Of a stretch of 64,000 bases of DNA, positions 1 to 64,000 are shown piece after piece. Below the pieces are notes generated by a model. It worked only from the letters and a program-made list of their open reading frames with translations, was not told the DNA's origin and did no database searches. Position 1 is the first letter of the stretch, and the number at the start of each line of letters is the position of its first letter. The stretch is from Flavobacteriales bacterium (GTDB lineage: Bacteria > Bacteroidota > Bacteroidia > Flavobacteriales_D > Sanyastnellaceae). The DNA is taken from assembly GCA_047636995.1 (NCBI GenBank), contig JBLIGQ010000012.1, positions 5,797 to 69,796 of the forward strand. Reading direction: 5' to 3'. Both the position numbers and the translations under genes were made by a program.

Positions 1-185
1 CCAACAAATCCCTCAATAAGCGTTACTGTTTTCCCCTTTCGCATTTTGCGATCATGAGAAATGTAAAGTACCTGTTGATTGGGGTGCAATGTATCCTTTT
101 CTTGCGTCTCATCAGACTCAAAACTATAATCAGGATTTGTACTATAAACTACGTTGATTCGCTGTTTGTTCTTGCTTTTCCCCAT
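1..185 (-). CDS. SUI1/YciH-family translation initiation factor, N-terminal part only (gene runs off the left edge)
   Basis: Hand translation of the minus strand from ATG at 185-183 gives MGKSKNKQRINVVYSTNPDY...LYISHDRKMRKGKTVTLIEGFVG. The VYST block and the RK.RKGK.VT.I.G block are typical of bacterial YciH/SUI1. It is absent from the ORF track because no stop lies in the window. Confidence 0.7.
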   Translation of the reverse strand, partial: MGKSKNKQRINVVYSTNPDYSFESDETQEKDTLHPNQQVLYISHDRKMRKGKTVTLIEGFV

Positions 186-226
186 AGCAACTAATTTTCG
201 CAAAGATACGAACTCGATCAGAAGCA

Positions 227-832
227 TCATTCATGTTCCTTACCTAAATCTGCAAGGAGAATGATATCAACCAGCGTATGCGCAATCACAGCAGACCAAA
301 TACCAATTGCTTCTGTCAAAAAGCCGAAACCAAAAATAACCAAAGTCATGTAGAGACCGTAAACACTCACGCGCCAATCTTTCGGATTAAGGTAACCATG
401 AATGGCTACAAAAACAATGGAGGTAATGACAATCCCAAGCAATGGCTGAAGTGCACCCCGGAAGAGCAGTTCTTCACCGGCTCCTGCACAGATAGAAACA
501 AAAACAATTTCAAATGCGTTTAAATCTAGGTCTGAAAATCGATCTGTATATCTTTTCCGCACTGGCTCCATGAAGGGTAGAGCGATAACTCCTCTGGCCA
601 GAAAGCCCGCAGTTACTCCCGCAGCGACACCAAAAAACACCTGTGTCCAGATCGATTCATCCCCAACCCACCGATCCCAGAGCAGGACCTCGTTTGAAAA
701 AAGGGAAATGACCCATCCCACTAGTGGCATTACTAACAAGGTTAGGGTCGCCATGAGTAAAATCACGCGCTTCTGCGCATCTGCACTGTTCCTCATGCAG
801 CCAAAGATAGCGCTTGAAAAGAAGGTGCCCAA
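227..832 (-). CDS. CPBP (CAAX/Abi) family intramembrane glutamic endopeptidase
   Basis: Polytopic 201-aa ORF with the three CPBP motifs: GAGEELLFRG (EExxxR), FVAIHG (FxxxH) and AHTLVD (HxxxD). The true start could be an internal Met. Confidence 0.75.
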   Translation of the reverse strand: MGTFFSSAIFGCMRNSADAQKRVILLMATLTLLVMPLVGWVISLFSNEVLLWDRWVGDESIWTQVFFGVAAGVTAGFLARGVIALPFMEPVRKRYTDRFSDLDLNAFEIVFVSICAGAGEELLFRGALQPLLGIVITSIVFVAIHGYLNPKDWRVSVYGLYMTLVIFGFGFLTEAIGIWSAVIAHTLVDIILLADLGKEHE

Positions 833-870
833 TTCTGATTATTGTATCTTTCTATTTCAAACCAAATACC

Positions 871-1821
871 ATGCAGCTACTTAAAACCCTATTCTTACTG
901 GCCATTTCGAGCCTTTCATTCACTTCCTCTCTTGCCCAAGGTAATTGTTCAGATGAAGATCTCTCCTATATAGGTAACAATTTGGCGTTTGTTCAACAGG
1001 TTACTGCTGACTGCGGCATTGACTGCTTGTTCGCAGGGGATCCTGAAACCTGTTTTTCTGAATGTATGAGCGCTCAGGTTCCGCTCACGGCTAGTTGCGT
1101 AGGCTGTTTCTCAGCACAAACAACATGCGCAAGTGATAATTGCTTCTTGGCATGCGCTTTTGGATCAGAGGCAGACTGTGCAGCATGCATCGAAGCGAAT
1201 TGCTTGGCTGGTTTTGAGGATTGCGCTGGAATTGAAGATGCTGACAATGACGGGTTCACGAACCTCAGTGATTGTGATGATACTGACCCCACCATTTTCC
1301 CAGGGGCGACCGAAATTTGGTATGATGGAACTGATCAAAACTGTGATGGTTTGAGTGATTTTGACATGGACATGGATGGATTTGACGCTTTTGAATTTGG
1401 CGGAACAGATTGTGATGATGCTAATGCACTTTTTGTTGGCACCACCTCTACTTACTTTGAAGACGCAGACAATGATGGATTTGGGAATGTATTGGTGAAT
1501 GTCCAGGCCTGTTCTACACCTGCTGGATTTTCAGACAACAATTTAGATTGTGATGACACGAGGGACGATGTTTATCCTGAGGCGCAAGGGACAGGAGACA
1601 ACGTTGACAATAACTGCGACGGAGACGTTGATGGCACTGAATTGATCCTCTGTCTTGGAGATTTTGACAATGACCTAACCATTGGCACAAATGACTTATT
1701 GCTCTTTCTTGGCGGATTTGGTTGCCTACTAGATTGCCCAATTGACATTGATGGAGATGACGCAGTTACTTCTTCAGACTTACTTCTCTTTTTAGGATCG
1801 TTTGGCACAATTTGCATCTAA
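871..1821 (+). CDS. Secreted Cys-rich protein with MopE-like putative metal-binding repeats and dockerin-like C-terminal repeats
   Basis: Signal peptide MQLLKTLFLLAISSLSFTSSLAQG starts at ATG 871; the 814 start adds a non-signal extension. The head is Cys-dense. It is followed by three DNDGF..DCDD..P.A.E..DG.D.NCDG-type repeats and two D.D.D......DLLLFLG.FG repeats. Confidence 0.7.
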   Translation: MQLLKTLFLLAISSLSFTSSLAQGNCSDEDLSYIGNNLAFVQQVTADCGIDCLFAGDPETCFSECMSAQVPLTASCVGCFSAQTTCASDNCFLACAFGSEADCAACIEANCLAGFEDCAGIEDADNDGFTNLSDCDDTDPTIFPGATEIWYDGTDQNCDGLSDFDMDMDGFDAFEFGGTDCDDANALFVGTTSTYFEDADNDGFGNVLVNVQACSTPAGFSDNNLDCDDTRDDVYPEAQGTGDNVDNNCDGDVDGTELILCLGDFDNDLTIGTNDLLLFLGGFGCLLDCPIDIDGDDAVTSSDLLLFLGSFGTICI

Positions 1822-1823
1822 AT

Positions 1824-2465
1824 ATGGAATTTCTACCTGAACACATTGATCAATATGCTTGTGATCACACAGAAACAGAATCTGATCTTTTACAGCGACT
1901 TCACAGAGAGACTTGGCGAAAAGTAATTATGCCTCGCATGTTAAGCGGGCATCTACAGGGAAGATTTTTGAGTTTAATCAGTAAAATGCTACGTCCGACT
2001 CGGATTTTGGAAGTGGGCGCTTACACTGGTTATTCTGCCTTGTGTTTTGCCGAGGGGCTGGCCGAAGGAGGCATTATTGAAACCATAGAGATCAACGAGG
2101 AACTGAATGCGATTCAGGACAAATACTGGGAAGAAGCCGGAATTACAGATCGCATTGTTCGACACAATGCTTCAGCAATGGATGTTTTACCCACGCTTCA
2201 GAACACATTTGACCTTGCGTTCATTGATGCCGACAAAGAAAACTACCCGCATTACTATGAAATGACGCTGCCGTTGATGCGACAAGGAGGTGTGATCTTA
2301 ATTGACAATGTACTTTGGAGTGGGAAAGTTGCGGATGAATTGAAAGGTCATGATCCTGAAACGCGAATTTTAAAAGAATTGAATGCTTTTATTCAGGCAG
2401 ACGAACGGGTCAGCAATATGTTGATTCCTCTTCGCGATGGCATTATGGCAATACTAAAAAAGTAG
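1824..2465 (+). CDS. Class I SAM-dependent O-methyltransferase (caffeoyl-CoA OMT-like family)
   Basis: MEFLPEHIDQY start at 1824. SAM motif ILEVGAYTGYSALCFA, plus AFIDADKENY and LIDNVLWSG blocks typical of the Methyltransf_3 family. Confidence 0.85.
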   Translation: MEFLPEHIDQYACDHTETESDLLQRLHRETWRKVIMPRMLSGHLQGRFLSLISKMLRPTRILEVGAYTGYSALCFAEGLAEGGIIETIEINEELNAIQDKYWEEAGITDRIVRHNASAMDVLPTLQNTFDLAFIDADKENYPHYYEMTLPLMRQGGVILIDNVLWSGKVADELKGHDPETRILKELNAFIQADERVSNMLIPLRDGIMAILKK

Positions 2466-2496
2466 CGCCCATTTAAGACTGAAATAATAGGTGCAT

Positions 2497-2527
2497 AAAA
2501 AAGGGTCAACTAAGTTGACCCTTTTTT
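2497..2527. terminator. Bidirectional intrinsic terminator between convergent genes
   Basis: Perfect 10-bp stem aagggtcaac / gttgaccctt with a 3-nt loop (2501-2523). It is flanked by an A-run upstream and a T-run downstream. Confidence 0.8.
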
Positions 2528-2592
2528 CCTGTTGAACAGGATTGTATTTTCTTTAGTTCAGTAAAATAAGTGACCAAATTTGGTCAGTCCAA

Positions 2593-3807
2593 TTACGCTC
2601 CCAATACTTCTTTCACCTTGTCAGCAGCTTCTTGAAGAAGGATTACACTGTGCACTTTAAGCCCAGAATCTTCAATCAATTGCTTTGCTTCAACCGCGTT
2701 TGTTCCTTGCAGACGAACAATAATTGGAACAGGAATATCACCAATGTTATTGTAAGCATCAACAACTCCTTGCGCAACTCTGTCACAACGAACGATACCT
2801 CCGAAGATGTTCACCAAGATTGCTTTTACAGAAGTGTCTTTTAGAATGATGCGGAATGCCTTTTCAACACGCGATGCATCAGCAGTACCACCAACGTCAA
2901 GGAAGTTTGCCGGCTCTCCGCCACTTAGCTTGATGATGTCCATGGTGGCCATTGCAAGTCCAGCGCCGTTTACCATGCAACCCACGTTTCCTTCAAGGTT
3001 AACGAAGTTGAGTCCAGCCTCGTCAGCTTCAACCTCTGTTGGATCTTCTTCAGTCTTGTCACGCATTGCAGCGTATTCTTTATGACGGTACAAAGCGTTG
3101 TCATCTAAATTCACTTTTGCATCTACAGCAATGATTTTATCATCTGAAGTTTTAAGAACAGGATTGATTTCGAACATTGAAGCGTCGCATCCGATGAATG
3201 CTTTGTAAAGTGCGGCAACAAATTTCGACATCTCTTTAAAAGCTTGTCCTGAAAGGCCAAGATTGAAAGCCACTCTCCGTAATTGGAATCCTTGCAAACC
3301 AATCAGCGGATCTATTACTTCTTTAAAGATACGCTCTGGTGTCTTTTCTGCTACTTCCTCAATATTTACTCCTCCGTCTGGTGAGTACATAATAATGTGC
3401 TTTCCAGCAGAACGATCTAGCACAACAGACATGTAATATTCAGCAGGCTCATTTTCTCCAGGATAATAAACGTCTTGTGCAATGAGCACCTTGTTTACCA
3501 ATTTCCCTTCAGCACTTGTTTGTGCTGTCACCAAATGTCCACCAAGAATTCCAGCAGCAATGCCTTCTACTTTGTCAAGGCCTTTTGCCAAAACAACCCC
3601 TCTCGAACCGGTTTCAGTTACCTCTCCTTTACCTCGTCCACCTGCGTGGATTTGAGCTTTCAAAACGAACCACTCTGTTCCGGTTTGTTCGTTTAATTTC
3701 TTCGCAACTTCTACTGCTTCTTGCGGTGTATCAGCCACAATTCCTTCTTGAATTGCAACTCCGAAGCTTTTCAAAATTGACTTCCCTTGGTATTCGTGGA
3801 TATTCAT
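2593..3807 (-). CDS. sucC: Succinate--CoA ligase (ADP-forming) beta subunit
   Basis: MNIHEYQGKSILKSFGV N-terminus from the internal ATG at 3807. ATP-grasp GGRGKG, plus CMVNGAGLAMATMD and LDVGGTA blocks. The 3855 start is an unlikely extension. Confidence 0.95.
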   Translation of the reverse strand: MNIHEYQGKSILKSFGVAIQEGIVADTPQEAVEVAKKLNEQTGTEWFVLKAQIHAGGRGKGEVTETGSRGVVLAKGLDKVEGIAAGILGGHLVTAQTSAEGKLVNKVLIAQDVYYPGENEPAEYYMSVVLDRSAGKHIIMYSPDGGVNIEEVAEKTPERIFKEVIDPLIGLQGFQLRRVAFNLGLSGQAFKEMSKFVAALYKAFIGCDASMFEINPVLKTSDDKIIAVDAKVNLDDNALYRHKEYAAMRDKTEEDPTEVEADEAGLNFVNLEGNVGCMVNGAGLAMATMDIIKLSGGEPANFLDVGGTADASRVEKAFRIILKDTSVKAILVNIFGGIVRCDRVAQGVVDAYNNIGDIPVPIIVRLQGTNAVEAKQLIEDSGLKVHSVILLQEAADKVKEVLGA

Positions 3808-3986
3808 TGCTGACTTATTTGGCGTCAAAAGTACTTTTAAACAGAGGGAATTCAAAGTAAAATCTAACTAGAGATGCATTCTGCTCTTCTTCCATGAATT
3901 TAGAGAACCCAGTTTTCAAGTTAAACGCTTTCAATCCCTAGAGCGGCAATGATTTAAGATCAAATTTTATAAAGTATCTTTCGCCC

Positions 3987-4640
3987 ATGATTACAGCAAA
4001 GGGACTAACAAAACGGTACGGAGCGTTGCAGGTGCTTAAAGGCATAGACCTCACTATTCAGCAAGGTGAAGTTGTGTCGATTGTGGGAGCAAGTGGGGCA
4101 GGAAAAACAACCCTACTCCAGATTTTGGGCACCCTTGATAGCCCTGATGAAGGCAGCCTAAAATTGAGTGAACATGAAGTAAGCAATTTATCTTCATCTG
4201 AGCTCGCTGCATTTCGCAATAAAAACATTGGTTTCATCTTCCAGTTTCATCAATTACTTCCTGAGTTCACAGCGATTGAGAACGTTTGTATTCCGGGCTT
4301 TATAGCAAAAAAACCGCAGGCCGAAGTGAAAGCAAAGGCAGCTGAATTGCTTAAAATGCTAGGGTTAGAGCAGCGGATGGAACACAAACCTTCTGCCCTT
4401 TCAGGCGGGGAGCAACAACGTGTAGCAGTTGCCCGATCACTCATCAACGATCCGGCGGTCGTTTTTGCTGATGAACCTTCTGGTAATCTGGATTCCAAAA
4501 ATGCTGAAGAGTTGCACAACCTCTTTTTTCAGCTTCGCGAAGAACTAAACCAAACCTTCGTCATTGTAACACACAACGAAACGCTGGCAGACATGGCAGA
4601 TCGAAAAATCAGGCTGCACGACGGAAGAGTTGCTGATTAA
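3987..4640 (+). CDS. ABC transporter ATP-binding protein (LolD/MacB-type ATPase)
   Basis: Walker [10 protein letters not shown], signature [13 protein letters not shown], Walker [14 protein letters not shown]-loop VTHN. No permease gene is adjacent. Confidence 0.9.
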
Positions 4641-4723
4641 CACCCGAATCTGGTTCACCCGAATTAAGGATTTTCTCCTCATTTTCATCGCTCAGAAAAT
4701 CTTTTAAAGTTTTTCACGTTTAT

Positions 4724-4737
4724 GTATGCGTGCATAC
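4724..4737. promoter_or_regulatory. Candidate MarR-type operator (6-2-6 inverted repeat)
   Basis: GTATGC-GT-GCATAC lies 30 nt upstream of the MarR-like start. It is embedded in a longer imperfect palindrome, cacgtttatgtatgcgtgcatacgtg (4715-4740). Confidence 0.4.
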
Positions 4738-4766
4738 GTGATTATTTACTAGCTTGGGCGTACGAT

Positions 4767-5246
4767 ATGAAACCAGAAGAAACAATAGACTTTCACATAC
4801 GTTGGGTTTGGGCTAAAATTGCCCGAATGTACAACGCACAGGCGGCCCAACATGGAGGCAGCATGTCCATTGGGTACATCCTACTCAACATTGACAAAGA
4901 AGGAACGCACTCTACGAAGCTCGGCCCCAAGATGGGAATGGAGCCGCGTAGTTTGACGCGCACGTTGAAAACCATGGAGGAAAAAGGCTTGATTTCACGA
5001 AAAGTGGATGCCAATGACCGAAGAATGGTGCGGGTTTTCCTCACAGAAGAGGGCATTAAAATGCGCGAAGAATCAAGGAGAGTAGTGCTTTGCTTCAACT
5101 CCTTTCTTCGTGGCAAGATAGATCCACAAAAATTCGACGTTTTTATTGACGTCATGGGCCAAATGAATGAGCTGATCGATGACCCAGAATTATTTAGTCA
5201 GCTAGAACCATCTGAAAACCACTCCACCCAGAATGAGAAACATTAA
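4767..5246 (+). CDS. MarR family transcriptional regulator
   Basis: Winged-helix segment LGPKMGMEPRSLTRTLKTMEEKGLISRKVDANDRRMVRVFLTEEG (the D.R......LT..G wing signature). Start chosen at MKPEETIDF. Confidence 0.85.
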   Translation: MKPEETIDFHIRWVWAKIARMYNAQAAQHGGSMSIGYILLNIDKEGTHSTKLGPKMGMEPRSLTRTLKTMEEKGLISRKVDANDRRMVRVFLTEEGIKMREESRRVVLCFNSFLRGKIDPQKFDVFIDVMGQMNELIDDPELFSQLEPSENHSTQNEKH

Positions 5247-7632
5247 TAAGGTAGCCGTTCTTGGCTCCGGTGTTATGGGGTCGCGTATTGCATGTCACTT
5301 CGCCAATGTTGGCGTTGAAGTTCTGCTGCTCGACATTCCACCTCGCGAGCTCGACGGAAAAGAATCAGCGAAAGGACTGAGTCTTGATCATCCCGCTGTA
5401 AAAAACAGGATTGTAAATGACAGTCTCACTTTCGCCCTAAAATCCAACCCATCTCCAATTTACCGAAAATCATTTGCTTCTCGCATTCAAACGGGAAATT
5501 TTGATGATGACTTGCACCGAATAGCAGATTGCGATTGGACCATTGAAGTTATTGTTGAACGTTTAGACATCAAGCAACAAATGTTCGAGCGTGTGGAACA
5601 ATTCCGCAAACCAGGGACATTAATTACTTCGAATACTTCAGGGATTCCTATTCACATGCTGATTGAGGGACGAAGTGATGACTTCAAGCACCATTTTTGT
5701 GGGTCTCACTTTTTCAATCCACCACGGTATTTGAAATTACTTGAAGTGATACCTACGCCCTCAACACTTCCAGAAGTTACGACTTTCCTCATGGAGTATG
5801 GCGAAACGTTTCTTGGTAAAACAACAGTGCTGTGCAAAGACACCCCTGCGTTCATCGCAAATAGAGTTGGTGTGTTTTCAATTCAAGCACTTTTTCATAC
5901 CGTAACTGACATGGGATTCACGGTTGAACAAGTTGATAAACTTACGGGACCGGTTATGGGAAGACCGAAGTCTGCAACTTTCAGAACCTGTGATGTAGTA
6001 GGACTAGATACGTTGGTTCACGTTGCAAATGGAGTTCGCGAAAACTGCCCAAAGGACGAACAAAAAGCACTTTTCGAGATTCCCACCTACGTAACCAAAA
6101 TGGTTGAGAATGGTTGGTTAGGTTCGAAATCAAAACAAGGCTTTTACAAAAAGATTAAAGGCGAGGATGGTAAATCAGCCATTCTAAGTTTAGATCTGAA
6201 TACCTTAGAATACACGCCACAAGTAAGAGCTAAATTTGCGACCCTTGAGCTAACGAAAACCATTGATGACCTGGCAAAACGCACCAAGGTCTTGTTCAAT
6301 GGAAAAGATGATGCGGGTGAATTTTACAAGCGCTCCTTCACAGGTGTTTTCGCATATGTTTCGCACCGCATACCTGAAATCACAGATGCACTTTACAAAA
6401 TTGATGACGCTATGCGTGCTGGCTTCGGATGGGAATTAGGTCCTTTCGAGACTTGGGATGCCGTAGGAGTAGAAGCTGCAATGAGCGAAATGAAATCGCG
6501 TGGCATTGCTGTTTCACCCTGGATAAACACCATGATTTCAAGCGGAATTACTTCGTTTTACAAGACTGAAGACGGGTTAAAGTACTACTACGATCTTGAC
6601 CGTGCTTCTTACGCATTGATTCCTGGGCAGGAAGGAAAAATATCATTGGCAAACCTCCCCGAATCCAGTGTCGTTTGGAAAAACTCAGGAACAACTATTT
6701 ACGACTTAGGAGACGGCATTTTGAACATTGCCTTTCACACGAAGATGAACACCATTGGCGGTGAAGTATTGCAAGGCATCAATAAAGCCATTGATTTGGC
6801 AGAAGCGTCATACAAAGGATTAGTTGTTGCGAATGAAGGCCAAAACTTCTCTGCGGGAGCGAATGTGGGGATGATCTTCATGATGGCTGTTGAGCAAGAA
6901 TACGACGAGTTGGATTTCGCCATTCGTGCTTTCCAAAACACGATGATGCGCGTTCGTTACAGCAATATTCCAGTAGTTGCTGCACCTCATGGATTAACAT
7001 TAGGCGGTGCTTGCGAACTCTGTTTACATGCTGATAAAGTAATAGCAAATTCAGAAACCTATATGGGCTTGGTTGAATTTGGTGTTGGGTTGATTCCTGG
7101 TGGCGGTGGAACAAAAGAATTCGCTGTTCGCACCTCAGATGAGTTTCGCGACGGAGACATTCGAATCAATACGCTCCGAAATCGATTCTTGACCGTAGGA
7201 CAGGCAAAAGTTTCTACTTCGGCCCATGAAGCCTTCGACCTAGGTTATTTAAGAGAGGGAAAAGACGAAGTGATTGTCAGCAGGGAGCAGCAAATTGCTT
7301 ATGCGAAAGAACAATGTTTGGTTATGGCTAACAAAGGTTATGCGCAGCCGGCAAAACGCAAAGTAACAGTACTTGGGCAAGAAGGACTGGGAATCGTTCA
7401 TGTTGGAGCGAATACAATGAAAGTTGGACAGTACATTTCAGAGCATGACCAACTAATTAGCGAAAAGCTGGGGTATGTAATGTGTGGCGGCGATCTTTCT
7501 GAGCTGACGGAAGTTTCAGAGCAGTATCTGCTTGACTTAGAGCGAAGGGCATTTCTTGAATTGTGTTCTGAGCGAAAGACGCTGGAGCGCATGCAAAGTC
7601 TTCTGAAGACTGGAAAAATCCTTCGCAATTGA
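5233..7632 (+). CDS. Bifunctional 3-hydroxyacyl-CoA dehydrogenase / enoyl-CoA hydratase
   Basis: N-terminal Rossmann motif VAVLGSGVMGSRIA. C-terminal crotonase blocks GQNFSAGANVGMIF and AAPHGLTLGGACEL. It overlaps the regulator gene by 14 nt. Confidence 0.9.
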   Translation: MRNINKVAVLGSGVMGSRIACHFANVGVEVLLLDIPPRELDGKESAKGLSLDHPAVKNRIVNDSLTFALKSNPSPIYRKSFASRIQTGNFDDDLHRIADCDWTIEVIVERLDIKQQMFERVEQFRKPGTLITSNTSGIPIHMLIEGRSDDFKHHFCGSHFFNPPRYLKLLEVIPTPSTLPEVTTFLMEYGETFLGKTTVLCKDTPAFIANRVGVFSIQALFHTVTDMGFTVEQVDKLTGPVMGRPKSATFRTCDVVGLDTLVHVANGVRENCPKDEQKALFEIPTYVTKMVENGWLGSKSKQGFYKKIKGEDGKSAILSLDLNTLEYTPQVRAKFATLELTKTIDDLAKRTKVLFNGKDDAGEFYKRSFTGVFAYVSHRIPEITDALYKIDDAMRAGFGWELGPFETWDAVGVEAAMSEMKSRGIAVSPWINTMISSGITSFYKTEDGLKYYYDLDRASYALIPGQEGKISLANLPESSVVWKNSGTTIYDLGDGILNIAFHTKMNTIGGEVLQGINKAIDLAEASYKGLVVANEGQNFSAGANVGMIFMMAVEQEYDELDFAIRAFQNTMMRVRYSNIPVVAAPHGLTLGGACELCLHADKVIANSETYMGLVEFGVGLIPGGGGTKEFAVRTSDEFRDGDIRINTLRNRFLTVGQAKVSTSAHEAFDLGYLREGKDEVIVSREQQIAYAKEQCLVMANKGYAQPAKRKVTVLGQEGLGIVHVGANTMKVGQYISEHDQLISEKLGYVMCGGDLSELTEVSEQYLLDLERRAFLELCSERKTLERMQSLLKTGKILRN

Positions 7633-7654
7633 TTCACCCTTTAAGAGAAAAAAC

Positions 7655-8833
7655 ATGGACGCATATATAATAGGTGGATATCGCTCAGCAGTTGGGAAAG
7701 CTCCACGAGGAATTTTTCGCTTTACGAGACCAGATGATCTTGGAGAACAAGTGATTCGTAGATTGATGAGTGACTTCCCTCAACTTGACAAAACAAGAAT
7801 TGACGATGTGATTGTTGGAAATGCTACACCCGAAGCAGAGCAAGGATTGAACATTGGTAGAATGGTCTCAATGATGGGGCTAGACACAGATAAAGTGCCT
7901 GGAATGACGGTGAATCGTTACTGTTCATCAGGGTTAGAAACCATTGCTATAGCAAGTGCAAAAATCCATGCAGGAATGGCTGATTGCATTATTGCCGGCG
8001 GAATTGAAACCATGTCACCGATCCCATTCAGCGGATGGCGTGTGGTACCTAACGTCCGCATTGCGAAAAAAGAACCGACATGGTATTGGGGAATGGGCTT
8101 GACAGCTGAAGAAGTGGCTTCTCAGTACAACATCACACGTGTAGAGCAAGATGCCTTCGCCTTGGCGTCACATGCAAAAGCAGCTGATGCCATAGACAAT
8201 GGTCGTTTTAAGGATGACATTGTTCCCATTGATGTGAAACAGATTTTCTTGGACGAAAACGAAAAACGACAAGAGCGGACCTACACAGTTGACACAGACG
8301 AGGGAGTTCGCAGAGGAGGAAGCATAGAAGCTTTGGCCCGACTGCGTCCGGTGTTTAATGCCAAAGGAAGCGTTACGGCTGGAAACAGCTCACAAACATC
8401 TGATGGGGCTGCATTCGTTATGGTTGTTTCAGAGCGCATGTTGAAAGAACTTGGCGTAGAGCCAATTGCGAGATTAAAGTCATATCACGTAAGCGGGCTA
8501 GACCCGAAAATCATGGGAGTTGGACCTCTTTATGCCATTCCTGAGGCTTTAAAACGCGCAGGATTGCAACAATCAGACATCGATTTGATTGAATTAAACG
8601 AAGCTTTCGCTTCACAGTCAGTAGCGGTTGTACGCGAATTGGGATTGAATCCAGACATCGTGAATGTCAACGGAGGGGCCATTGCCCTAGGCCACCCACT
8701 TGGATGCACAGGAGCTAAATTAACCGTTCAGGTTATGAATGAAATTCGCAGAAGAAAAGGAAAATACGGCATGGTCACGATGTGTGTAGGTTCAGGGCAA
8801 GGAGCTGCGGGCATTTTCGAATTCTTTAATTAA
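7655..8833 (+). CDS. Acetyl-CoA C-acyltransferase (3-ketoacyl-CoA thiolase)
   Basis: Thiolase blocks VNRYCSSGLE (nucleophilic Cys), GNSSQTSDGAA, NGGAIALGHPLGCTGA and MCVGSGQGAA. Confidence 0.93.
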   Translation: MDAYIIGGYRSAVGKAPRGIFRFTRPDDLGEQVIRRLMSDFPQLDKTRIDDVIVGNATPEAEQGLNIGRMVSMMGLDTDKVPGMTVNRYCSSGLETIAIASAKIHAGMADCIIAGGIETMSPIPFSGWRVVPNVRIAKKEPTWYWGMGLTAEEVASQYNITRVEQDAFALASHAKAADAIDNGRFKDDIVPIDVKQIFLDENEKRQERTYTVDTDEGVRRGGSIEALARLRPVFNAKGSVTAGNSSQTSDGAAFVMVVSERMLKELGVEPIARLKSYHVSGLDPKIMGVGPLYAIPEALKRAGLQQSDIDLIELNEAFASQSVAVVRELGLNPDIVNVNGGAIALGHPLGCTGAKLTVQVMNEIRRRKGKYGMVTMCVGSGQGAAGIFEFFN

Positions 8834-8852
8834 TCACTGAAAAATCACTGAC

Positions 8853-10643
8853 ATGTCAGACAAAAACGATAATGCAATCACTGGTGGCGAATTTTTGATT
8901 CGCGATGTGAAGGCAACAGACATTTTTATTCCAGAGGAGTGGAATGAAGAGCAATTGATGATGAAGCAAACCTGCTTAGATTTTGTGAATCAAGAAATCA
9001 CTCCCAATCTTGAGCGCATAGACAACATGGAAGAAGGATTGATGCCTTCATTGATGGATAAAGCAGGAGAGCTAGGGATGTTAGGCATTTCAGTTCCCGA
9101 GGAATTTGGTGGAATGGGCATGGATTTCAAAACATCAATGCTTTGCACTGAGGCACTTGGAGAAGCGCATTCATTCTCAGTGGCTTATGGAGCACATACG
9201 GGCATTGGAACACTTCCAATTCTGTATTATGGAAACGAAGCACAAAAGAAAGAGTACATAACAAAGCTTGCAACAGGTGAATGGAAAGCTTGTTACTGCC
9301 TGACTGAACCCAGTTCTGGGTCTGATGCAAACAGCGCTAAGACGAAAGCCGAACTCACTGAAGACGGGAAGCACTTTCTCATCAACGGACAAAAAATGTG
9401 GATTACGAATGCTGGTTTTGCAGATGTCTTCACGGTGTTCGCTAAGATTGGTGATGACGAAAACTTGAGTGCATTCATCTTGACGAAAGATATGGAAGGC
9501 ATCACTTTGAACCCTGAAGAAAAGAAAATGGGAATCAAAGGGTCATCAACACGACAGGTGTTTTTAAACAATGTTAAAATCCCAGTTGAGAATCAATTGT
9601 TCGAGCGTCAGAAAGGCTTCAAGATTGCAGTGAACATTTTGAACATTGGTCGCATCAAGCTTGCTGGAGGTGTATTAGGAGGTGCAAAGGCCACGATCAC
9701 AGACACCGTAAAGTTTTCAAATGAACGAAACCAATTTGGACGTCCAATCTCAAAGTACGGAGCCATCCGCGAAAAAATCGCAAGGCAGACAATCAAGGTC
9801 TTTGCTTTAGAGTCAGCTCTATACAGAGCGACACAAAACATTGATGACGCCATTTCTCACCTTGTAGCAGGTGGCATGGAAAAAGGAGAAGCTACTTTAA
9901 AGGGAATTGCTTCATTCGCACCAGAATGTGCAATGCTAAAAGTTTTTGGTTCTGAGGTATTAGATTATGTAGTTGACGAAGGTGTTCAGGTACATGGTGG
10001 AATGGGTTACAGCGCTGAGACACGTGTTGAGCGCGCTTACCGTGATGCTAGAATCAATCGTATTTTCGAAGGAACGAATGAAATCAACCGCATGCTGACG
10101 GTTGATATGATTTTGAAAAAAGCCATGAAAGGTGAGCTGGATTTAATGGGCCCAGCAATGAAAGTGGCAGGTGATCTGATGTCGATCCCTGATTTTGGAG
10201 ATGCCCCAGCAAACATTTTTGAGCAATACCATGCATACATCACCAATTTCAAGAAATCAGTCTTGATGGTAGCTGGAGCTGCGGCACAGAAATTAGCAAT
10301 GACGCTTTCAAAAGAACAAGAAGTATTAATGCGCATTGCAGACATGGTCACTTTAACCTATGTAGCAGAATCAATTTTACTTCGTGCTGAAAAATATGCG
10401 GGTATGAAAGGCGAGGAAGCTGCTTCAGCGCACATCGAAATGATGCAAGCCTTTATGTATGAAGCATCTGAAGACATTGGACGCGCAGGTCGTGAAGCAC
10501 TTCTTTCTTTCGCAGAAGGAGATGAACAACGCATGATGTTGATGGGCATTAAACGATTCACAAAAATGGATCCGGTGAACATCACGGGGCTTCGAAGAGC
10601 GGTTGCCGCAAGAGTAATAGACGCGAATAAGTATCCATTCTAA
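8853..10643 (+). CDS. Long-type acyl-CoA dehydrogenase
   Basis: CLTEPSSGSDA, QVHGGMGY and RIFEGTNEI blocks, plus an extra C-terminal helical domain. It is third in a fadB/fadA/fadE-like operon. Confidence 0.9.
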   Translation: MSDKNDNAITGGEFLIRDVKATDIFIPEEWNEEQLMMKQTCLDFVNQEITPNLERIDNMEEGLMPSLMDKAGELGMLGISVPEEFGGMGMDFKTSMLCTEALGEAHSFSVAYGAHTGIGTLPILYYGNEAQKKEYITKLATGEWKACYCLTEPSSGSDANSAKTKAELTEDGKHFLINGQKMWITNAGFADVFTVFAKIGDDENLSAFILTKDMEGITLNPEEKKMGIKGSSTRQVFLNNVKIPVENQLFERQKGFKIAVNILNIGRIKLAGGVLGGAKATITDTVKFSNERNQFGRPISKYGAIREKIARQTIKVFALESALYRATQNIDDAISHLVAGGMEKGEATLKGIASFAPECAMLKVFGSEVLDYVVDEGVQVHGGMGYSAETRVERAYRDARINRIFEGTNEINRMLTVDMILKKAMKGELDLMGPAMKVAGDLMSIPDFGDAPANIFEQYHAYITNFKKSVLMVAGAAAQKLAMTLSKEQEVLMRIADMVTLTYVAESILLRAEKYAGMKGEEAASAHIEMMQAFMYEASEDIGRAGREALLSFAEGDEQRMMLMGIKRFTKMDPVNITGLRRAVAARVIDANKYPF

Positions 10644-10664
10644 CTCGAATTGATTCAATTATAG

Positions 10665-10701
10665 AAAAAAGGAGGCCCTAACGGAGTCTCCTTTTTTTTT
10701 T
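10665..10701 (+). terminator. Putative intrinsic terminator of the beta-oxidation operon
   Basis: A-run, then a weak hairpin aggag...ctcct, followed by a run of 10-11 T. Confidence 0.5.
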
Positions 10702-11341
10702 GCTTGATTATGCGCAAAGGGTGTAAGTCCTTTCCATTTGAGTGGCTGTAACTCTGAAATATTTTAGTGAGGAACTACTCCAGTTACAAATTACATGGTT
10801 ACTTCTACAAATTTGTTGTTCGATCTGCCTGCGCTAAAGTTTCGTTGGATAAGGAGGTGTTGGATTTGTAACGAGGTATACGTCCGAGCATAAACGCAGA
10901 AGGAACATTAGGGATCGGGCTAGTCTTATTTCAATACACTGGTTAGGCTTGAGAACGAAACTTAATCGAAGCTACGCTTTGCAACATGTCTAAAAAGGGA
11001 AACGAACATGAAAGAATTCCGAGGCTTCTTAAGATAGATCCTAGTTAGAGAGCTTCGGCTTTGGATAAGAGATTTTACGTGGATGCCTGGGATTATGATG
11101 CAAGAACAAAATTCATTTTAATTTTTGAAATGTGATTAAAGTTGTACTGACCTAAATGGGAATACCTATTTAAAACCGCGTCCCTGTTGAGTAAAAGCAA
11201 AGCTAACTTCGAATCTAAATTGAAGGCAATGAGCTCATGATAGTCTGAAAACACACCCGTGTAATCATCAATAAAAGGTAGCAAACTATTTCGCATTCGC
11301 GCTAGCTAACCAAGAATCACATGCTCTATAACGCACGCCCT

Positions 11342-12505
11342 ATGAAACACCTTACCTTTCTCATCCTTAGTGTTTTATTATTTCAAATGACACAATTACG
11401 CAACTCCAAGATGCCAACTGGTACTTTGGATCAGGAAACGCGATTGAATTTCTTGATGGAGGTGTTACCCTTTACGAGAGTGCCATTGACACACCAATTG
11501 ACAGGACACCCTCTAGCATTAGCAAGCCTTTAGGTGAATTGCTTTATTATGCAGATGTAGATTTCATCTATGCTGCAGATAACTCAACAATGCCCAATGC
11601 TGCATTTGACCAACCGGCTGCAGCCTCTTTATTCATACCACGACCAGAAAACCTTGACCAGCACTACTTCATTCGCAGCTTGGGATTGAATGGCCTAGAT
11701 TATTCTGTTGTAGACGTTAACCTGAATGACGGAATGGGTGATGTTGTGGAAGAAGAGAAAGCGCTTCCATTATTTGATCTTGGTGGTGAATTGATGGCGG
11801 TACCAAAGGCGCTTGGATTTGGCTATTGGTTGATTACTGCAGACAACAACAATGGAACTGGCACAGCCTTTATTCGTGTATTCGACGTAAATGAAACCGA
11901 CATTTTTCTTCATTCAGAATTTAGTGTTGAATGGCCTCTGTTGTTCTTTCAAAACGAAATGGACGACGCCTGCATATCTCCTGACTGCACTAAAATTGCT
12001 TGTTCTTACAAAGGACACCTCATTGGCTTGTGTGAGTTTGATAGTGAAATTGGCGAAGTGACTTCCGCTTCAGGAGGGGGCTGTTGATACAGAAAATGGT
12101 TTCTTTAATGTAACAGAGCTTACTTTTTCACCAAAGAACGACTACCTCTATACCATTGGTGATTACACTCAAATTCAACAATTTGAGGTCTACATTAATC
12201 CTGAAGCGATCACCATGCCCAATGTATTCACACCGAATGCAGATTCTAAGAACATTCGTTTTATCCCAATGATTTCTGATGACACGTTGGATCCCTGTAA
12301 CATCCCTAATTTGGAAGTTGACATGCGTGTTTACAATCGCTGGGGCGGTCTTGTTTCTCCTAATGGTTGCTTCTGGGATGGCAGAACGGAGGCTGGTGAT
12401 GATGCCGCAGACGGAACCTACTACTTCGTGATTGATCTCGTATCAAAGTGTTACAATCAAGAAGCAACACGAAACATCCATGGAAGTCTAACGCTTGCTC
12501 GTTAG
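11342..12505 (+). pseudogene. T9SS type-B (gliding-motility-associated C-terminal domain) cargo gene broken by two frameshifts
   Basis: Three ORF-track pieces (11321-11533, 11539-12087, 12215-12505) read as one gene in three frames. The signal peptide MKHLTFLILSVLLFQ is followed, one frame over (open from 11371), by ITQLQDANWYFGSGNAIEFLDGG...LLYYADV. The second shift is at the G5 run 12076-12080. After it, AVDTENGFFNVTELTFSPKNDYLYTIG...INPEAIT runs into MPNVFTPNADSKNIRF...NRWGGLV...WDGR...DGTYYFVI...HGSLTLAR, which is the type-B sorting domain. Confidence 0.75.
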
Positions 12506-13527
12506 ATTCCTTTCATGCGATTCCAGATCATACTGATCATTCTTTCTCCTTCATCTGCGCCAATGTCTGGCGGCGGAATGGCTGTGAAAGTTATGTTTCC
12601 TGTTGTATCCTGGTTTAAATAATGGCCGAAAACAAATCCTTCTTCCCCTCCATCTAGAGAAACAGGCTCTCCAAACCGTAGGTCTTTCAGCAGCACGTCA
12701 TCACCTCTCTTTTCAACAGAATAGAACCCTTGAGTAAGGAAAAGCATTTGATCTAAATTCTCATTCGGTCGAAATGAATTCAGCAATTTATCATTTCGCT
12801 GAACATAATCGAACTTAATCTCCTCAGCTGGCAAGTCATCCAAGATAGAATAGTATGCAAAATAATAGCCGTCACCACTTTTAGCCGTGATACCCCAAAG
12901 AATGCTGTTCAATGGAGTTGGTCTAGTCTCGTAGTGTTCTATATCAATTCCCTGCGCTTCGAAAGCAGTTTGAGCTGCACTATTCACTATTGATTTGTGC
13001 ACGCATGTGAGTGCCAAGTAACCTGTAGAAAGTGCTATACCAAACCAATTCAAAAATTGCCTTTTATTATTCGTTCTTTTGAAAAACATGACGGCAATTA
13101 CAATGATTAAGAACGGAACTGTGTAAAGCGGGTCAGCCACAAATACAGTATGCCAGGCAACTCTATGTTGGAAAGGCCAAAAGAGCTGCGTTCCCCATGT
13201 GGTAAAACAATCAAGAATGGCATGAGTAAAGAAGGCTAGAAACATGGCCCATGTCCACTGCCTGGCTGTACCCCATTTTCCTTTATAAATCTTATTGATA
13301 AGCCAGCCCAATATTGGGGCGAATAGCACAAAGAAGATAAGACTATGTGAAAGCCCTCTGTGCAGGTCCATTTTTTGTAAATCGGTCATCCAAGGACCGA
13401 ATGCTACATCCAAATCTGGAATGGTACCCCCAATGGCACCCCACAATATAGCTCTGTTCCCTACTTTTCTCCCCATAACTGCCTCAACAGTGGCAGCACC
13501 CAATACAAGTTGTGACAATGAATCCAT
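12502..13527 (-). CDS. Membrane-bound metal-dependent hydrolase (YbcI/YdjM, DUF457 family)
   Basis: MDSLSQLVLGAA...GGTIPDLDV...HRGLSHSL...FFTHAILDCFT: a His/Asp-rich polytopic N-half typical of DUF457. Start at the internal ATG 13527. Confidence 0.75.
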   Translation of the reverse strand: MDSLSQLVLGAATVEAVMGRKVGNRAILWGAIGGTIPDLDVAFGPWMTDLQKMDLHRGLSHSLIFFVLFAPILGWLINKIYKGKWGTARQWTWAMFLAFFTHAILDCFTTWGTQLFWPFQHRVAWHTVFVADPLYTVPFLIIVIAVMFFKRTNNKRQFLNWFGIALSTGYLALTCVHKSIVNSAAQTAFEAQGIDIEHYETRPTPLNSILWGITAKSGDGYYFAYYSILDDLPAEEIKFDYVQRNDKLLNSFRPNENLDQMLFLTQGFYSVEKRGDDVLLKDLRFGEPVSLDGGEEGFVFGHYLNQDTTGNITFTAIPPPDIGADEGERMISMIWNRMKGI

Positions 13528-13660
13528 GGTAGCAAAACTAAGCAAAGAAGAAAAGGTTCACTGCTATAAATTATTCAAACGTAGAAAAAGGAAATTGAAA
13601 GGAAGGTTAAAGAGGTTGAACCGAACTTTATTCCTTCTTACCTTCGTAAAAAACCATTCA

Positions 13661-14749
13661 ATGGCGAAGAAGAATATTATCACAAAGAAGTCAATGGACT
13701 TTATGGAAAAATACTTGAACAACGCATCTCCTACTGGGTTTGAAAGCGCTGGTCAAAAAATGTGGCTCGACTATATTAAACCTTATGTTGATGATTATTG
13801 GGTAGATACTTATGGAACAGCCGTTGCTATTATCAATCCAGAGGCAAAATACAAAGTTGTAATTGAAGCTCACGCAGACGAAATTGCTTGGTTTGTGAAT
13901 TACATCACCGCAGAAGGATTTATTTACCTCATCCGAAATGGCGGATCTGATCATCAAATTGCTCCATCAAAACGAGTCAACATTCATACAGATAAGGGGC
14001 TTGTTAAGGCGGTCTTTGGTTGGCCTGCGATCCATACGCGTTCAGGAGGAAAGGAAGAAGCCCCAACGTTAAAGAACATTTTTCTTGACTGTGGTTGCAA
14101 GACAAAAGCAGAAGTTGAGGAACTCGGTGTTCATGTTGGTTGCGTTGTGACCTTTGAAGATGAGTTCATGGTTTTGAACAAAGACAATTTTGTTGGTCGC
14201 GCATTAGATAACCGCATGGGCGGCTTCATGATTGCCGAAGTAGCTCGCCTGCTGAAGGAAGAAAAAGTAAAGCTTCCATTCGGATTGTACATCACCAATT
14301 CTGTTCAAGAAGAGATTGGATTGCGAGGAGCACAAATGATTGCTGAGCGGATTCAGCCAGACGTGGCTCTTGTTACAGATGTAACGCACGACACTCAGAC
14401 GCCGATGATCAATAAGATTGTTGAAGGAGATGTAGCGTGTGGTAAAGGACCTGTTTTAACATATGGTCCGGCAGTTCAGAATAATTTACTCAAGCTTGTT
14501 ATAGACGCGGCAAATGCAGAGAAAATTCCATTCCAAAGAGCTGCTGCTTCGCGAAGCACCGGCACAGACACTGACGCTTTTGCATACAGCAATAAAGGCG
14601 TAGCCAGTGCATTGATCTCACTTCCTTTGAGGTACATGCACACTACAGTTGAAACTGTACATAGAGATGATGTTGAGAATGTAATTAGATTGATTCTAGC
14701 TAGCTTAAAATCTCTGGAATCCGGTCAGGATTTTCGCTATTTGAAGTAA
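13661..14749 (+). CDS. M42 family metallopeptidase (glutamyl aminopeptidase / CelM-like)
   Basis: From MAKKNIITKKSMDFMEKYLNNASPTGFE. Blocks VIEAHADEIAWFV, GRALDNRMG, VQEEIGLRGA and YMHT. The track ORF start at 13295 is an antisense extension across the neighbouring gene. Confidence 0.85.
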   Translation: MAKKNIITKKSMDFMEKYLNNASPTGFESAGQKMWLDYIKPYVDDYWVDTYGTAVAIINPEAKYKVVIEAHADEIAWFVNYITAEGFIYLIRNGGSDHQIAPSKRVNIHTDKGLVKAVFGWPAIHTRSGGKEEAPTLKNIFLDCGCKTKAEVEELGVHVGCVVTFEDEFMVLNKDNFVGRALDNRMGGFMIAEVARLLKEEKVKLPFGLYITNSVQEEIGLRGAQMIAERIQPDVALVTDVTHDTQTPMINKIVEGDVACGKGPVLTYGPAVQNNLLKLVIDAANAEKIPFQRAAASRSTGTDTDAFAYSNKGVASALISLPLRYMHTTVETVHRDDVENVIRLILASLKSLESGQDFRYLK

Positions 14750-14785
14750 GAACAACTTCAAAGTGTTCGTTCAAAGAAGAGATTT

Positions 14786-14820
14786 AAATGTCCACTTTCT
14801 ATTTTGGAGGGTGGACATTT
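14786..14820. terminator. Bidirectional hairpin terminator
   Basis: Perfect 10-bp stem aaatgtccac / gtggacattt with a 15-nt loop, lying between convergent gene ends (14749 and 14824). Confidence 0.7.
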
Positions 14821-14823
14821 TAA

Positions 14824-15222
14824 TTATTCACTTACAAGCCGTTTTAGGAGATAGACGTCCAGCGGTTTTTCAAGCACCTTGATTATTTCTTCATTTTCCT
14901 CGGCCTTCTTTATGTCGTTCCGATCAATACTTGAAGATAGCATGAACACTTTGCATTGCTGACGAATTTCGATAGACAGATCCATAAACTTCTCGAAGAT
15001 TTCAAATCCGTTGTAGACCGGCATTTGGATATCAAGGAGAATTACATTCTGGTATTGATTCAATTCTTCCACATTAGAAGAGATGTAATTCAAGGCATCT
15101 GTTCCATTGGAGAAAGAGCGAATACGAGAAGTAAGGTTTGCTAGCTTGAGTAACTTAGTATTGACGACAATGTCAATGTCATTGTCATCAATCAAAAATA
15201 TATTTAGTTCTTTCTGGTTCAT
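14824..15222 (-). CDS. Single-domain response regulator (CheY-like receiver)
   Basis: LIDDNDID, LLDIQMPVYNGFE, MLSSS and EKPL: all canonical phospho-acceptor positions are present. There is no output domain. Confidence 0.9.
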   Translation of the reverse strand: MNQKELNIFLIDDNDIDIVVNTKLLKLANLTSRIRSFSNGTDALNYISSNVEELNQYQNVILLDIQMPVYNGFEIFEKFMDLSIEIRQQCKVFMLSSSIDRNDIKKAEENEEIIKVLEKPLDVYLLKRLVSE

Positions 15223-16307
15223 TTTCTATTGGGTAATACGACTTCAAAATAGGCACCTTCTCTAATTTCAGAAGCTAAGGATATTTTCCCTCCCATTTTC
15301 TCAACAGCCTCTTTTACAATAAATAGTCCAATTCCTGAACCAAGACTTTGCTCCGAGGAGCGGTAGAACATATCAAATACTCGAATTTGATCTTCTCTAG
15401 TGATTCCTAATCCGTTGTCTTTAACAGACAATACTAGTTCCTTTTCTGACGCCTTGACTGTAATTTGGACCAAAGATTCCTCTTTTGACTGATCTCTGTA
15501 TTTGACTGAGTTGGAAATTAAGTTATTCAAAATCATTTTCAGCCTCATTTCATCGAGCATGATTTCCCCCTCTTGGGTCACATCTTTGATGAATCGCACA
15601 TTGTCTGCACCTTCATAGAACCTAAAATGCTCAAAAATCTCATCAATTAGGTTTGCGCATTTTATAGATGTCAGGATTTCTCCTGTCTTGAGATTTTGGT
15701 AGTAGCTAATGATATTTTGAACAAAGCCATCAAGTTGGTTCACCGTTCTTTCTATCATTCCAAAGTACTCGCCTGAGACACCATCAATATTTTCCATTCG
15801 CGCTAATTTAAGCACGCCCAAAATGGATGCTAATGGGGCTCGAAGATCATGGCTAGCGCTGTAAACAAACTTTTCCAATTCATTGTATGCCTTTTGGATT
15901 TCTTCATTCTGCTCACGAAGACGAACCCGATTATTGTAGAGTTCGTAGGCATTATCAATGGTGATTTTCAAGTCTGTTTCATTCCAAGGTTTAGCTACAT
16001 AACGGAATACTTGACCCTTATTGATCGCATCTATCACAGCCTCAATATCAGCATAACCGGTGAGTAGTATCCGAACTGGGTCAGGAAAATCTGGAATAAT
16101 CAGTTCAAAAAACTCAACACCGCTTAAGTTGGGCATCTTTTGATCAGATATAACAACGTGAATTGTGTTCTCTGACAAAATCTGCACAGCCTCGTTTGCG
16201 CTAGAAGTAGTAAAGATTTGATAATCTCTTCTATAAGCGGCTTTGAATGACGTGAGGTTGTGCTCTTCGTCATCTAGGTATAAGATAGTAATCTTATCGT
16301 TTGACAT
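15219..16307 (-). CDS. Hybrid receiver-histidine kinase (N-terminal REC + HisKA + HATPase)
   Basis: REC motifs LDDEEHN, VISDQKMP, LLTGYAD and AKPW. H-box SASHDLRAPL, N-box LNNLISNSVKY, G1 DNGLGI, G2 GSGIGLFIV. Confidence 0.9.
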   Translation of the reverse strand: MSNDKITILYLDDEEHNLTSFKAAYRRDYQIFTTSSANEAVQILSENTIHVVISDQKMPNLSGVEFFELIIPDFPDPVRILLTGYADIEAVIDAINKGQVFRYVAKPWNETDLKITIDNAYELYNNRVRLREQNEEIQKAYNELEKFVYSASHDLRAPLASILGVLKLARMENIDGVSGEYFGMIERTVNQLDGFVQNIISYYQNLKTGEILTSIKCANLIDEIFEHFRFYEGADNVRFIKDVTQEGEIMLDEMRLKMILNNLISNSVKYRDQSKEESLVQITVKASEKELVLSVKDNGLGITREDQIRVFDMFYRSSEQSLGSGIGLFIVKEAVEKMGGKISLASEIREGAYFEVVLPNRK

Positions 16308-16319
16308 GAGGTAAGCGAA

Positions 16320-18455
16320 TTACGGCACTTTAGGTAAAGTTATAATAAATTCAGTTCCCAAATTAGGCTCGGTTTCCACAACTATTTTACCATTGTGGTG
16401 ATTGACAATTCCAAGCACAATGCTTAGTCCTAACCCGGTCCCCTCTCCCACGTCTTTCGTAGTAAAAAAGGGATCAAATATTTTAGATTTGACTTCCGGA
16501 TTCATTCCTCCTCCGTTGTCTTTAATTCGTATTTCAATTTTATCATTGACCTCAGTGGTCTTCACTGCAACCAATCGTTCTTTTAATGGCTTACCAGAGT
16601 TTTCAGTCGCATGCACGGCATTGGCTATGATGTTCATAAAAACCTGATTCAACTTCCCAGGATAACATTGTATTTTAGGCAGGTTCACATCGAATTCTTC
16701 CTTCACATTTGTTGCACCTCTAATGGTTGTTTTCAGAATGATTAAAGTTGATCTCAGACATTCATTAATGTCCGCTTTCTTCAAGTCATCCTCGTCTAGA
16801 CGTGAAAAAATCCTGAGTCCTTTCACAATTTCAGCTGTGCGCTGGGCACCATCTTCGATCCCCTTCATCAATAGATCAATTTCCGTTTTAAGGAAACCGA
16901 GTTCAAGCTCTTGACTTAAGGCTCTTGCTTGGTTGATTTTTTCAGTAGCCTGTTCACTCCCAGGTTCAGCAGATTCATAACAAGCAAGGATAGCCAATAG
17001 ATCATCTAAATCCCTCCTTAATGGCTTAATATTCGATGAAACGAAATTGATTGGATTATTCAATTCATGTGCGATTCCGGCAGTCATTTGACCTAACGAA
17101 GCCATCTTTTCAGCGTCGACCAATTGGGCCTGAGCAGAGCGCAATTCATCAAGGGTTATGTTAAGATCAGCATTTGATGTCTCCAGGGCATTTGTTCTTT
17201 CGTTCACCTTCACTTCAAGCAAAACATTTTGCTGTGTGATGATACGCTCATTTTCTTTCAATGCCTTCAGCTTTTGTAGCTGTTCTTTTTCTTTCTCTCT
17301 TTTCAGTTGATTGATTCGATCAGCCAATGCGAAGGAAAGCAACACTACTTCCAAGGCTGAACCAACGGGCAAAGCATATTTAGCAATGATATTGTTTGGG
17401 AAAACACCAACATCTCTGAGCACGAAAATAGTTACCCCAATCAAGAAGATTACAAATGCGATAAGGAAGAACAAAGCAGGCTTAAAGCCTTTTTGATAGC
17501 TTCTAATACCTGCGAACACCAATAGCAATGAAGCAACAGCGCAGAAGTTAATTAAATTGTAACTGAGTGTAAAATTGCCAATGGTAGCCAAGATAAAAGC
17601 CCCTAGGTAAACTATTAGATAGCCGTGCAGAATGTTATGAATTATTGGAGTAAACTGTTTGGTTCTTAGATAATGTTGAGCAAAAAGCACCGTCATAACA
17701 CCTGACAACACTCCTGAATAATGGGCAGACCTTAAACCTAACCAATTATTTTCTGGCCAAAAATACTGATTCCCGTATCCATTTAGAATGAGTTGAGTAA
17801 TCCCAACAAAGAAGATGAACAACACATAATACAGGTAATTATTATCTCGTACACTGAACCAAAGAAATAAGTTGTAGAGGAACATCACTAGGATAATCCC
17901 TGAATAAACCCCGAAGAAGATGTTCTTATTGTTCTGTTCAAAAATGACTGTATCCTCGTTTTCAATTCGAATGGGCACCATCAGCTGCTTCCCACTAACT
18001 AACCTCAAATAGACTATTGACTCATTTGAAGGCTGAAGTCTGAATACAAAATTGGGCACCTTAAATTGCCTTTGAGCAAAAGGAAATGCCTCGCCTTGTA
18101 TGTCTTCAATTCGAATACCCTCTGGTAACACTTGGTAAAAGAAGATGCTATCAATATTCGGATTTTGTAATTCAAGGACGGTCTCTTGGGTGGTTCTAGC
18201 AAGCTCAAATTTAATCCAATGAGCATTATCAGACACACCCAGGTTGGGGATTGAGCCTTCTACGGTCTTAAACGTTTCTTTTTGAACATCTTCGAACGAG
18301 AGGGCAGATGTAGAATCAGTAAATACGAGGATTTCTTGGGGCGGGCCGTTTGAGTTCGCGCTCGCGTTCGCGAAGGATAAAAACGAAACGAACAGGAGTA
18401 CTATAAATTTAACTCCGAGTTCAAAACACTGAATAAAGGATGTCGGTTTTCTCAT
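16320..18455 (-). CDS. 7TMR-DISM family sensor histidine kinase
   Basis: Signal peptide. Periplasmic 7TMR-DISMED2-like part (AHWIKFEL, LELQNPNIDSIFFYQV), about seven TM helices and a coiled coil. H-box GIAHELNNPINF, N-box MNIIANAVHA, G1 DNGGGM, G2 GTGLGLSI. Confidence 0.88.
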   Translation of the reverse strand: MRKPTSFIQCFELGVKFIVLLFVSFLSFANASANSNGPPQEILVFTDSTSALSFEDVQKETFKTVEGSIPNLGVSDNAHWIKFELARTTQETVLELQNPNIDSIFFYQVLPEGIRIEDIQGEAFPFAQRQFKVPNFVFRLQPSNESIVYLRLVSGKQLMVPIRIENEDTVIFEQNNKNIFFGVYSGIILVMFLYNLFLWFSVRDNNYLYYVLFIFFVGITQLILNGYGNQYFWPENNWLGLRSAHYSGVLSGVMTVLFAQHYLRTKQFTPIIHNILHGYLIVYLGAFILATIGNFTLSYNLINFCAVASLLLVFAGIRSYQKGFKPALFFLIAFVIFLIGVTIFVLRDVGVFPNNIIAKYALPVGSALEVVLLSFALADRINQLKREKEKEQLQKLKALKENERIITQQNVLLEVKVNERTNALETSNADLNITLDELRSAQAQLVDAEKMASLGQMTAGIAHELNNPINFVSSNIKPLRRDLDDLLAILACYESAEPGSEQATEKINQARALSQELELGFLKTEIDLLMKGIEDGAQRTAEIVKGLRIFSRLDEDDLKKADINECLRSTLIILKTTIRGATNVKEEFDVNLPKIQCYPGKLNQVFMNIIANAVHATENSGKPLKERLVAVKTTEVNDKIEIRIKDNGGGMNPEVKSKIFDPFFTTKDVGEGTGLGLSIVLGIVNHHNGKIVVETEPNLGTEFIITLPKVP

Positions 18456-19198
18456 TGTTTCACAAGAAGGTCATAATGGAGACTAATCTCGCCTTTAGGG
18501 CCAGACGAAACTCCCACCTTCTTGGGATTCTTACGCAACTCTTCAACTTCGGTTCTAAAATCAGGGTCCATATTATCAACATTCCCTACCGAAATGTAAT
18601 GCGCTACAGTGGCAATAAGCTTCTCAGTTGGATATGGAAAGCCTCCATTGTGGCCAATTTCAGTGATGGTTGTAAAGCCAAACCCCTTCATCCAACGTCG
18701 CGTAGGAGGAGAAGACAGCGCTAAAAGGTGAGTAATATTTAAGGTTTCGCACATACTTATTGCACAGCGAATAACAAGTTTACTTCCGATACCAAAACCG
18801 GCTACCTCCACTGAATTCCATAGTGCGCAAAGCTCAGCACATCCTTGAGGAATCATTTCTTCCACCACACTAGAAACGCGATCATCGAACTTCATAATTG
18901 CATTCTCTAATGGTAGTTTCTCTCCAATTTGGCGAACGTGAATTCTAGCTCCTCCATAGATTTTATGTCCGCTTGGGGAAGTCACTAGGATAACATATAC
19001 ATCCTTGGATTCAATCCATGTGTCACTCGAAGATGCCAGTTTTTTGAACCCATGATTTGCAAGCACAGCAAGGTGACCATCAACGAAACGTTGACTTGAA
19101 TTTACATCATCGCAAGCTCTAAACGCACGAATATGCACTTTCGAAATCTTGGCTGAATGTCCAGCTTTTATTTGACTACTAGTCCATGAAGAACTCAT
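18452..19198 (-). CDS. GNAT-fold (acyl-CoA N-acyltransferase / N-acyl amino acid synthase-like) protein, function unknown
   Basis: 248 aa. The segments KIYGGARIHV..LPLE and AELCALWNSVEVAGFGIGSKLVIRCAISMCE..LLALSSPPTRRWMKGFGF resemble a GNAT core with a V.G.G.GS pyrophosphate-loop-like motif. The fold was assigned by eye only. It overlaps the upstream gene by 20 nt and the downstream kinase by 4 nt. Confidence 0.5.
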   Translation of the reverse strand: MSSSWTSSQIKAGHSAKISKVHIRAFRACDDVNSSQRFVDGHLAVLANHGFKKLASSSDTWIESKDVYVILVTSPSGHKIYGGARIHVRQIGEKLPLENAIMKFDDRVSSVVEEMIPQGCAELCALWNSVEVAGFGIGSKLVIRCAISMCETLNITHLLALSSPPTRRWMKGFGFTTITEIGHNGGFPYPTEKLIATVAHYISVGNVDNMDPDFRTEVEELRKNPKKVGVSSGPKGEISLHYDLLVKQ

Positions 19199-20279
19199 CC
19201 ACGTCTAAAAATTTTCTTCCACTAATTCTATCATTCCCAAGAAGGATCATTCGTACCACTTGTGCTACTACTCCTGCTCCCATTGTCACTTCTGAGGCTA
19301 ACTGGGGCCAACGACTAATTGTCTTTCCCATTTCACTCAAAGAAACTTTCATCCGATCAGACAGTTCATCAAGACGCATGAGTTTCATCATGGTTTCCTG
19401 TGTCCATTCGCCGGTCTCCACCAAATGTAGGCATTCGTCATCAGTAAAGCGGCCGTGTAAGATTCCAATACTTGTATCTAGATCAAATCTCTCAACATCT
19501 AGCATTCCCCTATCAGAAGTCTCCATCACCACAGGAATGCCTAACGACCTGGCTTTCAATCTTGCAAGTATCTTTATTCGGATGTTATCACATTCTTCCA
19601 CTAGCACATCAAGTTGACTCCCATTGGTCGATAAAAATTCATCAATATTTTCATCTGTCACCCCTTGATCAAAAATCGTCACTTGAATGAAGGGGTCAAC
19701 TTCAGAAATTTCGCGTGCCACAATGGTCGTTTTCAAAAGACTGAGATTCGTCACCCCCGACCGCAGTCGATTGAGATTCGACAAATCAAGCCGATCTAGA
19801 TCAGCGATTCTAAGCTCCCCACCGATGCATTCCATCGCTAGAGCCATTGCCACACCCGAACCAACAGACATGCCTATGATTCCTATTGAAGCCTTTGCGA
19901 GTATCGCTTGTTCTTCTTTGTTAATCTTCAGCATGTTTCGGTTTGTTCTCACTTCACGAAACTCCTCTTCACCGAGTAAATGAACAAGCGCATTTCGCCA
20001 TGAATAGTACACCCAAATTCCATAGGCCTCAGGATGCTCACCCAATCTTGCGCGAACAGCCAGCTGAAATTCACTTTGGCTCCAACCGGAAGATGGTTGT
20101 CTGAGTTTGAAGAGTTCTTCGAGCTGTGCCTCAATTGTATCAAGAATCACCGGTTTTTCCGCCTCAATAAGCTGACCGATCCGCACCGCGTCCTGTTCCT
20201 TGGCTAAATTAAATATTTCGGGAAAGCAATTTTCATCTACTAGCGCAATTGTATCTGAAGGTAACAGTTCACTCAGCAT
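19179..20279 (-). CDS. ThiF/MoeB-type E1-like adenylyltransferase with Rv1355c-type N-terminal extension
   Basis: Nucleotide-binding block IGIIGMSVGSGVAMALAMECIGGELRIADLDRLDLSNLNRL. VEECDNIRIKILARL (the DN..R motif). The N-terminal ~130 aa contain WVYYSWRNALVHLL..F.EVRTNRN, as in Rv1355c/MoeY-like proteins. No CxxC zinc pairs, rhodanese domain or nitroreductase domain. Confidence 0.75.
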   Translation of the reverse strand: MLSELLPSDTIALVDENCFPEIFNLAKEQDAVRIGQLIEAEKPVILDTIEAQLEELFKLRQPSSGWSQSEFQLAVRARLGEHPEAYGIWVYYSWRNALVHLLGEEEFREVRTNRNMLKINKEEQAILAKASIGIIGMSVGSGVAMALAMECIGGELRIADLDRLDLSNLNRLRSGVTNLSLLKTTIVAREISEVDPFIQVTIFDQGVTDENIDEFLSTNGSQLDVLVEECDNIRIKILARLKARSLGIPVVMETSDRGMLDVERFDLDTSIGILHGRFTDDECLHLVETGEWTQETMMKLMRLDELSDRMKVSLSEMGKTISRWPQLASEVTMGAGVVAQVVRMILLGNDRISGRKFLDVDEFFMD

Positions 20280-20402
20280 TTGAGATACGGTTTAGGTTAT
20301 TCGTTTCTAAAGTTGGTAAAATTTGGTGTCATTATTAAACTTTATTATTAAAACCTTTCATCCTATTGAAACCAATCATATTTCTCTGCGTATACCTCAT
20401 TT

Positions 20403-20867
20403 ATGAAGGCAATGGAAAACAATAGATTAATCGTGCTAGCTCCTCACAAATCAAGCATAACCAATGAGATCTTAAAGCCACAGCTTTTTGATGTCCGCAT
20501 CTACAGAACGGCAGAAGATGCCTGGTGCTTAGCAGAGAAAGAGCATATTTCTCTTTTCATTAGTTATGAAAAATTCATTCTCGGTTCGCCTGCCGGGTTT
20601 ATTCCTGCGTTGTTTGGCCTTCATCCAGAATTAGTTCACCTCTTTTTCTATTCAGACATCACAGTTGAAGAACTCGCAACTTTAGTAAACGCTTCTTCAA
20701 ACATTCATTTAGCCACTATTAATGCGCCAAAAAAAGCGCTCTTAAAAGCTGCAGATGAGGCAATGGAAAGCTATTTGAAAGGCGCTCAAAAATCTCAAAT
20801 AATTACTGAATTGACAGAGCAAAATGAGCAATATGAGTTTATGCTCAGACAATCGATGCTCTCATAA
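20403..20867 (+). CDS. Pseudo-receiver (REC-like fold lacking phospho-acceptor residues) with C-terminal coiled coil
   Basis: Alternating beta/alpha pattern like CheY: RLIVLAPHKS, ISLFISYEKF, LFFYSD, INAPKK. The acidic pair and the acceptor Asp are replaced. Confidence 0.5.
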   Translation: MKAMENNRLIVLAPHKSSITNEILKPQLFDVRIYRTAEDAWCLAEKEHISLFISYEKFILGSPAGFIPALFGLHPELVHLFFYSDITVEELATLVNASSNIHLATINAPKKALLKAADEAMESYLKGAQKSQIITELTEQNEQYEFMLRQSMLS

Positions 20868-20937
20868 ATCCTAGGATTGAAAATTAAGTTTGCATTCTGT
20901 AGAGAATGGCTATATTTTTACTAGCAAGAGCTAGACA

Positions 20938-21903
20938 ATGAATCCTATTTTATTTCCAGACCGTATAAACTGGTCTTATCAACCTTCAACTAGAAACTTC
21001 CTTTTTCTTTGTGAGTTTGGTCATTCACTGAAAGATGCATTTATTTCTGTGGATGAATTTGATGATTGGTTCGGACAAGCAACAGGAATACACCGATTAA
21101 ATGGAGATGCAGGTTCCTTCTTCCAAGTAATAGGAGCGAATGACCCTGCTGATTTCAAAGCGAACCTTCTTATCCTTTCGAGAGGGATTATTCTCCAATC
21201 AAGCCCTTTAACGGTGGCTGGATCTTCTGCTTTCAAAACACCAGAAACCATTGAAAGCATTGCAGATGTGGACAGAGCAAAATTGATTGCTGTATTGAGC
21301 TTATATGACAATAATGCCGCTAAGAATGTCACCCATGCTTTAAAGGCCCCTGTAAATAGAATTAAAGGAATAGCTCAGATTCTAAGATCTGAATTTACTG
21401 AATCTCCAGAACAAGAATTACTCATCAAATACCTTTCTCAAACGTCAGAAAAACTCGGTGTTATTGTTGATCACATTCTAAGAGACGGCGAGCTTTACAC
21501 CGAAAATGTAAAGATTGACTCTGTTGTTCTTTCCGCATTGCATGTGGCTAAGCGAATCAATGACCGCCCTATAAGCTCAAATGTTAATGTTCCTGAAGTG
21601 CAACTCTCCCCTGCTTATGCTTCTGTACTGGAGCGCGTAATAATAGAATTGCTTTCTATTAACCAGCCGTTGTTTTCCCACGGCTGTTCATTAGACATCT
21701 CTGTACTGAGCACTACCGGAATTACCTTGCGAATTAATCACCATTTCCCAGCTGGAAAAATGGAATTAGAGAAGGGGAAACTAATCGAAGAGAATTCGAT
21801 TCCTGCAGGCGTCAATGAATTAATGCTTCGATGGGAAAAATCTACCTTTATTACAGCAACAGAAATAGATGCCTGGTCTTACAGTTTTTACCTCCCTCTT
21901 TAA
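20938..21903 (+). CDS. Histidine-kinase-like protein with HisKA-type H-box but no recognisable ATPase boxes
   Basis: NVTHALKAPVNRIKGIAQILR resembles an H-box/dimerisation helix. The C-terminal ~130 aa lack N, G1 and G2 motifs. The N-terminal ~120 aa are unassigned. Confidence 0.5.
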   Translation: MNPILFPDRINWSYQPSTRNFLFLCEFGHSLKDAFISVDEFDDWFGQATGIHRLNGDAGSFFQVIGANDPADFKANLLILSRGIILQSSPLTVAGSSAFKTPETIESIADVDRAKLIAVLSLYDNNAAKNVTHALKAPVNRIKGIAQILRSEFTESPEQELLIKYLSQTSEKLGVIVDHILRDGELYTENVKIDSVVLSALHVAKRINDRPISSNVNVPEVQLSPAYASVLERVIIELLSINQPLFSHGCSLDISVLSTTGITLRINHHFPAGKMELEKGKLIEENSIPAGVNELMLRWEKSTFITATEIDAWSYSFYLPL

Positions 21904-22445
21904 TTCAAGGAAACATCCATTGTTCCTAATTTCATCTTTCGATAATGATTCGCTAGCAAAGCCATGAGGTGCTGAAATGATTTCATCGCTCCCAACGTGT
22001 CAGGAGAAATTTCTTTTTTCTGGAGACGTAAGTTCAACAGTCCGTAAAGAGCAGTAATCGACGCTTCCACAGGATTCATTCCAGAGTTGCCCGCACGCTC
22101 AAGAAAGGCGCTTAGGTTGGGCTCTGCCGCGTCAAAAGAAGCGATATACATCTTATCTTTTGTAATGCTAATGAGCGAATGGTGGAGGTAACTCATCTCA
22201 ATTAACAACTCACCAACCTCAGAAACATGTCCTTTTTGCTGCACCTTCTGAGATTTCATCTGCTGAATTAATTCAGCAAACCATGAAAGCTCTGAGTCAA
22301 TATCAAGCTCTTGCCCACTCGAGTCCAAAAATGCGCGAATGGCAGCCAGATCAAGTTTTGCAGCGCGCACCAAATCCTCCATTTGCCAGAGGTAAATGAT
22401 ATACTCTACTATATTCTCTTCCTTCTTTTGGCTCGCAATGGTCAT
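21900..22445 (-). CDS. Conserved Bacteroidota hypothetical protein (DUF4924-like)
   Basis: The N-terminus NIVEYIIYLWQMEDLVRAAKLD matches my memory of the DUF4924 signature. All-helical, 181 aa. Confidence 0.45.
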   Translation of the reverse strand: MTIASQKKEENIVEYIIYLWQMEDLVRAAKLDLAAIRAFLDSSGQELDIDSELSWFAELIQQMKSQKVQQKGHVSEVGELLIEMSYLHHSLISITKDKMYIASFDAAEPNLSAFLERAGNSGMNPVEASITALYGLLNLRLQKKEISPDTLGAMKSFQHLMALLANHYRKMKLGTMDVSLN

Positions 22446-23080
22446 TTTTCTTCAGTTTGAGGTGCCATCTCCAATGCATACTCCATATTAAGTTGATTCA
22501 CCACACCTTTGGTAATATCAAAAGGCGCTTGACCATAAAGAACACCTTCACGTGAAAAACCCCAATTCAAGATAAGGTCAATCTCGTTTTCTTTCGCGTA
22601 GCGCTCTAAAAACTCACTCAAGCGATCAGCTATTTCTTGTTGAAATACGGCTTCCTTTCGTGCCAAATTCTCTTGTTCTCCTTGTTGAGCGCTCTGAAGC
22701 TCTTGTTCCAATTGCATCAACCTTTGCTGCGCAACGGCCATATCGCTCTCAGTAGCACTTCCACTCTGCACGTACTGCACAAGCTCAGTGTATTCTTTCT
22801 CAGCTGCTTTTAATTGACGGCCAAGTTTGTTTTCGCTCACACGTGAATAGCTAATGAGCTCATCTTCCTTATCAAGGATGAATTTGTATTGCAAATTCAA
22901 GCTATCACCTCTTACGAAACCAATTCTAGGGATGTGGTTTTCATCATTTATAGTGACCTCATCAGATTGAAGAGCCTCCATTTCATTTGTCACCTCATGA
23001 GCCTCTTTTGAAGAGACAATGTTAAAGATGCCCAATCCGAGCGCTACGAAAGCCACTCCTAATGCAATTTTCTGAATCAT
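22442..23080 (-). CDS. OmpH/Skp-like periplasmic chaperone
   Basis: N-terminal anchor or signal sequence, followed by a long Q/E/L-rich coiled region (QQRLMQLEQELQSAQQGEQENLARKEAVFQQEI) typical of the OmpH family. Confidence 0.65.
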   Translation of the reverse strand: MIQKIALGVAFVALGLGIFNIVSSKEAHEVTNEMEALQSDEVTINDENHIPRIGFVRGDSLNLQYKFILDKEDELISYSRVSENKLGRQLKAAEKEYTELVQYVQSGSATESDMAVAQQRLMQLEQELQSAQQGEQENLARKEAVFQQEIADRLSEFLERYAKENEIDLILNWGFSREGVLYGQAPFDITKGVVNQLNMEYALEMAPQTEEK

Positions 23081-23081
23081 T

Positions 23082-23330
23082 TTATCCGTTTTGAAGATTA
23101 TTCCATGCGTCAGTAAACCCGCTGCGCATTGTTACAAATCTTTTTAATACTTCCGCATCGAAGTCGGGCGTCAACATTTTTCGAATGTCGTCAACCCCCA
23201 TCACATCTGTCTGTCCAATTTTAAACGTTTGCTCAAATTGCCCCACTTCATATTTGATGTGGTACTTTTCGTTCCAAGCAAAAATAGTGATCTTCATCAC
23301 TTTATGAGGGATTTCGGCAATTATGCGCAT
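23082..23330 (-). CDS. Small hypothetical protein
   Basis: 82-aa ORF lying 1 nt upstream of the OmpH-like gene on the same strand. No motif recognised. Confidence 0.5.
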   Translation of the reverse strand: MRIIAEIPHKVMKITIFAWNEKYHIKYEVGQFEQTFKIGQTDVMGVDDIRKMLTPDFDAEVLKRFVTMRSGFTDAWNNLQNG

Positions 23331-23371
23331 AATTCAAATTTCGGCAAAGATAACAACTACATTGAGGAAGA

Positions 23372-24292
23372 ATGAAAGAACGGCGTTTTATGCATCAAAG
23401 TGTGTCAAATTTGGCATGGGCTATGAGAAGTGCGCCTTTGATGTTAGCTCAACCAAAGTCACCCTATACAACACTTGATGAAAACTGGTTCGCTGCAAAC
23501 TACGAGCTCCACGAAGAGTGGATCTGGCGATTGGACGCGGATCCTAAGCCGCTAGATGATTTTTTAAGGAGTGAATATAGACTTCCTCTAGGTAAGAAGT
23601 TTGAACGGCTTATTGAGTTTTGGCTGCGCGAAAGTGAACACTTTGAACTCTTAGCAAATAACGTTCAGCTTTCAGAAGGAAAAGAAACGGTGGGCGAAAT
23701 CGATTTCATTTTCAAAGATGCGGCCTCTAGAGACGTTTTCCACATGGAAGTGGCTTGCAAATTCTATTTGTGCTCTAATAAAAGCAAAGCTTGGCACCAC
23801 TGGATTGGACCGAATGGCAATGACAATCTAGCGTTGAAAATGAACAAGTTAACTAAACAGCTTGCCATCACTTCTTCGCCTGCAGGCAAACGTTATTTGG
23901 ACGAAAACAAAATAGTTGAACCCAAGCCGGTGCTCTTCATGAAAGGCTTGTTTTTCCATCATTACCAAGATTTATTTCATTCAAATTCACCAATTTTTAG
24001 CGCCAAAAATTATGGGACTGGGTGGTGGGTTCGCTTGGCTGAGTTAGATCACTTCTTTGCATCAGATGGCACCTGGATGGTTCTTCAAAAATCTGATTGG
24101 CTCTCGAATTACGAAACGAGTTTCGGCACAAACGAAATTTATGAAAGCTACCAGATGAAGGCAATATGTCATGAGCTCATTGCCAAATACAAGCGGTCAA
24201 TCACCGTTATTCAGTTATTCCCTAGCGAGGTAGGCTATTCGGAGGGTTCCCGCGGATTTGTTGTCCCAAACCACTGGCCAGATAAACGTTAA
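23372..24292 (+). CDS. DUF1853 family protein (putative PD-(D/E)xK-like nuclease fold)
   Basis: GEIDFIFKD....FHMEVACKFYL is the conserved acidic/Lys core I associate with DUF1853. The start could be Met at 23390. Confidence 0.55.
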   Translation: MKERRFMHQSVSNLAWAMRSAPLMLAQPKSPYTTLDENWFAANYELHEEWIWRLDADPKPLDDFLRSEYRLPLGKKFERLIEFWLRESEHFELLANNVQLSEGKETVGEIDFIFKDAASRDVFHMEVACKFYLCSNKSKAWHHWIGPNGNDNLALKMNKLTKQLAITSSPAGKRYLDENKIVEPKPVLFMKGLFFHHYQDLFHSNSPIFSAKNYGTGWWVRLAELDHFFASDGTWMVLQKSDWLSNYETSFGTNEIYESYQMKAICHELIAKYKRSITVIQLFPSEVGYSEGSRGFVVPNHWPDKR

Positions 24293-25050
24293 CTGTCTAA
24301 CCAGTCCTTGAAAGCGGCAGTTCGTTCTCTAGCGACCACAATCATTTCCTCTTCTAGACCTTGGATTTCCAGACGCAGCCTGCTATTGCTCCATGATGTG
24401 ATTTCACCAATGGCTGCCGTTGAAATTATAAATTTCCGATTGATTCGAAAGAAAATTTTCGGGTCCAGCTGAGGCTCCATGGCCTCTAAAGACTTATCAA
24501 TGGGATAACTGCGGTGATCTTTAGTGAACAAACAGGTGATTTTATCTTCGCTATAAAACCCAAGGACATCATCAATGGGGAAGAACTTGAGCTTATCTCC
24601 TACCTTAATAAGGAAGCGATCTTTGAACGCCCTCTGCTCAAATTGAAGCTTCGCGAGCAATCCTGTTAAATCAAAATCAGGACTCTTGAACATGCGTTCT
24701 TCAAGTTTAACAACTGCGCTCAGCAGGTCTTCTTCATTGGAGGGTTTGAGCAGATAATCTATGCTCAAATGATTGAACGAACGAATGGCGTAGTGGTCAT
24801 AAGCTGTCAGAAACACGATAGGCAACTTAGTCTTAGCATGCTCAAACGCCTCAAAACTCAATCCATCTGCAAGCTGAATATCAGCAAAAACAGCGTCTGC
24901 ATCAGCATGCTGACCAAGCACATCAATGGCACTCGTAACAGAGTCTGCGTAAGCCACGACCTTCCATTCTGGACGAACCGAAGTCAGCAGCCGCTCCAAT
25001 CGTTTTACAGCCCTAGGCTCATCTTCTATGATGATAATTCTCTTGCTCAT
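24289..25050 (-). CDS. LytR/AlgR family response regulator (REC + LytTR DNA-binding domain)
   Basis: IIIIEDEP, FADIQLADG, VFLTAY and LLKP in the receiver. C-terminal LytTR pattern (FLIKVGDKLKFFPIDDVLGFYSEDK...FFRINRKFII). Confidence 0.9.
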   Translation of the reverse strand: MSKRIIIIEDEPRAVKRLERLLTSVRPEWKVVAYADSVTSAIDVLGQHADADAVFADIQLADGLSFEAFEHAKTKLPIVFLTAYDHYAIRSFNHLSIDYLLKPSNEEDLLSAVVKLEERMFKSPDFDLTGLLAKLQFEQRAFKDRFLIKVGDKLKFFPIDDVLGFYSEDKITCLFTKDHRSYPIDKSLEAMEPQLDPKIFFRINRKFIISTAAIGEITSWSNSRLRLEIQGLEEEMIVVARERTAAFKDWLDS

Positions 25051-26108
25051 TTCTCTGTATTTTGAATGCGAATGAAAGGAACTTCAACACTAAAAAAGCC
25101 ATCAGCATCTTTCACTACCACCTGTTGATCACTTAACACTTGGTATCTATTTTTAAGGAAGGTCAACCCCAAATTCGTAGATTTTTCTACTTGCCTTTTC
25201 AACTGAATTTGATTCTCCATTCGAACAGCCCTTTCCATAAAAATGAGACTCACCTTTAAGGGCTGCGCCGAAGACACTACATTGTGTTTAACGGCATTTT
25301 CTAGGAGGAGCTGCAAGGCCATTGGAACAATAAACAAGTCACCTTTGTGTGATTCCATTCCCGAAATCTCAAATTCAAAGTTTGAGCTAAATCGCTCTTT
25401 GAGCAATGCTGCAAAGGTTTTCAAAAATTCAACCTCTTCATCAATCGGCACCACTTCCTTGTCTCTGCTATCAAGCACATACCGATAAACATCGCTTAGT
25501 TTTCGGATGAATCGAACGGCTTGATCTTGGTTTTCGTAGACCAATTCAGAAAGCACATTCAAACTATTGAAAAGAAAATGCGGATTCATTTGATTCCGAA
25601 GCGTTGCATATTGCTGGGCAACGACTTCATTTTTCAATTTTTCTGAGTTTACTGCTGCTTCTCGCCAGCCGCGGAAAAAACCAATCGCCGTCATGATTGT
25701 TGAAATAACGATTGAGACAATGACTGCAATTCTTCCTGTTCTAAAGAACCGATTCCAGAACTCAGCACCTGTAAAGAAGTCTTCTTTATTGTACCCAAAA
25801 ACGAAGTATTCAAAGGAGAGCTGAACAATCTGAAATGCGGTAAAAGAAAAAAGAACTAAAACCAAAAAACCAATTAAGAGACGTTTCCAAGGGTGTGTCA
25901 GCCATGAAATTCTAGTATCTAATTTCTCAATGAGGTATCCATTCCCGATTGACTGGGTGAAAAAGATCGCCATGGACCAAGACGTCAGGAGAAAGAACAT
26001 GCGAGGTGAATCAAAAATTCGCCCTGATGAAAAAATGTATCCTGCAATAATTGAGATTACTGCTACAATAGCATAATAAACACCCTTTCTGATTCCCTTA
26101 GTTCTCAT
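25047..26108 (-). CDS. LytS/YehU-type sensor histidine kinase
   Basis: Four N-terminal TM helices. His_kinase block LRNQMNPHFLFNSLNVLSELV. GHKL N-box LLENAVKHN. Confidence 0.85.
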   Translation of the reverse strand: MRTKGIRKGVYYAIVAVISIIAGYIFSSGRIFDSPRMFFLLTSWSMAIFFTQSIGNGYLIEKLDTRISWLTHPWKRLLIGFLVLVLFSFTAFQIVQLSFEYFVFGYNKEDFFTGAEFWNRFFRTGRIAVIVSIVISTIMTAIGFFRGWREAAVNSEKLKNEVVAQQYATLRNQMNPHFLFNSLNVLSELVYENQDQAVRFIRKLSDVYRYVLDSRDKEVVPIDEEVEFLKTFAALLKERFSSNFEFEISGMESHKGDLFIVPMALQLLLENAVKHNVVSSAQPLKVSLIFMERAVRMENQIQLKRQVEKSTNLGLTFLKNRYQVLSDQQVVVKDADGFFSVEVPFIRIQNTEK

Positions 26109-26370
26109 CTTCCTTCATCAATTTATCTATGCGCTTCTTTTCCCACTTCGCCCCAAAAATGAAGGTAAATCCGAAGGTTGAAGAAAAATGTGCTACTATT
26201 CCGACTCCCCATCCTAATGCGGGCCAGCACCACCACTGTTCGCTTGATGTTAATTGGTTCAAGATAAACAGCCCAAGAATAACCAAGCAATAGGTTGTAA
26301 GGTGACTATAAAAGCCTTTTTCTTTCTGAACACGCTTTTCAGCCCACGCTCTTTTCTCTGAATTTTCCAT
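26098..26370 (-). CDS. 2TM domain-containing small membrane protein
   Basis: KGFYSHLTTYCLVILGLFILN....GWGVGIVAHFSSTFGF: two TM helices in the 2TM-family arrangement. It overlaps the kinase gene by 11 nt. Confidence 0.65.
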   Translation of the reverse strand: MENSEKRAWAEKRVQKEKGFYSHLTTYCLVILGLFILNQLTSSEQWWCWPALGWGVGIVAHFSSTFGFTFIFGAKWEKKRIDKLMKEDEN

Positions 26371-26399
26371 TTTATTTCCCGTTTGAGTTAGACCCTATT

Positions 26400-27026
26400 T
26401 TACTTACAGTTTGCTGTGATGCTTTCCAAAAGCGTTTCGCCCCAGGTCGGACTCCATTCTGTTTGTATTTTGAAATCCCCAAAGGTTGAAAGCACTTCTG
26501 CTGCATCAGCGCAGATGGGTGCTAAATCACCTCCTGTGTATTGAGCGATGCCCATGTTGTTTCTGATTTTCAAACACTTCGCACGCGGGTTGGCCGGTGA
26601 AATGCCCAATGCTTGCTGAGTGCATGCCTCTATTTGCGGACTAATTGAGGCTGCTCTTCGCATGTCTAACATCAAGGTTGCACTGTAATATAGGGCTTTG
26701 AGTGTCCAAATTTCAGCATTCCCTTCCCACTTTTTCAGCATGAGGTCAATTTGAACCTCAGCCCTATTTAAATAACCTTCTTTCTCACCAAACTCAACGG
26801 CATCAAACCCGGCTGTCACCAGACAAAATGATTCATAGTAAGCCGGCTCCCACTGATCTGAATGCGCTTGTGAAATTTGCCCAAACAAGTTCGAAGCGAG
26901 CACGAACTCTTTTACTGACTGAGCAGACTCATATTTACTCATCGCTTGTGACATCTTTGAGGAGAATGAGTTTGCCAATGTAAAGAGCGGTAGAGAGACT
27001 AATAATATTGCGATTAACTTTTTCAT
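26400..27026 (-). CDS. Secreted hypothetical protein
   Basis: Signal peptide MKKLIAILLVSLPLFTLANS from the internal ATG at 27026. Helical repeat-like body. No family recognised. Confidence 0.55.
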   Translation of the reverse strand: MKKLIAILLVSLPLFTLANSFSSKMSQAMSKYESAQSVKEFVLASNLFGQISQAHSDQWEPAYYESFCLVTAGFDAVEFGEKEGYLNRAEVQIDLMLKKWEGNAEIWTLKALYYSATLMLDMRRAASISPQIEACTQQALGISPANPRAKCLKIRNNMGIAQYTGGDLAPICADAAEVLSTFGDFKIQTEWSPTWGETLLESITANCK

Positions 27027-27180
27027 AATTGTTGTTATTTTTGGTTGTTTGATTGTGCAATATGGAATCAAGCATTCATTACCGGAATTCAGATCTACTG
27101 AACTGTAAGATTCTTCTTCTGAATTGTAACTCATTCCTCCAGGGCATTAAACCTTTACACATTTTAAAAGTCGAATAAGG

Positions 27181-29673
27181 ATGTCTAGACTACTTTCACC
27201 GCTCAGCATACTTGCATTTCTTGTGATTATCGCTGGGCAATCAGCCTTCGCCCAAAGACCGAATGGGCCGCGCCCCGCAATTGGCATACTCAGCGGAACT
27301 GTGCTTGACGCAAGAGATGAATCAGCGGTTGAATTTGCCACCATCACACTTGTTGCAATGCGAGACAGTAGTATTGTAACAGGCAGTATAACTGACAAAA
27401 AAGGAACCTTTCTCATTCCGGCAATCCCTTTGGGGATCTACAATGTGAAGGTGACCTTTATAGGGTATGAAATCAAAACCATTGGCCCCATTCGGTTAAC
27501 ACCAAAAGAAGACACCACGCGTGACTTAGGAGAAATAATGCTGTCACCACTTGTGAACGATCTTGAGGCTGCGGAGGTAACTGCAGATACGCCTTACATG
27601 GAGATGAAGATGGACAAACGCGTTTTTAACGTGGAGGAAAGTTGGGGGACTACCGGCGGTTCAGCAACAGACATTATTGAGACACTCCCTTCTGTTCAGG
27701 TCGACATTGACGGAAACATAAGCCTTCGAGGTTCGCAAAACGTGACCATCTTAATAGACGGAAAGCCTTCTGCTTTAGCAGGTACTTCGCGCCAGGCAAT
27801 CATGGATCAGATTCCGGCCAGCAGCATAGAGCGCATAGAAATAATCACGAATCCTTCAGCAAAATATGACCCAGACGGAATGTCAGGAATTATCAACGTA
27901 GTACTTAAAAAGAATAAGCTTGCTGGGTTTAATGGCAATGTTTCCTTAACGGCGGGAACAGGAGATCAATACAATGGGTCTCTGGGTTTGAATTACAGAA
28001 ACAACAAGGTGAATGTTTTCACGAATTACTCTTACCGCTATTCTGATCGGTTCTCTCGTTCCGAAACAAATCGGACGACTTTTGGGGCTGACGAAGGAGA
28101 TCTTTTCTTAATTCAGAATGCTGACGGGGGAAGAATTGGTCAGAATCACACCATCATGTCTGGAGTTGACCTTTACCTGAATCCCACTTTGACGCTCAGT
28201 GCGTCTGGCACATTAAATTTAGGTGAGACAGCGAGGCAAGACAGTGTGCAAAACCTCCAAGACTATTCTTCTGGCTTAGTTTTAAGCAACTTCAATAGAT
28301 TCTCGAAAAGTGAGCAGAATGACAGAGGATACGACCTCAATTTGGGACTCGTAAAACAGTTCAAAGGTGATCAGCATACATGGACCACAGACATCCGTTA
28401 TTCTGACGCTAAATCTGATGAACTAAATACATTTGACAACCTTGATTACCTCATCGGAAACGACGTTTTAAATATCGACCTGCCAGAAGAATACAACAAT
28501 TCCAATAGCACCCGCAAGACCCTTACTGCACAGACAGATTATATACACCCAGTGCATGATGGTGATGGAAAAATAGAACTGGGATACAAAGCGATCATTC
28601 AGGAGCTCAAGAATGATTTCTATGGGTACGCTCAAGATTCAATATCAGGCGCCTATGAACCCCAGTTAGATCGGAATAACTCCTTTGTTTACGACGAGCA
28701 AATTCACGGAGTCTATGCTACTTATGGTCGCAAAATCAATCGGTTCAGTTTTCTTTTCGGACTAAGGGCTGAGGAGGTTTTAACTACAAGTACCTTAATT
28801 ACAACCAATGAAGTTTTCAATAATGACTACTTCTCTTTATTCCCTAGCTCCCATTTATCTTATGATCTAACAGAAGCCACGCAACTAGGATTGAGCTATA
28901 GCAGAAGAATCAATCGTCCGCGTTCAAGACAGTTGAATCCTTTCCCAAATTACTCGAATGTGTTGAGCCTTCGAAAAGGCAATCCATTCCTCCTTCCTGA
29001 GTACACGAATTCGTTTGAATTGGCCTATAGCATTCAGAAGGGAAGGTCTAACTACATGATTAGTGCCTATTTGAGAGATGTAAACAACGTAATCAGAAGA
29101 TTCACAACCGTTGACACATCAGGAGTCAGCACCATTACCTATGAGAATTTTGCTGGAGCTCAGAACTACGGAATTGAACTTGTGATCAACACGCCCATCA
29201 ACAAATGGTGGAGCATTAACGCCAGTGCCAATGGCTACCGCACAAAGAATGACGGAACCAACCTTGAAAGTGATTTGAACAATGAGGCTTACAGCTGGTC
29301 AGCGCGGATCATGTCTACAATGAAGTTAAAAAAAGGGCTAAGCATTCAACTCTCTGGTTTCTATAGGGCTCCAGAATTATATCCACAAGGAAGTTTCAAC
29401 GGTTTTTTATTTTCGAACATTGCGCTCAAAAAATCTATCTTGAAGAACAAAGGGTCATTGACCTTAAATTTACGAGACATATTTGATACCCGAGAATTCT
29501 CATTTGACAGCTATGGAAGCGGATTTGAGGAGGAAAGCATGCGCAAGCGCGAGTCTAGAAATCTGCTACTCACATTTTCTTATCGCTTCGGAAAACTAGA
29601 GCCCTCGAAAGACAAGCGCAAAAGATCATCAGGTGATAACGGCGGCGGCGAAATGGATGATGGTGATTTCTAG
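27181..29673 (+). CDS. TonB-dependent receptor / outer-membrane beta-barrel family protein
   Basis: Signal peptide. CarboxypepD_reg-like GTVLDA..AVEFATITL...G.F.I..IP.G.Y.V.V.FIGY. Plug block (IETLPSVQVD..GNISLRGS). Long barrel ending in the aromatic-rich LTFSYRFG. Confidence 0.85.
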   Translation: MSRLLSPLSILAFLVIIAGQSAFAQRPNGPRPAIGILSGTVLDARDESAVEFATITLVAMRDSSIVTGSITDKKGTFLIPAIPLGIYNVKVTFIGYEIKTIGPIRLTPKEDTTRDLGEIMLSPLVNDLEAAEVTADTPYMEMKMDKRVFNVEESWGTTGGSATDIIETLPSVQVDIDGNISLRGSQNVTILIDGKPSALAGTSRQAIMDQIPASSIERIEIITNPSAKYDPDGMSGIINVVLKKNKLAGFNGNVSLTAGTGDQYNGSLGLNYRNNKVNVFTNYSYRYSDRFSRSETNRTTFGADEGDLFLIQNADGGRIGQNHTIMSGVDLYLNPTLTLSASGTLNLGETARQDSVQNLQDYSSGLVLSNFNRFSKSEQNDRGYDLNLGLVKQFKGDQHTWTTDIRYSDAKSDELNTFDNLDYLIGNDVLNIDLPEEYNNSNSTRKTLTAQTDYIHPVHDGDGKIELGYKAIIQELKNDFYGYAQDSISGAYEPQLDRNNSFVYDEQIHGVYATYGRKINRFSFLFGLRAEEVLTTSTLITTNEVFNNDYFSLFPSSHLSYDLTEATQLGLSYSRRINRPRSRQLNPFPNYSNVLSLRKGNPFLLPEYTNSFELAYSIQKGRSNYMISAYLRDVNNVIRRFTTVDTSGVSTITYENFAGAQNYGIELVINTPINKWWSINASANGYRTKNDGTNLESDLNNEAYSWSARIMSTMKLKKGLSIQLSGFYRAPELYPQGSFNGFLFSNIALKKSILKNKGSLTLNLRDIFDTREFSFDSYGSGFEEESMRKRESRNLLLTFSYRFGKLEPSKDKRKRSSGDNGGGEMDDGDF

Positions 29674-29676
29674 TCG

Positions 29677-30903
29677 TTATTCTATTGTTACTTCACGCAG
29701 TTTTCGAGCTAATAAAAGTGCTATAATGGTGAAAGCTACAGCCACATATCCCACAATGTTATAATTCTCAATAGGCCCCCCACCTTCTGACTGCACTACA
29801 ATGCTCCCAGCAATCAGTGATGCAGAACCGCTGGCTAAAGATGTAACAGAACTCTTCAAACTCATGAATCCACCTCTATTTTGAGGACGTACAACAGCTG
29901 TGAGCAAAGTATTTGCGGGAATCATTCGTCCGGAAATAGAAATAAAGAATATGCCAGAAATAGTTAACACCAAGTAAATTGAAATGGGCCACAAGTGCGT
30001 AATTAAGAGTAAAGGAATAATTGAAATACTGGCCATAACGTAGAACACCTTTTTTCGCCCAAAACGATCAACCAAGCGCCCTATTAAAGGCGAAGTAAAT
30101 ACTGTGCAAGCGCCGCCAACTAGGTAAATAAGCGGAATTTGATCTTGAGTCAATCCGACATTGTTAATCATGTAGGGGGTAATGAACGGAATCACAGTAA
30201 ACTGCCCTAGGACCAACAACACGGTGAACAGCAAAGCTTGGAGTTGATTGATGTTTTTGCCCGCCATCCGAATGGTCTCAAACGGATGAGGCTTATCGGT
30301 TTGCGCATCCAAGTGCTGGCGCATGGAAGGCACTTTGAAAATGACCAAAGCGACTACAAAAGTCCCCAAGATGGCAACTAAATAGAACGGCAGGTGCCAA
30401 TTCCCATCAAATCTATTCACTAATTCCAAAGCAAGGGGAACTCCTATTACTGCGGCCAGTGCAAAAGACATGGAGACAATGCCCATTGCCTTCCCTCTTC
30501 GCTCTAAAGGAAAAACATCCCCTACAATGGATAACACAAGTGCTCCAAGAATTCCGCCGAAGAGTCCGGTTAAAAGTCGTGTTCCAATGAAGAGGGCATA
30601 ATTCAAATCAGGATCTGATGTATTGGGTACAACTGCACTTGAGAAAGTACCAATAACGAACCCTATGTAGGCCACTGTCAAGGCTTTCTTGCGGTCAAAT
30701 TTATCAAGAAAGAAGACCCCAAAAAGGCTGCTCAAAAACGCAGCTAACGGATAAGCGGCAACAAGCATTGAAAATTGAAATGGTGTAATAAGAAGTTCCT
30801 TCTGAAGGATGTCGCCCATTGGCATCATGATCATAAAATCAACGATGTGGGTGAATTGAGCCGCAGCAAGAATAAATATGATTAGCCGTTCGCTTTTTGT
30901 CAT
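29677..30903 (-). CDS. MFS transporter
   Basis: 12 predicted TM helices. The motif-A-like loops LDKFDRKK and GRLVDRFGRKK are typical of MFS proteins. Confidence 0.8.
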   Translation of the reverse strand: MTKSERLIIFILAAAQFTHIVDFMIMMPMGDILQKELLITPFQFSMLVAAYPLAAFLSSLFGVFFLDKFDRKKALTVAYIGFVIGTFSSAVVPNTSDPDLNYALFIGTRLLTGLFGGILGALVLSIVGDVFPLERRGKAMGIVSMSFALAAVIGVPLALELVNRFDGNWHLPFYLVAILGTFVVALVIFKVPSMRQHLDAQTDKPHPFETIRMAGKNINQLQALLFTVLLVLGQFTVIPFITPYMINNVGLTQDQIPLIYLVGGACTVFTSPLIGRLVDRFGRKKVFYVMASISIIPLLLITHLWPISIYLVLTISGIFFISISGRMIPANTLLTAVVRPQNRGGFMSLKSSVTSLASGSASLIAGSIVVQSEGGGPIENYNIVGYVAVAFTIIALLLARKLREVTIE

Positions 30904-31319
30904 TCCGCTATGAATCCTATTTTAATGTGTGACCCATCGCAAAATGGTTTGTTAGTTGAAGCGCCGCATCTGCAGAGCGCCATAGATTCTTCAACTGTTT
31001 TAGTAGTTCCGTTGTTCAGAGCAATTTCACAGGGGCCCCTAACTATTGCTGGGCCATTCTGTACAAATTGAATTTGAATGGCCTCAGAAGCAGATGATTC
31101 TGAGGGCACTTCTGCATTTAAGTAGGAGGTTAATGCTCCAGAAGGACATTGGCTGACTTGGGAAATAATTTCATCCGTTGGAGCGCCGTCAGCATTGATC
31201 CATGGTTTTGATTTTGGGTCGAAAACAAAAGACAAGCCCCTCCAGCATTTTTCAGAATGAATGCAAATCTCAGGCTTCCAAACAATGGTTACTTCCCCGC
31301 TGGTATACTCTTTTGTCAT
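30900..31319 (-). CDS. Iron-sulfur protein: divergent 4Fe-4S mono-cluster domain fused to a CDGSH domain
   Basis: N-terminal half VTIVWKPEICIHSEKC....PWINADG...VSQCPSGAL. C-terminal half CRCGASTNKPFCDGSH (CDGSH signature). Confidence 0.75.
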   Translation of the reverse strand: MTKEYTSGEVTIVWKPEICIHSEKCWRGLSFVFDPKSKPWINADGAPTDEIISQVSQCPSGALTSYLNAEVPSESSASEAIQIQFVQNGPAIVRGPCEIALNNGTTKTVEESMALCRCGASTNKPFCDGSHIKIGFIAE

Positions 31320-31357
31320 GATGTGAAATCTAATTCGAAGCCGAAGCCGCTGCAGAA

Positions 31358-32566
31358 CTAATGCATTTGATAATCATCAATGCTTTTGAGAACATCTTGT
31401 TTGAAAGGCATTCGCTGAGAGAACTGACTTGGTCTAATGTAGCTGAACAACAGTTTTAATAAGGCATTGGAAGTCTTTGTACGATGACGAATGTAGCATT
31501 TGACATCAATCGGATAGGCCCCAACTGATGATTTAATCTCACTTGCTGTTCGTCCAAATGAAATCTGTTTCACTCCACTCTCAATGCCCATCATAATGTA
31601 CTCATAGAGCATCCGTGAATAGAGTGAATACTGATGGTTCAGGTTGTAATCAATGCCCACAAAATGAGTATCTATCCAGTTCTCGTATTTAAATGCGCTT
31701 TGAAAGCCTACCAATTTATCATCCAGAAAATAACCTTTTAGTGTGAAAGCTTCGCCCAGGTTTTCTTTCATTCTACTGAATACTTCACCATTGAGTTTTC
31801 CGAGTCTAAAATCAGCTCGATCATAAACCTTTTCATACAACGAAAATAACTCTTCACGATGCGCAATAAGGTCTTCTTTATCAAAATCCTTCAGCACAAT
31901 GTTTGCAGACTTTTTGAATGCAGCTTTGGCTTTCGTTCTATATTTCGTTGTGAGAGAGGCCAAATAATCATCAAAGGTTTTCCACTCTGGCTTTAGAGAC
32001 ATCACCATGTTTGGGTCTACAAAAAACTCAGCATAACCTTCTTCGCTAAAGTGTTCTGAGATCCCAAATGATTTCGGGTAAAAATCTTTGACAACTGTTG
32101 CTGCAATTCGGTTGCCTTTTTCTTTACAATCAGCTTCAATTTCATCAATTGCCTTCAACAACAGAGCTCCTTGAGTTGAAGGTTCAATGTGGTCATTAAA
32201 AACAAATCCGTGCTCTCCTGTGGCAAAACTATTCCCAAGCACAAGAACACGGAAACGCATCTTTCTATTCCCAAGGAGTTTCTTTGATACTGATTTCACC
32301 CACTTACCACTTTTATCAAAGTTCGCGTTGAGGTTATCACTTTCGGCCATGGTGATTTGAAAAGCGGCCACTCCAACCAATTTTGAGTCTTTCAGAAAAC
32401 AAGCAAATCTATAGCTTAGATTCTCATCAAGAATTCGCAAGGCATCAAAATAGTGGGTGAGAAGAAAAACACTCTTATTTACAACCAATGGATTCCAAGC
32501 TTCGGCAAGTACATCATCTATTTCATCATGGATCAAGACTTGAAACTGTGAAACATCAAATTGCAT
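31358..32566 (-). CDS. FemAB/BioF2-like GNAT-superfamily acyltransferase
   Basis: About 400 aa starting at MQFDVSQFQV. It has a two-lobed organisation and the blocks KLVGVAAFQ / KLVGFQSAF that recur in the FemAB-like (Acetyltransf_6) family. Assigned by eye. Confidence 0.5.
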   Translation of the reverse strand: MQFDVSQFQVLIHDEIDDVLAEAWNPLVVNKSVFLLTHYFDALRILDENLSYRFACFLKDSKLVGVAAFQITMAESDNLNANFDKSGKWVKSVSKKLLGNRKMRFRVLVLGNSFATGEHGFVFNDHIEPSTQGALLLKAIDEIEADCKEKGNRIAATVVKDFYPKSFGISEHFSEEGYAEFFVDPNMVMSLKPEWKTFDDYLASLTTKYRTKAKAAFKKSANIVLKDFDKEDLIAHREELFSLYEKVYDRADFRLGKLNGEVFSRMKENLGEAFTLKGYFLDDKLVGFQSAFKYENWIDTHFVGIDYNLNHQYSLYSRMLYEYIMMGIESGVKQISFGRTASEIKSSVGAYPIDVKCYIRHRTKTSNALLKLLFSYIRPSQFSQRMPFKQDVLKSIDDYQMH

Positions 32567-32674
32567 CGCTTTTTCGGCTCGAGGTTGAGAAAGACCTCCT
32601 TTAAATTCTTTTAAGTTTCGGCAGTGCATCGGGCAAAGGTAACCCGTTAGTTAGGCTAAATGTTGAGGTTCGTG

Positions 32675-33994
32675 TTAAAATAAGTTCGCCACCCTTCGGT
32701 TTAAGTTCGGATAAAGATAGAGCACCAATGGAATCAGCATAGACGCAAACATTAAGCCCGGCAAGCGGTAGCGAACAACTGCTCCTAAAACGGGAACCGC
32801 ACTCCCAATGACCACACCTAGTACGACCACACAAGACAGGGCGAAGCAAAAGAGCTCATTTGCAATCAACTCCCTGCCTTTCGATCTAAACTTAAAGCCT
32901 ACGAGCAATAGGAGGAACAGTAAAAAGAGCGATTCGACCATTGGGGGAACGTAAAATAGGCCGTTCACTTCCCACGGGAATGGACGAATAAAGGCCGTTG
33001 TGATTCGCTCTGGAATTTGAGTTAAAAACCCCAAAGGCGATTGATCAACAGGTGAAATAGCAATTGTACTTCCGGCCTCGTTTAGCGCCGCAACATTGTA
33101 AAAATCAGTTTGCTTCTTTTGGAGAATGTAGAGGAAATTACCAGGTTCATAAAAGGCTCCTGCATTCACGGCTGCGGTATAGCTCAAAATCAACACCCCT
33201 AAATAACGCACGTAAGGTTTAACCTTTATAAATCTGCTCAAAGACAAGGCAATTAGCGCTGGCAGCATGGCAACAAGTACATAAGGCTTCAAAAAAGCGA
33301 GCACAAAAAGTGCTAAAACCATCCCGAGAAGGAACTTCCATTTTCTCTGAATCACTTGAGAATAGCACCAGAGGAGCGCACCTATTCCTGCAATCAAAGG
33401 TGCTTCTTTCAGAACGCCCGAGCCCCAAAACCAGATGGTTGGTAACAAAGATACAGAGATGAAAGCAACCGTTTTATGGACCGAAATTTGGCCAATGGCA
33501 TAGCACCCTCTAATAAAAGCGATCATCCCGATGGTACTTAAAAAACAGAACACCACGGTATGCACATGATAAAACCCTTGTGAAAAAAGGGCTATGACCA
33601 TGTTCAAGCGGATAATGGTAGGATTGTCATTGGCAATGCCGTAGGAATATGAAGAAGACCAACCTCTTAGCTGTTCGAAAGTTGGAGCCAAATCAGCCTC
33701 CTGAAGATTTACTCCGAATAAAAAGCGCAAATAAATCTGAGGTTCTGTCTTCAAGGTCTGATACAGCACCAGGGCATCATCAAAATAGCGAAATGCATCG
33801 CTCGTATTGCGGTAGCTATAGTGATAGGTGTAGATAGCCCAGAGAATCATTCCCGCACCTATTTTCAATCCAAAAACCCACTTAACAGTCTTGAACCTAA
33901 TCCCACTAGAACGAACGAAATGCCATTTCTTAAGCACGGCTAAACAAATCAAGGCTGCAGCCAGTGTGAAAAGAATATGAAGAGCCAGTTCCAC
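32675..33994 (-). CDS. Polytopic membrane protein, unknown function (possible glycosyl/polymer transferase)
   Basis: 439 aa with more than 10 hydrophobic helices. It lies 3 nt downstream of the YfhO-like gene. Confidence 0.5.
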   Translation of the reverse strand: MELALHILFTLAAALICLAVLKKWHFVRSSGIRFKTVKWVFGLKIGAGMILWAIYTYHYSYRNTSDAFRYFDDALVLYQTLKTEPQIYLRFLFGVNLQEADLAPTFEQLRGWSSSYSYGIANDNPTIIRLNMVIALFSQGFYHVHTVVFCFLSTIGMIAFIRGCYAIGQISVHKTVAFISVSLLPTIWFWGSGVLKEAPLIAGIGALLWCYSQVIQRKWKFLLGMVLALFVLAFLKPYVLVAMLPALIALSLSRFIKVKPYVRYLGVLILSYTAAVNAGAFYEPGNFLYILQKKQTDFYNVAALNEAGSTIAISPVDQSPLGFLTQIPERITTAFIRPFPWEVNGLFYVPPMVESLFLLFLLLLVGFKFRSKGRELIANELFCFALSCVVVLGVVIGSAVPVLGAVVRYRLPGLMFASMLIPLVLYLYPNLNRRVANLF

Positions 33995-33997
33995 TAT

Positions 33998-36646
33998 TTA
34001 AGCCGCCAGTTCTTGCTCCCTCGATCTCCAGGTCATGAAGAGCGCTCCTCCAATGACCAGTAAAACGAGCGCAGAGCCAATTCCTGAAAGCATTTGTCCT
34101 GTGGCGTGGGTTGCAGGGAGAAACACGAATTCAATTTTGTGAGCGCCTGCGGGCACCGTTACTCCTCGAAGCACATAATCTACCCGCGCATAATCTACCT
34201 CTTCTCCGTCCATATAACATTTCCATCCTGCCGGATACCAGATTTCAGAAAACACAGCAAACTGCTCTTTCGAACAATTGGCTTCGTATTCAATGTGGTC
34301 TGGCGCATAAGAAACCATCGAAATGACCGCTGTAGAATCAGGCACAATGGCATCAGGGACAACAGCCTCATACTCATCGTGAATAATGGCAGTGCGTTTT
34401 GACTGAAAGGTGTACAACTCATCCATCTCATCATCTACGGTTGCCACCAACTCAATGTCTTCAACAAACCACGCATTTCCGTTTGCATAGGGATTAGGCA
34501 ATGGCTGCGCCGAAGGGTCCAGTACCAAGTACTTTGCATTCAACATGTTTGCGAACTCCATGCCTTGAAGCACAGCAGGCCCTAAAGTGTTGGCCGTGGA
34601 CTTAAAGCGCTGTAATTCTGGTGAAAGGTGAAATTCAATGAGTTCTTGATAACGTCTTAGTTTAGCTCCATGGTAACCTCCAAGAGATTTGTGGAAGTAA
34701 CTGGTTCGGGCATCATTGAACGGATTTTGAATGTTCAGCACACGGTAGTTTGTATTAAGATCCAACACACCAAACTGAACTGAAAGACGCACTTTTTCGT
34801 AGTCCTTCTCTAATTTTCTTCCAACCTCATCTTGTTTCATTTGAACCTTCTCCTGCATTTTTTTTGGAAGCTCAGGGTTCAGTTGCATTTCGGTTTGGAG
34901 AATGGCTAAATCAGCCGGATTGGCATTGTGAGGGTACATTTTATCTACCTCTTTTCTCCAATGCACATATTCGCGTCCTTGCTTTTCATTGTCCATGTAC
35001 CGGCGATCAACACCCCACAAATCTACCAGCACAAGCACGGCTAGTACACCAACAACCACTTCGCCCTTCACCCTCTTTAGAAAGAGGGCGAACAGCAGCC
35101 CAATGGCAAGGATAGCAAACAGAAAACTCCTCATGGCATCTGCTCTGAAGATGGCCATTCTCGCTTGTTTCAATTCTTCAACAAATCCTTTTATAAAAGT
35201 GGTTTGCTCCGCACTTTCTGCTGAACCAGCGAATTCACCAAAACGTGCGCGCTCATCTGGTGAAACGAAATCAAACACGGCATTCGGCGCAGCCAGAAAA
35301 ACAACAAAAAGCAATATGACTGACCCCATTCCAGCGTACAACCATTTTTTACGTTCAACTTCTATCCCATTCCAAATTTCTTGAATTGTGAGCAGCGCCA
35401 TCAAAGGTGCAGCAACTTGGATAACCACTAACATCATCTTGGTGTCTCTAAACTTCGCAAAGCCAGGAACGGCGGTCAAGAAGAAGTCTGTGATGAAACT
35501 GGCGTCTTTCCAGGACAAGGCGATTGCGAGCAATGAAACGGCAAGTAAAGCCCACTTTATGCGGTCTTTCACAACAAAAAAACCGATCAGAAATAGGGCC
35601 ATAATAATGGCTCCAAAATAAAAGGCTCCTCCAGAAAAATACTGTTCACCCCAATAGTGGTTTGACTGCCCAACTTGTTCTCTGTAGTTCCGGTCAACCT
35701 TAGACATGACCTCCTTATTACTTCCTATTGCCCCGCCAGAACCTCCTTTAACGTTCGGAACCATCAGTGACCAGAACTCACCCCTTGACATGCTATATTG
35801 AAGGATGTAATCACGGTCCAATCCTTCTGCAGGTGCCGCTTTGAATTCTTGTCCTTCAGGGCGAATAGAGAGTTCTGTTTCACCACGTGTAGAATACTTG
35901 CTGTACTCAAATGTTGAGAGCAAACTAGTTAAATTGGGAAGCACGGCTATAACGGCCGCAACGGCAAGAACAGCTCCTATTTTAATTCCCTTAGACCATT
36001 CACCATTCAATCCTAAACGGATTATTTCTCCGATGACTACAAATCCGATCAAAAAGGCCAAATAATAAGTCATTTGAGGGTGTCCTGCCGCAATCTGCAT
36101 ACTGAGAAAGAGCACGGTGAGTGCGGCGCCGGCCAAAAGCTTCCTTCGAAAAGTATAGATAACACCGCCCAAGACACCTGGCATGAGGGCAATGGCGTTT
36201 ACTTTGGAGGCATGTCCTGCTCCGAGGTACAAGATATTGATGCTCGCAAACCCGAATGCAATTCCTCCTACCATTGAGAGCCAGGGGTTTATTCGCATGC
36301 ACAAGCCGAGAATGTAAAAACTCAACATGGCAATAAACAGCGTTCCAACGGGACCAGGAAAAGCCGTTCGAACCATGCGAAAAATCATGCTCGGCACATT
36401 GGCCGTTTGTTGCAGCGAGATTTGGTAAGCGGGCATTCCACCAAACATGGTGTTCGTCCACAGGGCATCTTGATCATAAAATTCTCTGAGGTCTCTCAGC
36501 TCTTTTGACATGCCCAGAAACTGGTCAATATCTCCTTGCCTCAATTCATACCCATTGTACGCGGGAGCGAAAAAGGCACTGGAAAGCACAACAAATAGGA
36601 TTACAGCCACCGCATGCGGCAAAGCCTTGAGCAAGAAATCTTTCAT
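33998..36646 (-). CDS. YfhO family membrane protein (putative glycosyltransferase)
   Basis: MKDFLLKALPH start at 36646. N-terminus FFAPAYNGYELRQGDIDQFLGMSKELRDLREF..ALWTNTMFGGMPAYQI and a very large polytopic body, typical of Bacteroidota YfhO proteins. Confidence 0.7.
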   Translation of the reverse strand: MKDFLLKALPHAVAVILFVVLSSAFFAPAYNGYELRQGDIDQFLGMSKELRDLREFYDQDALWTNTMFGGMPAYQISLQQTANVPSMIFRMVRTAFPGPVGTLFIAMLSFYILGLCMRINPWLSMVGGIAFGFASINILYLGAGHASKVNAIALMPGVLGGVIYTFRRKLLAGAALTVLFLSMQIAAGHPQMTYYLAFLIGFVVIGEIIRLGLNGEWSKGIKIGAVLAVAAVIAVLPNLTSLLSTFEYSKYSTRGETELSIRPEGQEFKAAPAEGLDRDYILQYSMSRGEFWSLMVPNVKGGSGGAIGSNKEVMSKVDRNYREQVGQSNHYWGEQYFSGGAFYFGAIIMALFLIGFFVVKDRIKWALLAVSLLAIALSWKDASFITDFFLTAVPGFAKFRDTKMMLVVIQVAAPLMALLTIQEIWNGIEVERKKWLYAGMGSVILLFVVFLAAPNAVFDFVSPDERARFGEFAGSAESAEQTTFIKGFVEELKQARMAIFRADAMRSFLFAILAIGLLFALFLKRVKGEVVVGVLAVLVLVDLWGVDRRYMDNEKQGREYVHWRKEVDKMYPHNANPADLAILQTEMQLNPELPKKMQEKVQMKQDEVGRKLEKDYEKVRLSVQFGVLDLNTNYRVLNIQNPFNDARTSYFHKSLGGYHGAKLRRYQELIEFHLSPELQRFKSTANTLGPAVLQGMEFANMLNAKYLVLDPSAQPLPNPYANGNAWFVEDIELVATVDDEMDELYTFQSKRTAIIHDEYEAVVPDAIVPDSTAVISMVSYAPDHIEYEANCSKEQFAVFSEIWYPAGWKCYMDGEEVDYARVDYVLRGVTVPAGAHKIEFVFLPATHATGQMLSGIGSALVLLVIGGALFMTWRSREQELAA

Positions 36647-36706
36647 ATTACTACGTTGAGCGGGCAAGATAATAGGAATATCTGCTACTCCGAAAAGAAA
36701 GGTGAA

Positions 36707-36922
36707 TCAGTCTTTAACCTCTTCAAATTCTACGTACTCCCCAAGGTCGTCATCGCTCGCTTTTTTCTTCTTCGAAGATTTATCGCGCGGCCCTTCTTGC
36801 TTCGTGTTTGCTTGTCTTCCTGCTTCATAAGCTTCAAAACGATCTTTTTTTCGAACGCGATTAAACAGCCTAACGACATAATAGACAATTGCTGCAACGG
36901 CTAAAAAACGTATAAGGCCCAT
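36707..36922 (-). CDS. DUF4834-like small membrane protein
   Basis: N-terminal TM helix GLIRFLAVAAIVYYVVRLF and an acidic tail DDDLGEYVEFEEVKD. Confidence 0.55.
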   Translation of the reverse strand: MGLIRFLAVAAIVYYVVRLFNRVRKKDRFEAYEAGRQANTKQEGPRDKSSKKKKASDDDLGEYVEFEEVKD

Positions 36923-37586
36923 GAATTAAAAAGAATTTTCATCAAAAGTCGCTATTCAGCAACGAAATTTCAAATTTCACACTCACTATTCACTATCGTT
37001 AACGCTTCCGTTAGTCATAAATAACATGAATGACCATTTTAAAATTGTTTTTCAGACAAAGGTTTGACAAGATTTAAGGAAGGATTTACAAATTTGAATA
37101 AACCTTAGACCGAAGAAGAAAGCCTTCCTGCGTAGGAGAAATTTGCCAGAGAACTACCATTTCTCAAGTTGAAACAGCTCTTTCTCAGCTTTGCATTGCC
37201 CTTCCATCTGTTCAAAATAGCTCCCGATGAAGAGATTGCTGCGCTTCGCGAAAAACTAAAAGAAGACAAGACGTCTACCCAGGTTTTAAACACGCTCGTC
37301 AAATATGCAGGCATTCAAGAATCCTTGAGTTCGTAGCATTTTGTGTTGTAGGACATTGAACACGAAGTACCCATGGTACCATCAATTGAACTGCGCTCGG
37401 CAAACGTAAACCCGATGAGCGAACAAGTTGACCACTTCACCTTTGAGGACCTAAAACTTACGACTACAAGCTAAAACCAGACGTTCACAAATCCAATGTT
37501 GACAGTGAAGTTATCCTTTCTATCTTCGTTTCAAAAGCACGAAACTTCCTTCTTTATAGTTCTAAAGTTACCGTTCAACAAAATTC

Positions 37587-39938
37587 ATGAAACATCTTTT
37601 TTCTTTATTCATTGTCTTCTGGGGCTTATTGGCTTTCGGACAGTCTTCGAAAATCACCATTAGCGGAACACTCACAGACGCTAAAACAGGGGAAGAGCTT
37701 ATTGGAGCAACTGTATTTGAAACGAAACAATTGGTTGGGGCGGGCTCCAATATTTACGGCTTTTACAGCCTTACATTAAACGCAGATTCCGTAGAGCTCA
37801 TTTTTAGTTATGTTGGGTACCAGACTGAGAGGAAGAAGCTTTTACTTTCAAGCAGTCTTCGCCTCAATGTGGCCTTGTCACCAGGCACCTTGCTTGATGA
37901 GGCCATTATTTCATCTGAACAAGGAGAGCAGATTCAAGAGCAAACTCAGATGAGCACCATGGATTTAGACATGCTCAAGGTAGAGCAACTCCCTGTTCTT
38001 TTGGGCGAACGGGACATCATGAAAACCATTCAACTTTTGCCTGGTGTTCAGTCAGGAACAGAAGGAGCCAGCGGACTATACGTTCGGGGTGGCGGACCTG
38101 ACCAGAACCTCATCTTACTTGATGGTGTTCCTGTTTACAATGCCTCTCACCTTTTCGGTTTCTTTTCAGTCTTCAACTCAGATGCCATTCGAAATGTAGA
38201 AATCATCAAAGGAGGCTTCCCCGCGCGCTATGGCGGAAGAACAAGTTCCGTTATAGATATCCGCATGAAAGAAGGGAACATGAAAGAGTTCCACGGCGAA
38301 GGCTCTATTGGAATTATAGCTTCAAAGCTGACTTTGCAAGGCCCAATCAAGAAAGATAAAACTTCATTTCTTGTAAGTGCCCGACGAACGTATATTGACC
38401 TACTGGCGAGACCTTTCATCTCAGCGGCAGGAAATGGGGAACGCGGGGGGTATTACTTCTATGATGTGAATGCAAAGCTCAACCATATCATCAATGCAGA
38501 TAACCGACTTTTCTTAAGTAGTTATTTCGGGAAAGATCGAGCCTATTTTGGTTTTGACAATAGCGATGTGGGTGATTTTCAGGAATCAAATGATGCCGAG
38601 CTAGCTTGGGGAAATCAAATTGTAGCATTGCGCTGGAACCACATTCACAATTCACGTGCTTTTAGTAATGTAACCGGCACTTATAGTAACTACGGCTTCT
38701 TAGTTGGCAATAAATTCACAAGCACAAGTCCTCTAGGTACTGAGAGAACTGAACTTCGCTATGAATCAGGCATTCGTGATTTTGGTGTTAAATGGGATCT
38801 TGACTTTATTCCGTCTCCAAGTCAATACTGGAAAATGGGAGGTGGATATACCTACCACACCTTTACTCCAGGGATGAATGTCTTTGAAATTGAAAATCCG
38901 GAAGCCAGTCTTGATACTTCTTTTGGATCTAGCACGGTATACGCCCACGAGATTCAGGCTTACATTGAAAACGACTGGAAGATTACGGAAAAGCTGAAGA
39001 TCAATGTCGGCCTTCATTTTGGAGGCTTCTCTGTTAATGATAAATTCTACACTTCTCTTCAGCCAAGGTTGAGTGGAAGGTATTTGCTGAACGAAAAAAC
39101 ATCTATCAAAGCCTCTTATGCTAGAATGACACAGTTCATTCACCTCCTCACAAACGTTTCAATTGGTCTACCTACAGATTTATGGCTCCCAGCAACAGAC
39201 AATGTTCGTCCACAAGGAAGTGACCAAATAGCCTTGGGAATGGCCACAAGCCTGAAGAATAATTTTCAATTCTCTGCTGAGATCTATTACAAGTGGATGA
39301 CCAATTTAATTGAATATAAAGATGGAGCTTCGTTTCAAGGAAGTGGAGAAAACTGGGAGAACCTCGTAGAAGTTGGAAAAGGAAATGCCTACGGATTAGA
39401 ATTGCTGCTGGAAAAGAAATCTGGAAAAATAACAGGCTGGGTTGGCTATACCTTAAGTTGGACTAACAGAGAGTTTGAAAATTTGAACTTCGGTGAACCA
39501 TTCCCATATCGTTTTGACAGAAGGCATGATATTGGCCTTGCTTTGTCTTACCATATCAATGACCATATTGACATGGGATTTGTTTGGGTTTATGGGACAG
39601 GGAATGCAGTTACACTTGGAACAACAACCTTTAGCACCTTGACGAATAACCCAAGTGTATTCGGAAACAATGAGTTGTTTTTCGCTCCTCCAGCTGAATA
39701 CTTTGAAGAACGAAATGATTTCAGAATGCCCGCATATCACAGACTTGATGTAGGCATCAATTTGCACAAAGAAACCAAGTTTGGTGAACGCACATGGAGT
39801 TTCGGTCTATACAATATGTACAATAGACAAAACCCATTCTTTTTATACTTCGGTTCAAATGGCGCAGGCGAACAAGGTCTTTTTCAAATTAGTCTTTTCC
39901 CAGTTCTTCCTTCATTTACTTACTCTTTCAAATTTTAA
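37587..39938 (+). CDS. TonB-dependent receptor
   Basis: Signal peptide. CarboxypepD_reg-like ISGTLTDAKTGEELIGATV. Plug (IMKTIQLLPGVQSGTEGASGLYVRGGGPDQNLILLDGVPVYN). C-terminal barrel ending in SFTYSFKF. Confidence 0.88.
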   Translation: MKHLFSLFIVFWGLLAFGQSSKITISGTLTDAKTGEELIGATVFETKQLVGAGSNIYGFYSLTLNADSVELIFSYVGYQTERKKLLLSSSLRLNVALSPGTLLDEAIISSEQGEQIQEQTQMSTMDLDMLKVEQLPVLLGERDIMKTIQLLPGVQSGTEGASGLYVRGGGPDQNLILLDGVPVYNASHLFGFFSVFNSDAIRNVEIIKGGFPARYGGRTSSVIDIRMKEGNMKEFHGEGSIGIIASKLTLQGPIKKDKTSFLVSARRTYIDLLARPFISAAGNGERGGYYFYDVNAKLNHIINADNRLFLSSYFGKDRAYFGFDNSDVGDFQESNDAELAWGNQIVALRWNHIHNSRAFSNVTGTYSNYGFLVGNKFTSTSPLGTERTELRYESGIRDFGVKWDLDFIPSPSQYWKMGGGYTYHTFTPGMNVFEIENPEASLDTSFGSSTVYAHEIQAYIENDWKITEKLKINVGLHFGGFSVNDKFYTSLQPRLSGRYLLNEKTSIKASYARMTQFIHLLTNVSIGLPTDLWLPATDNVRPQGSDQIALGMATSLKNNFQFSAEIYYKWMTNLIEYKDGASFQGSGENWENLVEVGKGNAYGLELLLEKKSGKITGWVGYTLSWTNREFENLNFGEPFPYRFDRRHDIGLALSYHINDHIDMGFVWVYGTGNAVTLGTTTFSTLTNNPSVFGNNELFFAPPAEYFEERNDFRMPAYHRLDVGINLHKETKFGERTWSFGLYNMYNRQNPFFLYFGSNGAGEQGLFQISLFPVLPSFTYSFKF

Positions 39939-39941
39939 GAC

Positions 39942-40796
39942 ATGAACTATTTTCTTTTCACCTTGATCTGCTGCTTGAGTTTAACCTCCTGCCAAAAAGA
40001 GATTCCATTCGACATTGATGATGACGGAAAAAAGATCGTGCTCAACAGCTTCATTGGCCCAAACATGGAAAGTGTGGTTGTCTATTTATCTCAAAGCCAG
40101 AGCGTCATTAGCAGCACACCCATTCAGGTTATATCGAACGCAACGGTTCAGCTCTTTAAGAACGGCACTAATCTGGGTAACATGGTAAGTGACGGAGATG
40201 GTAAATTCACTTTAGAACACACTCCAGAAGCAGGAGCAACTTACAGAGTAGAGGCTTCAGCTGAGGGACTAGATCCTGTTCACGCAGAAACAAGAATCCC
40301 AAATGAGCCTGTAATTGCTTCGGTTAGTACTGCCGAATTGTTTGAGCAAGAATTCTCTTTTGAGTTGGTTCTTTCTGATAACGGAAATCAAGAGAATTAT
40401 TACCAATTATTGATGGTTATACTTGATGACGTTGGCGGAAATCCTTCAATCATCAGTTTCTCAACGAACTCACCTCTGTTGGCCAATCAGGGCAACCCAT
40501 TTGGCGGGGAGGAAGATGGTACAGAATACTTTTATACAGGTGCCTTCTTCACAGATGATGCCTTCAGCGGTGAAAGTATATCCCTTGACCTATCAGCATT
40601 TTATACTTCATCAACAACGGCCATACAATATCTAAGTTGTACTGAAGAATACTACCTCTACAAGCTCACCTTAGAAAATTTCTATGAAAACAATGATAAT
40701 CCGTTTGCACAACCTGTTCAGATTTATTCAAATATTGAGGGCGGATTGGGAATCTTCGCCGGGTATTCTTTTGACCAAGTGAACATCTTCAATTGA
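39942..40796 (+). CDS. DUF4249 family lipoprotein
   Basis: Lipobox LSLTSC. C-terminal SNIEGGLGIFAGYS block. It sits directly after a TonB-dependent receptor, as is usual for DUF4249. Confidence 0.65.
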   Translation: MNYFLFTLICCLSLTSCQKEIPFDIDDDGKKIVLNSFIGPNMESVVVYLSQSQSVISSTPIQVISNATVQLFKNGTNLGNMVSDGDGKFTLEHTPEAGATYRVEASAEGLDPVHAETRIPNEPVIASVSTAELFEQEFSFELVLSDNGNQENYYQLLMVILDDVGGNPSIISFSTNSPLLANQGNPFGGEEDGTEYFYTGAFFTDDAFSGESISLDLSAFYTSSTTAIQYLSCTEEYYLYKLTLENFYENNDNPFAQPVQIYSNIEGGLGIFAGYSFDQVNIFN

Positions 40797-40870
40797 TCCC
40801 GTTTTTTTTTAGATTCCAAGACGCACTCCAAGTGCAAATTGCCATCTTTGTGCAATCTATAGTTGTTAGA

Positions 40871-41728
40871 ATGAGATTAGTACTGTTGATCATGGCTGTT
40901 TTTACTGTTGGCGCTAGCGTGAGTGCACAAACGCCATTGACGAAAAAAAACAATAAAGGAAGGTTTTACGCCTATTGGGGCTGGAACCGTGCATTGTATT
41001 CTAACTCAGACATTCATTTCACGGGGGACGGTTACGACTTCACTCTTTTGGGAGTGCGTGCCAATGATCGTCAAAGTGAATTTGGTTTAACCCCTTTTTT
41101 TCAACTTGGAACCATTACCATTCCACAAACGAATTTTCGTCTGGGCTACTATTTTAATGATAAATGGAGTGTCTCAGGAGCTGATGACCACATGAAGTAT
41201 GTGATGGTCAAGAACCAGACGGCCGTTATTGATGGCTCTATTTCAGGCTCTAACACAGATTATGACGGAGATTACAATGAAGACCACTTATTGCTTTCCC
41301 CTGATTTCCTCCGCTACGAACACACCGATGGCTTGAACTACATAAATGTAGAATTGAGAAGGCATTTTGAAGTTTACAATTATAAAAATTTAAACAAATT
41401 TTCTGTAAATGCATTTGCAGGTGGCGGACTAGGCTTTCTGATGCCTAAAACCAATGCTACTTTACTTGCGAATGAGCGCCATGATGAATTTCATCTTGCA
41501 GGATGGGGAAGTGGCTTGGTGGCAGGATTAGACCTCACTTTCTGGCAAGTTTTCTTTGTACAAATAGAAACCAAGGGAGGTTACATTTCAATGCCTAACA
41601 TTCGGACTACCCAATTTAAAGCAGACAAAGCGAGTCAGAATTTCTTCTACTGGCAGTCTGTATTTTGTTTTGGAGGCAAATTCGGATTCAACAAAAAGGA
41701 AAAATCTGTTATTCCCGCAATAAAGTAA
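40871..41728 (+). CDS. Hypothetical outer-membrane protein (beta-barrel-like)
   Basis: Signal peptide MRLVLLIMAVFTVGASVSAQ from ATG 40871. Alternating aromatic/Gly-rich strands. No family recognised. Confidence 0.55.
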   Translation: MRLVLLIMAVFTVGASVSAQTPLTKKNNKGRFYAYWGWNRALYSNSDIHFTGDGYDFTLLGVRANDRQSEFGLTPFFQLGTITIPQTNFRLGYYFNDKWSVSGADDHMKYVMVKNQTAVIDGSISGSNTDYDGDYNEDHLLLSPDFLRYEHTDGLNYINVELRRHFEVYNYKNLNKFSVNAFAGGGLGFLMPKTNATLLANERHDEFHLAGWGSGLVAGLDLTFWQVFFVQIETKGGYISMPNIRTTQFKADKASQNFFYWQSVFCFGGKFGFNKKEKSVIPAIK

Positions 41729-41761
41729 AGTTGTAAATTGATCTCTAACCAAAAAGGAATC

Positions 41762-42100
41762 ATGGCTTACAACGAATTTCTTGCAGACCGCATTCGACGG
41801 TTTTTCTCAGATCAAAAAGTCCCTACGAAAGAACAGAAAATGATGGGAGGCCTCTGCTTCATGGTAGATGATAAAATGTGCTGTGGGGTTGTAGGAGATG
41901 AGTTCATGGGACGCATTGGCGAAGCATCAGAACGCGACATGCAAGACCTGGAAGGTTGCAGACCAATGGATTTTGCGGGAAAACGAATGAGAGGCTATGT
42001 CTTTGTTTCTGCTGAAGGAGTAGACAACGAAGATGATCTTGATCAATGGTTAGAAGCGTGTCTAGACTTCAACCCAAGGGCAGAATCAAGCAAGATATAG
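41762..42100 (+). CDS. TfoX/Sxy N-terminal domain protein
   Basis: MAYNEFLADRIRRFF.....EQKMMGGLCFMVDDKMCCGV....MGRIG matches the TfoX_N pattern. Confidence 0.7.
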   Translation: MAYNEFLADRIRRFFSDQKVPTKEQKMMGGLCFMVDDKMCCGVVGDEFMGRIGEASERDMQDLEGCRPMDFAGKRMRGYVFVSAEGVDNEDDLDQWLEACLDFNPRAESSKI

Positions 42101-42161
42101 CACTCAATCATCAATATATTTATTTAATTTTCAGCTACTTACGCTTTGTTTTCTGCAATGC

Positions 42162-42193
42162 TTGGAAGTAATAGATAAACTTAAATATCTTTG
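42162..42193 (+). promoter_or_regulatory. Bacteroidota-type sigma-A promoter for tRNA-Leu
   Basis: TTG (42162-42164), 21 nt, then TAtcTTTG (42186-42193). This lies 24 nt upstream of the mature tRNA 5' end. Confidence 0.4.
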
Positions 42194-42216
42194 CGCCTTG
42201 CTCAACCCAATATTTC

Positions 42217-42302
42217 GCCCGGATGGTGGAATTGGTAGACACGCAGGACTTAAAATCCTGTGGTCAGTAATGGCCGTGCGGGTTCGACCCCCGCTCCGGG
42301 TA
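42217..42302 (+). tRNA. tRNA-Leu (anticodon UAA), type II with long variable arm
   Basis: Acceptor GCCCGGA/TCCGGGT (G1:U72). Anticodon arm CAGGA-CTTAAAA-TCCTG. Variable stem GGTC/GGCC. T arm GCGGG-TTCGACC-CCCGC. Discriminator A. No encoded CCA. Confidence 0.93.
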
Positions 42303-42305
42303 CAG

Positions 42306-42339
42306 AAAGCCTTGTAGTTTTAGACTGCAGGGCTTTTTT
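42306..42339 (+). terminator. Intrinsic terminator after tRNA-Leu
   Basis: 12-bp stem aaagccttgtag / ctgcagggcttt (two G:U pairs) with loop ttttaga, followed by a T-run. Confidence 0.7.
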
Positions 42340-42628
42340 GTTGTCGCTCAGCAATGACTGAAGTAACCCACATCCATTACTCTTCCTCATTGCTATTAGA
42401 TAAATACCAGACGAAATGGGAGAAACAAGAAATAGCATGGAGCAATTGCCAGCAAGCCGCATAGACCTATGTCTCTTTTTTGTTCTGCTAAATGAGCGGT
42501 TCCTTAAGTTTCACGAAAAAAATGTAGAAGGACTAGTCCAAAAACCAAAGGCTCAAAAGCAAGTTGCAAATGCATCGCTTTCGCGCATGGCATGACTAAC
42601 CCTGAAACCTCACATCAAAATATTGGAA

Positions 42629-42659
42629 ACAAAAAAGCCACTCTTTCGAGTGGCTTTTA
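42629..42659 (-). terminator. Intrinsic terminator after tRNA-Gly
   Basis: Minus strand: aaaagccactc-gaaa-gagtggctttt followed by ttttgtttcc. Confidence 0.75.
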
Positions 42660-42664
42660 TCTTG

Positions 42665-42736
42665 AGCGAGAAACGAGATTCGAACTCGCGACCCCAACCT
42701 TGGCAAGGTTGTGCTCTACCACTGAGCTATTCTCGC
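42665..42736 (-). tRNA. tRNA-Gly (anticodon GCC)
   Basis: The reverse complement reads GCGAGAATAGCTCAGTGGTAGAGCACAACCTTGCCAAGGTTGGGGTCGCGAGTTCGAATCTCGTTTCTCGCT. It forms a cloverleaf with the anticodon loop CTTGCCAA. Confidence 0.93.
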
Positions 42737-42766
42737 GTGGTGCATTAATCTGCTCAAGAGCGGGAG

Positions 42767-42796
42767 CAAATTTAACACATATTTTTATTCTGTCAA
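42767..42796 (-). promoter_or_regulatory. Consensus Bacteroidota sigma-A promoter for tRNA-Gly
   Basis: The minus strand reads TTGacagaataaaaatatgtgtTAaaTTTG, which is exactly TTG-N19-TAnnTTTG. It lies 30 nt upstream of the tRNA 5' end. Confidence 0.6.
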
Positions 42797-42838
42797 GCAA
42801 GTATGCAAAATGAGGTGTGCTTTTTTTCTCTAAAGGCG

Positions 42839-44074
42839 TTAAACTAGTTCGTTTTCAGCTAAATAGGAAACAACTTGAAGTGTAGCTCCTGATCGCTCAG
42901 CAACATATGCTTTTGCTTTCGCTCCTCTCTCCTTCCGCTGAACATCATCACTCACAAGGGATTCCAGCACATTCGTCAATTTATGCGGTTCTTGAACGCA
43001 AACGGCTCCCCCATTTGCGATAAGCCCTTTAGCTTCTATGAATTTCTCATAATTGGGACCAAAAACAACCGGGACTCCATATACAGCAGCTTCCAATGTA
43101 TTGTGAATTCCAGCACCAAATCCTCCTCCTATTAATGCAATGTCTGCTTCGCGAAAAATGCGACTTAATAGCCCCATCTGGTCAACGAGTAAAACTTGCC
43201 TTGATTCAGCTATCCCTCTATTTATTCCTGAAAACCGCGAAATCATGTTTCCAAACGAAGCTTCTATTTGCTGCAAATGACCTTCGCCAATTTCATGGGG
43301 AACAATCACTAATTTGACAGATGGATTCCCTTTCGCAAAAGTTAACAATGCCTTTTCTTCAGGCCCCCAGCTGCTGCCTGCAACAACACATACTGATTCA
43401 CCTTTGAAGGTTTTAACCATTTCAACCGAAAAGGAATGTGCTGCGATATCTAGCACACGGTCAAAACGTGTGTCACCACTCAAATCAGCAGAGATCCCAA
43501 TTTGCTTCGCCAAAACACAACTCTCTTCATTTTGCATAAAGGCGTGAGAAAAAGCTTTCATTCTTGAACGAAACCAACCACCGTATGGCTTTAAAAACAC
43601 ATGCGAAGGACGAAAAATCCCGCTCACAAGCACTGTTGGAACGTTCTTCTGCTTTAAGACTCCAAGTAAATTCATCCAGAACTCATACTTGACGAAAAGT
43701 GCTACTCTCGGATTGAGCAACTGAACAAAATCAACCGCATTTTTCTGGGTATCTAAGGGCAGGTATAAAACCACATCAGCTCCTTCCCAGTCTTTACGCA
43801 TCTCAAAACCAGACGGGGAAAAAAAAGTAAGTACAATTGGTGTTTCAGGAAAACGCTTGCGCAATGCTTCAAGGACCGGTCTGCCCTGTTCGAATTCACC
43901 AAGCGATGCACTATGAAGCCAGATAGGACGCTCAATACCGCGCAGCTTTTCAGCGTACTGATTGCGCCAATCTTTTCGCCCTGAAATCCACAGCTTTGCT
44001 TTTGGGTTGAACAAGGCTGCCAGACGTAAGATCAAGCCATAAAAGTAAATACCGAACTGATAAAAAAAACCCAT
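42839..44074 (-). CDS. waaA: 3-deoxy-D-manno-octulosonic acid (Kdo) transferase
   Basis: WLHSASLGEFEQGRPVLEAL and GGSFG-like GGGFGAGIHNTLEAAVYGVPVVFGP blocks. Start taken at MGFFYQFG (ATG 44074-44072), which forms an ATGA overlap with the upstream gene's stop. Confidence 0.85.
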   Translation of the reverse strand: MGFFYQFGIYFYGLILRLAALFNPKAKLWISGRKDWRNQYAEKLRGIERPIWLHSASLGEFEQGRPVLEALRKRFPETPIVLTFFSPSGFEMRKDWEGADVVLYLPLDTQKNAVDFVQLLNPRVALFVKYEFWMNLLGVLKQKNVPTVLVSGIFRPSHVFLKPYGGWFRSRMKAFSHAFMQNEESCVLAKQIGISADLSGDTRFDRVLDIAAHSFSVEMVKTFKGESVCVVAGSSWGPEEKALLTFAKGNPSVKLVIVPHEIGEGHLQQIEASFGNMISRFSGINRGIAESRQVLLVDQMGLLSRIFREADIALIGGGFGAGIHNTLEAAVYGVPVVFGPNYEKFIEAKGLIANGGAVCVQEPHKLTNVLESLVSDDVQRKERGAKAKAYVAERSGATLQVVSYLAENELV

Positions 44075-44826
44075 CAATCGTAGTAAAATTCTCTTCCTGT
44101 ACGTTTGTACATATGAATTACCCACCCCACTTTAAAGCCATAAAGAATATCTGTTCTGGGAGCATTATCTTTTACCTGAGTGTCAAAGTTCAGCTCTCTT
44201 CGTCCCCTTGTGAATCCTTCATAAAACTCGAATCCCGCGTAAAAATTCGAAAGCTTGTTATCGCTCATATGGAAGTAGCCTAAAAACTGACTAAAAACAA
44301 TTCCATTGGTCAACCGATCATACCCTTTGATGTACTCCCCTTCAAGTTGAGTAACAAGATCTTCTTGCGTCTCAAGTCGAATCTTATGCTGCATCAATCC
44401 GACACCGCCTTTGATCATGATACCTGAATTCGGATTGGAATTTTTCAATGAGAGAATCTTTCCAACGTTCACAGTGGTGATTGACCCTCTTTCTAGAATC
44501 AGCACTTTTGCCAAACCGCCTTCATTGTTTATGATGAATCCTCCATCAGTGGTGAGGTTTTGCATTAGCCCTTCTTCATTCACTTGCTTCCCGAAGAGGT
44601 AGCTCCACTCAGCTCCAAAAATCCAGTTTTTCTTTGTTTTCAAATGAAAAGCCAATCCAACTGCAGAATTCACGCCGAAACGCTGTTCCATATCGGCTGC
44701 TGGAAGTTGCAAACCATAGTTGAAACTAATGTGAGGACTGAAAACCACAGAATCGCGAACGTTACGCTGTGCAGAAGCTGAATTAGAAATCAGAAAAAAC
44801 CCAACGCTCACGAACAAAGCGAACAT
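44074..44826 (-). CDS. Hypothetical outer-membrane beta-barrel protein
   Basis: Signal peptide MFALFVSVGFFLISNSASAQ from ATG 44826. Alternating hydrophobic strands with Gly/aromatic residues. Confidence 0.55.
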   Translation of the reverse strand: MFALFVSVGFFLISNSASAQRNVRDSVVFSPHISFNYGLQLPAADMEQRFGVNSAVGLAFHLKTKKNWIFGAEWSYLFGKQVNEEGLMQNLTTDGGFIINNEGGLAKVLILERGSITTVNVGKILSLKNSNPNSGIMIKGGVGLMQHKIRLETQEDLVTQLEGEYIKGYDRLTNGIVFSQFLGYFHMSDNKLSNFYAGFEFYEGFTRGRRELNFDTQVKDNAPRTDILYGFKVGWVIHMYKRTGREFYYD

Positions 44827-44967
44827 GGTAGGGCATAGCGTGCAGATGTAAAGGTTTCTCATAGAAAGAATTAACAAGTTCAAATTTAGGTCAAATCCTA
44901 CTTCCTACAAAGGATGCAAGTGCACTAAATGGCTTATATTTGCATCGATTTTGAGCTATCGTTATTT

Positions 44968-46110
44968 ATGAGTGACATTCAAATGGTTGACCTTAATGGT
45001 CAATATCAACACATACAAACGGAAATCGACCAAGCAGTTTTGGACGTGATTCGTTCTACAGCGTACATCAATGGTCCTGAAGTAAAGTCTTTTCAGTCTG
45101 AACTGGAAACGTACTTGAACATCAAACACGTTATACCTTGCGCTAACGGAACAGATGCCTTGCAAATTGCCATGATGGCCTTGGATTTAAAACCAGGAGA
45201 TGAAGTAATTACTCCCAATTTCACGTTCATCGCAACTGTGGAGGTAATTGCACTTCTTGGACTGAAGCCTGTAATTGTAGAAGTGGATCCACATACTTTC
45301 AACATGGATCCAGAGGCGGTCAAAGCGGCCATCACATCAAAAACCAAAGTAATTGCGCCTGTGCATCTATTCGGACAGTGTGCAGATATGGACTCAATTT
45401 TGGCCATTGCTAAGGAACACAACCTTTTTGTAATAGAAGATACGGCACAGGCTATTTCTTCGCATTATACATTGGGAAATGGCGACACGCACAGAGCGGG
45501 AACCATGGGTGATTTTGGATGTACAAGCTTTTTCCCATCAAAAAATTTAGGCTGTTTTGGAGATGGAGGAGCGCTTTACACAAACAATGATGAGCTTGCT
45601 GAAAAAGCGAGGCAAGTAGCAAACCACGGAATGAAAGTGCGCTACCATCATGATTTTGTTGGTGTAAACTCTAGGCTTGACAGTATACAAGCTGCAATCC
45701 TGCGCATCAAACTTCGTCACCTGGATTCATACTGCCAAGCTCGAATCAACGCAGCTGACTTTTACGACCAAGCTTTCGCTAACATCGAAGAACTGCAAAC
45801 ACCCGTTCGCGACAGCAAATCAACACACACGTTTCATCAGTACACGCTGAAAACGAAAAAAATTGATAGAACAGGGCTCCAAAGTCACCTCATGAGCCAA
45901 GGAATCCCTGCAATGATATACTACCCAATTCCTCTGCACGTTCAAGTAGCGTTCAAAGACTTGGGCTATCAAAAGGGAGATTTCCCGGTAACAGAACAAT
46001 TGTGCCTCGAGGTAATTAGCTTGCCAATGCACACTGAACTATCAGAAGAACAGCTTGTTCGCATCACGTCAGCTGTAATCGAATACATTGAACAACACCG
46101 AACATCATGA
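44968..46110 (+). CDS. DegT/DnrJ/EryC1/StrS family PLP-dependent sugar aminotransferase (WbpE/ArnB-like)
   Basis: MVDLNGQYQ, INGPEV, ANGTDALQIA, EDTAQA and the PLP-lysine context SFFPSKNLG. Confidence 0.88.
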   Translation: MSDIQMVDLNGQYQHIQTEIDQAVLDVIRSTAYINGPEVKSFQSELETYLNIKHVIPCANGTDALQIAMMALDLKPGDEVITPNFTFIATVEVIALLGLKPVIVEVDPHTFNMDPEAVKAAITSKTKVIAPVHLFGQCADMDSILAIAKEHNLFVIEDTAQAISSHYTLGNGDTHRAGTMGDFGCTSFFPSKNLGCFGDGGALYTNNDELAEKARQVANHGMKVRYHHDFVGVNSRLDSIQAAILRIKLRHLDSYCQARINAADFYDQAFANIEELQTPVRDSKSTHTFHQYTLKTKKIDRTGLQSHLMSQGIPAMIYYPIPLHVQVAFKDLGYQKGDFPVTEQLCLEVISLPMHTELSEEQLVRITSAVIEYIEQHRTS

Positions 46111-47450
46111 ATATAGCGGTAATAGGAACAGGATACGTCGGATTGGTAACAGGAACTTGTTTTGCTGAAACAGGCAACAATGTCGTTTGTGTTGACATCG
46201 ACAAAGAAAAAGTGGACCGGATGAGAAACGGCGAAGTGCCGATTTATGAGCCCCACTTGGACATCCTTTTCGAACGAAACGTTAAAGCTGGCAGGTTAAC
46301 TTTTACCACCAATATTGAAGAAGTAGTGGATGATGCCGAAATCATCTTCCTTGCCCTTCCTACACCGCCAGGAGAAGACGGTTCGGCCGACCTTTCTTAT
46401 GTACTGGGTGTAGCTTCTCAACTCGGAACACTCATCAAAGAGTACAAAGTCGTTATTGATAAAAGCACGGTGCCCGTAGGAACAGCTGAGAAGGTAAGAA
46501 AGGCCATCGCCGAAAAATGCAACGTGCCGTTTGATGTGGTTTCAAATCCGGAATTCTTGCGTGAAGGATACGCAGTGGATGATTTCATGAAGCCAGACCG
46601 TGTGGTAGTGGGACTTAGTTCACAACGCGCTCAGAAAGTGATGGAAGAGCTTTACAAACCATTCGTTAGACAAGGAAATCCATTGATATTTATGGATGAG
46701 AAATCTGCGGAACTCACTAAATACGCAGCCAACGCATTCCTTGCAACGAAGATTACTTTCATGAATGAAATTGCCAACTTCTGTGAAAAGGTTGGTGCAG
46801 ATGTAGATATGGTACGCCTTGGCATTGGAACTGATACCCGCATTGGAAAACGCTTCCTCTTCCCTGGAATTGGATACGGCGGTAGCTGCTTTCCCAAAGA
46901 TGTTCAAGCACTCGCAAAGTCTGGTGAAGACAACGATTACAATTTCGCCATTCTTGAGTCTGTGATGCGCATCAACAACAAGCAAAAAACAGTGCTTTTC
47001 GACCCAATCAAAGACTACTTTAAGGGGAATCTCAAAGGAGTGAAAATTGCGCTTTGGGGATTGGCATTCAAACCAGAAACAGACGACATTCGCGAAGCCC
47101 CTTCTTTATACATGATTGAAAAATTACTGAATGAAGGAGCTGAAATCGTTGCTTTCGACCCTGAAGCAATGGGCAATGTGAAGAAAATGCTCGGAGACAG
47201 CATCATGTTTTCTGATAGCGCTTATGGTGCCACTGAAAATGCAGACGCACTGTTAATCAGCACTGAATGGCAGGTCTTCAGAACACCAGACTTCAAAATT
47301 CTGGAAGAAAACCTGAACAATAAAGCTATTTTTGATGGCAGAAACCTTTACGACCTTGATAAAATGAAAGAACTTGGATTTTACTACAAGAGCATTGGGC
47401 GTGAAGTAATAAATAACAACGTTGAAGTAAGCTCAAACGAAAAATCATGA
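46107..47450 (+). CDS. ugd: UDP-glucose 6-dehydrogenase
   Basis: [29 protein letters not shown], and the catalytic Cys in [10 protein letters not shown]. Confidence 0.92.
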
Positions 47451-48430
47451 AACGTGTTCTCATTACCGGTGCTGCCGGATTTTTAGGGTCACACCTTTGT
47501 GATCGCTTTGTCAAAGAAGGATGCCATGTTATAGCCATGGACAACCTCATCACTGGTGACCTCAAAAACATTGAGCACCTGATGCCTGAGGAGAACTTCG
47601 AATTCAACCACCATGATGTTTCGAAGCACATTCACATTCCAGGTGACCTCGACTACATTTTGCATTTTGCCTCTCCAGCAAGTCCAATAGACTACTTAAA
47701 AATTCCAATCCAAACCTTAAAGGTTGGATCTCTAGGAGTGCACAACTGCCTTGGTCTTGCTAAAGCGAAAGGAGCACGAATGCTCATTGCATCAACTTCA
47801 GAAATCTACGGTGACCCACTTGTTCATCCTCAAACTGAAGAATATTGGGGCAATGTAAACCCTGTTGGTCCACGAGGTGTTTATGATGAAGCAAAACGCT
47901 TCCAAGAAGCTATGACCATGGCTTATCACACCTTCCATGGTGTTCAGACACGCATTGCACGAATATTCAATACTTACGGCCCGCGCATGAGGCTGAATGA
48001 CGGACGCGTTTTACCGGCTTTCATCGGACAAGCATTGAGAGGTGAAGACCTAACCATATTTGGAGATGGATCTCAAACACGGTCATTTTGCTACGTTGGA
48101 GATTTAGTTGAAGGCTTGCACAGACTGCTCATGTCTGATCATGCTGAGCCTGTGAACATTGGTAATCCAGATGAAATCAGCATCAGTGACTTTGCAGAAG
48201 AAATCATCAAATTAACAGGTACAGATCAAAAAGTGATCTACAAAGACCTTCCTGTTGATGACCCAAAACAACGTCAGCCAGACATCACTAAAGCACGCGC
48301 AATTCTAAATTGGGAACCAAAAGTTTCTCGCGCTGAGGGACTGAAAATAACTTATACCTATTTCAAGTCTCTATCAGGAGATGAATTGCACAAGAAAGAT
48401 CACAAAATCTTTGATTCATACATAAAATAA
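47447..48430 (+). CDS. UDP-glucuronate decarboxylase (UDP-xylose synthase-type SDR)
   Basis: [33 protein letters not shown] (YxxxK) and [10 protein letters not shown]: the UXS family pattern. Confidence 0.85.
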
Positions 48431-49011
48431 TGGCTTACTTCGCACACGAAACAGCTGTAATTGATGACGGATGCACCATAGGTGAAGGGTCCAAGATTTG
48501 GCACTTTTCGCACATCATGTCTAAAGCTGTTTTAGGAAAGGAGTGTAACGTTGGTCAAAACGTTGTAATTTCTCCCGAAGTTGTGCTCGGAAACAATGTT
48601 AAGGTTCAGAATAATGTTTCAATCTACACAGGTGTGACTTGTGAAGATGATGTCTTTTTAGGACCTAGCTGTGTTTTCACGAATGTAACTAATCCGCGCA
48701 GCGCGGTGAACAGAAGAGGGCAATATGCCATAACCATTGTAAAACAAGGCGCAAGTATTGGTGCAAATGCAACCATCGTTTGCGGAAACGATATTGGCAA
48801 ATTCGCCTTCATTGGAGCAGGAGCAGTGGTCACGAAAGATATCCCTGCCTATTCCCTTTGGGTAGGAAATCCTGCGAAACAATTAGGTTGGATGAGTGAA
48901 TTCGGCCACAGACTTGAGTTTGACTCCTCAGGAAATGCCATTTGTGAAGAGAGTGGTGATATATATATTCTAGAAAACGGAAAAGTGCATAAACTTGCAC
49001 CAAGCAAATAA
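48430..49011 (+). CDS. Hexapeptide-repeat (left-handed beta-helix) sugar N-acetyltransferase, WbpD/WlbB-like
   Basis: IDDGCTIGEGSKIWHFSHI...LGKECNVGQNVVISP...GNNVKVQNNVSIY: imperfect hexapeptide repeats. The size (193 aa) fits WlbB-type enzymes. Confidence 0.65.
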   Translation: MAYFAHETAVIDDGCTIGEGSKIWHFSHIMSKAVLGKECNVGQNVVISPEVVLGNNVKVQNNVSIYTGVTCEDDVFLGPSCVFTNVTNPRSAVNRRGQYAITIVKQGASIGANATIVCGNDIGKFAFIGAGAVVTKDIPAYSLWVGNPAKQLGWMSEFGHRLEFDSSGNAICEESGDIYILENGKVHKLAPSK

Positions 49012-49014
49012 ATC

Positions 49015-50313
49015 ATGATTTACGAAAAGCTACGTAACAAAGAAGCAACAATGGCTGTTGTAGGACTCGGATACGTCGGACTCCCTATCGCCCTTGAATT
49101 TGCTCGTGAAATCAAAGTTCTAGGTTTCGACATCAATGCCCAAAGAGTGGAGCTCATGAAGAAAGGGATTGACCCTTCTAATGAGCTTGAATCTTCAGCC
49201 TTCGACGGCTGTGACATTGAGTTCACTGCAAACCCTGATGATTTGAAGAAGGCTAACTTCTTTGTCATTGCGGTTCCTACACCCATTAATGATAGCAATC
49301 AGCCAGATCTTGGCCCTGTGCTTTCTGCATCCAGAGGTGTTGGAAATGCATTGAAAAAAGGAGATTACGTAGTGTTTGAATCTACTGTTTACCCTGGTTG
49401 TACAGAAGATGACTGTGTTCCCGTTCTTGAATCTCTTTCTGGTCTCAAAATGGGTGATGACTTCAAAGTAGGTTATTCACCAGAGCGTATTAATCCAGGA
49501 GACAAGCAGCATACCATTCGAACGATTGTTAAAGTTGTGGCAGGAAACGATGCTGAGTCACTTGACGAAATTGCGAAGACCTACGAAATTGTTATTGATG
49601 CTGGAGTACACAGAGCAGCCAACATTAAAACAGCAGAGGCTTCTAAGGTTATAGAAAACACCCAGCGTGATGTGAATATCTCATTGATCAATGAGCTTTC
49701 AATCATCCTAAACCGTGTTGGAATTAACACGTATGATGTACTTGAATGTGCAGCTACGAAGTGGAACTTCTTGAACTTCACTCCAGGATTAGTAGGCGGA
49801 CACTGCATTGGTGTTGATCCTTACTACCTAACCCACAAAGCGAAAAAATTAGGCTATCATGCACGTGTGATTAATAGTGGTCGTTACGTAAATGACAGCA
49901 TGGGACCTTACGTTGGTAAGCAAACTGTAAAACGTATTCTTGAACAAGGAAAAAACATTCTTGACGCACGCGTCCTCGTGATGGGAGCTACCTTTAAGGA
50001 AAATGTTAGCGACATCCGTAACTCAAAAGTGATTGACGTTATTCGTGAATTGGAATCCTTCTCTGTTAACGTAGATGTTGTTGATCCTTGGGCAGACCCC
50101 GCTGAAGTGAAACACGAATACGATGTAGACTTGGTCAAAGAAGCAAAGAAAGGAGCTTATGATGCTGTTATTGTGGCCGTAAACCATCAAGAATATGACA
50201 ACTACACAGAAGATGACTTCAAATTGCTCATGAATGATGAACAAGGTGTGATAGTTGATCTGAAAGGAACCTACAGACGCATTATAAAAGACCTAGTTTA
50301 CTGGAGTCTTTAA
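49015..50313 (+). CDS. Nucleotide-sugar 6-dehydrogenase (UDP-GlcNAc/GalNAc/ManNAc dehydrogenase, WbpA/WbpO/TviB-like)
   Basis: VVGLGYVGLPIALEFA, YSPERINPGD, and the catalytic Cys in GLVGGHCIGVDPYYL. Confidence 0.85.
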   Translation: MIYEKLRNKEATMAVVGLGYVGLPIALEFAREIKVLGFDINAQRVELMKKGIDPSNELESSAFDGCDIEFTANPDDLKKANFFVIAVPTPINDSNQPDLGPVLSASRGVGNALKKGDYVVFESTVYPGCTEDDCVPVLESLSGLKMGDDFKVGYSPERINPGDKQHTIRTIVKVVAGNDAESLDEIAKTYEIVIDAGVHRAANIKTAEASKVIENTQRDVNISLINELSIILNRVGINTYDVLECAATKWNFLNFTPGLVGGHCIGVDPYYLTHKAKKLGYHARVINSGRYVNDSMGPYVGKQTVKRILEQGKNILDARVLVMGATFKENVSDIRNSKVIDVIRELESFSVNVDVVDPWADPAEVKHEYDVDLVKEAKKGAYDAVIVAVNHQEYDNYTEDDFKLLMNDEQGVIVDLKGTYRRIIKDLVYWSL

Positions 50314-50327
50314 GCGCTAATCAACGA

Positions 50328-51392
50328 ATGGAATACAAACGAACGATTGTAGTAACTGGAGGAGCAGGATTCATTGGGTCCCACCTCATTCGTCTACTCG
50401 TTCGTAAATACCCCAGCTATCACATCATTAATTTCGACAAACTGACTTACGCAGGAAACTTGTCGAACCTTACAGATGTATCTAAATTACGGAACTACAC
50501 TTTTGTAAAAGGCGATATTTGCGATGCGCAAGATGTAGATAAGCTCTTTACAGAATTCAAAGCAGATAGCGTTATTCATCTCGCAGCGGAAAGCCATGTA
50601 GATCGTTCCATTGAAGACCCCTTGTCTTTTATAGAAACGAACATCAAAGGCACCGCCGTCTTGCTCAACGCATGCAGAGAACACTGGTCAGAAAGAAAAT
50701 TTCGTGATTGCCTCTTCTATCATGTAAGCACAGACGAGGTGTTTGGCTCACTGGGGAGCGAAGGCATGTTCACAGAAGAGACGGCCTACGATCCTAGGAG
50801 TCCGTACTCAGCTTCTAAAGCTTCGTCAGATCACCTCGTAAGATCGTACCACCACACCTATGGCATTCCGGTCATGATCTCGAATTGCTCTAACAACTAC
50901 GGAAGCCATCAATTTCCAGAAAAATTGATTCCTCTGATGATTCAAAACATCATAAAAGAGAAGCCTCTCCCTGTTTATGGCCAAGGAATTAATGTGCGTG
51001 ATTGGCTTTGGGTCAATGACCATGCTGATGCCATTGACACTATTTTTCACAACGGAAGAATAGGAGAAACTTACGCCATCGGAGGTAAAAACGAAATGAC
51101 CAATATAGCGCTTGTTCGTCTGCTCTGTCAACTGGTAGACCAAAAGATGGACAGGCCGGAAGGCTCTGCTGAAAAGCTAATCACATTCGTTACAGACAGA
51201 GCCGGACATGACCTCAGGTATGCTATTGACCCTGCAAAACTAGAAGGTGAACTTGGGTGGACACCGAGTGTTACTTTTGAAGAAGGCTTAGCAATAACCA
51301 TTGATTGGTACCTTCAAAACACCAAGTGGCTAGATGATGTTACTTCAGGTGGTTATATCAATTATTACGACAGTATGTACGGCAATCGCTAG
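50328..51392 (+). CDS. rfbB: dTDP-glucose 4,6-dehydratase
   Basis: VVTGGAGFIGSHLIR, HVSTDEVFGS, YSASKASSDHLV (YxxxK) and NCSNNYGSHQFPEKLIP. Confidence 0.92.
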   Translation: MEYKRTIVVTGGAGFIGSHLIRLLVRKYPSYHIINFDKLTYAGNLSNLTDVSKLRNYTFVKGDICDAQDVDKLFTEFKADSVIHLAAESHVDRSIEDPLSFIETNIKGTAVLLNACREHWSERKFRDCLFYHVSTDEVFGSLGSEGMFTEETAYDPRSPYSASKASSDHLVRSYHHTYGIPVMISNCSNNYGSHQFPEKLIPLMIQNIIKEKPLPVYGQGINVRDWLWVNDHADAIDTIFHNGRIGETYAIGGKNEMTNIALVRLLCQLVDQKMDRPEGSAEKLITFVTDRAGHDLRYAIDPAKLEGELGWTPSVTFEEGLAITIDWYLQNTKWLDDVTSGGYINYYDSMYGNR

Positions 51393-51413
51393 CAGTTTAG
51401 ATACCTTTGTGGA

Positions 51414-52160
51414 ATGTCAGTTATCTCACGCCTTTTCGGTAAGAAACGTATTTTAGAGCCCATAGATTTATCGGTTCTGAAGGTTGACATGCACTCACAC
51501 CTCATCCCTGGTATTGATGATGGTTCTCCTGATTTAAGGACTTCAATTGAGATGCTCCATCGGTTTGAATCAATGGGCTACCAGAAAGTAATCACAACGC
51601 CTCACGTGATGAGTGATTACTACAGAAACTCAAGTGACACCATATTGCATGGGAGAGATCGCGTGCGAGAAGCACTTGTAAAGGAAGGCATCAACATTGA
51701 GTTTGAAGCTGCCGCTGAATACTATCTAGACGAACACTTCGACGCCCTAATTGACGCTGATGACGTGCTTACTTTCGGTAAAAAACACGTGCTTTTTGAG
51801 CTGGCTTTCATGGCAGAACCCGACATTCTCAAAAACATCCTCTTCAAGCTTCAAATGAAAGGATACCGGCCCATACTTGCCCACCCTGAACGCTATGGGT
51901 ATTGGCACAAAGAATTGCATCAGTTTCATGATTTGTTTGACAGAGACATCTTACTTCAAGTCAACATCAATTCTTTGACCGGCACGTATTCTCCAGAGGT
52001 TCAAAAAACGGCGGAATACCTTATTGACAATAATTTAGTCACTTTCATGGGGACTGACTGTCACCATCACGGACACATTGATTTAGTAAAGCAGGCACAA
52101 AAGCTACCTCATCTGCACAAAATCATCGAAAGTGGTAATCTGAAGAACAACCAGCTTTAA
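51414..52160 (+). CDS. CpsB/CapC-type (PHP-domain, Mn-dependent) protein-tyrosine phosphatase
   Basis: VDMHSHLIPGIDDGS, TPHV, LAHPERY and GTDCHH metal-ligand blocks. Confidence 0.8.
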   Translation: MSVISRLFGKKRILEPIDLSVLKVDMHSHLIPGIDDGSPDLRTSIEMLHRFESMGYQKVITTPHVMSDYYRNSSDTILHGRDRVREALVKEGINIEFEAAAEYYLDEHFDALIDADDVLTFGKKHVLFELAFMAEPDILKNILFKLQMKGYRPILAHPERYGYWHKELHQFHDLFDRDILLQVNINSLTGTYSPEVQKTAEYLIDNNLVTFMGTDCHHHGHIDLVKQAQKLPHLHKIIESGNLKNNQL

Positions 52161-52480
52161 TCTCCCACTTCAGCAAGGCGCACCACCAATCCGTCTGTTT
52201 CATCAGAAAGATACAGCTGACAGCCTAATCTACTATTGCTTTCAACATGAAAGGCTTGATCTAACATGTCTTCCTCATCATCAGAAGCTGCATGCAGTTG
52301 ATGCTCAGACTCAACGTACATGTGACATGAAGCGCACATAGCCATCCCACCGCACGTTCCTTCAACAGGCAGTTCATAGCTCTTACACACTTCCATCATA
52401 TTCATTCCCATGTCTGTAGGAGCTTCCAACTCATGAGCTACCCCTTCGCGATCAATTACAGTCAATTTGATAATACCCAT
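52157..52480 (-). CDS. 2Fe-2S ferredoxin (adrenodoxin/putidaredoxin type)
   Basis: Cluster ligands in EGTCGGMAMCASCH (C-x5-C-x2-C) and the distal Cys in RLGCQ. Confidence 0.85.
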   Translation of the reverse strand: MGIIKLTVIDREGVAHELEAPTDMGMNMMEVCKSYELPVEGTCGGMAMCASCHMYVESEHQLHAASDDEEDMLDQAFHVESNSRLGCQLYLSDETDGLVVRLAEVGD

Positions 52481-52481
52481 A

Positions 52482-53486
52482 TCAGAATCCTTGTACTCCG
52501 TTTACCGTGGTATATTTTAATACCAAGTTTTTATCCGGGTTGATCCGCTTATAAGCAGATTGAACCATCAAAGTTGCTTCGTGAAAACCACAAAGAATGA
52601 GTTTCAATTTCCCTGGATAGGTATTGACATCGCCAATGGCATAAATACCAGGTATGTTCGTGCTGTAATCGAAGGTGTCTACTTCAATAGCATTTTTAGT
52701 CACATTCAATCCCCAGTCAGAAATTGGCCCAAGCTTTGGAGAAAGACCGAACAATGGCATCCAGTGATCACATGCCACATGCTTATCTCCTTCTTTAGTC
52801 TTAACAGTAATACCATTCAAATGGTCATCACCGGTAATACCTATAACTTCAGCGTCAGTCAACAATGTAACGCGTCCTGATTTCGCCATGTCTTCCACCT
52901 TCTGAACACTGTCTAAGTGTCCGCGGAAAGAGCTTCGTCTATGAACCATAGTCACTTTGTTCGCAACGCCATCTGCCAAGAATATAACCCAGTCAAGTGC
53001 AGAGTCTCCTCCACCAGAAATCACCACGTCTTTCCCTTTGTAAAAATTAGGATCCTTAATAATGTACTCTACTCCCTTATCTTCGAAATCAATCAAATTT
53101 GGAACAGGTGGCTTTCGAGGCTCGAAAGAGCCTAATCCTCCGGCAATTGCAACAATAGGGGCCATGTGCTTGGTACCCCTGTTCGTTGTAACAATGAATT
53201 TATCATCATCTGTTTTCTCAATCGTATCAGCTCTTTCTCCTAAAGTAAAAGTGGGTTTAAATGGCTCAATCTGAACCATGAGATTATCTACAAGATCTCC
53301 AGCTAATACTTCCGGGAAAGCGGGGATATCATAGATGGGCTTCTTGGGATAGATTTCAGCACACTGTCCGCCAGGTTGCGGCAAAGCATCAATCAAATGA
53401 CATCGTAGTTTGAGCAAGCCAGCTTCAAACACAGTGAATAAGCCAACCGGTCCGGCTCCAATAATCAGGATATCTGTTTCGATCAT
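52482..53486 (-). CDS. Thioredoxin-reductase-like ferredoxin--NADP+ reductase
   Basis: FAD motif ILIIGAGPVGLFTVFEAG, NADPH motif VISGGGDSALDW and IYAIGDV. It is adjacent to the ferredoxin gene with a 1-nt gap. Confidence 0.8.
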   Translation of the reverse strand: MIETDILIIGAGPVGLFTVFEAGLLKLRCHLIDALPQPGGQCAEIYPKKPIYDIPAFPEVLAGDLVDNLMVQIEPFKPTFTLGERADTIEKTDDDKFIVTTNRGTKHMAPIVAIAGGLGSFEPRKPPVPNLIDFEDKGVEYIIKDPNFYKGKDVVISGGGDSALDWVIFLADGVANKVTMVHRRSSFRGHLDSVQKVEDMAKSGRVTLLTDAEVIGITGDDHLNGITVKTKEGDKHVACDHWMPLFGLSPKLGPISDWGLNVTKNAIEVDTFDYSTNIPGIYAIGDVNTYPGKLKLILCGFHEATLMVQSAYKRINPDKNLVLKYTTVNGVQGF

Positions 53487-53613
53487 TCCTTAAAAATTTG
53501 GACAAAAGTATTTAAAAATCCCCATCCATGCAGTAGATAATAGGAAGAACAGTGGAAACTTAGAATTGTTCCAAATTTAGAGAAAGACAATTAGAATAAC
53601 TCTACTTATAAAA

Positions 53614-55230
53614 TCAAGGCGCTTTCAATAAATTAATAGTGACTGTAGCCAAATCAGAATTGGGATATTTCCTGAATTTACTTTCATCTGGAACAAGTCC
53701 TATTTCGCCCAGCACAGCTAAAAATTCTGACACCTCAAGAATGTATTGATCTGAATAACCATGGGTAGCATCATAAGCAGTGGAAGCTGTTCGTCCCAAA
53801 TTCTGAGCAACCAATTCAGGCTTTACGGTATGCAGTTCAATCAAAAGCAATCCGAAGCGCTCAACGTAAGGCGTCCATTTTTCAAAATGTTGTTTCAATG
53901 AGGCTGACACCAGATTGTTAGGGATTCTTCTTCCTGAAGTGGCATATGCTCCAGTAGAAGAACTCAAGCGCATTTTAGAGGATTCGCTGGGCTCCTCCCA
54001 AATTCGATTGTGGTCTAAAAATGTACGCACATTAAGTAGCTCACCTAAATTGATAGTGTATTTTTCCTTGAGGTCTGAGGCGAGCAAATCTGGATTCCCA
54101 ATGTCGCCCCAAATTATTTTCGCCCAAATGTCTGCCTGAATTAAGTTCGCTCTAGTCACCTTTAATGCGGCCTCATTGTAGTCAACACCAATGACAAGAA
54201 GGGGATGTTCTTCAAGCATCTTTCCACGAAGGGTATGTCTTTCAATCACCGAAAATAGATGCTGCAGAAACTCCCCGTTTCCGCACCCCATGTCCAAGAT
54301 TCCTTTTGGCTGCTCATCAATGGGTTTATTGAAAATGTCAATGATGATTTCGTCTACCACTTTGAAATAGGTCGTGTGCGCGCCTCCACTTCCCCAGACA
54401 TTCATTTCTCTGTCAACGTGCTTTTCTTCCTCTCCCTTTCCAGATGTTTTTAGAATGCGGGGGTCCCCAAAGAGGAGATCATCTAGCTTACTAAGAGTGG
54501 GGATATAGGACACCGTAACGCCATATGCACTGGCTCGTTTGGCGAAGAACAGTCCTTGATCTGTAAACTCAAATGAATCATTGACCTTGTTGAACCATTC
54601 CAGATCGGTTAACATGTCAAGTAACCGACCGAATTCATTAGCGTTTTTATGAAATTCTTCCGGACGGAAGCGCGTCTCCATAAAATACTTGTGAAACATG
54701 CCCGTCATTCCTAAATGAACCAGTGTTGGACCTACTATGATTCCTTCAATATGAGCGAAGATCTGGTCTTGAATAGCCATCACATTCTCATCTGAAGATT
54801 CAGTAGCTCCCGTCCTATTTATAAACTTCTTGAAACTGCTTTCCAACTTCAAGAAAGGCTCAATTTCAAATGACCTCGGGTGGTACTTCTCTGAATTCCG
54901 CAGCACGTCAACCACATCAGCATACAAATGAAAGTGTTCAAATGCCGTTTTAGAATGTTCATTCGTCCGAAAGACGATTTCATCTGTCTTATTGTCAACC
55001 TCCTGAATCAACCAACCTTGAGAACACAGAGTTCGAAGTGCCACATTCAAATAGCCTTCATTCGCTTTGAACAGATCTGTTAGGTCTTTCAGCTTAACGC
55101 GCTCTTGTTCCAACAAATAGGCTGTCACTCCTTTTGACGAAAGAGCAAAAGCTGAAGGAGCAACTACAATTCCGTCAAGATGACGAAAAAGCTTTGCACG
55201 AAAAATAGCTTGTTGTTGTTTGGTTAACAT
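53614..55230 (-). CDS. Large class I SAM-dependent methyltransferase with duplicated N-terminal helical (dimerisation-like) modules
   Basis: SAM motif I ILDMGCGNGEFLQHL, then VIGVDYN and IWGDIGNP. The N-half has two similar modules (FRHLDGIVVAPSAFALSSKGV and FAHIEGIIVGPTLVHLGMTGM). Confidence 0.65.
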   Translation of the reverse strand: MLTKQQQAIFRAKLFRHLDGIVVAPSAFALSSKGVTAYLLEQERVKLKDLTDLFKANEGYLNVALRTLCSQGWLIQEVDNKTDEIVFRTNEHSKTAFEHFHLYADVVDVLRNSEKYHPRSFEIEPFLKLESSFKKFINRTGATESSDENVMAIQDQIFAHIEGIIVGPTLVHLGMTGMFHKYFMETRFRPEEFHKNANEFGRLLDMLTDLEWFNKVNDSFEFTDQGLFFAKRASAYGVTVSYIPTLSKLDDLLFGDPRILKTSGKGEEEKHVDREMNVWGSGGAHTTYFKVVDEIIIDIFNKPIDEQPKGILDMGCGNGEFLQHLFSVIERHTLRGKMLEEHPLLVIGVDYNEAALKVTRANLIQADIWAKIIWGDIGNPDLLASDLKEKYTINLGELLNVRTFLDHNRIWEEPSESSKMRLSSSTGAYATSGRRIPNNLVSASLKQHFEKWTPYVERFGLLLIELHTVKPELVAQNLGRTASTAYDATHGYSDQYILEVSEFLAVLGEIGLVPDESKFRKYPNSDLATVTINLLKAP

Positions 55231-55415
55231 AGGTGTTTGGTTTCAAGTAGTTGCTAGTTCAACGTTTAGTGCACATGAGAGTTGCAAAATAACACCCTGA
55301 ATTCGCTTCTTTTAGTATTGAGATTGAACGCCGGGAAAACTACAACTATTTATCTAGTACCGATGAAATCAAAATTGATACGAAAGATTAAATGTTTTTG
55401 CCGTATTTTTCCATT

Positions 55416-56666
55416 ATGAAAAGACTACTACTTTGTGCTGCAGCTTCATTAACAGCTGTTCTCTCTACTGCTCAATGCGATGGAAATCGCTTTTTCAATC
55501 AAGTTTTCAATGACTATACAGAAATTGAGAATATCGTTTACGGAGAAAATATAAATTACCAAGGCTCCACAACTGAACTCCTTCTGGACGTTTACCAGCC
55601 AGTTGGCGACATTGAAACAGCTCGACCATTGATCGTAATGGTGCATGGCGGAAGCTTTATAGGTGGAAGTAAAGATGGAGTTGATGTGACTTCACTTGCA
55701 AGTGACTTCACCAAAATGGGCTATGTTGTTGCTTCAATCAACTACAGACTCGGATTGCCTATCACACTTGATCTTGAAACTCCAGCAACTGAGGCAGTTG
55801 TAAGAGGGTACCATGACGCAAAAGCGGCAGTAAGGTTCTTCAGGAAAGACATTGCAGAAAGCGGAAACACCTACAATATCAACACAGATGAAATCTACAT
55901 GACCGGCGTATCTGCTGGTGGTTTTGTGGCTTTGCACGTAGCTTACATGGATGAGCTCTCAGAAATGCCTGCTGCAATTGACCAAACCCTTCCTGGACTT
56001 GGCGGTGGACTTGAAGGAACAAGCGGAAACGATGGGTATTCTTCAGATGTAAAAGGCATTGTAAACATTGCTGGTGCCATTGGAGACACCACATGGATTC
56101 AACCTAACGACGAACCCATTCTTTCATTTCACGGAACAGGTGATACAGTTGTTCCTTTTGATTCCGACATGCTTCAAATTTTTGGATTTGATGTGTTAGA
56201 AGTAGATGGTTCTAACTCTGTTCACGAAAGAGCAAATAACATTGGCCTCTTCAATTGCTTTGAGGTTTACGAAGGACAAGGCCACGTTCCACACGTTGAC
56301 AACGTTGCTTATTATGACACTACACGTTCAATTATGAGCAGCTTCATTGGCTCTCTGGTTTGTCCGTTTTCAGAAATGGACTGTGAATACAGAGAAGTAG
56401 AATTGGATATAGATCAGCTCACTCCGAACAACATCGTTCAAGTATTCCCTAATCCTGCAAAGGTCCATTTAACCATTCGCGCCTCTGTATTTCAAAATGA
56501 GAACGCATTTGCTCAAGTGTTCAATACTTCAGGACAACTTGTAAAGACCTTCACCTTGAATCGCGGTGAAGCACAAGTGAACGTTGAAGAATTATCCAGC
56601 GGTGTTTATGTAATTCAAATCAATGGTGAAGAACGCATTGTTTCTGAGCGCATTGTAATTGAGTAA
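55416..56666 (+). CDS. Secreted alpha/beta-hydrolase (esterase/lipase-like) with T9SS type-A C-terminal sorting domain
   Basis: Signal peptide MKRLLLCAAASLTAVLSTAQ. Oxyanion VMVHGGSFIGGS. Nucleophile elbow GVSAGG. HGTGDTVVP. CTD VQVFPNPAKVHLTI...SGVYVIQINGE...ERIVIE. Confidence 0.78.
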   Translation: MKRLLLCAAASLTAVLSTAQCDGNRFFNQVFNDYTEIENIVYGENINYQGSTTELLLDVYQPVGDIETARPLIVMVHGGSFIGGSKDGVDVTSLASDFTKMGYVVASINYRLGLPITLDLETPATEAVVRGYHDAKAAVRFFRKDIAESGNTYNINTDEIYMTGVSAGGFVALHVAYMDELSEMPAAIDQTLPGLGGGLEGTSGNDGYSSDVKGIVNIAGAIGDTTWIQPNDEPILSFHGTGDTVVPFDSDMLQIFGFDVLEVDGSNSVHERANNIGLFNCFEVYEGQGHVPHVDNVAYYDTTRSIMSSFIGSLVCPFSEMDCEYREVELDIDQLTPNNIVQVFPNPAKVHLTIRASVFQNENAFAQVFNTSGQLVKTFTLNRGEAQVNVEELSSGVYVIQINGEERIVSERIVIE

Positions 56667-57100
56667 TGCCCTAAGAAGAAATTATTGAAAGTGGCTTCTC
56701 TGCGGCTGTCACTATTCGTCCTAACAAATAACACGAGAAAAACCTGAGTATTTCCCTTTGGCTTAGTTTGGGAATATTTGCTTTAGTGGTCATCTCCCTT
56801 CTGCTAACGTTCTTTATACTGAATAGAGGCTTTCGCGGATATGATGCCCACCTTGAGCTTTTTGAAATGCCCTATATATTCAGCGCAATTGCGGGTCTGA
56901 TTTCAGCGGCTGTGAACATTATTTCTTCTTGACCGATTTGCGAAATCAGTATTGAACATCATGCTATTTATTGCAGTGACTTTAACTTTTGCTGCCATCT
57001 CAATGGTCAAGAAATCAAACAAAATAAAAATTTTCTGTGCCGAAAAGAACAAGGAGAAGAGATTACGCCAAAATTGATCGCTGCACCCTAAACTTCCTTG

Positions 57101-57379
57101 TTACTGACCGAAAGGAGTTGCCGTAGCCGGGTCTGGCATATTGATGGCCTCCACCCCTTTTATATCAGGAGCAGCAGCCTTGATCGCTTCTTCAATGCCC
57201 GCCTTCATGGTCATCATACTCATTGAGCAAGTTGAACAGGCTCCATGGAGCTCTACAATCACCCGCTTATCTTCTGTTACTTCTACAAGTGTGATGTTTC
57301 CACCATCAGCTTCTAAGTAGGGACGAAGCGTTGCCAGTGAGGCGAGAACCTTTTCTTCGAGTTGTGCGTGTGTTGTCAT
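57101..57379 (-). CDS. NifU C-terminal domain (Nfu-type) Fe-S cluster carrier
   Basis: YLEADGGNITLVEV....VELHGACSTCSMSMMTMKAGIEEAI (CxxC). Confidence 0.85.
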   Translation of the reverse strand: MTTHAQLEEKVLASLATLRPYLEADGGNITLVEVTEDKRVIVELHGACSTCSMSMMTMKAGIEEAIKAAAPDIKGVEAINMPDPATATPFGQ

Positions 57380-58503
57380 GAGCCTGGATACTGCATCTTA
57401 ACGTCAACAGTCTGAGTAGCGGGTTTACTTGCTGCGCGAATGTTGACTTGTTTCACAAAGTTACCAATAATGTTGTTAAACGCCTCAGCGGCAGGAGTTC
57501 CTTCTTGCAAAACAGCTGGTCTCCCTACGTCTGCTGCTTCACGGATGCTTTGGATGATTGGTAATTCTCCTAAAAACGGAATGGAAAGGTTCTCTGCTAA
57601 CAAACGCGCACCGTCTTTTCCGAAGAGATAGTACTTATTATCTGGAAGCTCTGGCGGACTGAAATAAGACATGTTTTCAATCATTCCAAGCACGGGAACG
57701 TTGATGCTGTCTAACTGAAACATGGCAACGCCTTTCTTCGCGTCAGCTAATGCCACCTCTTGTGGAGTTGATACAATAATAGCGCCTGTCAATGGAACCG
57801 TCTGAACCAAAGACAAGTGAATGTCACCCGTTCCGGGAGGAAGGTCAACAATCATGTAATCTAAATCACCCCAATAAGCATCATTGAACAACTGCGTCAG
57901 TGCCTTCGTTGCCATTGCTCCTCTCCAAACGATGGCCTGAGATGCATCAGCAAAAAAGCCAATGGAAAGTACTTTTACTCCATAAGCACGAAGCGGCTCT
58001 ATGTATTGTTTGCCGTCAATCTCAACCGCTCGTGGCTTGTCATGAGCTAAGTCGAACATAGTTGGAGCGCTTGGTCCGTAGATGTCTGCATCTACTAATC
58101 CTACGGTGAAACCTTGCTGCGCCAAGCCGGCTGCTATATTCGCTGCTACAGTAGATTTACCAACGCCTCCTTTCCCTGAAGCTACAGCAACGATGTGCTT
58201 AACCCCTGGAAGGGTTCTGCGTGTCTCGTTCGTCTGCTCTTCTTTTGGAAGTGCAATGGCAGTTACTTCTACAGCAATGTGATCTCCAAAAGTGCGTTCT
58301 AAGGCGAAAGCACAAGCATCTTCCATCCGCTTTCTGCTGTGCAGCGCCGGATTGCTCACTTTGACTGTGAAACTAACTTTGGCTTCTGACACCTTAAGCT
58401 CGTCTACCAAATTCAACCCAATGATGTCCTTCTTCAAATCAGGCTCCATTACCTTTCCTAAGGCATCCAAAACATTTTCTCTGTTCAAATCCAACTTGTC
58501 CAT
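57376..58503 (-). CDS. Mrp/NBP35/ApbC family Fe-S cluster carrier ATPase
   Basis: N-terminal DUF59-like domain. Deviant Walker A VASGKGGVGKSTVAAN. DLPPGTGD. It has a 4-nt overlap with the Nfu-type gene. Confidence 0.9.
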   Translation of the reverse strand: MDKLDLNRENVLDALGKVMEPDLKKDIIGLNLVDELKVSEAKVSFTVKVSNPALHSRKRMEDACAFALERTFGDHIAVEVTAIALPKEEQTNETRRTLPGVKHIVAVASGKGGVGKSTVAANIAAGLAQQGFTVGLVDADIYGPSAPTMFDLAHDKPRAVEIDGKQYIEPLRAYGVKVLSIGFFADASQAIVWRGAMATKALTQLFNDAYWGDLDYMIVDLPPGTGDIHLSLVQTVPLTGAIIVSTPQEVALADAKKGVAMFQLDSINVPVLGMIENMSYFSPPELPDNKYYLFGKDGARLLAENLSIPFLGELPIIQSIREAADVGRPAVLQEGTPAAEAFNNIIGNFVKQVNIRAASKPATQTVDVKMQYPGS

Positions 58504-58515
58504 ACTGTAAAGGTA

Positions 58516-58857
58516 CTAATCAGTTAAGCCCAATTCGACTATTGGGTCCCAAAAGAGTTCATCAAATTTTTCAATGCGATCTCGCATTACTTTAACACCT
58601 TCCTTCTCCAATAGTTCTTGCATCTTCGTTGGAGTTTCAAAGCTCATCCTCCCGCTCAATACACCAAGTCTATTTACAACTCTATGTGCAGGAACTGAAG
58701 GTATGGTGCTGAACGATGAGTTCATGGCCCACCCTACCATTCGGGCTGATTTTGCCGAACCCAAATACTTTGCAATGGCACCGTAGCTCGTTACACGTCC
58801 CTCAGGAATCAAACGTGTTACCTCCAGTACATCTTGAAAGAAATTGGGTTCAGCCAT
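58516..58857 (-). CDS. MGMT-family alkyltransferase-like (ATL) protein lacking the acceptor cysteine
   Basis: IPEGRVTSYGAIAKYLG....ARMVGWAM and PAHRVVN occur where O6-alkylguanine transferases carry PCHRV. Start at MAEPNFF (58857). Confidence 0.75.
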   Translation of the reverse strand: MAEPNFFQDVLEVTRLIPEGRVTSYGAIAKYLGSAKSARMVGWAMNSSFSTIPSVPAHRVVNRLGVLSGRMSFETPTKMQELLEKEGVKVMRDRIEKFDELFWDPIVELGLTD

Positions 58858-58859
58858 TG

Positions 58860-59543
58860 TTAGATTTGAATGCGCAAGAATTTTATTTTCTTTCCTTCTT
58901 CCAACCACCGCTTTTCATAATAAGTTTTGATGTTCAAGATTTCACGCATCTCATCGTCCACCTCATTCACCAACTTACCATACACGTCATCTGAATTCAT
59001 AAGCATTGTGTACCCCTTCTCCATGTATTGATCTCGTGACCATTCATAGAGCAAGGTGCTATCTGTCTTTACATTAATGAGGCTCCCGGGCTTGAGTAAT
59101 TTCTTGTACCGATCAATGAACCGTGGTCCCGTAATGCGCTTTGAACCTTTGTCATCTTTCGGTTGCGGATCTGAAAACGTGATCCAAAGTTCATCTACTT
59201 CATCTTGGGCGAAAGAATTATTGATGAACTCCAGTCGCGTGCGAAGGAAAGCCACATTCTTCAATCCTTCTTCGTTAGAAGTCTTTGCTCCACGCCAAAA
59301 ACGATGGCCTTTGATGTCAATCCCTATAAAGTTACGTTCAGGGTATTTGCGGGCAAGTGCAACAGTGTATTCTCCTTTCCCACATCCGAGCTCAAGCGTA
59401 ATCGGATTGTCATTCTCAAACACCTCACTATGCCAAATGCCCTTGTTGAACTCCTGTCCATTTATGATGTCTTGCATGGTGGGTTCAAAAACGTGACCGA
59501 ACGTCCTATTTTCATTCCATTTATAAAGCTTTCCTTTGCCCAT
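58860..59543 (-). CDS. trmB: tRNA (guanine46-N7)-methyltransferase
   Basis: LELGCGKGEYTVALARKYPERNFIGIDIKG, ITFSDPQPK and KTD blocks typical of TrmB. Confidence 0.85.
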   Translation of the reverse strand: MGKGKLYKWNENRTFGHVFEPTMQDIINGQEFNKGIWHSEVFENDNPITLELGCGKGEYTVALARKYPERNFIGIDIKGHRFWRGAKTSNEEGLKNVAFLRTRLEFINNSFAQDEVDELWITFSDPQPKDDKGSKRITGPRFIDRYKKLLKPGSLINVKTDSTLLYEWSRDQYMEKGYTMLMNSDDVYGKLVNEVDDEMREILNIKTYYEKRWLEEGKKIKFLRIQI

Positions 59544-59589
59544 GGCCTTTTACTACATTAAGGGGGCTAATTTAGCCTAAATTCGTGGC

Positions 59590-60639
59590 ATGGGAAGACC
59601 AAAAATACTCTTCGCTATTCTTGATTGGGGATTAGGGCATGCTTCGCGAAGCGCACCCTTGATTCAACACCTTGAAGATGCAGGTGCAGAGGTCTTTATT
59701 GCTTCTAGCGGAAACGCAGGTGCCTGGCTTAAAACACATTTCCCGAAGCTCAACCACCTCAACAAACCGGGCATCTACATTGCCTATTCCAAACGCTTCA
59801 CCTCCCTGCGCATCGCCATGCAAGGCAGTGCATTTTTAAAGAATGTGGTTGAAGAACAGAAGTGGATTCAAGCAAAGCAGGACGAAGAAAAATATGATCT
59901 TATTCTGAGTGACAACTGCTATGGCATCTTTCTGAAAGAGGTACCTTCTATCCTCGTCTCTCACCAATTGAATTTGCCGTTACCGAAGATTGTGAAGCAA
60001 GCAACAAACAAAACCTTCAATCAGCTTTTTGACGGATTCCAAGAAGTATGGGTTCCTGACACTGAAGAGAATGCCTTGTCTGGAAAACTCTCAGAAAACA
60101 AAGATGAAGGTAGCAAAGTAAAATATATTGGTCCCCTGTCAAATCTGAAGCCGGAAGCCCAATTAGTGAGCCCGCTAATTGTAGGAATGGTTTCGGGCCC
60201 CGAACCGCATCGGACCATCATGCAAGAGGCACTGGAAAGTTTGTTTATACATCAAAAAGAAGAATCCGTAATCATTGGAGGAGTTCCTGGCAAAGAAGGC
60301 GAACTTAAAAACAATGTGCGGTTTATTTTCGACCCAAATCCTACTGAATTAACCGAGATCCTTCAAAATGCACGACTGATTATCTGTAGGTCTGGTTATT
60401 CCAGTTTGATGGATCTGGTCTCACTTCAAAAAAGCGCCATTTTAATTCCAACTCCTGACCAGCGTGAACAGGAATATTTGGCCAAATATTGGAGCAAAAA
60501 GTATGGATTCATGACCTTGCACCAACGAGCGTTGTTGTATTTAAACATGCCACCTCAAGCACCGGGCGTGCCTCCTAAACTTGATGTAAACTTAGATGCG
60601 TTTGCGCACTTAGATCGTGTTCTAGCTTCAATCAATTAA
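59590..60639 (+). CDS. GT-B fold glycosyltransferase (MurG/UDP-glucuronosyltransferase-like family)
   Basis: ILFAILDWGLGHASRSAPLIQHL N-terminus. C-terminal ICRSGYSSLMDL....ILIPTPDQREQ nucleotide-sugar binding pattern. Confidence 0.6.
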   Translation: MGRPKILFAILDWGLGHASRSAPLIQHLEDAGAEVFIASSGNAGAWLKTHFPKLNHLNKPGIYIAYSKRFTSLRIAMQGSAFLKNVVEEQKWIQAKQDEEKYDLILSDNCYGIFLKEVPSILVSHQLNLPLPKIVKQATNKTFNQLFDGFQEVWVPDTEENALSGKLSENKDEGSKVKYIGPLSNLKPEAQLVSPLIVGMVSGPEPHRTIMQEALESLFIHQKEESVIIGGVPGKEGELKNNVRFIFDPNPTELTEILQNARLIICRSGYSSLMDLVSLQKSAILIPTPDQREQEYLAKYWSKKYGFMTLHQRALLYLNMPPQAPGVPPKLDVNLDAFAHLDRVLASIN

Positions 60640-60787
60640 TTACAAAGCGTTCTCTCATAATCTCAAATCGTTTAACAATCTAACGGCATAGGAATAACTA
60701 TATCCTTCATCGGTTGGTTCCATTAGCCATTTGCTAAGCTCTAGCAAGACGCATAAACACTCTACCTCCAAGTTGCTAACATCCTGA
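60632..60787 (-). pseudogene. Decayed remnant of a T9SS C-terminal domain from a third paralogue of the downstream gene family
   Basis: The minus strand ends gagattatgagagaacgctttgtaattaattga = EIMRERFVIN*. Paralogue ends read gagattcgaacagaacgctttgtgattaattga = EIRTERFVIN*. An in-frame stop and a frame change lie about 15 codons upstream. Further upstream, ECLCVLLELSKWLMEPT aligns by eye with EALVRVLDANGKLMLET. Confidence 0.6.
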
Positions 60788-61401
60788 CGGCCTTGTCTTC
60801 CGCCCCGCAGAAGCTCAAACTGAAAATCCGCAATCGTAATCCATGTTTGACCGCAGGGAGTTTGGATGAAGATAGGATTGAAGTTTAGCGCTTCAAGGAA
60901 AGAAGACACAGCCTTGATTTTTGATCCACCGCTTCCCACGAGCTGAGCTCGTGGCTACTACACTCAATCGAGGCCATGTTAAATCTCGCAAATAGAGAAC
61001 CTCCAATCAACTACAATCCCATTCGGCCTTGTCTTCTGCCCCGTAGAAGCTCAAACTGAAAATCCGCAATCGTAATCCATGTTTGACCGCAGGGAGTTTG
61101 GATGAAGATAGGATTGAAGTTTAGCGCTTCAAGGAAAGAAGACACAGCCTTGATTTTTGATCCACCTCTTCCCACGAGCTGAGCTCGTGGCTACTAAAAC
61201 CAATCGAGGCCATGTTAAATCTCGTAAATTGAGAACCAACAATCAACTACAATCCCCTTCGGCCTTGTCTTCTGCCCCGTAGAAGCTCAAACTGAAAATC
61301 CGCAATCGAAATCCATGTTTGACCGCAGGGAGTTTGGATGAAGATAGGATTGAAGTTTAGCGCTTCAAGGAAAGAAGACACAGCCTTGATTTTTGATCCA
61401 C
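60788..61401. repeat. Tandem repeat: 236-nt unit x 2.6 copies (starts 60788, 61024, 61260)
   Basis: Hand alignment shows a 142-nt core that is identical apart from 3 positions across the three copies. The 94-nt linker, present in copies 1 and 2, has about 10 differences. The third copy stops after the core at gatccac. Confidence 0.9.
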
Positions 61402-61470
61402 TTTGTATCAAGACAAAGTGGAAAAAGATAAAAAGTCGATATACGTAATGGTTTGAGCTGAATAACCCGT

Positions 61471-63138
61471 TCAATTAATCACAAAGCGTTCTGTTCGAAT
61501 CTCTGCTTGCTGCTTTACTTGCAAGAGGTAAGCCCCAGCTGGCAATCCTTTCAACTGCAGTTTGATCAGGGGCGAATCTGCTCCCATTTCCGTCTCCAAC
61601 ATCAGTTTTCCATTGGCATCTAGCACCCGAACCAAAGCTTCGCCCGATTCAAAAAGTAAAAAGTTCAACGCTCCATCTGCGGCTACAGGATTTCCGAGGA
61701 GGGTGATGTGTTTCGTCTCTACTTCTTCGTTCACAATCTCAATGCTAGCTCTTTCTTCAGCGGTTAAATTCGTTAAATCAATGGTTCCGCCCTGGTTGTA
61801 TACAAGCAGTTTGGTCTGTCCTTCTGATAAATCTTCCAGTTTCGCGAATTCAGAAAAACTAAGCTTAGCCCCTTCTTTTAAGGTCATTACTGCAGGAACA
61901 AACTCCGTATCCAACTCATGATGGACAAGCAGCATTTTTCCATCAAAGTAAAGATGTGCATTGGGTTCTAGCAGAATATTGGAACCACCGTGAAGGGCGA
62001 ACATGCCCTGACCTACTTGTCCGTAACGAAGGCCATTTTCAGAGATGAGCATATGGCTGCCGCCGTTCAGCTGCATGCAGGCTCTGCCTCCTTGGAAATC
62101 GAATTCCCCACTGCGGTGCTCATAACTCCAGCCTTTTTGGATAATCAATTCGAAGTACCCATTAAAACAGATCGTTGCCCCCTCATTAATTACATTCAAG
62201 TTATGCCTTAAAGTCTCTTCTCCTTCAACAAGTTCCCCACGAAAAAAAGTAAACGGATGCATGGTGTAGGTGTCCAACTCTCCGAAATACACTTCAATCG
62301 ATTGTTGAGTTGATGCGTTCTCAAATGGATAAAAATCGATGTAAGACAAATTGTTTTCAGAGGGATATCCCCCTGCATCATGGAAGAATATATAGTCGGT
62401 ACTTCCTTCTGCAGTGTAGTCCTGAAACTCGAATCCCACAGGACCCTCCCACCAATCCAAACTACCGTTGGATACTTCAGAAAACTCATCTCGCGTCCCT
62501 ATCTTGAATAAATCCAGTATGGCTGTCTCTGAGCCTTCTTCGAACATAAACTTCATGACCAAATCAGCCAATGTGTGCGGCTGAAATGACTCTGTTGGAA
62601 TGCACATCGCAATGCCAGCAAAAATAGTCAATGGACCTGTATCTATAGTTGACGGCATAAGTGCAAACTCCTGTTGCCAAATGCGTGTATTGAACCCTAC
62701 TCCATCTTCAGAAGGAATCTGAATTTCAATTTCCATACCACAGCACAATCCGTTTGAACAGTAATCTTGATTCCCAAAATCAATTAACGGTACTCCTTCT
62801 AAATCCCAACTTTCTCCAAAACTGAACATGGTATAAGAAGCGTATGGAATCTCAAATTCAATGTCAACTAAGCGAACGAAAACAGGCCTCGTTAAATCTG
62901 CACCTGATAGCTCTAGCCCGCCATCTATCCATTGAATGCAAGTGGTTGGATCAATTTCCCCATCCTGCGTATTGTCAAGCGTCTGGTATGCTATGAAGTG
63001 TTCTGGACGAAGGATGTTATTTCCAGCGCCGCATGTATCTTCTACGGAAGGATTAAAACTAATGTTTTCAAATATGTCGTCCTGAGCAATGACAGAAGAT
63101 GCAAAAGCAACTAACAAGGAAAGGAAAGATAATTTCAT
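61471..63138 (-). CDS. Secreted protein of unknown function with T9SS type-A C-terminal sorting domain (paralogue A)
   Basis: Signal peptide MKLSFLSLLVAFASSVIAQ from ATG 63138. CTD LLGNPVAADGALNFLLFESGEALVRVLDANGKLM...LPAGAYLLQVKQQAEIRTERFVIN. No family recognised for the ~470-aa body. Confidence 0.75.
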   Translation of the reverse strand: MKLSFLSLLVAFASSVIAQDDIFENISFNPSVEDTCGAGNNILRPEHFIAYQTLDNTQDGEIDPTTCIQWIDGGLELSGADLTRPVFVRLVDIEFEIPYASYTMFSFGESWDLEGVPLIDFGNQDYCSNGLCCGMEIEIQIPSEDGVGFNTRIWQQEFALMPSTIDTGPLTIFAGIAMCIPTESFQPHTLADLVMKFMFEEGSETAILDLFKIGTRDEFSEVSNGSLDWWEGPVGFEFQDYTAEGSTDYIFFHDAGGYPSENNLSYIDFYPFENASTQQSIEVYFGELDTYTMHPFTFFRGELVEGEETLRHNLNVINEGATICFNGYFELIIQKGWSYEHRSGEFDFQGGRACMQLNGGSHMLISENGLRYGQVGQGMFALHGGSNILLEPNAHLYFDGKMLLVHHELDTEFVPAVMTLKEGAKLSFSEFAKLEDLSEGQTKLLVYNQGGTIDLTNLTAEERASIEIVNEEVETKHITLLGNPVAADGALNFLLFESGEALVRVLDANGKLMLETEMGADSPLIKLQLKGLPAGAYLLQVKQQAEIRTERFVIN

Positions 63139-63146
63139 GGCTTTTA

Positions 63147-64000
63147 TCAATTAATCACAAATCGTTCTGTTCGAATCTCTGCTTGCTGCTTTACTTGCAA
63201 GAGGTAAGCCCCAGCTGGTAATCCTTTCAACTGCAGTTTGATCAGGGGCGAATCTGTTCCCATCTCTCTCTCCAACATCAGTTTTCCATTGGCATCTAGC
63301 ACCCGAACCAAAGCTTCGCCCGATTCAAAAAGTAAAAAGTTCAACGCTCCATCTGCGGCTACCGGATTCCCTAAGACGGTGATGTGTTTCGTCTCTACTT
63401 CTTCGTTCACAATCTCAATGCTGGCTCTTTCTTCAGCGGTTAAATTCGTTAAATCAATTTCGCCCCCTTGGTTGCGAATCAAGAGCTTCGTCTTTCCTCC
63501 TGTGAGGTTTTCTAGCTTCGCGAATTCACTAAACGTAAGCTTCGCCCCAGGCTTTAAGGTCATCACCACGGGCACAAAATCCGTATCCCATTCATGGCTA
63601 GCAAGTAACATCTTTCCATCAAAGTGGAGGTAAGCATTTGGTTCTAGAACAATATTTGATCCGCCATAAAGCGCGAACATGCCTTGGCCTACTTGTCCGT
63701 AACGAAGGCCGTTTTCTGAAACTGACATGTTGCTGCCTCCGTTCAATTGCAAACATGCACTGCCTCCTTGGAAATCGAATGCGCCACTTTCGTGGATGTA
63801 ACTCCAACCTTTTTGAATGATAACATCGTAATGCGTATTGAAACAAATTAAGGCGCCAAGATTGATAATACTAAGATTGTGTCGCAAAGAATCTTCCCCC
63901 TCTACCAATGCGCCTCTGAAATAAGTGTGGGGTTCAGATGTAAAAGTGGAATGCTCATCAAACACGATGGATATGGTCTGCTGTTCACTTGGATTTGTAA
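63147..64000 (-). CDS. Paralogue B of the T9SS cargo protein (N-terminus beyond the right edge)
   Basis: The frame stays open upstream of the track's GTG (..TNPSEQQTISIVFDEHSTF..) and aligns with residues ~280-555 of paralogue A. Its stop lies 8 nt before the start of paralogue A. Confidence 0.75.
   Translation of the reverse strand, partial: TNPSEQQTISIVFDEHSTFTSEPHTYFRGALVEGEDSLRHNLSIINLGALICFNTHYDVIIQKGWSYIHESGAFDFQGGSACLQLNGGSNMSVSENGLRYGQVGQGMFALYGGSNIVLEPNAYLHFDGKMLLASHEWDTDFVPVVMTLKPGAKLTFSEFAKLENLTGGKTKLLIRNQGGEIDLTNLTAEERASIEIVNEEVETKHITVLGNPVAADGALNFLLFESGEALVRVLDANGKLMLEREMGTDSPLIKLQLKGLPAGAYLLQVKQQAEIRTERFVIN

What the first reader, a model, noticed from the sequence alone, without database searches (positions are those of the whole stretch)
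14824..20279. Five-gene, translationally coupled operon joining an orphan E1-like adenylyltransferase and a GNAT-fold protein to a 7TMR-DISM phosphorelay
Seen: on the minus strand the order is E1-like (19179-20279), GNAT-fold (18452-19198), 7TMR-DISM sensor kinase (16320-18455), REC-HisKA-HATPase hybrid (15219-16307) and a single REC (14824-15222). The junctions are a 20-nt overlap, a 4-nt overlap, a 12-nt gap and a 4-nt overlap. There is no internal hairpin, and a strong terminator sits only at 14786-14820. Established: ThiF/MoeB-type enzymes adenylate a carboxylate (a Ubl tail, a peptide or a small acid). GNAT-fold enzymes transfer acyl or aminoacyl groups. Autoinducer loops such as CqsA/CqsS or LuxM/LuxN place the signal synthase next to its membrane sensor kinase. 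Inference: the two enzymes may make, or modify, a small molecule or peptide that the 7TM kinase senses, feeding a multi-step relay with no DNA-binding output in the operon. I know of no described system with this architecture, but this is hypothesis only.
Basis: partly seen in the sequence, partly recalled or inferred. Interest (0 to 1): 0.72.

Follow-up and report, generated by a model that had tools for sequence, protein, structure and literature searches.

The report
Lipid-signal synthase wired to sensor kinases
A marine Flavobacteriales genome carries one tight operon that joins two enzymes of the recently discovered N-acyl-amino-acid/oxazolone lipid pathway to a seven-transmembrane sensor-kinase relay; the same pairing recurs in about 200 Bacteroidota species, which suggests these lipids of unknown role are signals with their own receptor.

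Summary
Five minus-strand genes sit at exactly the stated coordinates with the stated overlaps.

The two enzymes can now be named more precisely.
- The 366-aa E1-like protein is not an orphan. It is the ThiF cyclase half of the Rv1355c/TrzS oxazolone synthetase family, without the flavin oxidase (FDO) domain.
- The 248-aa protein matches no Pfam or NCBIfam model. It models confidently as a GNAT fold, and its closest solved structures are FeeM and LuxI-type synthases. It is a remote profile-level homolog (hhalign 90.6%) of actinobacterial TrzA-like N-acyl amino acid synthases.

So the pair belongs to a known pathway kind (OxzAB, TyzACB, TrzAS).

The new part is the context. Across 81 non-redundant Bacteroidota loci:
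- the synthase is directly followed by a 7TMR-DISM histidine kinase in 78 of 79 assessable loci;
- a REC-kinase hybrid follows in 69 of 70;
- a divergent receiver lies upstream in 73 of 77;
- the partner enzyme varies: ThiF (29), ThiF-FDO (13), an ICMT-type carboxyl methyltransferase (24) or none (9). ThiF and ICMT never occur together.

Most likely the operon makes a carboxyl-masked N-acyl amino acid that the kinase senses. The direction of that link is not proven. I found no paper that describes the coupling.

The parts
19179..20279 (-). ThiF/E1-like adenylating cyclase. It is the TrzS (Rv1355c)-family ThiF half without the C-terminal flavin-dependent oxidase domain. Predicted to cyclise an N-acyl amino acid to a 5(4H)-oxazolone using ATP.
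   Evidence: PF00899, 59 bits. NF005901 'Rv1355c family', 402.6 bits over model positions 11-338 of 722. Invariant G136, S138-V-G140, D160, D162, N170-R171, K183, E229-C230-D231, D256, R264 and W324-P-Q326 across short and long orthologs. AF2 pLDDT 86.5. Foldseek top hits: AclA, PaaA, ThiF, TcdA. Closest solved structure by sequence: TcdA, 3.9e-10.
18452..19198 (-). GNAT-fold N-acyl amino acid synthase of an unnamed Bacteroidota family; a remote homolog of TrzA-type synthases.
   Evidence: No Pfam or NCBIfam hit. AF2 pLDDT 88.6. Foldseek top hits: FeeM 2g0b (E 3.9e-8), then the LuxI-type synthases BjaI, RpaI, MesI, EsaI and LasI. hhalign against the Nocardia TrzA-like family: 90.6%, E 1.3e-6, 186 columns. 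Invariant YGGAR, LWNS-x-x-V-x-G-x-G-x-G and Y-P motifs.
16320..18455 (-). 7TMR-DISM sensor histidine kinase: signal/TM segment, periplasmic DISMED2 domain, 7 TM helices, HisKA (H463) and HATPase.
   Evidence: PF07696 94.7 bits, PF07695 171.6 bits, PF00512, PF02518. TM segments and H/N/G boxes. Directly follows the synthase in 78 of 79 assessable loci.
15219..16307 (-). Receiver-histidine kinase hybrid (REC D55, HisKA H153, HATPase).
   Evidence: Pfam. Motifs. Present after the 7TMR kinase in 69 of 70 assessable loci.
14824..15222 (-). Stand-alone receiver domain (DD12-13, D64, K119); a facultative last gene of the operon.
   Evidence: PF00072 44 bits. Motifs. Present in 19 of 66 assessable loci.
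14786..14820 (.). Hairpin between the convergent operon end and the M42 peptidase gene; a probable bidirectional terminator.
   Evidence: 16-pair stem. Sequence context and weak minus-strand T-tract.
20280..20402 (.). Divergent intergenic region, presumed to hold the promoters of the operon and of the pseudo-receiver gene.
   Evidence: Position only. No exact TAnnTTTG -7 box was found in it.
20403..20867 (+). Degenerate (pseudo-)receiver. It is the ortholog of the divergent REC gene that accompanies the cassette in other lineages.
   Evidence: Aligns end to end with the divergent RECs and shares their invariant C-terminal N-x-Q-x-EF(L/M)LRQ-x-LLS motif. It lacks the DD pair, the phospho-acceptor Asp, and the conserved Thr and Lys. 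A divergent REC or this form is present in 73 of 77 loci.
20938..21903 (+). HisKA-containing protein without recognisable ATPase boxes. It accompanies the pseudo-receiver only in the window's own clade.
   Evidence: PF00512 26.5 bits, just under the cut-off. H133 in HALKAP; no N, G1 or G2 boxes. Syntenic in L004 and L008-L011.

Best explanation
This is a conserved Bacteroidota 'synthase plus sensor' cassette. The 248-aa GNAT-fold enzyme N-acylates an amino acid, probably from an acyl-CoA, as its remote relatives TrzA, TyzA, OxzA and FeeM do. The 366-aa ThiF enzyme adenylates the free carboxylate of that N-acyl amino acid. The amide oxygen then closes the ring to give an N-acyl 5(4H)-oxazolone (azlactone). 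The ring would be saturated here, because the flavin oxidase domain is missing. In sister lineages the same carboxylate would instead be cyclised and desaturated (ThiF-FDO), methyl-esterified (ICMT) or left free. The product would thus be a small, neutral or labile amphiphile. I propose that the co-transcribed 7TMR-DISM kinase perceives it, through its 7-TM bundle or its periplasmic DISMED2 domain. The kinase would pass phosphate to the receiver of the REC-kinase hybrid, whose own kinase then acts on the stand-alone receiver(s). The output goes through protein partners or unlinked regulators. Shown: gene order, domain identities, intact catalytic motifs, fold, remote homology, and conservation of the cassette. 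Inferred: the substrates, the azlactone product, co-transcription, and above all that the kinase senses the product.
For: Enzyme identities: NF005901 Rv1355c-family match of 402.6 bits covering the whole protein. Intact adenylation residues, including D231, the Asp of the conserved ECD motif; I take it, by motif, to be the counterpart of the TrzS Asp217 whose D217A variant loses cyclase activity (PMC12856293). GNAT fold with FeeM and BjaI as nearest structures, the same two structures reported as nearest to TyzA (PMC10404671). Profile homology to the TrzA-like family, 90.6%. A natural ThiF-linker-synthase fusion, P0279. ThiF alone suffices for ring closure: TrzS with the oxidase disabled gives the saturated cyclised intermediate (PMC12856293). 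Coupling to the relay: the 7TMR-DISM kinase follows the synthase in 78 of 79 loci, the REC-kinase hybrid in 69 of 70, and a divergent REC is present in 73 of 77. This holds across Flavobacteriales, Chitinophagales, Cytophagales and Sphingobacteriales, plus one MAG labelled Saprospiraceae, with unrelated flanks. It also survives a swap in gene order in Chitinophaga varians. The partner enzymes are mutually exclusive and both act on carboxylates: ThiF 42 loci, ICMT 24 loci, never both. That fits a product with a free COOH that is masked. Overlapping or near-abutting genes and a single terminal hairpin fit one transcript. The authors of the oxazolone papers themselves suspect a signalling role and note the resemblance to AHLs (PMC12856293; 10.1101/2020.06.11.147165).
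Against: No experiment and no ligand evidence exists. Adjacency cannot tell 'the kinase senses the product' from 'the kinase controls the enzymes'. The kinase keeps a large periplasmic DISMED2 domain, unlike the lipid-sensing kinases LuxN and CqsS, so it may sense an external carbohydrate-like cue. No DNA-binding regulator is encoded that could close an autoinduction loop. Saturated azlactones hydrolyse and racemise readily, so the true end product may differ. One locus has the enzymes without the kinase (L026) and one lacks the hybrid (L016). Homology to TrzA is remote, and the Nocardia protein used as the anchor is assigned as TrzA by synteny only. No promoter could be identified.
Confidence: 0.5

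Rival explanations
1. The lipid is the output, not the input. The 7TMR-DISM kinase senses an external cue, for example a glycan bound by DISMED2. The relay then controls the activity or amount of the synthase and ThiF enzymes. Their product would act as an antimicrobial, a surfactant, or a membrane or outer-membrane-vesicle lipid.
For: The DISMED2 domain is retained (94.7 bits). N-acyl tyrosines and related lipoamino acids from Bacteroidota and Planctomycetes are antimicrobial (PMC8433624, PMC12479983). Oxazolone production in proteobacteria is induced by antibiotics (10.1101/2020.06.11.147165). Regulators are commonly encoded beside biosynthetic genes.
Against: There is no DNA-binding response regulator in or next to the cassette in any of the 81 loci. 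The enzymes sit upstream of the kinases in the same operon, so they are not a separately regulated target. The kinase stays with the synthase even when every accessory enzyme is lost (9 loci).
Confidence: 0.3
2. The link is co-inheritance and co-expression only. The lipid is a structural or stress-related envelope component, and the relay is an envelope-stress system that happens to share a promoter with it. Neither specifically recognises the other.
For: Tyrazolones and tryptazolones are found mostly in cell pellets and are linked to stress phenotypes in mycobacteria (PMC10404671, PMC12856293). The identities of the synthase and of the kinase parts to their window counterparts co-vary only moderately across loci (Spearman 0.38-0.42).
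Against: Near-invariant adjacency over about 35% protein identity and several orders, with changing flanks and a gene-order swap, is hard to maintain without a direct functional dependency.
Confidence: 0.13
3. The GNAT-fold protein acylates a protein, such as the kinase or a receiver, and the ThiF or ICMT enzyme modifies a protein C-terminus. This would be a post-translational control module rather than small-molecule synthesis.
For: GNATs include protein acetyltransferases that appear lower in the Foldseek list. E1 enzymes and eukaryotic ICMTs act on protein C-termini (established knowledge). One database protein fuses the GNAT to the kinase (P0276).
Against: The nearest structures are small-molecule synthases (FeeM, LuxI type). 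The protein is homologous to the TrzA-like family. The ThiF belongs to the small-molecule TrzS family. No Ubl-like ORF is present and the ThiF has no CxxC motif. The P0276 fusion lacks the signal/TM segment its topology needs, so it is probably an assembly or frameshift artefact.
Confidence: 0.05
4. Fortuitous adjacency of unrelated genes.
For: None beyond the absence of experimental data.
Against: 78 of 79 and 69 of 70 conservation across orders.
Confidence: 0.01

Closest known systems
TrzA/TrzS (Rv1356c/Rv1355c) N-acyl tryptazolone pathway of mycolic-acid bacteria (PMC12856293)
   Same: A GNAT-fold N-acyl amino acid synthase is encoded next to a ThiF cyclase of the same NCBIfam family (NF005901). 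The N-terminal extension and all adenylation residues are shared. The synthase is a remote profile homolog (90.6%). Thirteen sister loci carry the full ThiF-FDO fusion.
   Different: The window's ThiF lacks the flavin oxidase domain, and no FDO gene lies within 64 kb. Gene order is ThiF then synthase. The synthase is too diverged for single-sequence detection. The pair is embedded in a histidine-kinase operon rather than beside c-di-GMP genes.
OxzA/OxzB oxazolone synthetase of Pseudoalteromonas rubra and TyzACB of M. tuberculosis (10.1101/2020.06.11.147165; PMC10404671)
   Same: The same two-step logic: N-acylation of an amino acid, then ATP-dependent ThiF cyclisation to an oxazolone. TyzA has the same nearest structural neighbours (FeeM, BjaI).
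   Different: According to the TrzS paper, those ThiF domains fall in a different sequence subcluster. Both include a desaturase. They are stand-alone two- or three-gene clusters with no linked sensor.
Synthase/membrane-kinase autoinducer pairs LuxM/LuxN and CqsA/CqsS of Vibrio
   Same: The signal synthase is encoded next to a polytopic membrane histidine kinase that feeds a multi-step phosphorelay, and the signal is a small amphiphile.
   Different: No homology of the synthases or of the sensor domains; the only similarity seen is between receiver domains: the window's stand-alone REC (14824-15222) matches the receiver region of the LuxN model (E 2.1e-5). The kinase here has a periplasmic DISMED2 domain and a 7TMR-DISM bundle. 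Sensing of the product is unproven.
FeeM-type and LuxI-type acyl transferases
   Same: Best structural matches (TM up to 0.75-0.79 when normalised on the target). Three-layer GNAT scaffold.
   Different: 10-16% identity. No match to the Pfam Autoind_synth or FeeM models. No evidence for SAM use.
7TMR-DISM receptors (RetS, LadS, NicD, RgsP)
   Same: The same DISMED2 + 7TM sensor module fused to a signalling output.
   Different: To my knowledge, and in the papers I searched, none of these is encoded with a dedicated small-molecule synthase. The ligands of the family are largely unknown.

Membership tests
ThiF/E1-like superfamily (PF00899) | Rossmann-type adenylation domain with Gly-rich loop, Arg finger (NLNR) and Mg/alpha-phosphate Asp | tested here: met
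   PF00899 at 59.4 bits against a cut-off of 28.1. G136, S138-V-G140, N170-R171 and D231 are invariant. Foldseek hits to ThiF, MoeB and TcdA.
Rv1355c/TrzS oxazolone synthetase family (NF005901) | ThiF domain with the family-specific N-terminal extension | tested here: met
   402.6 bits, protein residues 18-363 on model positions 11-338. The score is below the 476-bit cut-off because only half the model is present.
Rv1355c/TrzS oxazolone synthetase family (NF005901) | C-terminal flavin-dependent oxidase (nitroreductase-fold) domain fused to or adjacent to the ThiF | tested here: not met
   The protein ends after the ThiF domain. tblastn with two FDO domains finds nothing in the 64-kb window. 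FDO is present as a fusion in 13 sister loci.
Rv1355c/TrzS oxazolone synthetase family (NF005901) | Adjacent N-acyl amino acid synthase gene | tested here: met
   20-nt overlap with the 248-aa GNAT-fold gene. A natural ThiF-synthase fusion, P0279, exists.
Rv1355c/TrzS oxazolone synthetase family (NF005901) | ATP-dependent cyclisation of an N-acyl amino acid to an oxazolone | not testable with these tools
   Needs enzyme assays.
TrzA/TyzA/OxzA-type N-acyl amino acid synthases (GNAT fold) | GNAT three-layer fold with FeeM and AHL synthases as nearest structures | tested here: met
   AF2 pLDDT 88.6. Foldseek: FeeM E 3.9e-8, BjaI 3.6e-7. The same neighbours are reported for TyzA (PMC10404671).
TrzA/TyzA/OxzA-type N-acyl amino acid synthases (GNAT fold) | Sequence homology to a TrzA-family member | tested here: met
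   Profile-profile hhalign against the family of the Nocardia farcinica gene directly upstream of its ThiF-FDO gene: 90.6%, E 1.3e-6, 186 columns. Against that single sequence alone: only 31%. Assigning the Nocardia gene as TrzA rests on synteny. The characterised proteins themselves could not be fetched.
TrzA/TyzA/OxzA-type N-acyl amino acid synthases (GNAT fold) | Acyl-CoA-dependent N-acylation of an L-amino acid | not testable with these tools
   A beta4-alpha3 loop V-x-G-x-G-x-G that resembles the GNAT pyrophosphate-binding motif is invariant. This is only suggestive.
Curated GNAT, FeeM and Autoind_synth sequence families (Pfam/NCBIfam) | A match above threshold to any curated acyltransferase model | tested here: not met
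   No hit for the window protein. Only 2 of 42 relatives touch Acetyltransf_1 or Acetyltransf_10, at E 0.16-0.2.
7TMR-DISM sensor histidine kinases | DISMED2 extracellular domain, 7TMR-DISM_7TM bundle and a cytoplasmic output (HisKA + HATPase) | tested here: met
   PF07696 94.7 bits, PF07695 171.6, PF02518 84.2, PF00512 27.5. TM profile and H463.
Autoinducer synthase/sensor-kinase circuits (LuxM/LuxN, CqsA/CqsS type) | Synthase gene adjacent to a polytopic membrane kinase gene | tested here: met
   4-nt overlap in the window. 78 of 79 loci.
Autoinducer synthase/sensor-kinase circuits (LuxM/LuxN, CqsA/CqsS type) | The kinase responds specifically to the synthase product; the response depends on cell density | not testable with these tools
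   Needs biochemistry and genetics.
Ubl-activating E1 (ThiF/MoeB in the strict sense) | A ThiS/MoaD-like partner and a Zn-binding CxxC pair | tested here: not met
   The cassette genes and the two divergent upstream genes scanned with Pfam/NCBIfam gave no ThiS/MoaD-type match. The protein has no CxxC motif (sequence).

The most novel reading that the evidence does not exclude
N-acyl amino acid derivatives with a masked carboxylate (azlactones from ThiF, unsaturated oxazolones from ThiF-FDO, methyl esters from ICMT) are a previously unrecognised class of bacterial autoinducers. The co-encoded 7TMR-DISM kinases are their receptors. That would give Bacteroidota a native quorum-sensing-type circuit, assign a physiological role to oxazolones, and supply the first self-made cognate ligand for a 7TMR-DISM receptor.
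Probability: 0.3. Interest if true: 0.9.

Novelty: new variant of a known kind. Interest (0 to 1): 0.72.

Why it matters
The oxazolone papers call the physiological role of these lipids 'a major unresolved question' (PMC12856293). They only speculate that the lipids are signals. This cassette ties the first biosynthetic enzyme of the pathway to a dedicated membrane sensor kinase in about 200 species, several of them cultured type strains. That turns the speculation into a direct experiment: make the compound, add it to the kinase. It also proposes a ligand class for 7TMR-DISM receptors, whose ligands are mostly unknown. It gives a candidate self-signalling system for Bacteroidota, a phylum without canonical LuxI/LuxR circuits. 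The exchange of ThiF, ThiF-FDO and ICMT on a fixed synthase-kinase core suggests natural diversification of the signal's head group. Finally, it defines an unnamed protein family: 595 representatives at 50% clustering, with no Pfam model.

Tried and rejected
- Sequence-model identification of the 248-aa protein failed with Pfam, NCBIfam and a PDB profile search. Only structure and profile-profile comparison worked.
- hhalign of the family against single ThiF-adjacent proteins from Brevibacillus (L087), Mycolicibacterium (L089), Rhodococcus (L090) and Streptomyces (L091) gave probabilities below 1%. Those neighbours are either unrelated or too diverged. The plasmid-borne Rv1355c-family genes lack a canonical upstream trzA.
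- A search for a separate FDO or ICMT gene in the window was negative.
- I could not locate a promoter. No TAnnTTTG -7 box lies in the 20280-20402 spacer, and the motif is not enriched in the window. The sigma-70 scan is at chance level.
- The GNAT-kinase fusion protein P0276 looked like a Rosetta stone. I rejected it as evidence because the junction lacks the signal/TM segment the topology needs.
- Co-variation of synthase and sensor-domain identity (rho about 0.41) is too weak and too confounded by phylogeny to argue for ligand-receptor co-evolution.
- A literature search for AclA, the top structural neighbour of the ThiF, found nothing usable.
- I considered Ubl activation, RiPP/MccB-like peptide modification and protein acetylation, and rejected them on the membership evidence above.

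Full report
**Observation.** The junctions are a 20-nt overlap (ATGAGTTCTTCATGGACTAG), an ATGA overlap, a 12-nt gap and a second ATGA overlap. Pfam and NCBIfam confirm the following:
- ThiF for the 366-aa protein;
- 7TMR-DISMED2 + 7TMR-DISM_7TM + HisKA + HATPase_c for the 711-aa protein;
- REC-HisKA-HATPase_c for the 362-aa protein;
- a lone REC for the 132-aa protein.

The phospho-acceptor and catalytic motifs are all present: H463 and the N, G1 and G2 boxes in the 7TM kinase; D55 and H153 in the hybrid; D64 in the last REC. The hairpin at 14786-14820 is real. It lies between convergent genes, and its T-tract on the operon strand is poor. I could not identify a promoter. Co-transcription therefore stays an inference from the overlaps and the conserved order.

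**The E1-like protein.** It is not an orphan. Its best NCBIfam match is NF005901, 'Rv1355c family protein' (3e-120, 402.6 bits). The match covers residues 18-363 of the protein but only positions 11-338 of the 722-position model. It is therefore the ThiF half of that family, including the family-specific N-terminal extension, without the C-terminal half.

[quoted passage not shown] TrzS converts N-acyl tryptophan, made by the neighbouring TrzA (Rv1356c), into N-acyl tryptazolones. Cyclisation comes first and needs ATP and Asp217. With the oxidase disabled, the saturated cyclised intermediate accumulates (PMC12856293). The same chemistry was first shown for OxzA/OxzB (bioRxiv 10.1101/2020.06.11.147165) and for TyzA/TyzB/TyzC (PMC10404671).

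In alignments of short and long orthologs these residues are invariant: the nucleotide loop G136, S138-V-G140; D160 and D162; N170-R171; K183; E229-C230-D231; and further residues. The window protein should therefore be catalytically competent. Its AF2 model (pLDDT 86.5) matches AclA, PaaA, ThiF, TcdA, MoeB and MccB. By sequence, the nearest solved structure is TcdA, itself an oxazolone-forming cyclodehydratase (PMC12596934). No FDO homolog exists anywhere in the 64-kb window.

**The 248-aa protein.** No Pfam or NCBIfam model matches it or 41 relatives at meaningful E-values. A profile search of PDB sequences finds nothing. The AF2 model is confident (pLDDT 88.6, pTM 0.86). Foldseek ranks FeeM, an N-acyl amino acid synthase, first. 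LuxI-type acyl-homoserine-lactone synthases (BjaI, RpaI, MesI, EsaI, LasI, TofI) come next, and generic GNATs follow. FeeM and BjaI are the very structures reported as closest to TyzA (PMC10404671).

To test homology directly, I located a canonical trzAS-like locus in Nocardia farcinica. A 249-aa ORF there overlaps the start of a ThiF-FDO ORF, and a GGDEF-EAL gene lies downstream, which is the layout described for Mtb. That single sequence aligns to the family profile at 31% probability. A profile of 31 of its relatives aligns at 90.6%, E 1.3e-6, over 186 collinear columns. The matching motifs are:
- YGGAR against GG-x-RAQGPY;
- ELCGLWNS against VVE-x-K-x-AWV;
- PYP-x-E against PYPDERY.

The protein is thus a remote member of the TrzA-type synthase lineage. 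An invariant V-x-G-x-G-x-G loop between beta4 and alpha3 resembles the GNAT CoA-pyrophosphate motif. A database protein, P0279, fuses the full ThiF to this synthase through a linker.

**The context is the new part.** The synthase family is confined to Bacteroidota-type genomes. It has 47 clusters at 90% identity, 595 representatives at 50% and relatives in 199 GTDB species genomes. I analysed 81 non-redundant loci with my own ORF and phmmer pipeline.
- The synthase is directly followed by a 7TMR-DISM kinase in 78 of 79 assessable loci. The one exception, L026, was checked by tblastn.
- A REC-kinase hybrid comes next in 69 of 70 loci (exception L016).
- A divergently transcribed single-domain REC lies upstream in 69 loci.
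- In 4 more loci, the window's own clade, that REC is replaced by a degenerate ortholog. This is the window's 154-aa ORF at 20403-20867. It keeps the family's invariant C-terminal N-x-Q-x-EF(L/M)LRQ-x-LLS motif but has lost the acidic pocket, the acceptor Asp, and the conserved Thr and Lys.
- The terminal REC is facultative (19 of 66 loci).

The flanking genes differ completely between lineages. In Chitinophaga varians the order is synthase-ThiF-kinase instead of ThiF-synthase-kinase.

**The swappable partner.** The enzyme that accompanies the synthase varies:
- short ThiF in 29 loci;
- ThiF-FDO fusion in 13 (Pfam ThiF + Nitroreductase);
- a 212-aa membrane protein of the ICMT/PEMT carboxyl-methyltransferase family, inserted between synthase and kinase, in 24 (PF04140, 70-77 bits);
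- none in 9.

ThiF and ICMT never co-occur. Both act on carboxylates. The simplest reading is that the synthase product carries a free carboxyl group, as an N-acyl amino acid does. Different lineages would then cyclise it, cyclise and desaturate it, methyl-esterify it, or leave it free. [quoted passage not shown] N-acyl tyrosine and phenylalanine have been isolated from the Bacteroidota genus Olivibacter (PMC8433624). These chemical predictions are inference.

**Mechanism and rivals.** My preferred model (about 0.5) has four steps.
1. The operon makes a carboxyl-masked N-acyl amino acid, in this genome a saturated azlactone.
2. The 7TMR-DISM kinase perceives it.
3. The kinase phosphorylates the hybrid's receiver.
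4. The hybrid's kinase acts on the stand-alone receiver(s), and the output goes through unlinked partners.

The main rival (about 0.3) reverses the arrow. The kinase senses an outside cue, perhaps through DISMED2, and the lipid is the effector. Against this, none of the 81 loci has a DNA-binding regulator, and the enzymes sit upstream in the same operon. Sequence alone cannot decide between the two. Weaker rivals are co-expression without specific recognition (about 0.13) and protein acylation (about 0.05). Chance adjacency is excluded.

**Novelty.** The enzyme pair is a known kind. The window shows a variant of it: no FDO domain, and a highly diverged synthase family with no name. I searched the full text of the five papers on the oxazolone pathway that the paper library returned. 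None contains 'histidine kinase', and four of the five do not contain 'kinase' at all. Library-wide searches that combined oxazolone or N-acyl amino acid synthase terms with 7TMR-DISM or sensor-kinase terms returned nothing relevant. Within that limited library, the coupling appears undescribed. I rate it a new variant of a known kind, with interest 0.72. It does not reveal new chemistry, but it makes the open question of what oxazolones are for directly testable. It also offers a candidate ligand class for 7TMR-DISM receptors and a candidate self-signalling system in Bacteroidota.

Noticed in passing
window 20403-20867 (+) and 20938-21903 (+): In the window's clade, the divergent receiver that accompanies the cassette elsewhere has lost every phospho-acceptor residue but keeps its invariant C-terminal helix motif. 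It has also gained a downstream HisKA-only protein (H133, no ATPase boxes). This looks like rewiring of one branch of the relay.
   Followed up: partly
L018 8744-9385, L074 8792-9430 and 22 other loci: In ThiF-less Chitinophagaceae loci, an ICMT/PEMT-family membrane carboxyl methyltransferase sits between the synthase and the kinase. It never occurs together with the ThiF.
   Followed up: yes
L028 2868-4586 and the same position in L033, L036, L039, L051, L052, L057, L058, L060, L065, L077, L080, L081, L083: Cyclobacteriaceae loci carry a conserved ORF of about 535-575 aa with a receiver-domain match about 3.5 kb upstream of the cassette. In L028 Pfam shows it is a REC-PglZ protein (alkaline-phosphatase superfamily). 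It is a possible output component.
   Followed up: no
P0179 (570 aa), P0199 (662 aa): The synthase domain also occurs fused to an N-terminal TIR domain and to leucine-rich repeats in metagenomic proteins. These architectures suggest other signalling or defence contexts.
   Followed up: no
P0276 (897 aa): An apparent synthase-7TMR-DISM kinase fusion. The junction lacks the signal/TM segment, so it is probably a frameshift or assembly artefact.
   Followed up: partly
L091 3974-5772 (Streptomyces plasmid) and L087 6115-8128 (Brevibacillus): Short, FDO-less Rv1355c-type ThiF genes also occur outside Bacteroidota. In Streptomyces the partner is an annotated GNAT gene with a 4-nt overlap; in Brevibacillus it is an unannotated 283-aa gene. 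Neither has a linked kinase. The partners are not detectably related to the Bacteroidota synthase family.
   Followed up: partly
L007, L019, L038, L081: Contigs that carry the cassette at 37-86% identity are labelled Comamonadaceae, Methylophilus, Beijerinckiaceae and Limnohabitans MAGs. These labels are probably binning errors.
   Followed up: no
window about 24288-26107 (-), mapped from L001 3091-4910: A separate LytS-type His_kinase/LytTR two-component pair and a 2TM protein lie about 4 kb beyond the divergent genes. They are not conserved with the cassette in other lineages.
   Followed up: no
PDB 9egb/9egc: The closest structural neighbour of the ThiF model is AclA from the flavobacterium Tenacibaculum discolor, solved with substrate in 2025. 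I could not find its paper, so I do not know its chemistry.
   Followed up: partly
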